Source of the DNA: Eledone cirrhosa
Lineage: Eukaryota
Direction: 5' to 3'
Assembly: GCA_964016885.1 (NCBI GenBank)
Contig: OZ024745.1
Coordinates: 108,686,001 to 108,750,000 of the forward strand
Length of the DNA: 64,000 nucleotides
In this document: positions 1 to 64,000 of the stretch, piece after piece
Numbering within the stretch: the first letter of the stretch is position 1
Layout of the letters: each line of letters begins with the position of its first letter
The notes under the pieces: model-generated
Told to the model about the DNA's origin: nothing
Databases searched by the model: none
The model's input: only the letters and a program-made list of their open reading frames with translations
Made by a program: the position numbers and the translations under genes

Positions 1-43
1 TCGATTCTATGAAGCAGAGTTTCCAAATAGGCATTCTTTATCC

Positions 44-173
<130 letters not shown>

Positions 174-174
174 A

Positions 175-362
175 GGGCGGTGGATTGGCAGTATCGGTAG
201 AGAGTTGGATGCCATGCTTTCCAGCATAGTTACGTCCCTTTATGGTCTGAGTTCAAATCTCGCCGAGGTTTACTTTGCCTTTCATCCTTACAGGGTCGAT
301 AAAATAAAGTACCAGTAATGCACTGGGTAATTGCTGGCCTTGTGCCTAAAGTAGAAACAATT
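175..362 (+). mobile_element. tRNA-derived SINE family 1 (representative copy; >20 copies in window)
   Basis: A box-like TGGCAGTATCGG, B box GTTCAAATC, conserved body CTTTGCCTTTCATCCTTACGGGGTCGATAAAATAAAGTACCAG, tail GTAGAAACAATTAT. Other copies include 12839-13030, 29365-29552, 33602-33818, 52908-53085, 53320-53545, 59128-59322. Confidence 0.9.
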
Positions 363-389
363 ATATATATAATGGTTAAAGAATGCTTT

Positions 390-925
390 CAGTAATGGAT
401 GACCATGGGATTTGCACCTAGAATGTTCCCCTTCAAAGCACAAGCCTGAGTAAGGTATTTTTGTGGAACATCATGCTGGTGACACAAGAAAAAAAGCACC
501 TAGTCTACCCTATGATATGGTCAAGTTGATATGGACACAAAAACAGAACTCAGTTCACCCTATAAGGTGGTCATGCTGGTGACAGGACAAAAAGCATCCA
601 GTCCACCCTGTAAGGTGGTCATGCTGGTGAAATGACAAAAAGTGCTCAGTCTACCCTGTTAGGTGATAGTGCTGGTGACAACAAAAACCATCCAATCCTA
701 CCTGTTAGATGATCGTTTTGGTACCATATTAAAAACCACGTAGTCCACACTGTAACATGGTTTGTTTTAGGAAAGGCATCCAACCATAGAAACCATGCCC
801 ATGCCATAATACAGATCTGTATGAGCAAGACATTGTCACCTGACCTGACTTGCCTCATAATGTGACAACCTATCTAACCCATGCAAGCATGGAAAATGGA
901 CATTAAACATCGATGATGATGATGG
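390..925 (+). mobile_element. SINE family 2-related partial copy with about 6 diverged ~48-bp internal repeats
   Basis: Repeats of CATGCTGGTGAC..AAAAAGCA..CAGTCCACCCTGTAAGGTGGT at ~470-760, then AGGAAAGGCATCC and the (GAT)n tail. Confidence 0.7.
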
Positions 926-939
926 CTACACAACTAATA

Positions 940-2700
940 TAGGATTGGATTACTTGAAAAATTAGATAATACACTAGACAGACTAAGAAAATAAAAAAAG
1001 ACAGTATACAGCAGATAAAATGAAATATATATACTACGGATATTGAATCTTCCAAGAAAAGTAATTATAAAAAATACTAATACTACTAATTTCACTAATA
1101 TTAATAGAAAAGTAAAAGTATGGTTGAACAACTTAACTTAGATAATTATTTTGAGGTATCATGACCAAGACTATCTAGATTAAATTTAAAGGATCATAAG
1201 CTAGACTTCAATAATAGTCTGTCTGTTAGACTTATCAGCCTTTCCACGTCAGATATAGGACATATAAGTAAACAAATATTAGATAAATTAATACCAATTG
1301 TATAGAAGATGGTAGGACTTAGTTTGTGAGGTAATACTGATGAGGTGATTACTTAGTTTGTCAGACTGAACATCAAGAAATGAACTAAATGTTTGTAATT
1401 TGATATCAATAGTTATTATTCTATCTCGCCTATTCTATTAAAGTTCAAATCCAAACTAAAAAGTTTTCTACTTTAACCCTCTAGCATTTAAATCAGCCAT
1501 ATCCAGCCAGAATTCTCTCACCTCTTTCTGTTCAAACTGGCCGTAACTGGCTGCTCATACTGACATTAAGGTATTGTTCTCAAAATAAATAACATCAAAA
1601 TCTCATAGATTCAATATTAGGTGAGTAATTATGTAAGATAAAGCCTTTACCACAAAAATCTAATAGTATATATAGTGTAAATGCTAAAAGGTCAACTAAG
1701 CAGGAAATTGATAACATCCTTAACTGCTAGGTATTTGGTGGTTGAGTTTGACGATTTTATATGACTAGTAAAAACAGAGAGAATCTAAACTATAATAAAG
1801 TAAGAAGCGCGGGATTGCGTACGGTTTATAATTTTTTATCCCCTTAGTAAAATAAGTTGGATTACTTTGAATAAATAATGAATGAATATTACATAATTTA
1901 TCTACTAAATTTCGTGGCTGTTCATTAAATATATTTTATTATTTATTTAAAGATTCACTTCTTTAAAATTTTCAAATGTCAACATTTTCGGTGGCGATCG
2001 CTTAAATAAATACTCATATATTTCCGTCACTAATTTTCTCCTAATGCAGTTTATATATAATATATTTTTTTTAATGTATCATGGATTACGTTACTGATTA
2101 CATAAGACAGTGTAACGCAGTCTTCGTTCAATTTCTGTGTATATTGTCAATTACGATTTTATTTGATGTTTCATATCTACATGCATATATACCTGCGTAA
2201 AATATCAATATACACACCACACATACTAGCAGAAAACCACCCGAATGATGGTTTTTCTGCTAGAAATTTTAATGATTCAGCCCAGGTCACAGATCTTATT
2301 GGTTTGTATATATCATATGAATTAAAGGATGAATACACATTTTTTCTTTTGGGGGGGGGGGGGGGGGGCATATATATAGACAAATCTTTTTACATTTAAG
2401 GATATTAGTCAGCATGGCCTAGAGAAAATGAAGAAAAATATGTAGAACTTTTCAAAGTATCATGGTTTATATAGTACAATTGTCAGTAATTTTAACAATT
2501 GACATTAAACTTTTTAGATGTAACACTAGAATTTGACACTGAACTTTATAGACTTTATCATAAACCTAATGAAAATCTACAGTATGTACATAGACTGTCT
2601 AACCACCATAGAGCAATTATTAATTCGATAGTTAGGAAAGTTTCATATAATCTTTATCATAGCAGGAGATATTGTTATAATGACACAGTGTTATAACAAC
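940..2700 (+). pseudogene. Degraded Penelope-like RT, interrupted
   Basis: Frameshifted peptides LKDHKLDFNNSLSVRLI..SDIGHISKQILDK (~1180-1295), DSAQVTDLIGLYI (~2274) and LNFLDVTL..YHKPNENLQYVHRLSNH (2499-2696) parallel the Penelope copy at 62.7-63.2 kb. Confidence 0.7.
1474..1696. mobile_element. piggyBac-like MITE (~220 bp), degenerate copy
   Basis: TTAACCCTCTAGCATT ... AATGCTAAAAGGTCAA; homologous to 7667-7887. Confidence 0.75.
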
Positions 2701-2885
2701 AACAAATATAACATACAAAATAAAAACACAGCATTAATAATACATTATTAACCTGTTGACTGCCACATTTTACACAGCTACAGCTGACTGCCATATTTTA
2801 CACAGCTACAGCTGCTGTGCCAGGTTTTTCGTTTTTTCAGTAGAATGACTATTTTTTTTTAAAATAAATATTTATTAACAACATG

Positions 2886-3276
2886 GAGGCACATGGCTTA
2901 GTGGCTAGAGCATTGGGCTTGCAATCGAAAGGTTGTGAGTTCAATTCTCAGACCGGGTGATGTGTTGCTTCCTTGAGCAAGACACTTTATTTCACATTGC
3001 TCCAGTTTACTCAGCTGTAGAAATGAGATGATAGGACTGGGGTACCTATCATTCCACTGCAAAGTGGTCGTGGAGGTGCCACGGTAAAAAAACACCCAGC
3101 CCACACTGTAAAGTGGATGTGTAGGCACCACGGAAAAAAAAGCACCCAGCACTCACTGTAAATGAGGTTGGTGTTAGGAAGGGCATCCAGCTGTAGAAAT
3201 CAAGCCAGAATCAGTTTCTGTCCCACCCTTGCAAGCAGGGAAAAGCGGACGTAAAATGATGATGATGATGATGATG
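2886..3276 (+). mobile_element. tRNA-derived SINE family 2, full length (two internal 48-bp units)
   Basis: A box TGGCTTAGTGG, B box GTTCAATTC, central CCTTGAGCAAGACACTTTATTTCACATTGCTCCAG, 3' AGGAAGGGCATCCAGCTGTAGAAA...GGACGTAAAATGATGATG tail. Other copies 20621-20951, 22578-22917(-), 23069-23405, 28321-28588(-), 51560-51993(-), 55169-55472, 59658-59950. Confidence 0.9.
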
Positions 3277-3475
3277 AACACATATCTGATTGATTGACAA
3301 ACGTCACATCAATAAACTAGTAACCCCATGTAGCTTTGAAATTGTGAACTGCTGGAAATGAGTTCAAACATGTTAGGATGAGTTATCTCGTCTACGGCAC
3401 TGAAGATGTTAATATTATCAACATATCTCTGTTTATCTTGAGTATCTACTCTTGTTTTATATATATATATATATA

Positions 3476-4007
3476 TAAATGTAAGTATGTATGTATGTAT
3501 ACATGCATACATATATATATGTATACAGACATACAGTAGTATGTATATATATACACACATGCACACATATATATATATGCACATATCGGTTTACCGAACA
3601 TTTATTATAATGCTCGGTTTGTTTGTTTATAAACAAACAAACAGCCCGAATTACGCCGTACAGTGATTAGGCAACCACGTCACCTTTTTGTTCAACACTG
3701 ACACAGGAACGATGTACTAGTTTCAAGCTTATTAGCTATCATCAGCATTGTATACCTTCTTGCCAGATGGTTGAACGTCTGAAAGTATATACTTTCCTTA
3801 TGCATATTAACGGCTGAGCAGCCTAATTTGCATATCGAGTGAGTTCAGTCGGCCGTTTACAAACAAACAAACCGAGCATTATAATAAATGTTCGGTAAAC
3901 CGATACGTGCATATATATGTGTGTGCATGTGTGTATATATATACATACTACTGTACATCTGTATACATATATGTATGTACATATACATACATACATACTT
4001 ACATTTA
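3476..4007. repeat. Inverted repeat, ~160-bp arms around a ~220-bp hammerhead-containing spacer
   Basis: ATCGGTTTACCGAACATTTATTATAATGCTCGGTTTGTTTGTTT at ~3585 is the reverse complement of ~3860-3904; similarity extends through flanking TA/CA-rich DNA. Confidence 0.9.
3710..3750 (-). ncRNA. Type I hammerhead ribozyme motif (minimal)
   Basis: Minus strand CAATG-CTGATGA-TAGCTAATAAGCTT-GAA-ACTAGT-A^CATCG; palindromic stem III ACTAGT, stem II AGCT/AGCT, stem I with one mismatch. Confidence 0.75.
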
Positions 4008-4053
4008 AGTAAGTGCCGTACTAAGAGTGAGAAATGAAATTTTGTTTCATTCT

Positions 4054-4091
<38 letters not shown>

Positions 4092-4103
<12 letters not shown>

Positions 4104-4845
4104 AGTTTGAAGAACAGTCAGACAAAATATATCCAATTTTTTTTCTTAGTCCGTAGAAATTAACTAAATAATCATTTAAACAGAGCTAAGTTTAAAATGT
4201 AACTTCGAAGAAATAACAGATAAATGTCACAGACTATCCTCTGTGAGGAACAGTCAGATAAAATTTACCCAGTCTTTCTTCTTAGCCCGTAGAAATTAAC
4301 TAGACAAATAATCAATTAAACGGAGCTAAGTCCAAAATGCAAGTTTGAAGAAAAAATATATATAAACTTTACCAAAAAAATTCTTCTAGTCCCGACTATC
4401 AATAGTTTTGCTCGTACTTTGTAGATACGTCCAATCCTAGTATTATCCATGAGGCTTCGAGCTTTTCAAGAGACTTCCTCAAGAGGACTAAAATTTCTAC
4501 AGTGATCGCCGCCAGAAATGAATTCAAAATGGGTAAGAATCATCATGTGGCTAGCGGTCAAAGAAGAAGGGTGTGAAGGGTAGGCCGGATGGCAGGTAGG
4601 TTCATTGCTAGAAGGAGCAGTTAGTTACCGCTAAGGTTTACTCAACCGAAAGGGAGTATAGAATAAATTCATAAGGATATATATGTATATATTTAGACAT
4701 AGTCACAGATACATATATGAGTGTGGCTACCTTCCACGGTGTGACTCAATGCAAAAATTAATTAAGCAAATAATTATTAATCAGAGCTATATAAATTTAT
4801 AAGTTTGAAGAACAGTCAGACAAAAATATATCCAATTTTTCTTAT
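4092..4845. repeat. ~700-bp unit with ~50-bp terminal direct repeats next to (TA)n
   Basis: TTATAAGTTTGAAGAACAGTCAGACAAAA..TATATCCAATTTTT at ~4099 and ~4797; internal ~100-bp duplication 4113-4213/4249-4352. Confidence 0.65.
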
Positions 4846-4852
4846 ATACATA

Positions 4853-5052
4853 TATGAAAAGAGTCAGGACCCTGACGACTGAACTCCAGCTGTTTCGACA
4901 GCTAGATCCGAACTGGATCTAGCTGTCGAAATGGCCAGAGCTCGGCCGTTAGGATCCTGACTCTTTTCATATTACCCACTCTACTACTCTAAGTATTGAG
5001 TACTCTGGTGTGTTATGATCCACCTGGTATCTTACCACACCCTCTTTGTTAT
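4853..5052 (+). mobile_element. Family A fold-back mini-element (3' half hammerhead, palindromic head)
   Basis: Arms 4853-4909/4915-4972 around GATCC-GAACT-GGATC, then conserved tail ACCCACTCTACTACYCTAAGTATTGAGTACTCTGGTG...TTATA; flanked by TA. Confidence 0.85.
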
Positions 5053-5060
5053 ATATATAT

Positions 5061-5501
5061 TTTCTTATTTGCTAAACCTTGATTATATATGTTCTGGCTC
5101 GTTAATTTATTAACCTGCCATTGAACCACATTGGCATTTGGTTGGACAATACATGTGTCCCTTAGCGCCTTGTGTGTGTAGGAACACATATTCTATTATT
5201 ACTATTCTCCTCTTGGTTGAGAAAAAAATTTGGTCGCTCTGACTGCTGCTAGTTATAGCGGTAGCCGACTGACCTCCCTGCCTCTATCTTTACACTCGGC
5301 CCTTGAAAAAATTGATTCCACTTCATTTACTCTCATCTCGGGAACAATTTTGAATAGCGCCAGTTCGTAATTTGAATTTGGGAATTTTATATTCTTCGAA
5401 TGAAAAGATCCTTCTGACGAGATTCGGTAAAGGTAACTATAGTAAGTAAAGTTAATTTTTTAAAATTTATTTTGAAACTTTTTCTTATTTGCTAAACCTT
5501 G

Positions 5502-5508
<7 letters not shown>
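5061..5508. repeat. 420-bp unit with 28-bp terminal direct repeat between (TA)n tracts
   Basis: TTTCTTATTTGCTAAACCTTGATTATAT at 5061 and 5481. Confidence 0.75.
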
Positions 5509-5534
<26 letters not shown>

Positions 5535-6104
5535 TGGTTGTCTGCTCAATACAAAGCTTGACTACTCCAGTGTACATAATGCTCAGTTCTGACATGAGAT
5601 CTAATGTGACTTGAGCACAGACGTACTTTTAAAAAGTTGTTTACATAAATTTCATATCAGTTTTGGTGCAGCTTGGTCTGCCTGTGTATCTTGATTAACA
5701 TTGAAATATCTCTTTAGACTCCCTTGATTTGCAGATCTTGTGGCATGTGTAGCATTGATAAGGGCGAACTGGTTTGTATATACTATAGTCAGCAGGGAGT
5801 GCCCTATTGTGAGCTCTTATATGATATTGAAGTCCTGCCTCTGACAGGCAGATTCTGCCACAAACTGGACAAGTTGAGAAAGCTACATTAATTTCACATT
5901 CCTTTAGTGGGTGTTTTTTCTTATATTCCCCTTAATATTTACTTGCATTAGCCTGTTTTGCTCAAAGGTTTTCACATCAACCCATATTTTTTAATGTCAG
6001 GTTGAGTGATCCATAACAAGACTTTCCAGGTTTCTGGAGTCAATTCCTACATTCTTCAAGTCCTCCTTCAATCCCACCTTGAACCTTTTCTTTGGCTAAC
6101 TCTG

Positions 6105-6143
<39 letters not shown>

Positions 6144-6929
6144 TATATATATATATATAACCCCACAGAAACCACCTCGGCTTTGCAATATACAACTGCT
6201 TGTTTTTAAATGTTTATAGTTATATTAAAACCTTCCATCATAATTTTATTTTAGAAATATTTGTTAAGTAATATTTCAAACATTAACTTACAAAGGAAAA
6301 GATTAATTATCTCATTAAATTCTTCAAATTTTCCAAATCAGTTGATACACATAGGCAATATTTTATGCAAAACCATTAAATTTTGTTGCACTTCTGTGAC
6401 CTGGTTACTAACACAATTTCACTGCACCTACAGATTACAATGGCATTCTTTAATAATTCATACTAGACTTAACTATTAACAAGTAAATGTAAAATGTCCT
6501 CTATCTTCTCATCACCCTTGAGGCAAATAGAATAAAGAAATATTTTTATTATCACAACCCCTATTATTATTATTATTATTGTTGTTCAATAGTGTTTGTG
6601 TAGAGACAGAAACTGACACACATCACAGGCACATACACACACACACACACACACAGATACACACACACACATAGATACATGCACACACACAGATACAGGC
6701 ACGCTGTAGTAGTAGTAAAGGTGGTGGTGGTGCTGTTCCTGGTGATTGTGGTAACACAAGGACAATGGGGTGGTGGTGATGGTGGTGATGATAATCTACA
6801 TACATCACTGGAACCAATTAGTGAATGGTCTAAGATGAGAGTTTGTTTGATCTGGAACGGTTTAATGACTGAGATAATTGCCATTAAACAACTTATCATT
6901 TCACTGATAATTTCACATTAAAAATACAT

Positions 6930-6974
<45 letters not shown>

Positions 6975-7666
6975 GTAATGGTGATGATGATGATGATTGA
7001 AGTGAAAAACATAAAAACGAACAATCAAAATAAAATACAACAAAAAAAAAGTAAATATAGATACAAGGAACAATTTGTTTCTTGTTATAGTTGTTTCTTT
7101 ATTGTTTACATCTGAATATGGGAAGAAAGAGACAGGCAGAGAACTAGAAAGACACTTACATAAGAATAAGGCTTAAAATTTGGGTGAGTGGGATATTTGA
7201 TTATATTGACCCCAGTAAATGACTGGTCATTCTGATCGATCGACAAGATCTCAGTCCTCATTCGCTTGCCAAGTGGGGTGGACCTCATCAAATTGGACCA
7301 AGGAAACTTTTGTTTCCATTGGTCTTTCCATTGCTAATACTATCTACTGGTTGCAACTCCAGGCAGAAGGAGCAATGTGAAATAAAGTGTCTTGCTCAAG
7401 GACACAACGCATCACCTGGTCTGAGAATTGAACTCGCAAACTCACGATCGGGAATCCAAATCTCTAACTACTGAGCCGCCTGCCTTCATAAATGATTGGT
7501 ATTTTGTTTTATTAACCCCACAAAGATGGAACGTAAAGTTGACCTCTGCAGGATTTGAACTCAGAACTTAAAGATCTATAACTAAATACCATAATGGATT
7601 TTGCAGTCATAATGACAATTCTGTCAATCTACCACTCTAATATTAAGAATAGTAATAACTTCTTAA

Positions 7667-7887
7667 CCCTTTAGCATTTAAACCGTCTGTATCCGGCCAG
7701 AATCCTCTCACCTCTTTCTGTTCAAACTGGTTGTAACTGGCCACTCTTCCTGATGTTAAGGTATTGTTATCCAAATAAATAATATCAAAATCTCTTAGTT
7801 TCGATATTATGTGAGTTAATTTTGTGAGGTAAAGCCTTTAGTGTGAAATTATAATAGTAAATATAGAGTAATGTAAATGCTAAAGGA
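7667..7887. mobile_element. piggyBac-like MITE
   Basis: TTAA|CCCTTTAGCATTTA ... TAAATGCTAAAGGA|TTAA; TTAA target duplication. Confidence 0.85.
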
Positions 7888-8489
7888 TTAAGTAAGCACC
7901 AGGTCAGAAATTTCAGGGAGGGGGAACAGTAGATTATATCAATCTGAATAATTAACTGGTATTTTATTTTATTGACACCCCAACCACCAGCACCACCTCC
8001 ACCGCCATCACCACCTCTACAACCAAAGGACAAAAGGCAAAGCTGGTTTTGTGGGATTTAAACTCAGAACATAAATAGCTGAATGGAATACCACAAGGAA
8101 TTTTGTTCATTCATCTAACAATTCTCCCAAACCAACAAACTAAATAATAATTGTTTCTACTTTTTGGCACAAGGCCAGCAATTACCCAGTGCATTACCGG
8201 TACTTTATTTTATCGACCCTGTAAGGATGAAAGGCAAAGTTAACCTCGGCGGGATTTGAACTCTGTCTGTAAAGGGACGTAACTGTGCTGAAACTATAAT
8301 TGTTTCTACTTTAGGCACAAGGCCAGCAATTACCCAGTGCATTACTGGTACTTTATTTTATCGACCCCGTAAGGATGAAAGGCAAAGTTAACCTCGGCGG
8401 GATTTGAACTCAGAATGACAAGGGCCGTAACTCTATGCATCAAAGCATGGCGTCCGACCCTCTACCGATACTGCCAATCCAAATAATAA

Positions 8490-8745
8490 TAACTGATTAT
8501 CTATTCCTACAGACGACATTATATTCATCAAAGAAATAAAAAAATTATCCAAATTTAAAAATTTGGAGACAGAAATAACCTGAATGTGGATAATGAAAAC
8601 AGAAACAATCCTCATAATAACAGATGGTCTAGGAATGATAAAACACACACACCAAAACCACCAGGACTTTTACTAATATATGCAGCACTCAGAAAATAGC
8701 ACTACTAGGCACTGCACACATTACAAAGATTACTCTCAATACAAT
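8490..8745 (+). pseudogene. C-terminal restriction-like endonuclease remnant of an R4/Dong-type non-LTR retrotransposon
   Basis: Frameshifted reading SIPTDD..IKEIKKLSKFKNLETEIT*MWIMKTETILII..GLGMIK...QKIALLGTAHI, typical RLE C-terminus. Confidence 0.65.
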
Positions 8746-8959
8746 AGAAACAATACCAAAAACAACACAGCACATAGTCAAGGCATATAGAGCTGTGTTC
8801 CTTAATAAAAATAAGATGTTATACAAAGAAGGTTTACCAAGACATGCTGGAATATACAGAGTGATATAAAAATGAGGCAAAGAGTTGGGACATGGTAGTT
8901 ATACAATATATGAAACATTTTTTTTTTTATTTACACAAATAAGTAATTAATATATGAAT

Positions 8960-9190
8960 ATATACTCTTCTTCTTTGCCCACTTATTCCTAAACCCTCCT
9001 TCCAGTAGGTCCTGTCAGAAGCAACCATTTCCAACTGATCTTGCTGGATTCCCAGGTGAGACCAACAAAGTTCATGGATGTTATCCAACCATCTTTCCCG
9101 GAGTCTACCCCCAGATTTCCTGATGGAGATGAAAATAAAAGACAGAAAACAGGTAAGCCATCCATGCATGAGTGAGAAACTTTCAACCGA
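8960..9190 (-). mobile_element. RTE-type LINE 3' end remnant
   Basis: GGRLRERWLDNIHELCWSHLGIQQDQLEMVASDRTYWK; homologues at 52165-52400 and 52600-52760. Confidence 0.65.
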
Positions 9191-11449
9191 GTTTGATAAG
9201 AGCATCCCATAACGCTGATCATGTTTAACTTTCCATGTTTGCAGGGAAAGTGGACATGAAATGAGGATGATAATGTACTCTAAAAATAAGTACTTCTAAT
9301 GTCCAAATCTGAAAGTGCCCACGAAAATCTCAGGTACATATTTTTTAAAAATTCTGTTTATATTTTTTAAATTCATTTTCCTGGGCGGTATACTTTGCTG
9401 CTTTCTTTTGTATTAGTACTTCTTATGGCTCTAGTAAATACTGTAAAATCAAGAAATTTTGTGGGGGGGAAAAAGATAATGACTAAATGACAGAGTTTTT
9501 GTACATTCCAGTTATTGGAATAAACATCCACACCTGCTTAGAGCATGATGGAAAGATTTGAATTTAAATATAAACATTTTAAAATGAAAGGATTTGTATT
9601 ATAGGTTGGTGATTTACATGGTAAACACACTCGGTATACCTTATAAAGTGGGTGGATATAGAAAGGGCATCCTGCCACAGAAAACCTGCCAAAGAAAGAG
9701 TTGGGAGGATTCTTCAGCTGTGTCAAAAAAATGCACTTGGTGATGCACAGGATCATGAGTCAGGCCCACGATAGGCTACCGCAACATAAGCAAGATGCAG
9801 GCTTCTAGCCCACTATGGAGTCAGTACCTCTGCTTTGAGTACCAATCTACTCTACTGATGACCCATTCGATATTTGATAACAAGGAAAGCAGATGTTAAA
9901 TGATGGTGATGATGATGAACTAGGCATGGTTTCTTATGAGTTGGTATCAAAAGAGTTAAATTTTTTTTATGCTGGGAAATAAATGGCCAAGAATTGTTGA
10001 GTAGAGAAAAGTAGAAGTTGTGGCTTGCATGCCACATAAGTGGTTTGTTGTGTTGAACCAGTCCAACAACTTTCACTATAATAGATAATAATGATACTAT
10101 TTTCAGGCATAATCAACAAGAACATTCTTTGTTTAAATAGCTTAATTTGCTTGGGTAGGCTTATATCTAAAACTGATATAATATCTAAGATGTACCTGAG
10201 AAATGTTCTGAGTTAAGGATTTAACCATTTTTCTCTACAACCTTCCATAAAAAAGGACTAAAAGAAAAAAAAAATAATAATAATAATGCAATCCTAAAGA
10301 AAATAACCATTGCTAGTTCCAGTTATACACAAAATGACAAAAACAAAAGACGAAAGAAATACTGGTACATAACATCTTTAAGACAGCAAGAGAACCTAAC
10401 TCACAGAACCATAGACATTGGCAAATTAAAACAAACAAGAAGATTAGAAAAAGAAACAAGAAAAACAATAACAACAACATAATAACAACAAAAATGACAC
10501 AGAGAAAAACAAGTGGAATATTCTTATAGAATTGTTGGATTATTTTTTATAATAACCCTATCAAACAAACTTGACTGGGAATTGGTAAAAGCCAAGCAGA
10601 GAAATGAAGTGGCCAGCAAACAATATGCCATTTTTCTATTATTTCCACTTCTTTATGACCACACTTAAGTTAAATCAACCAATTCTAAAGTCCAGAAATT
10701 CCTCACAGCCAGTATAGATGGAAAATTCTTTTTACATAAAAGTTGACAACTTCTCATAAATAATTTTGCTGACTTAGGCAGAATTTTGAATTTCCATCAA
10801 TCATTGAATTCTGAAGAACATGTTTCTATCTTCATATACTCAACCATTTTCTGTGAAGTATATATATGTTCTCTCTGGTTGTAAATATTCTCCGATTCCT
10901 TCACATCTCTGCCAGTATAGACTTGTCACAATCCAATGCTTTAATCATTTTGCATTTCAGAGTGCAAAATATATACTGTTAGAATTATCCACACATTTCA
11001 TATATGTGTGTATATGTGTGTGTGTGTGTGTGGATATATATTTGTGTGTTTGTGTGTGTGAAAAAAGAATGTGTATATATATATATATACACATATGTAT
11101 ATATATACATATGTGTGTGTGTGTGTGTGTTGCTTGTGAAGTAATGCAAAACAAAAGATGAGAAAAAAATAGACATTTCTGTCAATACTCTAAGATGCAA
11201 ATGAAATACTCAACTATAAGACTTCATCATTAGCACCTTCATCATTGCCATTATTCTCAGCTCCGACAACATCATCAGCATAGTCCACACTGCCACCACC
11301 ACCACTATCCCAATTATAAACCTCTTCCTCTCCTTAAACATCATCATCACCATAATCCTTATCAAATTATGTCCCTTTAATCTTTAGGTTGTATAGTGTT
11401 ATTTTCTTTCTCCATGTTTTACCTGAGTGAAGTCCATATAACAACTACA

Positions 11450-11539
11450 GTGAGTGTATCTGTGTGTGTGTGTGTGCACGTGTGTATGTGTGTGTGCGCG
11501 CGTGTGTATGTGTGTGTGTATGTGTGTGTGTGTGTGTGT

Positions 11540-11576
<37 letters not shown>

Positions 11577-12140
11577 ACATCATTTAACTTCAAGTTATAT
11601 ATGTGTACATATATACACATAGCATGATCATTTAACATCCATTAATACATACACACACACACACATTCACATATACAAGCACATACATACACATATACAC
11701 AAACATAAATGCACACACATATACACATATGTATATATATATACACACACACACATATATACACACATATACACACACACGTATATACACACATGTACAG
11801 ACACACACACACATTCATATACACACACACCCACATACATATTCGCATACACACACACACACATACATATACATATACACACACATACACACACACACAC
11901 ACGTATTCACACACACATTCACATACATACACACATCCATATTCACACACACATATTCACACACATACATATTCACATCCATATACACACACATATTCAG
12001 ACACACACACACATTCACATACATACACACACACATACATATACACACACACATACATATTCACATAAACACACACAGACATATCCACATACATATACAC
12101 ACACACACACATACACACACACACACATATATATATATCC
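11450..12140. repeat. Compound (TG)n/(CA)n low-complexity tract
   Basis: Degenerate dinucleotide repeats; source of many spurious ORFs. Confidence 0.95.
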
Positions 12141-13067
12141 CCAATACTCTGAGATAGTTCCCCCAACCATATACAATCTGTGGCATAAGAGATGTCCCAT
12201 AACTTATCCAACACTACTCCCCCACCTCTCCCTCCCTCCCCCTACCTCCCAACACCCTCCCTCTCTCTTCCTCCCTCTCCCTACCTCCCAACACCACCCT
12301 CCCCCTACCTCCCAACACCCCCTCTCCTCTCCCTTCTCCCAACACCCCCCCCCCCCCTACAACCTCCCTCCCCCCGACACCTCCCCCCACCCGACACCCT
12401 CCCTCTCTCTATATATTTCAGCCCCAACAAAAATAATGTCTCTTTTGTTACATATCTTATAGAGTGGTCAACCACCATAACACTTCCTCACAACTTCTCT
12501 CATTCTCTGTATATATGTGTGTGTGTGCGCGCGCGCGTGTGCACGTGTGTGTACTTGTACATACGTGTGTTTGTGTGCATGTGTGGTATGTGTGCCTGTG
12601 TGTACGTGTGTACGTGTTTGCGTGTGTGTACGTGTGTGCGTGTGTGTACGTGTGTGTGTGTGCGTGTGTGTACGTTTGTTTGTGTGTATGTGTGAATGCA
12701 TGCTTGTGTGTATATATATATATATATATTCACGCATGTGTGCATATATTTGTGTGTGTGTATGTGTGTGTGTGTATGTATTCATGCATGTGTATATTCA
12801 TTCATGTGTGCATGTATGAATATTATTTATATTACTAAGGGCAGTGGATTGGCAGTATCGGTAGAGGGTCGGACGCCATGTTTGCAGCATAGAGTTACGG
12901 CCCTTGCCATTCTGAGTTCAAATCCTGCCGAGGTTAACTTTGCCTTTCATCCTTACGGGGTCGATAAAATAAAGTACCAGTAATGCACTGGGGTAATTGC
13001 TGGCCTTGTGCCAAAAGTAGAAACAATTATTAATATTACTCAGAAATATAACCATATATGATGCTGC

Positions 13068-13560
13068 TAGGTAAAGGGTAAAGGAGATGCTCTTGATAGG
13101 GGTAACTATAGAGGCATTAAATTAATCGACCAGGTCAGGAAGGTCACAGAAAAAGTAATAGTGCAACTAATCAGAGAACGAATTGATCTAGATGAAATGC
13201 AGTTCGGGTTTGTGTCAGGTAAAAGTACCACAGACGCTCTTTTCATTGTACGACAACTACAAGAGAAGTACCTAGCTAAAAGTAAACCCTTATACTTAGC
13301 TTTTGTTGACTTGGAGAAAGCTTTTGACAGAGTCCCCCGCTCCATTATCTGGTGGGTGCTTAGAAAACTAGGTGCTGATGAATGGCTTGTGAGAGCTATA
13401 CAAGCCATGTATAAAGAAACAGTCAGCAAGGTTAGAATTAACAACGAATATAGTGAAGAGTTTAGCGAAAAAGTTGGTGTTCATCAGGGCTCCGTCCTTA
13501 GCCCCCTACTATTTATTATTGCCCTTCAGGCTATAACAGAGGAGTTCAAGACCGGCTGCC
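13068..13560 (+). pseudogene. RTE-clade LINE reverse transcriptase fragment
   Basis: KGKGDALDRGNYRGIKL..QFGFVSGKSTTDALFIVRQLQEKY..FVDLEKAFDRVPR..GVHQGSVLSPLLF; breaks off before the YADD motif. Confidence 0.9.
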
Positions 13561-13784
13561 CACTTACACCTCTCCAAGACAATGTCACTGGACCGAGATC
13601 TTTGGCGCTACACAGTCATACAGAAGACCCGCCTTGCCTAAGTACAAAGCGAAACCTACAGTCAGTAGGCACCTCTAACAAAATACCCTATCTCTCCCTT
13701 TATATAATATTACATATATAGATTATAAAGACATCCTGAAATCCCCAGCTAAAATTTAACCCTTTTGATAACCAAATGACTTAA

Positions 13785-14148
13785 CCCTTTACATTACATA
13801 TATTATTGTATGTTTGCGGTAAAAGCTTTATCACACATAATATTGAATCTAGAAGATTTTGCTCTTATTTATTTTGAGAACAATACCTTAACATCAGTAT
13901 GAGTGGCCGGTTACAGCCGGTTTGAACAGAAAGAGGTGAGAGAATTCTGGCCAGATATGGCCGGTTTAAATACTAAAGGGTTAAACCGGCTGCATCCAGC
14001 TAGAATTCTCTCACCTCTTTCTGTTCAAACTGGCTGTAAGCAGCTGGTCATACTAATTTTAAGGTATTGTTCTCGAAATAAATAATATCAAAATCTCATA
14101 GATTCGATATTATGATAGTAAATATAGAGTAATGTATATGCTAAAGGG
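13785..14148. mobile_element. Two adjacent piggyBac-like MITEs in opposite orientation, nested in a second TTAA-type MITE (~13760-14495)
   Basis: TTAA|CCCTTTACATT...TACTAAAGGG|TTAA (13785-13980) followed by a 5'-clipped inverted copy ending GCTAAAGGG|TTAA (14148). Confidence 0.7.
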
Positions 14149-16729
14149 TTAAACTGTTCCTGATTCTATGATACAAAGCTGTTTATTTTAACAAACTAAT
14201 ATTTATTTAAAGCCTTTTCATTATAAATTTATATAAGAATCTTTGTTAGGTTATGTTCCAAACACCAGGTTAATAATGAGAAAGTTATATTATATTAAAT
14301 CAGTTACGAGGTTAACTTTGCCTTACGGGGTCGATAAAATAAAGTACCAGTAATACACTGGGATAATTGTTGGCCTTGTGCCTAAAGTAGAAACAATTAT
14401 ATTAAATCTCTCAAACTTCTTAATTATTTTTAATTATTTGAAAATTGCAGGCATTAGAAATATGGCAATAAATTAGAAATATGGCAATAAATGGGTTGTA
14501 TTAAATACATTAATAGTTTCCTAAATAGTGGAATATGATGAATGAGGATATTCATAATGATTATTATTATTATGATAGAGCTGATGTGTGTGTTTGTTAT
14601 TGGTGTCACATGTGTTCAATAGTTTTTACCCTTGAACACATGTGACAATAATATAGCAACAGAAATCAATAACAGATATTGAACTGATATATAACATTGA
14701 TGTCCTCTACGAAAGCATTGTGACAGTTGATTATTGAACGAAATGACAAAGCAAGCATGGAGAAAGTTAATTAGTGAGAGTCACAGTCAAATAATCGATA
14801 AGGCAGTCGATTGAACAATAGGATAGCTGCCAAACTAACTAATTAATCTGCTCTCTTAAGCCACAAATGAAATAGCTAAAGTAGCCATCTTTTCACCCTT
14901 CACTTAGATCCAATGATCCCCCTTAACAATCAATCATTCAAATATGATCACACTAAAGATTAGATTCAGCAACTAGCTAACATCACAGTTAGCCAATCAA
15001 CCCATTAACCATCCAATTAGGTTATCTAATTAAACCATTATCCTTTCAATTAGGTCATCTAATTAAAGTATTAGACATTCAGTCAGGTCTTTTAATTAAT
15101 CTATTAGCCACTCATTGAGATAATCTAATTAATGTATTAACTGGACAATCTTGTGATTTAATTAAACCCTGAACCAGACAAATAGGTGGATTTATTAAGT
15201 TATTAGCCAGTCAGATAAATGAATTAAATTATTAGCCATCCAGTCTGACCATCATAAATTATTAGCCATCGAGTCTGGTCATCTAATTAAATTCATAACC
15301 ATCCAATTAAGTTATCTAATTAAGCTATCAACCAACGTAAAAAGTCATCTAAAAGCTATCTAAATAGTCTAAGCAAATAGTGATCTAAATAGTCATCCAA
15401 GCAACATATCTAATTAATTTATGACCCAAATAAATCATCTAATTAAGCTATTAGCAATCCAATGAAACCATCTAACTGAGCTATTAGTCATCCAATTAAG
15501 TCATCTAATTAATTGATTATTCAGCCATTTAGTTAACTAGCCACTATAGACAGTCAACAAATTAAGTGATTAGATTATACAATTAATAGGGTAAAGGGTA
15601 AAGACCCCCTTAGGTTATGAATGATCATGGGATTTGCACTTAGAAAGTTTCCCTCCAAGGCACAAGTCAGGGCAAGGTTGTTTGTGGAAGACCAGCAGTC
15701 ACCCATGTATACCAGCCTTCTCTCTCCACGTCACCACTGATGTCCGAGGAAAAGGCAAAGGCTGATGCTGTTGGCACCAGTGATGCCACAACTCATTTCT
15801 ACAGCTGAGTGAACTGAAGCAACATGAAATAAAGTGTCTTGCTCAAGAAGACAACATATAACTCGGTCTGAGAATCGAACTCACAACCTCACGATTGTAA
15901 GCCCGACATTCTAGCCACTAAGCCATGCACCTTCACAATTAATAACATACTAAACCATTAACTATTTAATTAACTCATTAAAATTAAATCATTATCCAGT
16001 TAATTAGCAATTTCATATTCTGTAACATTAATCAGCCAAAGAGCCAACCATTCCAAACTATTAACCATCCAAAAAAGTAATATATTGATTTATTGCTGGA
16101 TTTAGACTTAATGAGTCTTGAAGTCATATAAAGCTCGGAGGCCCCTTTTTAAAAAATTATGCCAGAAGGTCTCATGAAAAATTGAAAACGTACATGCTTT
16201 TTGATTATTTTGAGGACCCTGTGAATAGTGAAGCCCTAAGCTGGATAGATTATGTCTAAATCTGGCATTGCATTGATTATCCAGGCATCACTCACTCAAT
16301 ATAAAGCTGTGTATATCTAGATTAGAATATATACACTGGGCTTGTGTGTTGTAAAATCAACTAAAAAGAGTTGTTGCCAGGAAGGGCATTTACCCATAAA
16401 ACACTGCATCAAAAGAGACCTCATGATGAGTATGAAGTTTGTCATGGGGCCTGCAAAGCTAATCTCAGCTTTAGCATGGAAAATGCTCCTAAAATGCTTG
16501 TTGTTGTCATGTTGTTGTACCTGTATTATATAACAGTATATTTCTAATTTTTCTCTAAAAAGTACTATTGAAATTATCATCTCTTAGCAAAACATTCGAT
16601 GGATCCTTTACTTAAACTATGACTTCTCTTGAGAGTTATAACCTGAACATTATTGTAGCATTAAGATAACTATATACATATTATAAAATTCATCATCGAT
16701 ATCATTTTGTGTTCATCAATCTATATTTC

Positions 16730-17482
16730 AGAGTTACGTCCCTTTACGATCTGAGTTCAAATCCCGCCACGGTTGACTTTGCCTTTCATCCTTACGGGGG
16801 GGGGGGGTCGATAAAATAAAGTACCAGTAATGTACTGGGTATTTGCTGGCCTTGTGCCTAAAGTAGAAACAATTATTTCTAAGAGTTACGCCCCTTTATG
16901 ATCTGAGTTCAAATCCTGCTGAGGTTAACTTTGCCTTTCATCCTTACGGGGTCGATAAAATAAAGTACCAGTCAAGCACTGGGGTCGATTTAATTGACTT
17001 TCCCCTCCCCCAAAATTGCTGGCCTTGTGCCTATATAAGAAATCATTATTTCTAAGTAAGGGGGAAAATTGGCAGTATCGGTAGAGCATCAGATACCATG
17101 CTTTGCGGCATAGTTATGGCCCTTTATGTGCTGAGTTCAAATCCGCTGAGGTTAACTTTGCCTTTCATCCTTACGGAGTCGATAAAATAAAGTACCAGTA
17201 ATGCACTGGGGTAATTGCTGGCCTTGTGCCAAAAAAGTAGAAACAATTATTATAATATTATAAGGGCAGTGGCTTGGCAGAATTGGTAGAGCGTCGGACA
17301 CCATGCTTTGCAGTGTAGGGTAACAGTCCTTTATGGTCTGAGTTCAAATCCCACTGAGGTTAGCTTTGCCTTTCATCCTTACAGGATCGATAAAATAAAG
17401 CACCAGTAATGTACTGGGGTCAATTTAATCGACTTTCCCCTCTCCTGAAATTGTTGGCCTTGTGCTAAAATCAGAAACCATT
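16730..17482 (+). mobile_element. Head-to-tail cluster of four SINE family 1 copies
   Basis: Four consecutive GTTCAAATC...GTACCAG...GGCCTTGTGC units joined at ATTATT tails. Confidence 0.85.
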
Positions 17483-18010
17483 ATGTTTAAGTATGGTATG
17501 TATAACGTTTGTCAATCTACTTAGCATATTGTTTACAAGAGCCATAGACAAACATCATACCTTGACCTGTTACTTTTGTTTGCTTTAGATTGGTAAATAT
17601 AACGTGTACTATCAAATGAAAGTAGATGAGAAAATCAGTAGAGTATCAAACAGTTTTGTGGTATTTGATTATCTCCCTTTACAGTTTGAGCTTGCATCTC
17701 AATGTAAACATTGCTTTCATTTCTTCCTAAGTTAATTACAAATTCCAACAAACTACTAGGATTGATATAAGCAGCTAAAACCATTGCAGGTGGTACTCCA
17801 AGATGACCATAGTCCAATGATTGAAACTAACACAAGAATCAAAGAATAACAGAATATATATATACACACACACATACATACATACATATACATACAGGGT
17901 GCCCCAAAAATGTATACACACTTTATAAGATGTTGTTGAAGTGTGTATGACACCATTTATATATAGAGAGAGAGGGGGATGAGGGGGAAGGGGAGAGGTA
18001 GAGAGGAGAG

Positions 18011-18067
<57 letters not shown>

Positions 18068-18262
18068 GACGACGAATTGGCAGAGCTATTAGAATGTTGG
18101 ATAGAATGCTTTGCAGTACTTGATTCTGCTTTCTGAGGTCAACTTTGCTTTTCATCCATGCCAAAAAAATACCAGACAAGTACCGGAGTCGATACTGCCT
18201 CTACCTCTCTTTCTCACTTCCATTCTTTCACTCTCTATCTCTCCTTTTCTGGAAGAAATCTG

Positions 18263-18337
18263 CTGTATTCTGATGTAGAGAGGATTAGGCACGACCGGGT
18301 TTAGAAAATGTCCTAGAAACGCTGTATGTCAATACAG
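18263..18337 (+). ncRNA. Hammerhead ribozyme motif, variant core
   Basis: CTGTATT-CTGATGT...CCTA-GAA-ACGCTGTATGT-C^AATACAG; perfect 7-bp stem I, GUC site, but core reads CTGATGT (A9 altered). (TA)n starts ~45 nt downstream. Confidence 0.55.
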
Positions 18338-18562
18338 TGTCCCTATGACTCCCACGGGAGTTCCGGGGCCATGCATGCATGCATATATATATATATATAT
18401 ATATAAGGGTGTTCCAGAATCCCACATTTTACACAAAAGTGTTTTTTTCTTAACTCCCTATGCATTTTCTCATGCCATTTTGTATATTATCAATTTATAA
18501 TGTAATTTTGATTATTTCAGACTAATTTAAGCCTTGCCTAATAGTTGTAAATTGGCAGAATA

Positions 18563-21200
18563 ATGGCGGAAACCAGTGGGCCTAGTTGTAGCTACTCGCT
18601 CCGTTGTGATGATCGAGAAATATGGCTCCTGGGGCAATATGTTACATCCTCTTCACCAAACAAAATACCAACAAAGGGGGATGTTCTAAGATATTTCTTC
18701 TACCTGAAAGATGGCCCGATGAAACACGAAAAGCATGTGAGCTTCAATGGTGCTATTGCGGATAGGCTTGTGATGGAAGTAGTTAGTCAGTGGGAAAAAG
18801 CTGGTGTGGCGACTCAACGAAAAGACAAAGTGAAACTGAAAATTATGAACATGTACAGTGAATACAGACATTTACAAAAAAACAAAGGTTCTAAGTGAAA
18901 CAAAGAAAAGGAAGCACTATTTATTTCTGAATTGGATTCGTTTTTCTACATTGCACATACTGATGCTGAAAAGAAAATTTTGAAAGATTGTCTTCGTAAT
19001 AATGAACAGAAAATGGAAGATGCTGCATTTCTTGAAGCCCTGCGTTGCCAGAAAAAAGTATCTCTGGGTGCTGAAGACAAGGGTTACAAGAAAAAGGTAT
19101 CTTCAAAGTTTAAGCGTGATCAGGTTTCTGTGGCTCGTCGAGAGTCAGAGAACCATAGAAAATGTTTGTCAGGATCTGTAGCAGCACAACTTCCACGTAA
19201 TGAACTGAGTGATTCAAGTTCAACCAATGATGAAACTGAAGATGAACAGGATCCTGAATTTCAGGCCTCAAACCCACCCAGAGACAGCTCAAAGTCAGAC
19301 AAGAAACGAAGAATCCAGCTGGAACTCGCAAAGAATCCATTTCAAAGTCCAAAAATTTCTCCAATGGCTGATCGTTTAAACCTGACACTGAGCCAGAGAA
19401 CAGCATTTATGGCATCGATTATTTCTGAGGGTGGGACTGACATAGATGCCACAACTCTCTCCAAGAATAGTAGCAGACGTGCAGCTAAGAAGATCAGAAC
19501 TGTGGGGTTTGAACACATAAAGGAACAATTTGCTGTATCAGACTTTGTTACCTTGCATTGGGATGGCAAAGTAATTCCTGGTGACCACGAGAGGCTAGGT
19601 GTGCTAGTTGCTGGAACTCCGGACTTCAGAGAAGGTAAACTCCTCGGTGTTCCCATAATTCCTGATGGCACTGGAACCACCCAAGCCAAAGCATCATTTG
19701 ATCTTGTTAAGGATTGGAATGTTGATGGGTCTGTGGTGGGCTTGGTCTTCGACATAACTGCTTCGTATTCTGGATGGAAAAATGGTGCCTGCGTAAAACT
19801 AGAAGAGATGCTCAACAAAATGGTGTTTTATTTTGCTTGTCGGCACCATGTCATGGAGCGTATCTTGTGTGCAGTGTGGCAACAACTATTCGGAGCAATG
19901 TCCAGTCCAGACATCCCAGAGTTCAAGGAGTTCAAAAAAGATTGGGTGTCACTCACAGACAAGACCAACTTTAAAACATTGAACATTGTCGACCAGAGAC
20001 TCAAGCGTCTGTGTTCTGAGAACATCAAGTTCATCCAACATTTGGTGACATCCAACGATGGGAAAATGAGTTCTCTTCCACGGGACGACTACCGAGAATG
20101 TGCCAAGTTGATGTTGATCTTGCTTGGTGTCACTCCTCCTCGTGGAATTCATTGGATGCTGCCTGGTGCACATCATAACGCTTGGTGGATGTTCGCAATC
20201 ATCTATAGTGCAAAGATGTATGCATTTGGTGAGCGACTCAATTACAAACAAGCTAAATTGGAAAAGTTGCACCGGATCTGTTTGTTCAATGCTCTGTTCT
20301 ACATGCGATACTGGCTGACAGCAGTCACATGTGCTGATGCGCCATCCAATGAATTCTACGTGGAGTTGACACAGTACAGTAAGGTTGACAGAGATCTCTC
20401 ACAGGCAGCCACTACTGCTCTGAGCAGGCATCTTTGGTACCTGACGGAGGAAGCCATTCCGCTAGCGCTGTTTTCAAGTCGGGTCCAAGAGTCCGAGAAG
20501 AAACAAATATCCCAACGTCTTGTCAAAACGAAAACGTCTGGGCCTCTCGACCGTAGTACTCCAGTATTTCCTGAGTTGAAGTTGTCCACGAAGCTGCCTC
20601 ATCTAGTTGGGAAGAAATCAAGGCACATGGCTTAGTGGTTAGAGCATTGGCCTTGCAATCGAAAGGTTGTGAGTTCAATTCTCAGAACGGGTGGTGTAGT
20701 GTTTCCTTGAGCAAGATACTTTATTTCACATTGCTCCATTTTACTCAGCTGTAGAAATGAGATGATAGGGACTGGGGTCCCTATCATTCCACTGCAAAGT
20801 GGTCGTGGAGGTGCCACGGCAAAAAAGCACCCAGCACTCACTGTAAATGGGGTTGGTGTTAGGAAGGGCATCCAGCTGTAGAAATCAAGCCAGAATCAGT
20901 TCCCGTCTCACCCTTGCAAGCAGGGAAAAAGCGGACATAAAATGAAAATGAATGTTCGATCTCCTTGGTCTCGACGATTCTTGGCTTGAGCTATCACCCG
21001 CAATTTGGTCATCACAAACGCCATATCAAAATTTCTGTGCTGATGTTCACAATATCAAGGTAGTCAACGATCTGGCTAAGAGAGCAGTCAAGTTGATAAC
21101 TGATTTTGTTGCCATCACAAAGAATGAGGAGAAGCAGTGTGTTTTTCAAGTAGTCGAAGCTTATCGTCGCAAGGTCCCGGATTTCAAAAAAAAACTCTGA
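18563..21200 (+). pseudogene. DDE transposase split by a stop (18896-18898) and a SINE insertion (20621-20951)
   Basis: Motifs LHWDGK, GLVFDITAS, FACRHH (CxxH), PGAHHNAWWM, RHLWYL, KVVNDLAKRAVK across ORFs 18563..18898, 18932..20635, 20952..21200. Confidence 0.85.
20621..20951 (+). mobile_element. SINE family 2 inserted in transposase
   Basis: Near-identical to 23069-23405; interrupts LVGKKS / MFDLLG. Confidence 0.9.
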
Positions 21201-21531
21201 AAAAAATATGACTGGAGTTAACTTAACTGAACTTGTTTCTTCCTTGTACATTCTTCCTTGTATATTCAAAGCTGGTTTACTAAATATAATGGATTAATAA
21301 AATAAACAATTATTGTATGGTCATATTTGGTTTCACATTTTCATGATTTCATGCAACATAATCACACTTACCACTATAATCACCATGATATAGGCAAGGC
21401 TCAAAATAATTTATTTTATACAAAATATATTTTATTTTACCAATTGGGGCATTTCTAATGGGAAAATACACAGGGAGCGTTAATATTGTGACCTTGCTTT
21501 TTATGGCACACTCTAATATATATATATATAT

Positions 21532-21610
21532 AACCCACTCTACTACCCTAAGTATTGAGTACTCTGGTGCGTTATGGTCCATCTAGTTCCTTACCACAAC
21601 TCCTTCGTTA
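21532..21610 (+). mobile_element. Family A tail fragment
   Basis: ACCCACTCTACTACCCTAAGTATTGAGTACTCTGGTGCG...TTCGTTATA between TA tracts. Confidence 0.8.
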
Positions 21611-21706
21611 TATATATATTATATATATATATATAATATTATAACTCCGGAACTTATATCTTCGTTGAGTGAAGTACTAGATTTTACCAACACTTACTTT
21701 CTTGCT

Positions 21707-21761
<55 letters not shown>

Positions 21762-21987
21762 TAGTAGAAATAGAAGCTGTTGCTGTATTTTTTACTAAAG
21801 AAATTTAACCAGATAGTGGGGTTTAAAATCCCCTAAAAATGAAAACCCTGTTCCATTTTTCAGAGGGTTAAATTACTTTAGTCAAAAATACAGGGAAAGG
21901 TATTTCTAGTAAAATTTCAAAACAAACTTACACACACACATATATATATATATTATATGTATATATATATACACACATATCATACAC

Positions 21988-22048
<61 letters not shown>

Positions 22049-25000
22049 AATATATGTAGGTAAATATTTATGTCTAAGCTTTATTTGTCTCTCTACTTGA
22101 ATTTAAACTCAGTCATTTCTTGATCGATTAATGCTGTCATAAATGCCACTGTGATTGTTACAATGCCTTGGTTGTGATTGGATTAATATCACTTTAGAAT
22201 ACAATTCTCAAACAATGAGAGAGAGAAAGAGGGGGGGAGGGAGAACATAGAAAGTAAGGAAGATATTATACTAGGATTTTAATTCCTTGTTTGTATGAAA
22301 AGACAGTCTATTGCCAATAACTAAGAATGTGAAAAATTAAAAGTTAATGCAGTCATGTAGACCAGGCATGACAAACTGAGGGTCCCCCAAGGTCCACATG
22401 GTTCACATATGTGTTGTCTAAGGGCCACACACGACAACAAATTTTACAAAGATAAACATGTTCACACTGTAAAAACCTCTGTGCGGCCCTCAGGTGACCC
22501 GCATCCGCATGTTTAACATGCCTGATGTATATATTTATGTATTTATGTATATATGTACAAATGCACAAACACATATGCATCATCATCATCATTTCATTTT
22601 ACGTCCACTTATCCCTGCTTGCAAGGGTGGGATGGGAACTCATTCTGGCTTGATTTCTACAGCTGGATGCCCTTCCTAACACCAACCTCATTTACAGTGA
22701 GTACTGGGTGCTTTTTTGCCGTGGCACCTCCACGACCACTTTGCAGTGGAATGATAGGGACCCCAGTCCCTATCATCTCATTTCTACAGCTGAGTAAACT
22801 GGAGCAATGTGAAATAAAGTGTCTTGCTCAAGGAAACAACACAACACCCGGTCTGAGAATTGAACTCACAACCTTTCGATTGCAAGGCCAATGCTCTAAC
22901 CACTAAGCCATGTGCCCCCATATATATATATATAATCATATTTTGTGAGGGTTATTCTGCAAATGATAAAAAGCATTAAGTTAAGTTCATTTCTTTAATA
23001 TTAATTCATGTATTACTATATATACATGTGTATACAAATGCTTATATACAATATATATATATAATAGATGGAGACACATGCCTTAGTGGTTAGAGCATTG
23101 GCCTTGCAATTGAAAGGTTGTGAGTTCAATTTTCAGACCGGGTGATGTGTTGTTTCCTTGAGCAAGACACTTTATTTCACATTGCTCCAGTTTACTCAGC
23201 TGTAGAAATGAGATGATAGGGACTGGGGTCCATATCATTCCACTGCAAAGTGGTCGTGGAGGTGCCACGGCAAAAAAAAGCACCCAGCACTCACTGTAAA
23301 TGAGGTTGGTGTTAGGAAGGGAATCCAGCTGTAGAAATCAAGCCAGAATCAGTTCCTGTCCCACCCTTGCAAGCAGGGAAACGCAGACGTAAAATGAAAT
23401 GAAATGAATGAATGAAATACATGGCAAACTGGCACATACCTTTCTATGTATTCTAAGTTTCCTGAAGCAATTTGATCCAACTTCATTCGTTGTCAGAGTC
23501 CCTAGGAAGCTATATACCAGTTTGCAATGTATTTTGTACAATATATATATATATATATAGAGAGAGAGGGGGGGGGGTGCTATTTTATCATAGTTTTTTC
23601 ACCATCCCTTTCCTTTCTTTTACACACACATATATTCACACAAACACACACACACATTGTGTGACGAACTTATACATAGATGACAAAAAATTTCCCATAG
23701 AACACCAGACATTTTCACCAATATGCCAGACAAAACACTTTGTTGGGCCTTTCAAGGAACCATTTTCAACATTTGGGAGGACCAGATTGGTTGTTCATCC
23801 AAAAGAGTGACCTCCCTCTTTTCTCTCTGACCAGCAAGGTCATACAAATGGAAATATAAATGCACTTGGCCATGGGTTGTCTTAGAAACAAGGCCGTTTG
23901 CACAGTGATTTCTAGTCACTAAATATAGATTTAGTAACCTTAAATGGGACCAATATTCCCAGGAGTAACAGATACACACACTATAAAACGCACAATAATC
24001 AGTAAATTACATTTGTGAATGTAAACATTGATGGCCTTGTTGGATAAATTACACAGAATCTCTGATCTAACCCCAACAGAGAAACCAGGAACAACAACAA
24101 TAACAACAAACAAACAGATCAAAGCTTATCTATCTGCAATATAATATTGAGATATTTTGCTCTCATTTTTTTTTAATGTATTTATTTTTAACTTATCAAA
24201 AGATCTTTTCTAGGGGAGAGAAAAGGAGGTATATGTGATTAAATCAACACTGCTTACATTAGTGATGCTTATTTTAGAGACCACCATCACCGCGCTCCTG
24301 CCACCACCATCGCCACTACTACTTGCAGAGAGATATAAAAGACACAGCTCAACCCAGTGGGGTTTAAATTCAAAGAAACTTGAGAATGCCAATCTAAAAT
24401 TTCTATTTTTGTTGGGGTTTTTTCTCATTTATTTATTTTCTATTTTTGTCACTATTAGTTAGAGCACCGGGCTTACAATCATGAGGTTGTGAGTTTGATT
24501 CTCGGACAGGGCTTTGATTGTGTCCTTGAGCAAGACACTTTATTTCACATTGCTCCAGTTTACTCAGCTGTAGAAATGAGTTGCAACCTAACTGGTGCCA
24601 AGCTGTATTGGCCATAGCCTTTCCCTTGGACAACATCGGTGGTGTGGTGGAGAGGGGAGACTGGTGGTCGTCCATAAACAACCTTGCCCAGACTTGTGCT
24701 TCAGAGAGGAACTTTCTTGGTGCAAATCCCTTAGTCATTTGTAACTAAAGGGGGGTCTTTATGTCACTATTCTCCCCCTCTCCGACACATGCAGTGTCGA
24801 TATACATATGTGCGGATTTGTGTTTATGGTCTAAAAACAGTGTAGTTTATGTTGGAGCTTCTGTATGTCTTGCAACTTAGTTGTTCAACAAATAAAGATT
24901 GACAAAATAGCAAGCTAACTGAAACAAGCACTGGGATCAATACAATTGACTAATCCCTGGAAAGTGATGCCCCAAAATAGCAGCAGTCTAATGACTATTA

Positions 25001-25579
25001 GAATCCGCTCCTGTTTAACATCTATCTATCACACAGGATACCTGTTAATACTTTAACAGTCTGTTACATACACACTGTTAAATTTTTATTCTATCAAACA
25101 TTGTGTTAGATCTATATTCTATACATCACATATGACCCTGTGTAATTTATATTCTCTCTAAATAACTGTCATGCCTCCATCAAATTTCACACTCTTCTGT
25201 CTTAAAATTCCAAGGATTTAGGAAGAAAGAAAAACAAACAAAAAGGGTAGAACAATCATGACTGTAGAGGCATGTGGCCTAGTGGTAAGGGTGTTAGATT
25301 TAGGATCAGAATGTCATGAGATCAATTCCTGAATTGGGTAGTGTTCTTGAGCAAAACAGTACATTTCACATTGCTCCAGTATACTCAGCAGAAAATCAGT
25401 ACCAGCAATAGCTGGGGACTTAATCCAGCAATGGACTGGCATCCCATCCAGAGGATAGTCTTGTACTTTCAGTCACTTCATGGCACGAAAACTGGGATGA
25501 GCCCTGACCTGATGAGTCTCTGGGCTTGAGATAGACTTCTTTTAGAGCCTTTGATGTTAGGTTAGTGCATTCAAATTAA

Positions 25580-25798
25580 CCCTTTAGCGTTCACATTACT
25601 CTATATATACTATTATATTTTCATGGTAAAGGCTTTACCTCACATAATATCTCTCATAATATCGAATCTATGAGATTTTGAAAGTATTTATTTTGAGAAC
25701 AATACCTTAACATCAGTTTGAGTGACCAGTTACAGCCAGTTTCAACAGAAAAAGGTAGAGAATTCTGACCGGTTTTGGCCGGTTTGAACATTAAAGGG
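25580..25798. mobile_element. piggyBac-like MITE
   Basis: TTAA|CCCTTTAGCGTTCA ... TGAACATTAAAGGG|TTAA. Confidence 0.85.
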
Positions 25799-26166
25799 TT
25801 AAAGAGAAAAGATCACATTTTATTTAAAGAGTAATTTATTTGAACCAGTGGAAATATCTATAAAACTATTTTTTTAATATGCAACTGAAAACATTTAAAT
25901 TCTGGTTTAAACTTTTTTCCGAAACCAAAAGTGTGATTTTATTTCCAATCACTATATTCAGGTGATCTCATCTGAGAAATTGATAGGAATATTATAAAGG
26001 TAGTTGTTAATCTTAAATTTATTTTTTGTTGTTGTTTACTGATATTAAACTAAATAATAGGTATGCAATATATACCATTTATCACAACCACCCAGTGGCA
26101 GATTAAAGGGATGGGGGCTGACTAGGCCCTACAATATTTAAAGGACCAAAAATTATTATCATTATT

Positions 26167-26960
26167 GGATTGGCAGTATCAGTAGAGTGTCAGATACCAT
26201 GCTTTGCAGCATAGAGTTACGCCCCTTTAGGTCTGAGTTCAAATCCTGCCAAGGTTAACTTTGCCTTTCGTCCTTAAGAGGATGATAAAATAAAGTACCA
26301 GTAATGCAGTGGGGTAATTGCTGGCCTTGTGCCAAAAGTAGAAATATTCATTGGCAGTATCAGTAGAGAGTCGGACGCCATGCTTTGCAGCAAAGAGTTA
26401 CGGCCCTTTATGATCTGAGTTCAAATCCCGCCGAGGTAAACTTTGCCTTTCATCCTTACGGGGTCGATAAAATAAAGTACCAGTGATACCCTAGGATAAT
26501 TGCAGGCCTTGTGCCAAAAGTAGAAACAATTATTAGGCAGACAAGGCAGTATCAAAAGTGTGTTGGACAACATGCTTTGCAGCATGTAGTTATGGCCCTT
26601 TACATTCTGATTTCAATTCCTGCCAAGTTTACCTTTGCCTTTCATTATGAGAGGGGGAGGGGCATAAAATAAAGTACCAGTAACATACTGTGAACAATTT
26701 AATCGACTTTGCTCTTCCTTCAAGTTGCTGGCCTTCTGCCAAATGTAGAAACAATTATTAGGCAGAATCGGTGGAGCGCCGGACAACATGCCTTGCAGTA
26801 TACTGTTACATTCCAAGTTAAAATCATATTGAGGTTATCTTTGCCTTTCATTCTTACAAAGTTGATGAAATAAAGTACCAGTAATGCACTGGGATCAATT
26901 TAATTGACTGTTTCACATTCCTTTCAAGTGGTGTCTTTGTGCTAAAAGAAGAAATAATTA
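26167..26960 (+). mobile_element. Head-to-tail cluster of four SINE family 1 copies
   Basis: Four consecutive GGCAG..ATC..GTACCAG..GAAA(C)AATTATT units of differing divergence. Confidence 0.85.
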
Positions 26961-27152
26961 TTATGCTACTATAAGTCTTACACATATTCAATTAGGGACT
27001 CCATGCAAGATGAATCTTGTCCTGCCACCACCTACCTATATATGCAAGGTGTATCAGAAAAATGTATACACCATTCTAATAAATATTGGCTGTACAGGTA
27101 GTCAAAGTGTGTATACATTTTTGGGGAACACACTGTATGTATTATATATATA

Positions 27153-27580
27153 TATCATCATCATCATCAGGTCGAGCTTGCTCGGCTTTCTACGACACAC
27201 TTCCATCCATCTCTGTCTCTCATAGCGTTTGCCAGTTCTTTCGCAGTGCATCCAGTATCGTCCTCAAGTTGCTTGACGTATGTCTTCTTGGGACGACCAG
27301 CGTTTCTTGCTCCATTAGATGGACTCCATAACAACACATCACCTGCTATTTCTTCCTTGCTGCGCCAACAGTGGCCAGCAAATTTGAGTCTCTGTCCACG
27401 TATTGATCTGCTGATAGGTGGTATATTGCCATAAAGATCCTTATTTGTTGGGTGTTCCCTCCAAGACATGTTTAAAACAGTGCGGAGCATATGTGTGTAT
27501 GCCCCGTCTAGCTTTTTCTCCAGTTTTGACGTTAGCGTCCAAGTGATAGAGCCATAAACAAGCACAGACTCCACAGCAGC
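27153..27580 (-). pseudogene. LINE ORF2 3' end (RTE/RTE-X-like) with (TGA)n tail
   Basis: ESVLVYGSITWTLT..RLKFAGHCWRS..GRPKKTYVKQL..MRDRDGWK then stop running into a TGA repeat. Confidence 0.85.
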
Positions 27581-27603
27581 TCTCTCTCTCTATATATATA
27601 TAT

Positions 27604-27803
27604 ATAGGAAAATGTTTAACCCCGATGGCAGAGCTCAACCCGTTTCGACAGCTATATCTGGACCGAGTCCAGAAATAGCCGTTGAAACAGCTTGAGCTCT
27701 GCCGTCGGGGTTAAACATGTTCCTATTACCCACTCTACTACCCTAAGTATTGAGTACTCTGGTGCGTTATGGTCCATCTGGTTACTTACCACATCCTTCA
27801 TTA
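27604..27803 (+). mobile_element. Family A fold-back mini-element
   Basis: ~60-bp arms around CTGGAC-CGA-GTCCAG (27658-27672), then conserved tail; TA tracts both sides. Confidence 0.85.
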
Positions 27804-28248
27804 TATATATATATATTATAATATTCACAGGTGTTGCAGATCTGCAGACAACTCAGATGTTGGGAGGAGATAGCTACCACTACTACTATAATAACCACTG
27901 CCTGGGAGGGGGGGGAACCAGGCTACTAGATCATTTTGTTACTACAACAATGACTTGATACTCTAAACAGCCAGTGATAGTGATGTGAGACAGGGACTGA
28001 CCAGCACTTCCACCATAGTCCTAGGGGGTCATACAGGCGCTGGCCAGCAGCAAAGAAACAACATCCACACATTCGGCCGTCCCCCATATCAAGAACAGAA
28101 AAAAAATAATTTTTAAGGAAGTTTTAAAATTTTTTTTAAGTTTAATATTTTTTTAAAGTTTAATATTTTTTTAAAGTTTAATTTTTTTGTTTTTTTTGTT
28201 TTGAAGTTTCAATGTTTTCAAGAGCTCAGGCTGTCATAACTGATAGTC

Positions 28249-28787
28249 CTCAGTGAAATATATATAACGGAGTTTTAGATAAACCTGAATCAACTGATTA
28301 TGGCCTCTGATCTTTTTAATATCATCATCATTTTACATCCGCTTTTCCCTGCTTGCAAGGGTGGGACGGGAACTGATTCTGGCTTGATTTCTACAGCTGG
28401 ATGTCCTTCCTAACACCAACCTCATTTACAGCAAGTGCTGGGTGCTGTTTTGCCGTGGCACCTCCACGACCACTTTGCAGTGGAATGATATGGACCCCAG
28501 TCCCTATCATCTCATTTCTACAGCTGAGTAAACTGGAGCAATTTGAAATAAAGTGTCTTGCTCAAGGAAACAACACATCACCCGGTCTTAATACTATATA
28601 TATATATATATCAATGATATTAATAAACTATATTTATAAAACCATATTTATTCTATTATATATATTTCGAGGGTACCAAAACTTTGGCACGCTCTCATCA
28701 GATAAAATACAAAGTTTGTTTTATAAATATTGACATATCCAGGAATGAGACCTTAACAGTTCAAGTTTTACTTGGATAGTCATATAG

Positions 28788-28846
<59 letters not shown>

Positions 28847-28917
28847 TTGAAAAGATCAGAGGCCATAATCTGTTGATTCAGGTTTATTTAAAACTCTGTT
28901 ATACATATTTCACTGAG
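28249..28917. repeat. ~70-bp inverted repeats (28249-28320 / 28846-28917) enclosing a SINE, a hammerhead module and (TA)n
   Basis: CTCAGTGAAATAT..TAAACCTGAATCAAC.GATTATGGCCTCTGATCTTTT versus its reverse complement. Confidence 0.8.
28649..28709 (-). ncRNA. Type I hammerhead ribozyme motif
   Basis: TATTTTAT-CTGATGA-GAGCGTGCCAAAGTTTTGGTACCCTC-GAA-ATATATAT-A^ATAGAATA; all three stems pair, stem III palindromic. Confidence 0.85.
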
Positions 28918-29016
28918 TTACCATATATATATATATATGGTATCTCCCCCAAATTACCTGATCAGGAAATATTTATTACAATGCTGTTGAAGTGTGTATA
29001 CATTTTTTAGGATACC

Positions 29017-29708
29017 CTACACACACATATATATATGTATGTTTGTCTGTTTGTTTGTTTGTTCACAAACTCCTCCTAAGGTTTTGGAGATAGACCCCCA
29101 TAACCATATATATTCTGAAACTACATTGCTCTGGGTACTTGGATAAGTATATTTCATTTTAATCAAAGGGTTCCTCAGGGGCACAAACCCCTGCTGAAAA
29201 TGTTTTCCCTTCAATTTATATGAAATTTAAACCATAGGTAAATGACAAGATATGATGCCTATTCACAAAAGTTTTGAATTGATATTTTGAAAAAAATTAT
29301 TTACAAGAAACAAAGTAAGAATAAGATTTAATAATGTAATTTTGATTTGATATATTACAAAAAATAATTGTTTCTACTTTTGGCACAAGGTCAGCAATTA
29401 TCCAGTACATTACTGGTACTTTATTTTATCGACCCCGTATGGATGAAAGGCAAAGTTAACCTCGGCGGGATTTGAACTCAGATCGTAAAGGGACGTATCT
29501 ATGCTGGAAAGCATGTCCGACCCTCTACCGATAACTGCCAATTCACCGCCCTTATATACAAAAAATAATGTTTTCCAATTTTTCATGCATTACATTTTAC
29601 ATTGAGTTATATTGAAATGCAGAGTTTTTCTCCATAAATTATATCACTGATTTAAAATCAATCACCATTTTCTTACAAAACGCAGCAAGGTGCGGGTAAT
29701 TCGGCTAG
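29017..29708 (+). mobile_element. Non-autonomous Helitron-like element with a nested SINE
   Basis: (GTTT)n near 5' end, 3' hairpin CGCA-GCAAGG-TGCG then CTAG|T; SINE 29365-29552 flanked by duplicated TACAAAAAATAAT. 5' boundary uncertain. Confidence 0.6.
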
Positions 29709-29816
29709 TATATATATATATATCATCATCATCATCGTTTAACGTCCATGTTCCACGCTTGCATGGGTTTGGACGGGAGTTTTCCCACTTGAGGCAAGAG
29801 TGGTTGTCTTGCTCAC

Positions 29817-29870
<54 letters not shown>

Positions 29871-30001
29871 ATAATAATAAATATGAAGACTAAAATCCAA
29901 AGAGAGCTCGATAAGGATAAATATATATCAAATATATAAGAACCCTAGAGCAAGCAAATATTTTTATATTCATTTTATTAAGGCTAAATGGTGAGACTTG
30001 T

Positions 30002-30045
30002 TACTCTGGAGTTTCGTCTGTTTGTTACAGGGTCATCAGATATAC
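30002..30045 (-). ncRNA. Hammerhead core, degenerate stems
   Basis: CTGATGA-CCCTGTAACAAACAGAC-GAA-ACTCCAGAGT-A; core and stem III intact, stem I pairs poorly. Confidence 0.45.
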
Positions 30046-30610
30046 ACAACACTCCTTTGACGACTAGTTATGATAATGAATCATTTCAGAAGCTGACACC
30101 TAGTAGCTTCTTCACCTGTTAGAAATAGTAATTTAATCTTCTCCAAATCACACTCTTACGTTCTTAGACAAATAAATGAATAGATAAATAAAAAAAGAAA
30201 ATGACAAATTGAATAATAAAGTCGTTGATGTCCAAGTAAAAGTCGGAATGGTAATAACTTGAATGCTTTTGATCGTAGGTATACTAGATCAGAGATGGTT
30301 GTCGGGGTGGGGGAGTGACACAACACCCAATTTTAATGGTAAAGCCTTAGATTTCGATAAGTTTTCTTTTTTTTTTGTAAAAAAAAAAAAAAAAAAAAAA
30401 AAGACCTTCCTGAAATACGTTCCTTGCGAAAGAGTGCCCACGTGAAATATGAATCCCTCCACACAACCTTCAAAGCTTCGAACACTGGCGAATGGAAATG
30501 CTTAGGGCAAAATAACAATAATACTCCATCATTGTTTAATTGACTAATCGTTAAATATTTACGAAATGTGTGTGTCCGCAAAAAACGCACACACAGATTA
30601 TATATATATA

Positions 30611-30719
30611 CAGAGAGAGAGAGAGAGAGAGAGAGAAAGAAAGAGAGAGAGAGAGAAAGGGAAAGGGAGAGAAAGGGAAAGAGAGAAAGAGAGAGAGAAA
30701 GAGAGAGAAAGAAAGAGAG

Positions 30720-30804
<85 letters not shown>

Positions 30805-30839
30805 AAGAGAAAGAGAGAGAGAGAGACAGAGGAAGAGGG

Positions 30840-30870
<31 letters not shown>

Positions 30871-30875
30871 AAGAG
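30611..30875. repeat. (AG)n-rich purine tract
   Basis: Imperfect AG repeat; explains the ER-repeat ORFs. Confidence 0.95.
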
Positions 30876-31756
30876 ATTGCCAGTTTATTAAATCCAGGCT
30901 TTATAAAATCTGTATTCTACTAAAACTACGCACCACTGATATATCACCACACACACACACATACACAACACACACATACACACACACAGACACGCTGTTA
31001 TTATTCTCTTCCAGACCTTAACTGTCCGATAGCAAAAGAAGGAAAAACTTGAGTCATGCGAAAACAACCAATGACGGTCTGTGACAGCAAGAAAACGGTG
31101 AATAAAATTCGTATACAATAATGGAAAATGCGTATGATGTAAGGAGATGAGTTCTGATGTTTTTGGCAGCGACCTTTCTCCGAAGAAATGAAAGCTGTAT
31201 ACATTCTAACATATTTCCCTTTATCGATTTTAGAAGCTGTTCGATAGTTTTTATCCTCTTCATTTTGATAGAAATGATACTCAAATCAATATAAGGGACG
31301 AGTTACTTCCCTTAGAGTGTACAATTATGACTGAAGCTTCTTCGTATTGTTTTTTTTTTTCTTTTGTTTTTGTTATTTATTTCCTGTGTAAATTTTAAAA
31401 TATTAAATTTTAAAATGTTGCTTTTTAAAAAGAGATTGTAGGCAGCAGTATATGACCGGGCTACACACTTTGTGCCATTATGTTCTGAGTTCAAATCGAA
31501 TTAAAGTCGATATCACAAAATCCCCCTTCCAATTTAAATATAATTATATAGTGAAAATATGATAAATTAAGTCGTTCAGATACGTTTTTCTAATATCATA
31601 AACGCTGTCGTCTTGTGTATAGCTGATACACGTCTCATATTTTGACTTATGGGGACGGTTCTGTTTACTTTTCATGTTTTGGGCTATACTTGTGTAGTAT
31701 AATATTAATTTAAAATATTAATAAATGTAGACATACACGTAATCAAAATATATATT

Positions 31757-31819
31757 TTTTATTATATATATTTCGGAGGTACTGTGCTGTTTTTTTCAGT
31801 ACGTCCTCATCAGATAAAA
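31757..31819 (-). ncRNA. Type I hammerhead ribozyme motif (module B)
   Basis: TTTTAT-CTGATGA-GGACGTACTG..CAGTACCTCC-GAA-ATATATAT-A^ATAAAA. Confidence 0.85.
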
Positions 31820-32007
31820 TATATAAATTGATGTATGACATACCTCAACTGTGCTGATGGTTCAATACCAGTTTTGGATTAATATTAATAACTCCAGAAA
31901 ACTTTTTCTATTGAGTGCTTCTAATCTATTGTAAAACTATATTCATTGATTAATCAATGAACCCTGTTAAACTTTTGGTTATATATATATATATATATAT
32001 ACATATA

Positions 32008-32158
32008 TAACGAAGGGGGTGTGGTAAGGAACCAGATGGACCATAACGCACCAGAGTACTCAATACTTAGGGTAGTAGAGTGGGTAATAGGAAAATGAGT
32101 CCAGAAATAGCCGTCGAAACGGCTTGAGCTCTGTCGTCGGGGTCAAACATTTTCCTAT
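32008..32158 (-). mobile_element. Family A mini-element with one arm deleted (mirror copy 32576-32726)
   Basis: Conserved tail joined directly to GTCCAGAAATAGCCGTCGAAACGGC..GTCGGGGTC. Confidence 0.8.
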
Positions 32159-32213
32159 ATATATTATAAAATAACAGGAGGCTGGACTGGTGTAAATCCT
32201 TGAAAGGTTTATT

Positions 32214-32271
32214 ATACTATGATCATTTCAATGACCGGGTTCAGTATGAATCTGGTGACATTATCAGGTAT
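32214..32271 (-). ncRNA. Hammerhead motif (module C), core mutated to CTGATAA
   Basis: Mirror of 32462-32519 with G8 to A change, predicted inactive. Confidence 0.65.
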
Positions 32272-32461
32272 TCAAAATATAACAAAGGAATATAACAGAT
32301 AAAATCCATGGGGCTGAAAATCAGAGACAAGAGGACGACCGACTATTTAGAAACTTCTACCTCAGTCGGCCGGTAGAAGCTGCTAAATAGTCGGTCGTCC
32401 TCTTGTCTCTGATTTTCAGCCCCATGGATTTTATCTGTTATATTCTTTTGTTATATTTTGA

Positions 32462-32519
32462 ATACCTGATGATGTCACCGGATTCATACTGAACCCGGTC
32501 ATTGAAATGATCATAGTAT
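32462..32519 (+). ncRNA. Type I hammerhead ribozyme motif (module C)
   Basis: ATAC-CTGATGA-TGTCACCGGATTCATACTGAACCCGGTCATT-GAA-ATGATCAT-A^GTAT; palindromic stem III. Confidence 0.8.
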
Positions 32520-32722
32520 AATAAACCTTTCAAGGATTTACACCAGTCCAGCCTCCTGTTATTTTATAATATATATAGGAAAATGTTTGACCCCGACGAC
32601 AGAGCTCAAGCCGTTTCAACGGCTATTTCTGGACTCATTTTCCTATTACCCACTCTACTACCCTAAGTATTGAGTACTCTGGTGCGTTATGGTCCATCTG
32701 GTTCCTTACCGCACCTCCTTCG

Positions 32723-32760
<38 letters not shown>

Positions 32761-32919
32761 CCAAAAGTTTAACAAGGTTCATTGATTAATCAATGAATAT
32801 AGTTTTACAATAGATTAGAAGCACTCAATAGAAAAAGTTTTCTGGAGTTATTAATATTAATCCAAAACTGGTATTGAACCATCAGCACAGTTGAAGTATG
32901 TCATACATCAATTTATATA

Positions 32920-32981
32920 TTTTATCTGATGAGGACGTACTGAAAAAACAGCACAGTACCTCCGAAATATATATAATAAAA
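32920..32981 (+). ncRNA. Type I hammerhead ribozyme motif (module B)
   Basis: TTTTAT-CTGATGA-GGACGTACTGAAAAAACAGCACAGTACCTCC-GAA-ATATATAT-A^ATAAAA. Confidence 0.85.
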
Positions 32982-33837
32982 AAATATATTTTGATTACGT
33001 GTATGTCTACATTTATTAATATTTTGAATTAATATTATACTACACAAGTATAGCCCAAAACATGAAAAGTAACCAGAACCGTCCCCATAAGTCAAACTAT
33101 GAGACTTGTATCAGCTATACACAAGACGACAGCGTTTATGATATTAGAAAAACGTATCTGAATGACTTAATTTATCAAATTTTCACTATATAATTATATT
33201 TAAATTGGAGGGGGGGTTTTGTGATATCGACTTTAATTCGATTTGAACTCAGAACATAATGGCACAAAGTGTGTAGCCCGGTCATATACTGCTGCCTACA
33301 ATCTCTTTTTAAAAAGCAGCATTTTAAAATTTAATATTTTAACTTTGCCTTTCATCCTTCCAGGGTCGATAAAATAAAGTACCAGTAATGTATGGGTATT
33401 TGCTGGCCTTGCGCCAAAAGTAGATTATATTTCGATAACTATAATGGCACCCTCCACCCCCACCCACCCCGTGTGAGGGGAGCATCATCACCACCATCAT
33501 CAACAATTATCATGGTATCCGCGAGGCCCGAGCCTTTTATTCTTCGACGGAGTGCATTTTATCATTATTATTAGTACCACCACTACTACTACTACTATTA
33601 TGGTGGATTAGCAGTATCAGTAGAGCGTCGGACAACATGCTTTGTGGAATTGAGTTTCGGCCCTTTACGTTCTGGGTTCAAATCCCGCCGAAGTTAGCTT
33701 TGCCTTTTATCCTTCCGGGTTCGATTAAATAAAGTACCACTCACGTACTGAGGTCGATTTAATCGACTACCCCCCAAACAAAATTGCTGGCCTTGTGCCT
33801 AAAGTAGAAACAATTATTACTATTGTCATTGGAAGCT

Positions 33838-34690
33838 AAAAGCGCCATTTCCGACAAGCAAAGACTACAAAGACTGGATTAGTAAAATAGTTAAGCGAAC
33901 GTTGACGGACGCAATCGTCAACAACAAATATGGTGGTTCGCCTTAAAAAAGGGCTATTAGAGCAGAATCGATAAGGTTTAGTAAAGCTGTAACGATAGAG
34001 AAGACTAGAGTAGAGGGAGATTTAGTTAGAATATTAGAAGAGGCACTTACTAAAGGCATCACAGCCAACGTGCCTGCGGCGAGATTGGTCCTGAACCAAT
34101 TCTTCAATGGGCCTGAGTGGCGAAAGCGAGGCGTTGCAACAAAGCTACAATCCGCTCCTTGGCGGACCACGACGAACACGTTATACTTGATGCCAAGCAG
34201 ATGTGTGAGGTTTTTCAGTGACACTTCGCTCAAATGTTCGGGAGCTGTGGCGGGTCGGATCGAGGGATGTATTTCAGAACTTACTCCGATGGCCTACCGC
34301 GGCTCTTGGCGAAAAACCGATAACGGCCGAGGAAATAAGGGACGCAATGACTAGCTACACGAGCAGAAAATCTCCTGGCTGATATGGTCTGCCCTACGAG
34401 CTTTAGACAAACATACCAGGCTTGTTCAGCGACATCCTAGCGGACCTCTACGCCAACTGGCAGCAGAACGGGAGAATTCTCAGTTCTGTGAGTCGAGAAG
34501 CGGTAACGCTGCTGAGAAAGGATACAAACAAGGGAGACCATATAGACAATTTCAGGGTCATAACTCTGCTAAACGAAGAGTTAAAAATGTTGGCCAATGT
34601 GTTGGGCAAGAGGTCGGCGCTTGTCATCGGTGGTCTGGTTAGGGAGCCGGAAACATGCGCCATTCCGGGTAGATCCATCCACGACAATAT
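33838..34690 (+). pseudogene. L1/Tx1-clade non-LTR retrotransposon ORF2 fragment
   Basis: KSPG..GLPYEL, VTLLRKDTNKGDHIDNFRVITLLNEELKMLANVL, TCAIPGRSIHDN; truncated at a CT/TA tract. Confidence 0.8.
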
Positions 34691-34720
34691 CTCTCTCTCT
34701 CATATACATATATATATATA

Positions 34721-34920
34721 TAACGAAGGAAATGTGGTAAGGAACCAGGTGGACCATAACGCACCAAAGTACTCAATACTTGGGGTAGTAGAGTGGGTAA
34801 TAGGAACCAGTAAGACCCCGACAGCTGAGCTCAAGCTGTTTCGACGGCTAATTCTGGTCGTCCAGAATTAGCCGTCGAAACGGCTTGAGCTCAGCTGTCG
34901 GGGTCTTACTGGTTCCTATA
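34721..34920 (-). mobile_element. Family A fold-back mini-element
   Basis: Near-perfect ~58-bp arms 34800-34857/34862-34919 around CTGG-TCGT-CCAG; TA flanks. Confidence 0.9.
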
Positions 34921-34940
34921 TATATATATATATATATATA

Positions 34941-35349
34941 TCCGTTTTTTCCATTGTCTTTGTCCCCTGCGTCCCCTATTTTAAATTTATATTCTAAAGA
35001 CTTAGTCATGCGAGATTTTTTTAAAAGCTATCATATAATAGACATCACACCGCCCGGCCTTACCTTTTCTACGCCTCAGTGTCCTTCTTTGACTGCACAT
35101 TGGACTACAGTCTTTATTCGCTTCTATTTTACTATTTTTCTCTTTTATATAGTTGTTGTCCTTTGGCTAAGCCCTTGTACACTTTATTTTTGTGTAATTA
35201 TCCTAAAGACACTGAAATAAATAGTATCAACCTTAATACACCGAGACTGTAGTGATTTCCAGAGGTTGACAGAAGAGACGGGACTGTCTGTGTGTCTATC
35301 CTTCCGTTGTTTTTTTTTTCCATTGTCTTTGCCCTGTGAGCCCTTTATT

Positions 35350-35350
<1 letters not shown>
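34941..35350. repeat. ~365-bp unit with short terminal direct repeat between (TA)n tracts
   Basis: TCCGTT(n)CCATTGTCTTTG.CCC..G.G.CCCT.TATTT at ~34941 and ~35303. Confidence 0.6.
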
Positions 35351-35407
<57 letters not shown>

Positions 35408-35411
<4 letters not shown>

Positions 35412-35551
35412 CGAAGGAGTTGTGGTAAGGAACCAGATGGACCATAACGCACCAGAGTATTCTTCAATACTTAGGGTAGTAGAGTGGGTAGTAGGAAAAA
35501 GTATGACCCCGACGGCAGAGCTGAAGCCGTGTCAACGGCTATTTCTGGACT
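35408..35551 (-). mobile_element. Family A mini-element, inverted arm mostly deleted
   Basis: Tail plus GACCCCGACGGCAGAGCT..CGGCTATTTCTGGAC, then only TACTTTTTCCT of the inverted arm. Confidence 0.8.
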
Positions 35552-35559
35552 ACTTTTTC

Positions 35560-35592
<33 letters not shown>

Positions 35593-36119
35593 CATACATA
35601 TATACATATATATGTGTGTGTGTGTGTGTGTGGAGAGAGAGAAAGAGAAGGGGTGCAGTGCTAATTTTTTAAGTATCGTAGCTAACACAATGCTAGCGAT
35701 TTCCTATATCCGTATCCATCACGGATAGTTAAGACAATGAGGATATGGCTTTAAAATACAATTCAGTGTATAAGTAATACAATAAAAATAATACTGTAAT
35801 CAATAATATGACAAAGTATTGCATTGTTACACATTGCAGCTGACACTCACTAATCATCCTAAAATAAAACCACCAAACAAGTAAAGACAAGTGTTTTATC
35901 AATTATAAGTGATTACTTACTTACCAATAATTTCTATAAAGAGACATACATAATTTATGTTCATTGGTACTGATTTGTTGTACTGTAGCCATTCTATGAC
36001 AAACGGCACGGCTCAAAATTCCACCGAATAAGAGAGTTCTGCGTAGGTTAATAGAGCTAAGTACTGGGTATGTTGTTATCTTGTTTATGTGGTTCAATCC
36101 CCGCTCACGCTCGTCAGTA

Positions 36120-36556
36120 CTAATAGTAATATGTTAAGAACAGCTTAATAATTGTTTCTACTTTAGGCACAAGGCCAGCAATTACCCCAGTACATTACTG
36201 GTGCTTTATTTTATCGACCCCGTAAGGATGAAAGGCAAAGTCAACCTCGGCGGGATTTGAACTCAGATCGTAAAGGGACGTAACTATGCTGGAAAGCATG
36301 GCGTCCGACCCTCTACCGATACTGCTAATCCACCGCTAATAGTAATATGTTAAGAACAGCTTAATAATTGTTTCTACTTTAGGCACAAGGCCAGCAATTA
36401 CCCCAGTACATTACTGGTGCTTTATTTTATCGACCCCGTAAGGGTGAAAGGCAAAGCTAACCTCGGCGAGATTTGAACTCAGGCCGTAAATGACCATAAC
36501 TCTAAGCTACAAAGCATGGCGTTCCGACCCTCTACCGATACTGCCAATCCACCACC
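36120..36556 (-). mobile_element. Two tandem SINE family 1 copies each preceded by the same ~28-bp flank
   Basis: CTAATAGTAATATGTTAAGAACAGCTTAATAATTG at 36120 and 36336. Confidence 0.85.
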
Positions 36557-37644
36557 CTTTTAACATAATGTGCGCAGTCTTTGGGTGTATGCAGAGTCCT
36601 CGATTCTCCAGAAAAGATGTTGTTGTCTTTCTGTAATTCGACAGCATTTCAGCACAAATGTATGTCTTTCATAAAGGTAAACTTTATTGAAGGCGCATAT
36701 TTCGTTTAACAGAGATTTATATATACTTTGCGGTTCAGAACCATTCGACGACATTGTAAACATTACGGTATTGTAAATTGTTTATAAGACTAATAAGGAA
36801 CTGTAAATGATTGATGGAGACAATTTTGTTGTTACTTGTTTATGTAATCATTTTAAACTTCCTCTTTTCAATTGCTTCTTCAACTTCTATGTCTTTTGTT
36901 TGTACCAAGTTACTCTTTTAGTCAATGTAACGATATTATACTTCGTTGGTTCAATTTATCTGTATAAACAACTGTAGTAGTTTGTTTCTGTAAACATTCT
37001 GACAGTAAACTACGTTCATGCAACGTATCATACACAAGAGTCTAAGTCCAATAGAAATTGTTGTAAAACGAATCTTTTCAAGAAATATTCATGAGTTTTT
37101 CTCACTCTCAGGTTTTCATTCATTCTTCATTAGGTTGTTGTTTTACACACACACACACACACACAAAAAAAAGACGGCAATTGTTTCATAATTTTGCTAC
37201 AATATAAAAAACTGTTCAATATAAAAAAACTGTTCGAATCAAGCTAGCTACCCACCTAATACACAGAAGACGGTCTCTTTTGCAAAATAGTTGTTCTAGT
37301 TAAGCGGCACATTCAGGCAGTTATTTTTTGGTTAGGAGGTGGGTCTGCTATGAATGTAGAATATTTCCACCGGGACTGCGAGGCAGATAGCGCGTCTCAT
37401 AATAGTGAGAGATGGGGAGAGACGGAGGAAGTGACAGTGGAAGTTTGGTTCCTTTGTGTTCGGACCAGGTGCAAATGTATATGTTTCACAGACATTACCT
37501 ACGTCGTAGGTAGATGTTTCTGTTGCTCAGCTGCTGTGATGCCCACTAACCCTTTATAAATTACTGTTTTTGAAATTATTGTTGTCAATGCTTAATGTAC
37601 TTATTTATCAGTAAATAATTCAAAATTATTATTTTTATGAATTT

Positions 37645-37870
37645 TGCTCACCTACTGCAAGTTCTAATCTCTAATTGAGATACTGCCAAATTATCACAAC
37701 AACATAATGTTCTTTGAGAATTGTTGCAACACCAGATTTGACAACAAACATTACATTCGCTCCATTAGAAGAAAATGCTACAAGATTGTGTTTCAAGTAA
37801 GCAACATTAAACCTATTGTTAATGAGACAGTTCAATAGATGTGTAACAATAGTTGCAGTTTTCATAGAAT
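37645..37870 (-). pseudogene. hAT transposase fragment (KIAA1586/ZNF862-like)
   Basis: YLKHNLVAFSSNGANVMFVVKSGVATILKE..IIWQYLN*RLELAV matches the decayed DGA.VM.G..SGV...W.C..HRLELAV pattern. Confidence 0.7.
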
Positions 37871-38074
37871 GTTTTTAGACCTAACATTATTTTTAAATTT
37901 CAAAAAATGAAAACAAATAGAATAATAAAATAAAACAATTAGGACTGTTTTAGTACTGTAAGAAGTGAAATGTTTCAAGCTGTTTAGGCTTTCACTTACT
38001 TCACATCTGAGTTTATAATCCGTGAAATCTCATCTGGGATAAGTTTCCTTTCGTTCTTTAACATTTCTTCAGTG

Positions 38075-38300
38075 AAAACACTCAAACAGGGATACAAGCT
38101 TCAGGTTTGCAGTCGAACCCCTAGCAGTGGAGACTTCTGGTGTCCTTGGCCCTAGGGCCAATTTCCTACTCCCCACCATAGGCACTGAGCGAGTTAGCTG
38201 CAGGTGTGAGCCTCCCAAGCTGGAATGGCTCTTCCAGCGCATCTCCCTCACCATCCTCCGGAGAAACGCCTTCTCCATTCTGTCCGCCGGGGCCGTGGGG
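38075..38300 (+). pseudogene. CRE-clade non-LTR retrotransposon C-terminal endonuclease remnant
   Basis: PLAVETSGVLGP..WLFQRISLTILRRNAFSIL resembles the CRE P.AVET.G..G / FQRIS..IQRGNA motif. Confidence 0.7.
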
Positions 38301-39309
38301 CGGTCAGTGCATGGGACCCCATTTTCTCATAATAGTGAGAGATGGGGAGGGCAAGAGACACGGAAGCGCTGGCAGTGGGGGTCCGGCTCCTCTGTGTTCT
38401 GATCTGGTGTACATGTGTGTGTTTTTACTGGTTAGCCAATATGCTCGCAACATTACCACGGGTGATGGCGAGACTAAGACGCTGAAACAACCAGCTTGAG
38501 TTTGAACCACCATTTCGTTGAGAATTGTAGTTGAACCCGATTAAAAGAAATGAAATTTAAGGTGGGTGAAACACGACTTTTATAACTCCTACTGTTATCA
38601 AGTTTATATATCCTTACTGTTCTTCTCAGCTTGTTCGTGAAAGAAGGAACCTAACGTTGTTTGCTTTAAAATCAGTCTTGTTAGCGAGAGAAAAGATATC
38701 ACTTTTGTATGAACGAGTAAACGAGAGATGTTGTTTCGTTAATGTCAATGGGTATACTCAAAACCAGAAATATAGTTAAACTATACGCAAAAGCGGAGCT
38801 GTTAAAGCCTAAAAGTTTTACGAATATAATTGGACGATTCAGAATATGTGAATTAAAAACAAATGTCAATTCGCGAGAACCTTCGTTGCCCAACCTAAAA
38901 TGAGTTTTAAATATATTTTTAAAAAATAAAGAAACTTCAATGCTCTTAATAATGGTTTCTTATATAGGCACAAGGCCAGCAATTTGGGGAGAGGGGAAAG
39001 TCGATTAAATCGACCCCCAGTGCATTACTGGTACTTTATTTTATCAACGCCCGTTGGTTACTAGTTCTATCTGTGTGTGCATGATTTGTTTTATTAGTTT
39101 AGTTCTTGTATGTCTCTGAATGTCTTTGTCCTGTCTTTAATTTCTACGTTGTGAGGTTGCTGCTATTCCACTCATGTTTTCTGTTTAGTTTTAGTTGGAG
39201 TTTGTTTGTTTGTCGCTTCTGTAATCTGTAAGAGAATTGCGTCTGTTCTGTGTGTGAATATACTTTTTATCTCAATGTTCTCTAGTGTGTCCCCATGTTC
39301 CATTCTGGA

Positions 39310-39645
39310 ATGTTGGTGTAGTACTGATGAGTTTTTACCATGTTGGTGTAGTACTGATGAGTTTTTACCATCTTGGTGTAGTACTGATGAGTTTTTACCA
39401 TGTTGGTGTAGTACTGATGAGTTTTTACCATCTTGGTGTAGTACTGATGAGTTTTTACCATCTTGGTGTAGTACTGATGAGTTTTTACCATCTTGGTGTA
39501 GTACTGACGAGTTTTTACCATCTTGATGTAGTACTGATGAGTTTTTACCATCTTGGTGTAGTACTGATGAGTTTTTACCATCTTGGTGTAGTACTGATGA
39601 GTTTTTACCATCTTGGTGTAGTACTGATGAGTTTTTACCATCTTA
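39310..39645. repeat. 30-bp minisatellite, 11 copies
   Basis: TGGTGTAGTACTGATGAGTTTTTACCATCT unit. Confidence 0.95.
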
Positions 39646-39886
39646 GAGTTCTCACCACTGTTCGTTTATTATTTCTCTTATGCTACGGATCGTCTTACCT
39701 ATGTATGTCGTGTTCCTGTTCCTACACTGATTATGCATTTTCTATCATTGCAAGAGGTTTTCTCAAAAGGGTACGTTCTACTAATCAGGGCTTTTATAGA
39801 AATAACTGGTTTTTCTACTATCTTAATATTTAATTTGTCTGGAGCCCTTCTAAATGTATATGCTAGTTCCCCTTTGGGGGTTGCAT

Positions 39887-40045
39887 CAGTGGCGGATCTA
39901 CCATTGTGCTTAGGTGTGCTTAAACACAGGGCCCGGTTGGCCAGGGAAGCATTTTCCTGCCCCCAAAATTTTTTACGATGAATTTTTCAAATATTTGGGG
40001 CCTCATAACTTAATTAACATATAATTTGTCCTAAATCCGACACTG
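39887..40045. mobile_element. hAT-type MITE with 8-bp TSD
   Basis: GGTTGCAT|CAGTGGCGGATCTA ... TAAATCCGACACTG|GGTTGCAT. Confidence 0.85.
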
Positions 40046-40744
40046 GGTTGCATTATATATATATAATGTATTCTTAGAATAAATTGAATAATTCAATTAT
40101 TTAGTTAAAAGGCACATTTTGTCACTAATTTTTGTAATCATTAATGAATAATGATCATGTATAATTATTAAAAAATTTTTCATCCGAAACTTTTTAGAAA
40201 AGGGCCTCAAATTTCATATAGCTTAGGACCTCAGCGTAGGGTTTCACCTGTCCTGGTGAAACCCTATAGTTTACGTTGATTACTGACAAGTGGAAGTGAG
40301 TAAAGATAAAAATAATACTTTACGGTTGATTTATAGGAATGAAAAATAAATTTATTTTGAAAGTGAGATTGTTAACAGAGGTGTCAGAGCGGCGCTCTAG
40401 TGAATTTCGCCAACATTTCACACACAGAAATATATACAGAAATATGTGTACATGCATTCGTTCATATGCATCGAACGACGCCGAACGCTTGTTTGTGGCT
40501 GCCCGGTTTGCTAAAATTAACAGGGAAAATCACACCTACCGTTTTGAGAAAAAGAAAAGGCATATTGAAAAGTGTGGCTTGGATGTACAAAACAACAAGT
40601 TAAACTCCACTGAAACGTCTTTGATTATAGATCTCGAGGATAAACCCTGTACTGGGATTAGCAGTTACACATACGTTGTTCCGTACAAATACACATACAC
40701 ACATAAGACGTATGTGCATACACACACACACACGCACACACACA

Positions 40745-40798
<54 letters not shown>

Positions 40799-40801
<3 letters not shown>

Positions 40802-40939
40802 CGAAGGAAATGTGGTAAGGAACCAGGTGGACCATAACGCACCAAAGTACTCAATACTTAGGGTATTTTTTTTTATTTTTTAGTTCAGAATTAGCCGTCG
40901 AAACGGCTTGAGCTCAGCCGTCGGGGTCCTACTCGTTCC

Positions 40940-40941
<2 letters not shown>
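40799..40941 (-). mobile_element. Family A mini-element, internally deleted
   Basis: Tail to ...CTTAGGGTA, T-rich filler, then CAGAATTAGCCGTCGAAACGGC..GTCGGGGTC; TA flanks. Confidence 0.8.
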
Positions 40942-40972
<31 letters not shown>

Positions 40973-41204
40973 AGTATATATATATATATATATACTACAC
41001 ACACACACAGAGTTTAGTTGTTGTAACGTCAAGTTATTGTAGGTTCACCAGAGTGAGTACTCGATGCGAAGTTACCATAACAGAAGTCCGACGAGCTTTT
41101 GATTCCAGAGTCGGGCTCAATCGATACAGATCGAACCTTGAGCTGATCAATCATGAAACACATGTCACACCTCAATAAATGTAATGAACACTTAATATCT
41201 CGTC

Positions 41205-41245
<41 letters not shown>

Positions 41246-41286
41246 CGAAACATAAGTCAATTGCATGAACTCATAATCCTTTATTT

Positions 41287-41342
41287 ACTGCTATATATAT
41301 TTCGAAGATAGCCATTGTATGGCTATGACCTCATCAGGCAGT
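41287..41342 (-). ncRNA. Type I hammerhead ribozyme motif
   Basis: ACTGC-CTGATGA-GGTCATAGCCATACAATGGCTATCTTC-GAA-ATATATAT-A^GCAGT in a ~110-bp island between two (TA)n tracts. Confidence 0.85.
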
Positions 41343-41350
41343 TAGTCAGT

Positions 41351-41403
<53 letters not shown>

Positions 41404-41406
<3 letters not shown>

Positions 41407-41603
41407 ACAAAGAGGGTATGGTAAGATTCCAGGTGGACCATAACGCACCAGAGTACTCAATACTTATTGTAGTAGAGTAGGTAATAGGAAAAGAGTCAGG
41501 ACCCCGACGGCTGGGCTCCAGCCGTTTCGACAGCTAGATCCGAGTTCAGATCTAGTCGTCGAAACGGCTGGAGCTCAGCCGTCGGGGTCCTGACTCTTTT
41601 CAT
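41404..41603 (-). mobile_element. Family A fold-back mini-element (same subfamily as 4853-5052)
   Basis: Arms GAAAAGAGTCAGGACCCCGACGGCTG..CTAGATC / GATCTAG..CAGCCGTCGGGGTCCTGACTCTTTTC. Confidence 0.9.
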
Positions 41604-42313
41604 ATATATATACACACATGCGCGCGCACAGAACTTGGTTCCACTAATGTCATCGATTTTATTTTCCAGTTCAAGTGTTATACACATACATACATTTACA
41701 TAACGCACTTGGACGTTCACACACACTACAGACAGAGTGATTTAATTCTTATTTTCTCTATATTATGGGGGGGAGTGTATGTGTGTGTGTGTGAGAATGT
41801 GCAAGCGTGTGTTTCCCCTCACCTCTTCTACCACCAAAACATAGACACACACACACACACACACACACTTATTAATACAAATACTTTCTTAACCCAAGCT
41901 CTCTGCAACACCACAGCCATCATCACAGTCTTTCTGTTAACAATGATCCTTACTTCATGCTAGCCTGAAGCAAAGACAAACCTTAAACTGATTCCACTCC
42001 ACGACTTTCCTGGCTCCCTTCCCTTCTCATCTCCCAACTACTCTTACCTTACCCACCCTACCTAAAAAAAAAAAAAATCATGAACGAAGTTGATAGAAGA
42101 TATAGAAGGATGAAGAATGGGTGAGAGATAAGGTAGACAGTGCAGCAATAGAAGTAACAACATAGATCTTAGCATGGATTAGAAGTGTTGGTAATGGGCT
42201 TGGAGGTGGCTGAGAGATGGGGGATGGTGGGAATGTCTTTGTTGTAGATCCAATAGCAAACACAATCACTAAGGCCTTTAGACAAAAGGAAGTATCAATT
42301 TGGATTGTAAGGT

Positions 42314-43500
42314 GAAGGTTATACTGTGTCGGGAGTTTGTAATGTGTTGTTGGAGGTTGTAGGGTGACAATGGAGGTTATAGTGTGTTAGTGGAGGCTAT
42401 TGTGTGTTAGTGGAGGTTATAGTGTGTCGGGAGTTTGTAATGTGTTGTTGGAGGTTGTAGGGTGACAATGGAGGTTATAGTGTGTTAGTGGAGGCTATTG
42501 TGTGTTAGTGGAGGTTATAGTGTGTCGGGAGTTTGTAATGTGTTGTTGGAGGTTGTAGGGTGACAATGGAGGTTATAGTGTGTTAGTGGAGGCTATTGTG
42601 TGTTAGTGGAGGTTATAGTGTGTCGGGAGTTTGTAATGTGTTGTTGGAGGTTGTAGGGTGACAATGGAGGTTATAGTGTGTTAGTGGAGGCTATTGTGTG
42701 TTAGTGGAGGTTATAGTGTGTCGGGAGTTTGTAATGTGTTGTTGGAGGTTGTAGGGTGACAATGGAGGTTATAGTGTGTTAGTTGAGGCTATTGTGTGTT
42801 AGTGGAGGTTATAGTGTGTCGGGAGTTTGTAATGTGTTGTTGGAGGTTGTAGGGTGACAATGGAGGTTATAGTGTGTTAGTGGAGGCTATTGTGTGTTAG
42901 TGGAGGTTATAGTGTGTCGGGAGTTTGTAATGTGTTGTTGGAGGTTGTAGGGTGACAATGGAGGTTATAGTGTGTTAGTGGAGGCTATTGTGTGTTAGTG
43001 GAGGTTATAGTGTGTCGGGAGTTTGTAATGTGTTGTTGGAGGTTGTAGGGTGACAATGGAGGTTATAGTGTGTTAGTGGAGGCTATTGTGTGTTAGTGGA
43101 GGTTATAGTGTGTCGGGAGTTTGTAATGTGTTGTTGGAGGTTGTAGGGTGACAATGGAGGTTATAGTGTGTTAGTGGAGGCTATTGTGTGTTAGTGGAGG
43201 TTATAGTGTGTCGGGAGTTTGTAATGTGTTGTTGGAGGTTGTAGGGTGACAATGGAGGTTATAGTGTGTTAGTGGAGGCTATTGTATGTTAGTGGAGGTT
43301 ATAGTGTGTTGGGAGTTTGTAATGTGTTGATGGAGGTTGTAGGGTGACAATGGAGGTTATAGTGTGATAGTGGAGGCTATTGTGTGTTAGTGGAAGTTAT
43401 AGTGTGTCGGTAGTTTATAATGTGTTGATGGAGGTTGTAGGGTGACAATGGAAGTTATAGTGTGTTAATGGAGGTTATAGTGTGTTAATGGAGGTTATAG
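42314..43500. repeat. 98-bp satellite (~12 units) made of five ~20-bp subrepeats
   Basis: TCGGGAGTTT recurs at 42329, 42427, 42525 ...; subunit GGAGGTTATAGTGTGTTAGT. Confidence 0.95.
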
Positions 43501-43599
43501 TGAGTTAAAGGATGCTACAGTGTGAACACTTTAGTTTTTGCTAAGTTTACTCCCATCCCTTTTGATTCTAAATTTTGTTTCCTCAGCTTGTATTCACCA

Positions 43600-44165
43600 G
43601 TTCTGCCACAGATTCAGCTATGAGCACCAGATCATCAGCATATAGATGTTTTCATGGACAGCCAATCTTAAAATCTTCAGTTTTGGCCTTGAGGACTCTA
43701 ATAAACAGAAGTAAGCTTAGTACTGAACCTTGATGCACTCCTACGTACTACGTCTACCTTGAATTCCTCACTAACCCCACAGTTCAACTGCACATTTATT
43801 GCACTGCTCTCACATACTATTCTTCTATGCCTATTTTCCTTAGGGACAACAAGATGTCAGATCTGGTTACTCTATCAAAAGTTTTATTTTAGGTTCATGA
43901 AATCTTGATTCAATGGCTTACAATTAGCTAGGAACTTCACTAAAAAGAGGGCACCTGCGGAGGTCCCCCTTGGCTCAAAGCCAAACTGCATCTCGTCTAA
44001 TTTGACTCTTTCCCTAATAAGTTGTGCTAGAATCCTTTCTGTCATTTTCATAACTTGATCCATTAGTTTTATACCTATGTAGTTGCTCCTTTCAAGGGTG
44101 TCAGCTCTTCCTTTATAGCAATTAATGATTATACTGCTGCACCAGTCATTGTGTATGACTCCATT
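43600..44165 (-). pseudogene. Degraded RTE-clade RT fragment
   Basis: Reverse complement contains NYIGIKLMDQVMKMTER, LDEMQFGF, GVHQGSVLS and LYADDLVL; paralogous to 13068-13560. Confidence 0.75.
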
Positions 44166-44870
44166 TATATTTCATATGATGTCTTTCAGTCTTTCAGTCT
44201 TTCAGTCCAAAGTACAATTAACTCCCAGAGAAAATGTAACGTTTTAGGACATTCCATGGTAGCTGCAATAAATTTATAGAGAAAAGTTATAAAAAAAACT
44301 GAAATAGTTTGATAAATCAAGAAACAAAATATTTGATCAGGTCTAACCTGAGGCTAAACAACAACAACTACAACATGCAGGTGAATAAATCAAATAAGTC
44401 TTTATGCAATCACTCAATATACTAGATACTAAATATAGTAGTTATATCTCCCTTAAGGTTCACCCTTCCTCTCGTCCCTTTTGATATCAAACTGTCTGAA
44501 ACCATCTCTGGTTCTATGAGAGAAAGCTCTTTATTTTAAAGTGATCATCTTTACCTAAAAAAACCTTCTTTCATAATATTATGTATCTTTGTTAAACTAT
44601 GCCCCAAACCTCAATTTAACGAGAAAGTTATTTTATTAAATCCCACCAAATTCTTAATTATTTTAAAATTGATTTGATAATAATAGGCAGTATTTTTTTT
44701 CATTAGTGAAGAGTATCAAAAGCTGTAAATCTGTAAATCACATTTAGTCTTTTAACCAACTACTAGACTGACATAACACTGTTTGATTCAGATATGACCT
44801 GCGACTATACATTAACAATGACAATAACAACCAGCAAGTGAAATTAAAACTGAGCACACACAGTCATCAA

Positions 44871-45057
44871 CATCATCATCATCATCATCATCATCACTGT
44901 TTAACATCCATGTGTCCACGCTGGCATGGGTTAGACGAGTTATCCTGTTGTGAGCAATGCCAGGTCAGGTGACCATGTCTTGCTCATACAGAACTGATTT
45001 TGGCTTGGTTTCTACAGCTGGATGCCTTTCCTAACACCAGTATCATTTACAGTGAGT
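44871..45057 (-). mobile_element. SINE family 2 3' portion leading into the 48-bp array
   Basis: (CAT)n tail, TTTCTACAGCTGGATGCCTTTCCTAACACC, continuous with the array. Confidence 0.85.
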
Positions 45058-48000
45058 ACTGGGTACTTTTGCCATGACACCTACCCGACCACTTTACAGT
45101 GTGGACTGGGTACTTTTTGCCATGACACCTACATGACCACTTTACAGTGTGGACTGGGTACTTTTTGCCATGACACCTACACGACCACTTTACAGTGTGG
45201 ACTGGGTACTTTTTGCCATGACACCTACACGACCACTTTACAGTGTGGACTGGGTACTTTTTGCCATGACACCTACACGACCACTTTACAGTGTGGACTG
45301 GGTACTTTTTGCCATGACACCTACATGACTACTTTACAGTGTGGACTGGGTACTTTTTGCCATGACACCTACACGACCACTTTACAGTGTGGACTGGGTA
45401 CTTTTTGCCATGACACCTACACGACCACTTTACAGTGTGGACTGGGTACTTTTTGCCATGACACCTACACGACCACTTTACAGTGTGGACTGGGTACTTT
45501 TTGCCATGACACCTACATGACCACTTTACAGTGTGGACTGGGTACTTTTTGCCATGACACCTACACGACCACTTTACAGTGTGGACTGGGTACCTTTTGC
45601 CATGACACCTACATGACCACTTTACAGTGTGGACTGGGTACTTTTTGCCATGACACCTACATGACCACTTTACAGTGTGGACTGGGTACTTTTTGCCATG
45701 ACACCTACACGACCACTTTACAGTGTGGACTGGGTACCTTTTGCCATGACACCTACATGACCACTTTACAGTGTGGACTGGGTACTTTTTGCCATGACAC
45801 CTACATGACCACTTTACAGTGTGGACTGGGTACTTTTTGCCATGACACCTACACGACCACTTTACAGTGTGGACTGGGTACCTTTTGCCATGACACCTAC
45901 ATGACCACTTTACAGTGTGGACTGGGTACTTTTTGCCATGACACCTACATGACCACTTTACAGTGTGGACTGGGTACTTTTTGCCATGACACCTACATGA
46001 CCACTTTACAGTGTGGACTGGGTACTTTTTGCCATGACACCTACATGACCACTTTACAGTGTGGACTGGGTACTTTTTGCCATGACACCTACACGACCAC
46101 TTTACAGTGTGGACTGGGTACCTTTTGCCATGACACCTACATGACCACTTTACAGTGTGGACTGGGTACTTTTTGCCATGACACCTACATGACCACTTTA
46201 CAGTGTGGACTGGGTACTTTTTGCCATGACACCTACACGACCACTTTACAGTGTGGACTGGGTACCTTTTGCCATGACACCTACATGACCACTTTACAGT
46301 GTGGACTGGGTACTTTTTGCCATGACACCTACATGACCACTTTACAGTGTGGACTGGGTACTTTTTGCCATGACACCTACATGACCACTTTACAGTGTGG
46401 ACTGGGTACTTTTTGCCATGACACCTACATGACCACTTTACAGTGTGGACTGGGTACTTTTTGCCATGACACCTACACGACCACTTTACAGTGTGGACTG
46501 GGTACCTTTTGCCATGACACCTACATGACCACTTTACAGTGTGGACTGGGTACTTTTTGCCATGACACCTACACGACCACTTTACAGTGTGGACTGGGTA
46601 CTTTTTGCCATGACACCTACACGACCACTTTACAGTGTGGACTGGGTACTTTTTGCCATGGCACCTACACGACCACTTTACAGTGTGGACTGGGTACCTT
46701 TTGCCATGACACCTACATGACCACTTTACAGTGTGGACTGGGTACCTTTTGCCATGACACCTACATGACCACTTTACAGTGTGGACTGGGTACCTTTTGC
46801 CATGACACCTACATGACCACTTTACAGTGTGGACTGGGTACCTTTTGCCATGACACCTACATGACCACTTTACAGTGTGGACTGGGTACTTTTTGCCATG
46901 ACACCTACAACGACCACTTTACAGTATGGACTGGGTACTTTTTGCCATGGCACCTACATGACCACTTTACAGTGTGGACTGGGTACATTTTGCCATGACA
47001 CCTACATGACCACTTTACAGTGTGGACTGGGTACTTTTTGCCATGACACCTACACGACCACTTTACAGTGTGGACTGGGTACTTTTTGCCATGACACCTA
47101 CACGACCACTTTACAGTGTGGACTGGGTACCTTTTGCCATGACACTTACATGACCACTTTACAGTGTGGACTGGGTACCTTTTGCCATGACACCTACATG
47201 ACCACTTTACAGTGTGGACTGGGTACCTTTTGCCATGACACCTACATGACCACTTTACAGTGTGGACTGGGTACTTTTTGCCATGACACCTACACGACCA
47301 CTTTACAGTGTGGACTGGGTACTTTTTGCCATGACACCTACACGACCACTTTACAGTGTGGACTGGGTACTTTTTGCCATGACACCTACACGACCACTTT
47401 ACAGTGTGGACTGGGTACCTTTTGCCATGACACCTACATGACCACTTTACAGTGTGGACTGGGTACTTTTTGCCATGACACCTACACGACCACTTTACAG
47501 TGTGGACTGGGTACTTTTTGCCATGACACCTACACGACCACTTTACAGTGTGGACTGGGTACTTTTTGCCATGACACCTACACGACCACTTTACAGTGTG
47601 GACTGGGTACCTTTTGCCATGACACCTACATGACCACTTTACAGTGTGGACTGGGTACTTTTTGCCATGACACCTACACGACCACTTTACAGTGTGGACT
47701 GGGTACCTTTTGCCATGACACCTACATGACCACTTTACAGTGTGGACTGGGTACTTTTTGCCATGACACCTACACGACCACTTTACAGTGTGGACTGGGT
47801 ACTTTTTGCCATGACACCTATACGACCACTTTACAGTGTGGACTGGGTACTTTTTGCCATGACACCTACACGACCACTTTACAGTGTGGACTGGGTACCT
47901 TTTGCCATGACACCTACATGACCACTTTACAGTGTGGACTGGGTACTTTTTGCCATGACACCTACACGACCACTTTACAGTGTGGACTGGGTACTTTTTG

Positions 48001-48083
48001 CCATGACACCTACACGACCACTTTACAGTGTGGACTGGGTACCTTTTGCCATGACACCTACACGACCACTTTACAGTGTGGGC
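45058..48083. repeat. 48-bp tandem satellite, ~63 copies, derived from SINE family 2 internal unit
   Basis: CTGGGTACYTTTTGCCATGACACCTACAYGACCACTTTACAGTGTGGA; matches SINE segment CTGGGTGCTTTTTTGCCGTGGCACCTCCACGACCACTTTGCAGTG. Confidence 0.95.
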
Positions 48084-48901
48084 TGGAGGCTTCACTGGAT
48101 GTATACTTCCACTTGTCCTCAAGGGAGATATATAGGAGGGTGGTGCATACTATATATATATATATGCTTCAGCCAGAGCCTGTGTCAGTGGGAAGTTTGG
48201 TCTTCTGTAATACTGCATAACTTGGGTACATTTTTTTAATGATACCTGCTTTACTCTGTGATAGCCATTTTACAACCAGGTAGTCATTAGAGCCATAGAT
48301 AACACAATGGGAATTGGAGCAGAGAGGGGTAGAGATAACATAGATATCACAGAGTGCCAGTAATTGGATAGATACCATTAAGACTTTAGGCCATATTATA
48401 TATATCATCAACCCCTTGACATGGCCAGCTGTGACTTTCATCAAATTCCAGTAAATAATTAGGTCAGCATAAATAAATACTGATCAACAAAGATGTCCTT
48501 AAAATACTAGCAAACATGACCCCCACCATAAAAAAACACACAAAAACAAAAAAATTAAACACAATTAAATTCCTTCAAATTTGGTCAATATTTTTTGTAT
48601 GTTTTTTGACAAATAAATAAATTCAATGTTTGATTAAAATTTCTAGGAGCAATTTAAATAGAGCCAATTTTTTTTATTATTTTTTTTTTATTTTCGTTAA
48701 AGGTTCTTTTTCAACTGTATATATAAATTTAAAATAAAAGAAATTTTTTAGGTTGTGTTTTTTTTTTCTTTTGTTTTTGATTTACAGTTTTCAGTTTTTA
48801 AACTTACATTGGGTTTCTTGTAACCAAATGAAGTAAATTTAATTAAATACTTAAATCTAAGGACAGAAAAGCATGTACGTATATGTGTGTGTCTATGCAT
48901 G

Positions 48902-48904
<3 letters not shown>

Positions 48905-48958
<54 letters not shown>

Positions 48959-49030
48959 TAGAGAGAGAGAGGATATGTGTATATATATATATATATTTAT
49001 AAGCAAAAATAATATATATACAGAAATATC

Positions 49031-49113
<83 letters not shown>

Positions 49114-49595
49114 AGATACATAGATAAATAGATTCATGCACGCCCCCACACGAAAAGAATTTACCCTCTATTTATTCGTATTTCATATATTACATTCTTT
49201 GTGAGTGTGTATATATATATATATGCACATGCATATGTAAATGTATCTATATACATACATATGCATATATATATATATATATACATACATACATATGCAT
49301 ATATATATACATATGCATATATATATATATATATACATACATATGCATATATATATATACATACATATGCATATATATATATACATACATATGCATATAT
49401 ATATATACATACATATGCATATGTATATATATATACATATGTATATATATATATATATATACATACATATGCATATATATATATACATACATATGCATAT
49501 ATATATATACATACATATGCATATATATATATATATATATATACATACACATACATACATACATACATACATACATACATACATACATACATACA

Positions 49596-49626
<31 letters not shown>

Positions 49627-49650
49627 GTATACACATACATACATATATGT
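48905..49650. repeat. (TA)n, (AG)n, (TACA)n compound microsatellite
   Basis: Direct inspection. Confidence 0.95.
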
Positions 49651-49861
49651 ACAATCCTTCACTCATACAGCACACAATTTCATGGAGTGTACAACATTTA
49701 GCTTCAGGTAGGAAGTGATTAAATGTAAACATTTCTCTTGTTGGACAAATTTCACTGGAATGTAGTATGTTTCTATCACTCATCAGGAGTAAGAATACAT
49801 ATATACAGTCATTCACACTGATATATATAAATATATATTATATACATGCATGTACATACAT

Positions 49862-49895
<34 letters not shown>

Positions 49896-50027
49896 ATATA
49901 TGTAGGAGGTGAGTTTTATTGTAGTACAATAAAGCAATGCAGATATCGGATAAGAAGCACTCTACAGTTTGTAGGACTGGAGTATACATAATATAAGATC
50001 AAAAGATGGTTAAAGGAGTTCCATGTA

Positions 50028-50094
50028 TTTTATTATGCGCATTTCAAAAACAAACATCATCATGCAATAATATTTGTGTTTTCATCAGATAAAA
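50028..50094 (-). ncRNA. Type I hammerhead ribozyme motif (mirror copy)
   Basis: Reverse complement of 50219-50285 with intact core. Confidence 0.8.
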
Positions 50095-50218
50095 CAGGAG
50101 AACATGATATGGAGGCTAAAAAACACTTGTGGATAGTGCAGTTTTAAATCAACATATATGTTGATTTAAAACTGCACTATCCACAAGTGTTTTTTAGCCT
50201 TCATATCATGTCCTCCTG

Positions 50219-50285
50219 TTTTATCTGATGAAAACACAAATATTATTGCATGATGATGTTTGTTTTTGAAATGCGCATAATAAAA
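50219..50285 (+). ncRNA. Type I hammerhead ribozyme motif
   Basis: TTTTAT-CTGATGA-AAACACAAATATTATTGCATGATGATGTTTGTTTTT-GAA-ATGCGCAT-A^ATAAAA. Confidence 0.8.
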
Positions 50286-50611
50286 TACATGGAACTCATT
50301 TAACCATCTTTTGATCTTATATTATATATACATATATATATATATATGTGTATGTGTGTGTGTATCATTATCATCATCATCGTCGTTTAACGTCCACCTT
50401 CCATGCTAGGATAGGTTAGACACACACACCTACACACACACACACCCACCCACATGTATATATATATATATATATATGTGCGTGTGTGTATATATGTGTA
50501 TGTATATATATGCATATAATGGCTGATTGCAGTAAAATGCTTCTATTGACAGTCCAAATACTGAAGCAGTCAACATTATATCTACTCACAAATATTCTTC
50601 ACACTTTTATT

Positions 50612-50657
<46 letters not shown>

Positions 50658-50665
50658 AAAAAAAT

Positions 50666-51219
50666 GAGCAAGAATGAAGGGTTCATTCTACTGACATGGC
50701 TATAAAATTGAGGCTTGTTTGCATAATTGCAAATGAATCGAATGTTATTATTAATATTCGAAAAACTCAGATTACATTTATTGTATTCAGCCATGTAGAG
50801 GGAAATTTTCTTTTTTATTTGAATTTGGCAAAGCCGGCCATTGATCGCTCGTATACAGGAAACTGACTGGCCAGTCTGCTGATGTACAAATCTGGCTGCT
50901 TAGTGGATCTGCTAATATGTAGATCTGACTGATCAGCCAATTTGCTAATATGCAAATCAGGCCAATCAGTCACTGTGTATTTTTGAAAATAGCATATATT
51001 TTCACTAGCTCTGACAGTTTGGCAGGTGAACAGTGAGCTGTACTGATGAAGGGTGATACCCAGAAACATTAGTGTCTGCAGTTCTGTTCGCATGCCAACA
51101 CAAGAGCAAGAATGAAGTGTTCATTCTACTGACATGGCTATAAAATTGAGGCTTGTTTGCATAATTGCAAATGAATCGAATGTTATTATTAATATTCGAA
51201 AAACTCGGATTACATTTAT
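50666..51219 (+). mobile_element. 438-bp hammerhead-bearing unit with 116-bp terminal direct repeat (partial tandem), in (TA)n
   Basis: GAGCAAGAATGAAG...GATTACATTTAT at 50666-50781 and 51104-51219. Confidence 0.85.
51035..51084 (+). ncRNA. Type I hammerhead ribozyme motif with GUC site
   Basis: GAGCTGTA-CTGATGA-AGGGTGATACCCA-GAA-ACATTAGTGT-C^TGCAGTTC; 8-bp stem I (two G-U), A/A mismatch at base of stem II. Confidence 0.85.
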
Positions 51220-51275
51220 ATATATATATTCTTGTATTTACACTGGTTATATACTACCAATAAACATTCTAACTT

Positions 51276-51406
51276 CATTGTTTCTGAAGAAAACGGTCTG
51301 ATCAAACCTGTATATGATGTCTGAGTCTGATAGTATACAGTTGTATAACTGCTATAGATCAGTCAATATGTCAATATAATCAATTTGAAACGATCGTAAA
51401 ACATTG
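51276..51406 (+). ncRNA. Hammerhead motif with ~96-nt extended stem II
   Basis: CATTGTTT-CTGAAGA-AAA..CTGATC..CTGTATA..TATACAG..GATCAG..TTT-GAA-ACGATCGT-A^AAACATTG; palindromic stem III. Confidence 0.7.
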
Positions 51407-52762
51407 ATATGAGTAGGTAAAATAACTTGACTTTGTTATTATTTTCATTGTTAAATTAATATCTGATATATATATATATATATATATCATCATCATCATC
51501 ATCATTTAACGTCCATCTTCCACGCTTGCATGGGTTTGGAGTATATATATATATATATCATCATCATCATCCCCGTTTTACGTCCGTTCTTCCACGTTAG
51601 CATGGGTTAGACGGGTTGTCCTGTTGTGGGCAGTAGCCAGTCGGCTGACCATGTCTTGCTCATATGGGAACTAATTCTGGCTTGATTTCTACAGCTGGAT
51701 GCCCTTCCTAACACCAACCTCATTTACAGTGAGTGCTGGGTGCTTTTTTTTCCGTGGCGCCTACACGTCCACTTTACAGTGTGGGCTGGATGCTTTTTTG
51801 CCGTGGCACCTCCACGACCACTTTGCAGTGGAATGATAGGGACCCCAGTCCCTATCATCTCATTTCTACAGCTGAGTAAACTGGAGCAATGTGAAATAAA
51901 GTGTCTTGCTCAAGGAAACAACACATCACCTGGTCCGAGAATTGAACTCACAACCTTTCAATTGCAAGCCCAATGCTCTAACGACTAAGCCATGTATATA
52001 TATACATGTATATGTATGATAGTGATTTACATATTTACATATATACACATATATTAAAATGAATGACTTTTAACTTTGGTATTAACTAAACACTAAGATA
52101 TATCTAAGATATGGCAAGAGGTATAACAAGAATTTCTTACAGTCATTAAAAAAGATGTTTAGATTTTGCAAGGTAACCAGAAGAGAGATGTGGAATGTTC
52201 ACTGGACAGATTTTACAGCAAAACCAACCAGCAAGAGACCTAAGGGCAGTCCCCAAGCAAGATGGTTGGATAACATCCATGTGCTTGGGATCCAGCTGGA
52301 TCAGTTGGAGATGGTTGGTTCTGACAGGACCAGCTGGAAGGAGTGTTTGAGGGCTCTGCAGTCCCATGACCCTCTCAGGAATAAGTGGGCAAAGAAGAAG
52401 GGAAGTAGGTGTAAAAGACAAACTTGCTATCTTTGATTCGGTATTCAGGCTAATCTTTACTTATGGATAATCTTTACTATTGGGTAATAACCAAAAGAAT
52501 ATAGTTGTGAATACAAGCGATCAAATTGATATTTTCTCTGAAGTGTCTTTGGAGTAATATTACTCAATAGAGTGCGTAGCTCAAACAGCAGGGAGTTGCT
52601 TCAGGTAGAGCTGCTACTTAACCAAATTGAGAGATCAAAACTCCGATACTCCGGGCATGTAGTTAGAATGTCTTGGGAAAGAATCGCTGGACAGATTTTA
52701 CAGGTGAAACTGAAGGTTTGACCCTGAGCAAGATGGTTGGATAACATCTATGAGCTCAGTTA

Positions 52763-53165
52763 CAGGGTGTTTCGAAAAATTAGGTATTGTTTGAGATGTA
52801 AATATCCCAGAAACTACTAAGTCTATAACAACGATACTGAGTAGGTTTATTGTTGAGCAACATAATATTTATTCCTCAAAGTTTATCAACATTATAACTA
52901 TAATTCACAGTATCGGTAGAGGGTCGGATGCCATGCTTTGCAGCAAAGAGTTACGGCCCTTTATGATCTGAGTTCAAATCCCGCCGAGGTTAACTTTACC
53001 TTTCATCTTTACGGAGTCGATAAAATAAAGTACCAGTAATACACTGGGATAATTGCTGGCCTTGTGCCAAAAGTAGAAACAATTATAACTATAATTCACA
53101 ATATATATTGGTGTTCTCTGGGATATTTATATTTCAAATGATATCTAATTTTTTGAAACACCCTG
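52763..53165. mobile_element. Tc1/mariner-type MITE with nested SINE
   Basis: TA|CAGGGTGTTTCGAAAAATTAG ... CTAATTTTTTGAAACACCCTG|TA; SINE flanked by 19-bp duplication ATTATAACTATAATTCACA (52891, 53082). Confidence 0.85.
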
Positions 53166-53640
53166 TATAACAAATGGGAGAGATGTAAACTCTACAAGCT
53201 GAAGTGAAACCTGTCAACTCTCCCCATCTGATGGGGGAAGATCTCCCAACCACTTTGGGATGGGTGAGAGATGTCTTCTCTTGTGAAAATGGGTATAGCT
53301 TTCATTATGTAAAATCTCAGGGCGGTGGATTGGCAGTATCAGTAGAGAGTCAGACACCATGCTTTGCAGCATAGAGTTACGGCCCTTTACGGTCTGAGTT
53401 CAAATGCCGCCGAGGTTAGCTTTGCCTTTCATTTCATCCTTATGGGGTCGATAAAATAAAGTACCAGTAACGTACTGGGGTCAATTTAATCGACTTCCCC
53501 CTTCAATTTAATGACTGGCCTTGTGCCTATACTAGAAATCATTATGTAAAATCATTATGGGGCACTTTTTTTTCATGGTACTCCCCGTTTGGGTTTTTAG
53601 AGGTTGACAGGTCTGCATCTAGGAGAGTAGTAACTCTGAA

Positions 53641-54012
53641 TAATAATTGTTTCTACTTTAGGCACAAGGCCAGCAATTATCCCAGTGCATTACTGGTACT
53701 TTATTTTATCGACCCCGTAATGATGAAAGGCAAAGTCAACCTCGGCGGGATTTGAACTCAGACCGTAAAGGGACGTAACTATGCTGGAAACCATGACGTC
53801 AGACCCTCTACCGATACTGCCAATTCACCTTAATAATTGTTTCTACTTTTGGCACAAGGCCAGCAATTACCCAGTGCATTACTGGTACTTTATTTTATCC
53901 ACCCCGTAATGATGAAAGGCAAAGTCAATCTCGGCGGGATTTGAACTCAGATCGTAAAGGGACGTAACTATGCTGGAAAGCATGGCATCCGACCTTCTAC
54001 CGATACTACCAA
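53641..54012 (-). mobile_element. Two tandem SINE family 1 copies
   Basis: 190-bp period starting TAATAATTGTTTCTACTTT. Confidence 0.85.
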
Positions 54013-55524
54013 TAGAACTCATTAGTAATACCAATGACAAGCTCCCTAGCATTGGTTGCATGAGAAAATGTTCAGTTGCAGTTAGTGATAGGATGTACAT
54101 CTACCTAGAAATTATGCTAAAAAATAGAAAGAAGAGAGAACAAATGAATGGAAGAGACTCAGTAAACCATCTTGTAGGCAAGGTTTAGAGGAACTATGTA
54201 GTTCAGCTGCAGATAAATTCCCTGGTGCCAGTGGCATAATAAAATGTGCATCCGGCCCACACTGTAAAGTGATTCCTGCAAAAAAAAAAAGAAAAAAAAT
54301 TAATAATTATAATAATAAATAAATAAATAAAATGTCATGGCCCCCACAGAACCACCCCCACCCAAATAAATAGTACAAAATATGCAAGAATAAAGATGAT
54401 CTACGTTTTCAGTTGGTGTTCAAACCCTGCAATTCTGAGTTCAAATCCCACTGAGGTTAGCTTGCCTTTCATCCTTACGGGGTCGATAAAATAAAGTACC
54501 AGTAATGCACTGGGGTTGTATTATTCGACTTTACGCGCCCCCCTAATTGCTGGCCTTGTGTCTATAGTAGAAATCTTTATAATTATTATTAATATAGAAT
54601 GTTATGCCCCATGGCTTAGCTTAAACCGTTTTGATACCAAATGAGAAATTTCTCATTTACTATCTTAACAGTTTAAGATTAGCCATCAGGCATAACATTC
54701 ATCATCATCATCATCATCATTATCGTTTAACGTCCATATTCCATGCTTGCATGGGTTTGGACGGGAGTTTTCCCACTTGAGGCAAGAGTAGTTGTCTTGC
54801 TCGTATAGGACTGTCTGGCGGGTTTTCTACGGCTGGATGCCCTTCCTAACACCAACCACGTTTACAGTGTGAACTGGGAGGTTTTTACCGTGTTACCTAC
54901 ACGGCCACATTACAGCGTGGACTGTGTGTTTTTTTGTCGTGACACCTACACGACCTCATTCTATAATAATATCTACACTTTCCTTTCCTAAGGTTTATAG
55001 TACTAAGTTGAATAAGGGTCTAACTGGTCTTAACAAGTAACAACTCATCCATATAGTATATACACACATCTTTCTCGACAACCAGTCTAACCCATGCAAG
55101 CATGGAAAATAAACATTCAATGGTGGTGGTGATGATGATGATGATTGTATATATATATATATATATAATGGAGGCACATGGCTTAGTGGTTAGAGCATTG
55201 GCCTTGCAATCGAAAGGTTGTGAGTTCAATTCTCAGACACTTTATTTCACATTGCTCCAGTTTACTCAGCTGTAGAAATGAGATGATAGGGACTGGGGTT
55301 CCTATCATTCCACTGCAAAGTGGTCGTGCAGGTGCCACTGCAAAAATTTACCCACCACTCACTGTAAATGAGGTTGGTGTTAGGAAGGGTATCCAGCTGT
55401 AGAAATCAAGCCAGAATCAGTTCCTGTCCCACCCTTGCAAGCAGGGAAAAGCGGACGTAAAATGAAATGATGATATTATTAAGATTATTAATAAATGAAG
55501 ACATTCACATAATCAAAATATATG

Positions 55525-55586
55525 TTTTATTATATATATTTCGAAGGTACTGTGCTGTTTTTTCAGTACGTCCTCGTCAGATAAAA
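55525..55586 (-). ncRNA. Type I hammerhead ribozyme motif (module B)
   Basis: TTTTAT-CTGACGA-GGACGTACTG..CAGTACCTTC-GAA-ATATATAT-A^ATAAAA. Confidence 0.8.
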
Positions 55587-55705
55587 TATATGAATTGATG
55601 TATGACATACCTCAACAGTCTTGATGGTTCAATTCCAGTATTGACTGCCAATACTGGAATTGAACCATCAAGACTGTTGAGGTATGTCATACATCAATTC
55701 ATGTA

Positions 55706-55766
55706 TTTTATCTGACGAGGACGTACTGAAAAACAGCACAGTACCTTCAAAATATATATAATACAA
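55706..55766 (+). ncRNA. Mirror hammerhead, GAAA mutated to AAAA
   Basis: CTGACGA...CCTTCAAAATATATATA; G12 to A, predicted inactive. Confidence 0.6.
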
Positions 55767-55911
55767 CATATATTTTGATTATGTGAATGTCTTCATTTAT
55801 TAATATTCTGAATAATATTAATAACTCCAGAAAACATTTTTCTGTAGAGTGCTTTTAATCTATTGTAAAACTATATTCATTGAGTAATCAATGAACCCTA
55901 TTAATCTTTGG

Positions 55912-55951
<40 letters not shown>

Positions 55952-55960
55952 TTATACATA

Positions 55961-56060
55961 CAGGGTATCCCAAAAAATGTATACACTCTTTGATTACCTG
56001 TACAGGCAATATTTATTAGAATGTTGTTGAAGTGTTTATACATTTTTGGGGTACACCCTG
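55961..56060. mobile_element. 100-bp Tc1/mariner-type MITE
   Basis: TA|CAGGGTATCCCAAAAAATGTATA ... TATACATTTTTGGGGTACACCCTG|TA; relatives at ~17895, ~27046-27135, ~28938-29018. Confidence 0.8.
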
Positions 56061-56401
56061 TATATATGTGTTTGTATATATATATATATATATGTATGTA
56101 TACATAATGGTATGCTGGTATGTAATGCCTAGGGGAGTTTAAATTTCTTCTGCCTTGCATAGTTAAGTTACTGTCCTGTGGTAAAGTTCTCATCAAAGCA
56201 AAGGACTAAGGAAGAAAACCTCAAAAGAAAATATGTTATGTAGCAACATTAAAGGCAAATGTTTGCTTGATATCCCCAACATAATTCGGACATCCACTGC
56301 AGGGACCTCAACTCACACTTGTCCTGACATTTCTTGCCACTGAGAATGTTTGGCTCCCCAAGAGAGTGTTGTTAGGAACTTGCAAAAGCTTGCAATTCTT
56401 A

Positions 56402-56436
<35 letters not shown>

Positions 56437-56567
56437 AAATTCTAGCCAGCAGGCTTGATAATTATATATATCCCCACCTTCAAAGGGATAAGGGATGCCT
56501 GGAGGTTTGAATAACTATGGGGTATTCGTGAGCACTAGCCATCTACAACAGCAGACATGTATGTATG

Positions 56568-56614
<47 letters not shown>

Positions 56615-56855
56615 CACACACACATATGTATATATATATATATATATACACATGCATACAAACATACACACATGTATATATATATGTATGTATATTATAT
56701 ATACATATATATGTATGTATATTATATATATATGTATATCTTATATATATATATATATATACGTATATTATATATACATGTATATTATATATATATGTGT
56801 ATTTGTATGTATGTATGTATCTCTTATTCTTTCTCTCTCTCTCTCTCTATAATAT

Positions 56856-56904
<49 letters not shown>

Positions 56905-57520
56905 AACAAACACATACACAACTATATATATAATCTGTAAAGTGTACATGCATGTGTCCAAGCATTAGCTGTGCATGTGTATAGATATAATATAAAACAG
57001 AAATAAACAAACTGAATTAAAAGGAAAGAAAAAAGAATTAAACTATAGTAAGAAGTAGATTAATATTACTCCCACATCCACATGTTAATGCTTAAGTAAA
57101 CTACAATGGTAATTACCAGACATTTAATGATATCTACTCAGTTTTATTACCTTATAAATGAATTATGTACAGATCGGAGAGACTCAGCTTTGCCCCAGTG
57201 GAGCACCTTGGTTTTTTTTCTTTGTTTTTACATTGCCTTTTAGTGTTGTACATGAAATTTTCCATAATTACATGGCTGGGCTAGTTTACTTGTGGGAGCA
57301 TATGTTTTTTTTTTATTGCTGGATGATTACCCTTCCTCTACCACTAACCACTTAACAAGCCAATAAGGGAACCTTTATATGGCTGCCTTACTGGCAAGTA
57401 ATAGCAGCCAATTTTCCTCAAATCACACCCTATCTAAAATCCCAAATCCAAAGCTTTCTAACTTCTGTTGGAGGAACTGGTAGACTTCCCCCTGGTAAAC
57501 TTCCACTGCCTCCTATCTCT

Positions 57521-57755
57521 GGCCATGTGGGGCTGAGGTATCAAGTCAGATCATTGTGCTATGTTGCTTTTGACTGCCCTCTATTTTTTCTCTACTGCCT
57601 TGGGGTTGGGGCCCACTCTGTTGCTCTAGTAATCCACATATTGGGCCATGTGGGGCTGAGGTATCAAGTCAGATCATTGTGCCATGTTGTTTTTGACTGC
57701 CCTCTAGTTTTTCTCCACTGCCTTGAGGCCCACTCTGTTGCTCTAGAATCCACAT
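57521..57755. repeat. ~122-bp direct duplication
   Basis: GGCCATGTGGGGCTGAGGTATCAAGTCAGATCATTGTGC twice. Confidence 0.85.
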
Positions 57756-57974
57756 GCTGTCTCTGAGATAAGAGCTGTGGTCAGCCCTTCTTGATGGTCT
57801 CAATTATGTCCTTCATTCACTCCAGACTACTATCAAATCCAGGTGTTGCTCTTCTTGTCATGTAAAGTTATGCTGAGCTGATTCTTTCAATTTTATGTTG
57901 GGCAACTGCAGTGGTGGTGTTGAGTGCCCACGTCTCACTTCCATATGTCATCACTGGCAGAACGTAATCATTAA

Positions 57975-58195
57975 CCCTTTAGCATTTACATTACTCTATA
58001 TATACTATTGTATTTTCACAGTAAAGGCTTTATCTCACATAATTATCTCACACAATATCGAAGCTACGAGATTTTGATGTTATTTATTTTGAAAACAATG
58101 CCCTAGCATTGGTGTGAGCAGCCGGTTACAGCTGGTTTAAACAGAAAGAGGTGAGAGAATTCTGGCTGGATAGGGCTGGTTTTAATGTTAAAGGG
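57975..58195. mobile_element. piggyBac-like MITE
   Basis: TTAA|CCCTTTAGCATT ... AATGTTAAAGGG|TTAA. Confidence 0.85.
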
Positions 58196-58424
58196 TTAAG
58201 CAGCTTTCTTTAGTTGCACACATTAAATAATATAGTCCTAGATGTATGTGATTGAAAAGAAAATAAGGCTGGTTGGATACAGCTTTAATGTATTTCATGA
58301 TAAATCTGCTGGAACTCACTTTTGCTATATCTACACAGCAGCAAAATCTAAAGTAACATACACCAATTTACTGTGATATAAGTGGTACACTCTTATTTGT
58401 TTTACTCAGACACTACAAAGTAAG

Positions 58425-58775
58425 CCAAAATTTAGTGTAGCATAACTTTAGTGCAGCAAATTTTTAGTGGAGCACATTTTTAGTGATGCCAAAAAATTTA
58501 GTGCAGCACATTTTTAGTGGAGCAAAAGAATTGTGGAGCTCATTTTTAGTGATGCCAAAAAATTTAGTGCAGCACATTTTTAGTGGAGCAAAAGAATTGT
58601 GGAGCACATTTTTAGTGATGCCAAAAAATTTAGTGCAGCACATTTTTAGTGGAGCAAAAAAATTGTGGAGCTCATTTTTAGTGATGCCAAAAAATTTAGT
58701 GGAGCCAAAATCTTTAGTGGAGCCAAACTTTTGTGGAGCAAATTTTTAATGGAGCTAAATTTTAGAGGAACAAAA
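58425..58775. repeat. 69-bp higher-order minisatellite of ~17-bp TTTAGTGGAGCA subunits
   Basis: Three 69-bp units plus degenerate flanking subunits. Confidence 0.85.
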
Positions 58776-60271
58776 TAATTAAGTATGAGTGGTGCCATAC
58801 TTACCTACAAGCTAAATAAACTATAGCCTGGGACCACACACCCTCATGTGCCTCATTAAAAAAACATTTTTATTTTATCATTAATTTATATTCTTTAAAA
58901 CTAAACCATCAAAAGATATATATATCTAATTAAAACAATGTTATCTCTGATCGAGACAAAGCGATAGTATATTGTCTCTCTGTTGACCGCTAGCTGCTGG
59001 TCTCTGTCCTCTGAGGCATTTTTGCCTATTGCTATCTTTAACAGCATTCAGTTGTTCTAACGGCCATTCTAGCGATGAGTTTTCTCATTTTATATGTATT
59101 CATATATGTATATATTATTTCTTCTTTAGGGCGGTGGATTGGCAGTATCGGTAGATGGTTGGACGCCATGCTTTGCAGCACAGAGTTACGGCCCTTTATG
59201 ATCTGAGTTCAAATCCCGCCGAGGTTAACTTTGCCTTTCATCCTTACGAGGTCGATAAAATAAAGTACCAGTAATACACTGGAGTAATTGCTGGCCTTGT
59301 GCCAAAAGTAGAAACAATTATTTCTTCTTTATCATTAACATTAATATAAAAAAATAATAGGCATGTATAATTATTTTTAAATATTTTCCCCAAATATTTT
59401 TAGAGAAGGGTCCCCAATTAAATATAGCTTAGGGCCTCAGCAGGTGAATATTCAGCTCTGGGTATGTGCTGCATACCTAAGGGTATACAGCACATTGATG
59501 AAAGCATCATTTGTACAGATGACCATATGGCTAACATTGAAATTTCAGTGTTATGGTGTATGTAAAAAGTAAAAGACAGACACATGGCTATTTGATATTA
59601 AGAACTACAAACAAATGTAGATAGAAAATAATCAAATATAATGCAAACTATACTTGTCTCAGACCGGGTGATGTGTTGTTTCCTTGAGCAAGACACTTTA
59701 TTTCACATTGCTCCAGTTTACTCAGTTGTAGAAATGAGATGATAGGGACTGGATCCCTATCATTCCACTGTAAAGTGGTCGTGGAGGTGCCACGAAAAAA
59801 AAAAGCACCCAGCACTCACTGTAAATGAGGTTGGTGTTAGGAAGGGCATCCAGCTGTAGAAATCAAGCCAGAATCAGTTCCTGTCCCACCCTTGCAAGCA
59901 GGGAAAAAGCGGACGTAAAATGAAATGATGATGATGATGATGATGATGATATATATATATATATATATATATACATAGGTTTTTATGTAAGTTGTGGTTA
60001 CTAGCGACAACACTGGTCGAACCACTCAATGTTGTTACAAGCCCGTCTCTTGGGTAAGTTGGGCATAGTCTCTCACCCTCCCATCCATTCTCAGCATTCA
60101 CCAGCCTCTCATAGTAACATTTCCATGCTTCTTTTTTTCCTTTTTAGCACCAGTGATGCCTAATGCACTGCTGTGCTCCAGGTTTAAGGTGGCTGTAGTT
60201 TGCAGAGTGTATATATATAGAGAGATGATAAGAAGTCAGATTTGCAGCTTGTTATGAGACTTTATTGCATA

Positions 60272-60764
60272 CTAGCAGTGGTACCCGGCGTTGCACGGGA
60301 TAAGGTATTTTGGAACGCGGGTTTGCCAACAGACCTAATCGTGAAAAAACTGCATGCCTGGACAATATGTAAAGAAAATAAACCGAATACTCTGATGGCT
60401 GGATAATCTTTAAGATTTTCATCGATGAAGCAGGAAAATTGCAGGTTTTCACCTAATGCGGGCCCTAGGCCGTAAAAAAGTTGGATTTTCTTTGAAGAAG
60501 AGACTGACTAATACATAGTTACAATTTCAAGGAAATCAGCCTGACGTAACGCCTAAAAAAAACCCCCAAAAGCTGAAAAAACGCAGTTTTTCACCTAATG
60601 CGGGCCCTAGGGGATCAAAAAGTTGAATTTTTTATGTGCATAACACTCTCTGAAACATAGGTAATACACATGTAAAGTTTGATAAAATCGGTTGGGTACT
60701 TCGAGTTTTAGGGATTCAAACTCACACACACACACACACATCCTCAGTTTTATATATATATAGA
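60272..60764 (-). mobile_element. Non-autonomous Helitron
   Basis: Minus strand A|TCTATATATA...(TG)n...hairpin CCCGTGCAACGCCGGG, CTAG|T; inserted between A and T without TSD. Confidence 0.85.
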
Positions 60765-60799
60765 TTATCAGAAAGAGGCTGAAAGAAGGTTTGCCAATG

Positions 60800-61290
60800 T
60801 CTTGCGACATGAAGGTCAGAAATGTGAGGTGTCCTGCATTGCAAGGCAGTGTATCAGTGTGAATCAGGATGCTGTTGAGGAGAGGGGTTTTTGTAATGAT
60901 TCTGGTGCATTAGGCATCACTCTAGTGCCCCCCCCCCCCCCCAAAAAAAAAAGAAAACAAAAAGAAGCCTGGAAATGTTACTATGAGAGGCTGATGAATG
61001 CTGAGATGGATGGGAGGGTGAGAGACTACCTGCAACTTACTCAATAGAAGAACCAGCTATTGAAATTGACTTTAATAGGGTTAAAAAAGCGATCAAAGCG
61101 CAGGACCGCTAGAGATAGTTGCTGAGATGCTAAAAATATTGGGAGATGTAGGAGCTGAAATAACAACCCGCATAGTCAATCAAATAATACAGGACACTCT
61201 AGAAAGGAATAAAACTATTGAAAATGGTTATGCAAGTGACAGAAAAAGTTCTAGCGCTGTTAATTAGGGGAAAAATAAAGTTAGATGATT
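60800..61290 (+). pseudogene. Degraded RTE-clade ORF fragment; partial inverted copy at ~60050-60175
   Basis: KEAWKCYYERLMNAE, IVAEMLKI, MQVTEKVLALLIRGKIKLD. Confidence 0.65.
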
Positions 61291-61615
61291 GTTATAAGCT
61301 ATTTTACAGCAATCCTACATCTTATAAAATCATTTCCTCAGCGCTTGGTAAGTTTGAATATATGGGCTTCACACAACATTTATTTACATTTTCAAACATT
61401 GTTTGATTCAGCTCCTTAATTTAAGACAGTAGGATGTTGAAAAAAGCCCCTTAACTCAATGGTGAGAACAACTAGCTGATATCTGGTTGATACGGTGTTC
61501 CATTCTTCGTAGCGCCCTCTGTAAGCAGTTTCCCGTCTCTAAGGTTTTGTACGCGATTTTTATAAGCTATTTTATAGCAAATAACTGTAATTTTCTGCGC
61601 CTGAACATCTTGCAT

Positions 61616-61654
<39 letters not shown>

Positions 61655-61682
61655 GTGGTTACACAACAGTTAGTTCACCATA

Positions 61683-61722
61683 CCGAGAACAATTGTTTCA
61701 CCTTAGCGGATCCTCAGCTCGG
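61683..61722 (-). ncRNA. Type I hammerhead in the Penelope 3' pseudo-LTR
   Basis: CCGAG-CTGAGGA-TCCGCTAAGGT-GAA-ACAATTGT-T^CTCGG, ~160 nt downstream of the stop codon, same strand. Confidence 0.85.
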
Positions 61723-61884
61723 AATGGGCATGGTTATAGGAACAGGAAAGACAACCGTACGAACGCGCATGCGCAGAAACCCGGTCACTTCACACAGGCA
61801 ATATTAGACTGCGTGCGAGAGGTGTAAGGGAGATAACTGCGAAAGTCCGAAAAATTTTTAGGTTGAAAATAAAATTACAAAGAA

Positions 61885-62382
61885 TCAGTCCGGAGCCTTG
61901 TAGTTATGCAATAGGTGTTTGGCGACGTGTGGACAACGTGTGAACAATTCATTTTTCGTGTTTAGGCAATCACTATTGCGTAATCTCTTTAGAATAGTTA
62001 TTCGTTCGTCAATACATAAGCTACACGTCGGATTTCCCCTTGCGTATGGCTTGGATTTAGTGATGGCTTTCCATTGAATGGAGTAGTCTATACTTGAGTC
62101 CTTGAGGGACCATACGTGGCTCACGAGTTTCGTGGATGAACGTCTGTCCGGGTACCTGAAGGTAGACTGGTGGTTCAGGAAACGTTCCTTAAATCGGCCC
62201 TCCGCCATGCCCACATAGGAGTTGACCTCCTGTGGTTCGTTTGGTCGGTTGGAAGTGACCACAGCTTCATAAATTACGGCTGGTGTTTTGCATTGCTGTT
62301 GAAGGGGGCAAGCTTCAGGCTTACGGCAAGAGCACCCTGGTGGGGTGTTTCTCCTAGGGCTGCTGGTGATGTGGGCCTTCAT
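61885..62382 (-). pseudogene. Penelope GIY-YIG endonuclease domain
   Basis: CSCR..CPL...C, VIYEA..YVG..FKERFLNH..CSLC..E..LN..NELF.RCPH. Confidence 0.9.
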
Positions 62383-62738
62383 GTTCTTAGCTCAGGAGTA
62401 TCCTAGTTTAACTTTGTGTTGGTTAAAGATGGAGCGGTATTTATGACTTATGAGAAAATGTCTATCTAAGAGAGCTAGACATTTTTTTCCTACATTGATT
62501 TTAACGTTGAGTGAGAAGGGAGGAGAGAACCAGATAGTTTGTCTATTGTTGCGCTTCTTTTCTTATTGTTGTTGTTGATAGTGGGAGAGTAAGTGATAGG
62601 TTGTGAGAAGCCGCTGTTAGCTAACGCCATGTTATTGTAGAGTGCCGCCCTGTCAAAGAGAGCCTTATTAGAGGATAGGTTTAAGATTCTAGTACTGATA
62701 TTCTTAACGAAGTTTCTAAAAACAGTGGGAGGGTGGCA

Positions 62739-63245
62739 TTAGTCCTTGTGAATGTAATTGAGTTTCTCGTTTAGCTTATGGAAGGGTCTGTGGGTGTGTG
62801 TGCGAAGGTCTAAATTAATGTCTAAGAAATCTACGCTAGAGAGGTTGGTGGCTACTGTTATCCTAATGCCTAACTCATTGAAGGTAGAAGCTAAGTCTTT
62901 TTTAAACCGGTCGAGGTCGTGACCACTTTTATGGCTCGATAAAGTCAGTCCATCGTCGCGGTATATTCCCGTGTGGAAGTCCGGGAATCTAACACGTAAT
63001 ATGTCTAAGATAAATAGGCCAACCAAGTCACATACGTCAGCACTGTCAAACGATCCCATGGAGACGACGAATAGGTCTGAAGTTGTAGACTTCTTTGCCC
63101 AGGCTACTCCGTCGTTGAAGAGGAGGGTTTTCCGGCAGTGAGCGATGATTTCCCTGTCTAAACCATCGACGGTGGTATAAGTGGTAGCGAAGTCCAACGC
63201 TTTGTTTAACAGGGTCTCTGAGATCGACGGGTAAAAATCGACAAA
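62739..63245 (-). pseudogene. Penelope reverse transcriptase core
   Basis: VDFYPSISE, SMGSFDSADVCDLVG, GIYRDDGL, VDFLDINLDL; interrupted by stop codons. Confidence 0.9.
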
Positions 63246-63369
63246 AGTTCCTTGGCTTCTGTATTAATGTCGTGGTAGGCCATAGGGTTAGCTTTCTTAT
63301 ATTTAGAAGTAATAGCGTTATGGGCCAGGTGGCGGAAAGTGGTGTTGTCGACTTCGTAAATATTATATA

Positions 63370-63413
<44 letters not shown>

Positions 63414-63929
63414 TCCCTTCTCCTCCTCACTTTTGGTTGCCCGTGTCTCTCACTTTCTCCTGTCTATGTGAGAGGCAGCACGATTATACCAGCTCTGAGT
63501 CGTAGCTGACCACCAGGCTAAAGTCTCCCAGGCTGGCCACAACTTACTTACTTTCCCTATTTTTCCACGGTTACTTTTTTGCATGTTTCTTTCACCTGTG
63601 TCTTCCCACGATGGGACCTGTACACTTTTTTTCTATTCCTTTTCCCTTCCCCCTTTCTCCCCCCCCCCCTGTTCTTCCTCCTTTCCCTCTCTTCTTTTTT
63701 CTCCCCTTTTTTTTCTCACTTTCTTTCTCCTTTTCCACCTTTTGATTAATAAAAGGCCTCGGGCGCACCCGAACTACACCGATGTCCTGTAATTCAGCGC
63801 CGAAACATCGGTTCGGGAAACATTTACAGCTGACGATGGAAACTCCTTTCTTCCTTTGTCCTCCTGTTCCGTCCTAACCACCATCCTAAACCTTGTTTTT
63901 AGTAACCACACAGCTCCTTTCGTTTCATA

Positions 63930-63978
<49 letters not shown>

Positions 63979-64000
63979 TAAAATAACAGATTAAAGTTTA

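What the first reader, a model, noticed from the sequence alone, without database searches (positions are those of the whole stretch)
31395..33342. 1.95-kb palindrome stacking three ribozyme modules per arm and splitting a SINE
Seen: each ~970-bp arm holds module B, (TA)n, family A, TA, module C; centre is a ~10-nt loop. The left arm starts with a SINE-like 5' part ending GTTCAAATC..AAGTCGA (~31510), and directly after the right arm the SINE body resumes (ACTTTGCCTTTCATCC, 33342). Arms differ by scattered substitutions, arguing against a simple read or assembly fold-back. Inference: fold-back synthesis ran past the insertion point and copied flanking DNA before rejoining, i.e. retroelement-driven inverted duplication of host sequence. 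If transcribed it would give ~1 kb dsRNA carrying ribozyme sites.
Basis: partly seen in the sequence, partly recalled or inferred. Interest (0 to 1): 0.75.

Follow-up and report, generated by a model that had tools for sequence, protein, structure and literature searches.

The report
Penelope-type hairpin mirroring host DNA
A 1.95-kb mirror-image stretch is centred on the end of a young, common ribozyme-bearing repeat that is likely a Penelope-type jumping gene, and it likely formed when that element's new DNA copy folded back and copying ran about 770 bases on into older neighbouring DNA, a rare variant of a known kind of transposon debris rather than a designed ribozyme stack.

Summary
The palindrome is in the assembly: arms 31395-32361 and 32372-33342, 10-nt loop, 20 substitutions. 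Its centre is the 5' end of module C, a young non-coding Penelope-like repeat with a minimal hammerhead. Head-to-head C pairs are common here, and 44 of 47 carry the usual 'tail' on one arm. This one has no tail; both arms run 767 nt on into older repeats and single-locus DNA. One of 153 other element palindromes also mirrors its flank.

Two first-reader claims fail. Only B and C carry whole hammerhead cores (left C is mutated); A is a 3' half. The SINE pieces differ in age (52-64% versus 73-91% identity to whole copies), so the right junction is a 4-nt-microhomology join into another, decapitated SINE, not a split one. The overrun is therefore likely 767 nt from C, not 115 nt from 31510.

Best reading (0.5): snap-back at C's insertion with run-on synthesis; later hairpin repair is the main rival. 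No read spans the junctions; short-read contigs mildly favour both arms being real. Similar outcomes are published for R2 and LINE-1; the scan noted similar cases elsewhere in this genome.

The parts
31395..32361 (+). Left arm of the palindrome
32362..32371 (.). 10-nt loop; ordinary module C sequence about 8 nt short of the family's usual 5' end; 1 nt shared at the turn
32372..33342 (-). Right arm (inverted copy of 31395-32361)
31441..31510 (+). Old, diverged SINE-like 5' piece (mirrored at 33227-33296)
   Evidence: 52-64% to whole copies, above shuffles at 46%
31511..31697 (.). Segment X: single-locus host DNA, present only in the two arms (mirrored at 33040-33226)
   Evidence: 2 matches in the genome search; joined to the unique left flank in public contigs
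31698..31979 (.). Module B: older Penelope-like stub; hammerhead arm on the - strand (31698-31876) plus tail on the + strand (31877-31979)
   Evidence: genome copies 85-92%; standard form at 55473-55914
31763..31813 (-). Minimal type I hammerhead core of B, left arm
31980..32009 (.). (TA)n; 6 nt longer in the right arm
32010..32156 (+). Module A: tail plus collapsed head-to-head pair; holds only the 3' half (32097-32156) of a U3-A8 type hammerhead
32162..32371 (-). Module C, left copy, tail-less; core 32218-32267 with G8 changed to A and one stem II change (predicted inactive)
32372..32571 (+). Module C, right copy, tail-less; whole minimal hammerhead core at 32466-32515
32926..32975 (+). Minimal type I hammerhead core of B, right arm
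33339..33342 (.). 4-nt microhomology (TTAA) shared by the arm end and the downstream SINE
   Evidence: 7 of the 14 other SINE rows have the same four letters there
33339..33424 (+). 3' part of a young SINE lacking its 5' head (inferred deletion)
   Evidence: 85-92% to copies over this whole stretch; 73-91% over 80 nt

Best explanation
The palindrome is an inverted duplication centred on the 5' end of module C, likely made when C was inserting into the TA run beside module A and its new cDNA likely folded back on itself. Inferred steps: (1) a Penelope-type enzyme acting in trans nicked the TA run near 32160 and copied C RNA from its internal, tail-less start; (2) near the RNA's 5' end the cDNA snapped back (10-nt loop, 1 nt shared); (3) DNA synthesis copied C and, instead of stopping at the TA run, ran 767 nt on through A, (TA)n, B, X and the old SINE piece; (4) the end joined a resected downstream end inside a young SINE through TTAA, losing that SINE's head and an unknown length before it. 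The 'stack' of ribozyme modules is independent insertions piling into one TA run. Shown: anatomy, family ages, junctions. Not shown: the order of events and the enzyme.
For: The turn lies where C copies end and where other C pairs turn. C is young (97-98% copies) and the arms differ by 2.1%, 2.5% within C. In C (197 nt) 0 sites are shared by both arms against the family majority, 4 are left-only, 1 right-only; B and A have about 5 and 2 rare shared variants, so B and A predate the duplication and C does not visibly predate it. Exactly one tail in 44 of 47 C, 15 of 16 D and 23 of 24 B palindromes (the script counted 43 for C, and L149's tail, visible, was missed by the pattern); this locus has two tail-less arms with the same flank, as a copy of one arm would. 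X is single-locus. A second C palindrome, L043, is flanked by a 276-nt mirror of near-unique DNA. A+C neighbours at 4 other loci have different A structures, so they are independent. Snap-back onto cDNA or nearby target DNA after full-length synthesis is reported for R2 (PMC11371274 passages); inverted duplications and foldbacks at LINE-1 insertions in 10.1101/2024.12.14.628481 (passages).
Against: No read or listed contig bridges the centre or the right junction with 31 nt on both sides. Zero shared changes of 5 bounds the gap between C's insertion and the duplication only weakly (by hand: up to about 1.6 times the age of the arms), so a later event fits too. The usual one-tail pattern suggests that normal C pairs come from two cDNAs, not from snap-back, so this locus needs a rarer route. 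L043 keeps a tail on one arm, so it is not a pure snap-back product. No empty allele was seen. At 31711 the public contigs share the apparently derived letter with the left arm only, which the simplest history does not predict.
Confidence: 0.5

Rival explanations
1. Repair after insertion: a standard C head-to-head pair (or the broken end left by C's insertion) formed a hairpin-capped end or fused with its sister chromatid; replication copied the left arm and flank, and the end was rejoined downstream by microhomology, deleting the tailed arm.
For: Same final anatomy; loss of the tailed arm and of the SINE head is expected; short palindromes are abundant and unstable here (collapsed arms in A and B). 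Replication/fusion foldbacks holding a retro-insertion are described for LINE-1. L043, with a tailed arm next to the mirrored flank, fits two copies of one end being extended.
Against: No change shared by both C arms, so any delay was not long compared with the arms' age; needs two events instead of one.
Confidence: 0.3
2. Assembly artefact or mix of haplotypes: the path walks back along the other haplotype's copy of the left arm after the C hairpin.
For: No bridging contig listed; one unbroken contig runs from the unique left flank through 31395 in 3 of 3 runs of one sample; that sample differs from the assembly by roughly 0.5-3% in nearby pieces, similar to the arm difference.
Against: No N in the window; the exit at 33342 has only 4 nt of overlap; no second copy of the left flank in the assembly. 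In the contigs, 4 of 5 groups of differing sites took the same letter in every run that covers them, while flank sites 31037 and 31238 varied between runs; by hand about 1 in 128 if the two arm types were simply two alleles at 1:1. The contig has no letter unlike both arms in 323 nt (about 0.04 for one independent copy), which suits a majority path over three or more copies.
Confidence: 0.1
3. One reading: one composite RNA (C-A-B-X) inserted at 31510 inside a SINE, folded back and overran by 115 nt, splitting that SINE.
For: The two SINE-like pieces meet in register at the family's usual position.
Against: The pieces differ strongly in age; the 4-nt microhomology matches the young SINE's own text; no donor for X or for the composite among the scored candidates (40 of 7585 candidates scored for the composite, 2 of 2 for X); X follows the left flank in public contigs.
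Confidence: 0.06

Closest known systems
Insertion units of endonuclease-positive Penelope-like elements with inverted pLTR and tail (Arkhipova et al. 2013, PMC3846280; Craig et al. 2021, PMC8557442; Frangieh et al. 2024, PMC11167929)
   Same: Head-to-head inverted 5'-truncated copy, palindrome at the junction, tail on one end, partial tandems, (TA)n targets, hammerhead in the terminal repeat (passages; part 1 of 4).
   Different: Tails here are about 85-146 nt, not 30-40; the C parent is non-coding; at this locus neither arm has a tail and 767 nt of target flank are mirrored, which the passages read do not describe.
Minimal type I hammerheads of metazoan PLEs (Cervera and de la Pena 2014, PMC4209133)
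   Same: Short helix I, long helix II, tiny palindromic helix III, as in B and C (passages).
   Different: Activity untested here; that paper found no cleavage as a monomer and low cleavage as dimers. A is half of a long-helix-III variant with the U3-A8 swap (swap described in PMC3088659, passage).
Snap-back 5' junctions of R2-mediated insertions (PMC11371274, PMC11331408)
   Same: cDNA 3' end primes further synthesis on itself or on nearby target DNA before joining, often after full-length cDNA (passages).
   Different: Engineered R2 in human cells; the passages give no case of a run-on through the whole cDNA and hundreds of bases of flank.
LINE-1 insertions with inverted duplication or foldback (bioRxiv 10.1101/2024.12.14.628481)
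   Same: Local inverted duplication and deletion at a retro-insertion through self-annealing and microhomology; foldbacks holding the insertion (passages).
   Different: There the inverted duplication sits on the reciprocal end with the hairpin in genomic DNA, in somatic cells; here the hairpin lies in the element's 5' end and the locus is in a reference assembly.

Membership tests
Penelope-like element (module C family) | Hammerhead motif in the terminal repeat | tested here: met
   60 of 89 distinct C rows and 57 of 65 distinct B rows keep the core pattern (rows are distinct sequences from overlapping loci and include this locus); right C at 32466-32515
Penelope-like element (module C family) | Head-to-head inverted copy with a tail on one end | tested here: met
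   44 of 47 C pairs. Met for the family; this locus is one of the 3 without a tail
Penelope-like element (module C family) | Partial tandem arrangement forming pseudo-LTRs | tested here: met
   L089: two 2077-bp units at 99.6%, a partial third and an inverted end copy
Penelope-like element (module C family) | (TA)n target | tested here: met
   tail-less ends abut (TA)n in most rows (read by eye, not counted)
Penelope-like element (module C family) | ORF for reverse transcriptase plus GIY-YIG endonuclease | tested here: not met
   2077-bp unit: 8 stop-free frames of 57-126 aa, no RT or GIY-YIG Pfam hit in 8 of 8. It works like a non-autonomous PLE; the autonomous partner was not identified, so clade is unassigned
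Hammerhead ribozyme (module A at this locus) | Both halves of the catalytic core | tested here: not met
   0 of 62 rows with a canonical core in the module; the upstream box occurs only in 5 of 54 longer rows and is absent here
Hammerhead ribozyme (modules B, C) | Self-cleavage | not testable with these tools
   no assay; Rfam models give no hit
Non-LTR retrozyme | Tandem units each with a type I hammerhead | tested here: not met
   no tandem units in the arm; definition from bioRxiv 10.64898/2026.07.22.740005, part 1 of 5
Foldback/MITE DNA transposon | Whole palindrome repeated elsewhere with target duplication | tested here: not met
   outer arm found only at this locus; flanks do not align
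Insertion splitting one SINE | Both halves equally diverged from the same subfamily | tested here: not met
   52-64% versus 73-91%

The most novel reading that the evidence does not exclude
Penelope-type insertions recurrently generate inverted duplications of hundreds of bases of host DNA plus a deletion, at roughly 1 in 150 head-to-head insertions in this genome, because the cDNA end or the self-complementary TA target folds back and synthesis overruns; such loci would show directly that cDNA snap-back happens in the PLE cycle and would make these elements a steady source of germ-line palindromes.
Probability: 0.35. Interest if true: 0.55.

Novelty: new variant of a known kind. Interest (0 to 1): 0.3.

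Why it matters
How Penelope-like elements build their inverted ends is still open (stated in PMC8557442 and PMC3846280, passages). Most pairs in this genome fit two cDNAs starting at two fixed sites; this locus and L043 are rare exceptions in which target DNA was mirrored, which constrains the intermediate and extends to PLEs an outcome published for LINE-1 and R2. It is one locus of transposon debris without read confirmation, with no sign of function, and the ribozymes are predicted to be locked in the hairpin if it is transcribed.

Tried and rejected
Rfam: nothing at gathering score; weak hits were hairpin and microsatellite matches. Donor for X or the composite: none. Idea that the old SINE continues past 31510: rejected, 297 of 500 shuffles scored as well. 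Composite A+C element: rejected, 4 other neighbours differ in A structure. Long palindromes L170 and L176 around family D were microsatellite only; L136 and L206 are repeat-internal; L191's mirrored array is not adjacent; L179 mirrors only the element's tail. A-to-I style bias between arms: not seen by eye in the list of 20 substitutions. Expression: no RNA holder listed. Raw reduced-representation reads (X7) gave depth 1-2 on the outer arm and settled nothing. My notebook's first reading of the contigs (single copy in that sample, judged by depth) was dropped: flat contig depth cannot tell 2 from 3 copies when most words overlap a differing site, and a low-depth link into a huge SINE node may be pruned (assembler behaviour recalled, not tested). 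PMC9977147 passages held no PLE flank mirroring; its long duplications are Dualen LINEs. Pfam found nothing in two frames downstream of the palindrome. Look-up of earlier notes near this place returned nothing.

Full report
Observation. The window lies on a 135-Mb contig of a 3.0-Gb animal assembly. An inverted repeat spans 31395-33342 with arms 31395-32361 and 32372-33342 and a 10-nt loop. The arms differ by 20 substitutions, 15 of them transitions, and 8 gap columns. It is the longest of 56 hairpin palindromes found in 464 kb made of the window and 40 further 10-kb stretches; the next longest are microsatellite-driven or element-internal.

Anatomy. From outside in, each arm holds 46 nt of AT-rich DNA, an old SINE-like piece (31441-31510), segment X (31511-31697), module B (31698-31979), (TA)n, module A (32010-32156), a short TA run and module C (32162-32371). 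X and the outer 220 nt match only the two arms in genome searches (such searches skip very common words). B, A and C are dispersed families: best copies 85-92% for B and 97-98% for C; A copies in the window are 82-94%.

Ribozymes. A descriptor scan found minimal type I hammerhead cores in B on both arms and in C on the right arm; they have the short helix I and palindromic helix III described for metazoan Penelope-like elements (PMC4209133, passages). Left C carries G8 changed to A with C3 unchanged, plus a stem II change, and loses its stable stem (z -0.06 against -1.99). Module A has no core: 0 of 62 rows. Five of 54 longer rows carry the missing upstream box, four in the U3-A8 form, a natural swap (PMC3088659, passage); one of four folded rows gives the three-helix shape as its lowest-energy fold. 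So A is the 3' half of a hammerhead. In the predicted fold of the whole palindrome (953 pairs) both whole cores on the + strand are fully paired. No RNA run was listed, which says nothing either way.

What C is. C copies end near one position about 8 nt beyond the turn seen here, and many are followed by an inverted second copy. The parent is a 2077-bp unit found as a partial tandem with an inverted end copy (L089), without an RT or endonuclease frame. One arm normally carries a 146-nt tail and the other abuts (TA)n: exactly one tail in 44 of 47 C pairs, 15 of 16 D pairs and 23 of 24 B pairs. This matches published PLE insertion units (PMC3846280 and PMC8557442, passages) and internal initiation of reverse transcription (PMC11167929, part 1 of 4). 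C works like a non-autonomous PLE; clade membership was not established.

What is unusual. Both C arms are tail-less and both continue for 767 nt into the same flank. Among 153 other element palindromes (46 C, 20 D, 40 B, 22 A, 25 of a fifth family), chosen by likeness to hairpin centres and read about 1.1-1.8 kb each side, one mirrors adjacent non-repeat flank: L043, 276 nt at 91%, whose flank has two full matches and only weak partial ones elsewhere. One search listed only inverted hits of 40 nt or more at 85% or more; the three longest per locus.

Order of events. Against the majority of the 22-25 nearest copies, both arms share about 5 rare variants in B and 2 in A, but none in C, where 4 changes are left-only and 1 right-only. 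B and A were therefore in place before the duplication; C shows no time before it, though five changes bound this weakly. A+C and B+A neighbours at 5 other loci have different junctions, so the stack is serial insertion into one TA run.

The SINE. The 70 nt before 31510 are 52-64% identical to the same part of 10 whole copies, which are 80% alike among themselves; the 80 nt from 33343 are 73-91% identical to those copies. Seven of 14 other rows read TTAA before the body, the same four letters that end the right arm. The right junction is thus a 4-nt microhomology join into a young SINE that has lost its head; the in-register look is coincidence plus an old fragment.

Reads. Three contig sets of one sample each give one contig from the unique left flank (30998) through the arm start to 31696-31743. 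It carries right-arm letters at 31559, 31574, 31631, 31640 and 31664 in 3 of 3 runs, left-arm letters at 31521 and 31527 in 3 of 3, and, inferred from mismatch counts, at 31711 in the 2 runs that reach it; 31418 and two flank sites vary between runs. No listed piece bridges the right junction or the centre, but only the longest pieces are listed. A path with no letter unlike both arms, stable across runs, fits a majority over three or more copies better than a single independent copy (about 0.04) or two alleles at 1:1 (about 1 in 128 by hand). This is mild support that both arm types exist in that sample, which may be the assembly's source and so is not independent. The structure remains unconfirmed by spanning reads.

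Mechanism. Most likely (0.5) C's cDNA, primed in the TA run beside A, snapped back near the RNA's 5' end, synthesis overran the insertion point by 767 nt and the end joined downstream through TTAA with a deletion. Later hairpin or sister-fusion repair gives the same product (0.3).

Comparison and novelty. Head-to-head PLE palindromes are known. Snap-back onto cDNA or nearby target DNA is reported for R2 (PMC11371274 and PMC11331408, passages), and inverted duplications and foldbacks for LINE-1 (10.1101/2024.12.14.628481, passages); both leads came from earlier notes of this scan and were read here. Seven paper searches (listings only, plus the papers named) showed no report of a PLE insertion mirroring its target flank; the library lacks most subscription papers and no supplements were read. 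Earlier unreviewed notes describe similar mirrored flanks on other DNA of this genome. Verdict: a real-looking but unconfirmed rare variant of ordinary PLE debris; interest 0.3.

Noticed in passing
L043:1200-2356 (G000:C4 near 199.238 Mb): C head-to-head pair with one tailed arm, flanked by a 276-nt inverted copy of near-unique upstream DNA; second mirrored-flank case.
   Followed up: partly
L089:2322-6854 (G000:C2 near 92.43 Mb): Two 99.6% identical 2077-bp non-coding units plus partial third and inverted end copy; parent of module C, with an internal 150-nt repeat at 73%.
   Followed up: partly
L080, L144, L193, L205, L073 (longer A rows): Family A parent carries a type I hammerhead with long helix III and mostly the U3-A8 core swap; short A stubs begin inside helix II, dropping the 5' half.
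   Followed up: partly
window 49982-50331, 55473-55818, 34800-34919, 27604-27726, 41484-41605, 4852-4972: Further short head-to-head element palindromes with one tail each (families D, B, A).
   Followed up: partly
window 51043-51076 (+), 61688-61717 (-), 41292-41337 (-), 28657-28701 (-): Other hammerhead-like cores from the descriptor scan.
   Followed up: no
L130:8421-9963 (G000:C4 near 70.01 Mb): Inverted repeat with 707-nt arms at 97.6% and about 130-nt spacer, mostly without matches in other fetched loci; origin unknown.
   Followed up: no
L179:1269-1896: Family D palindrome with the tail on both arms (137 nt, 100% identical), unlike the 15 other D pairs.
   Followed up: partly
window 33820-34690: Frames that look by eye like a decayed non-LTR retrotransposon RT start (recalled motif); no Pfam hit, interrupted by family A at 34690.
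   Followed up: partly
L090 minus strand, 171-aa frame: Fragment resembling the C-terminal RT region of a Penelope-like protein (recalled resemblance, untested).
   Followed up: no
window about 45000-48000: Long tandem array with a period of about 48 nt that resembles part of a dispersed repeat.
   Followed up: no
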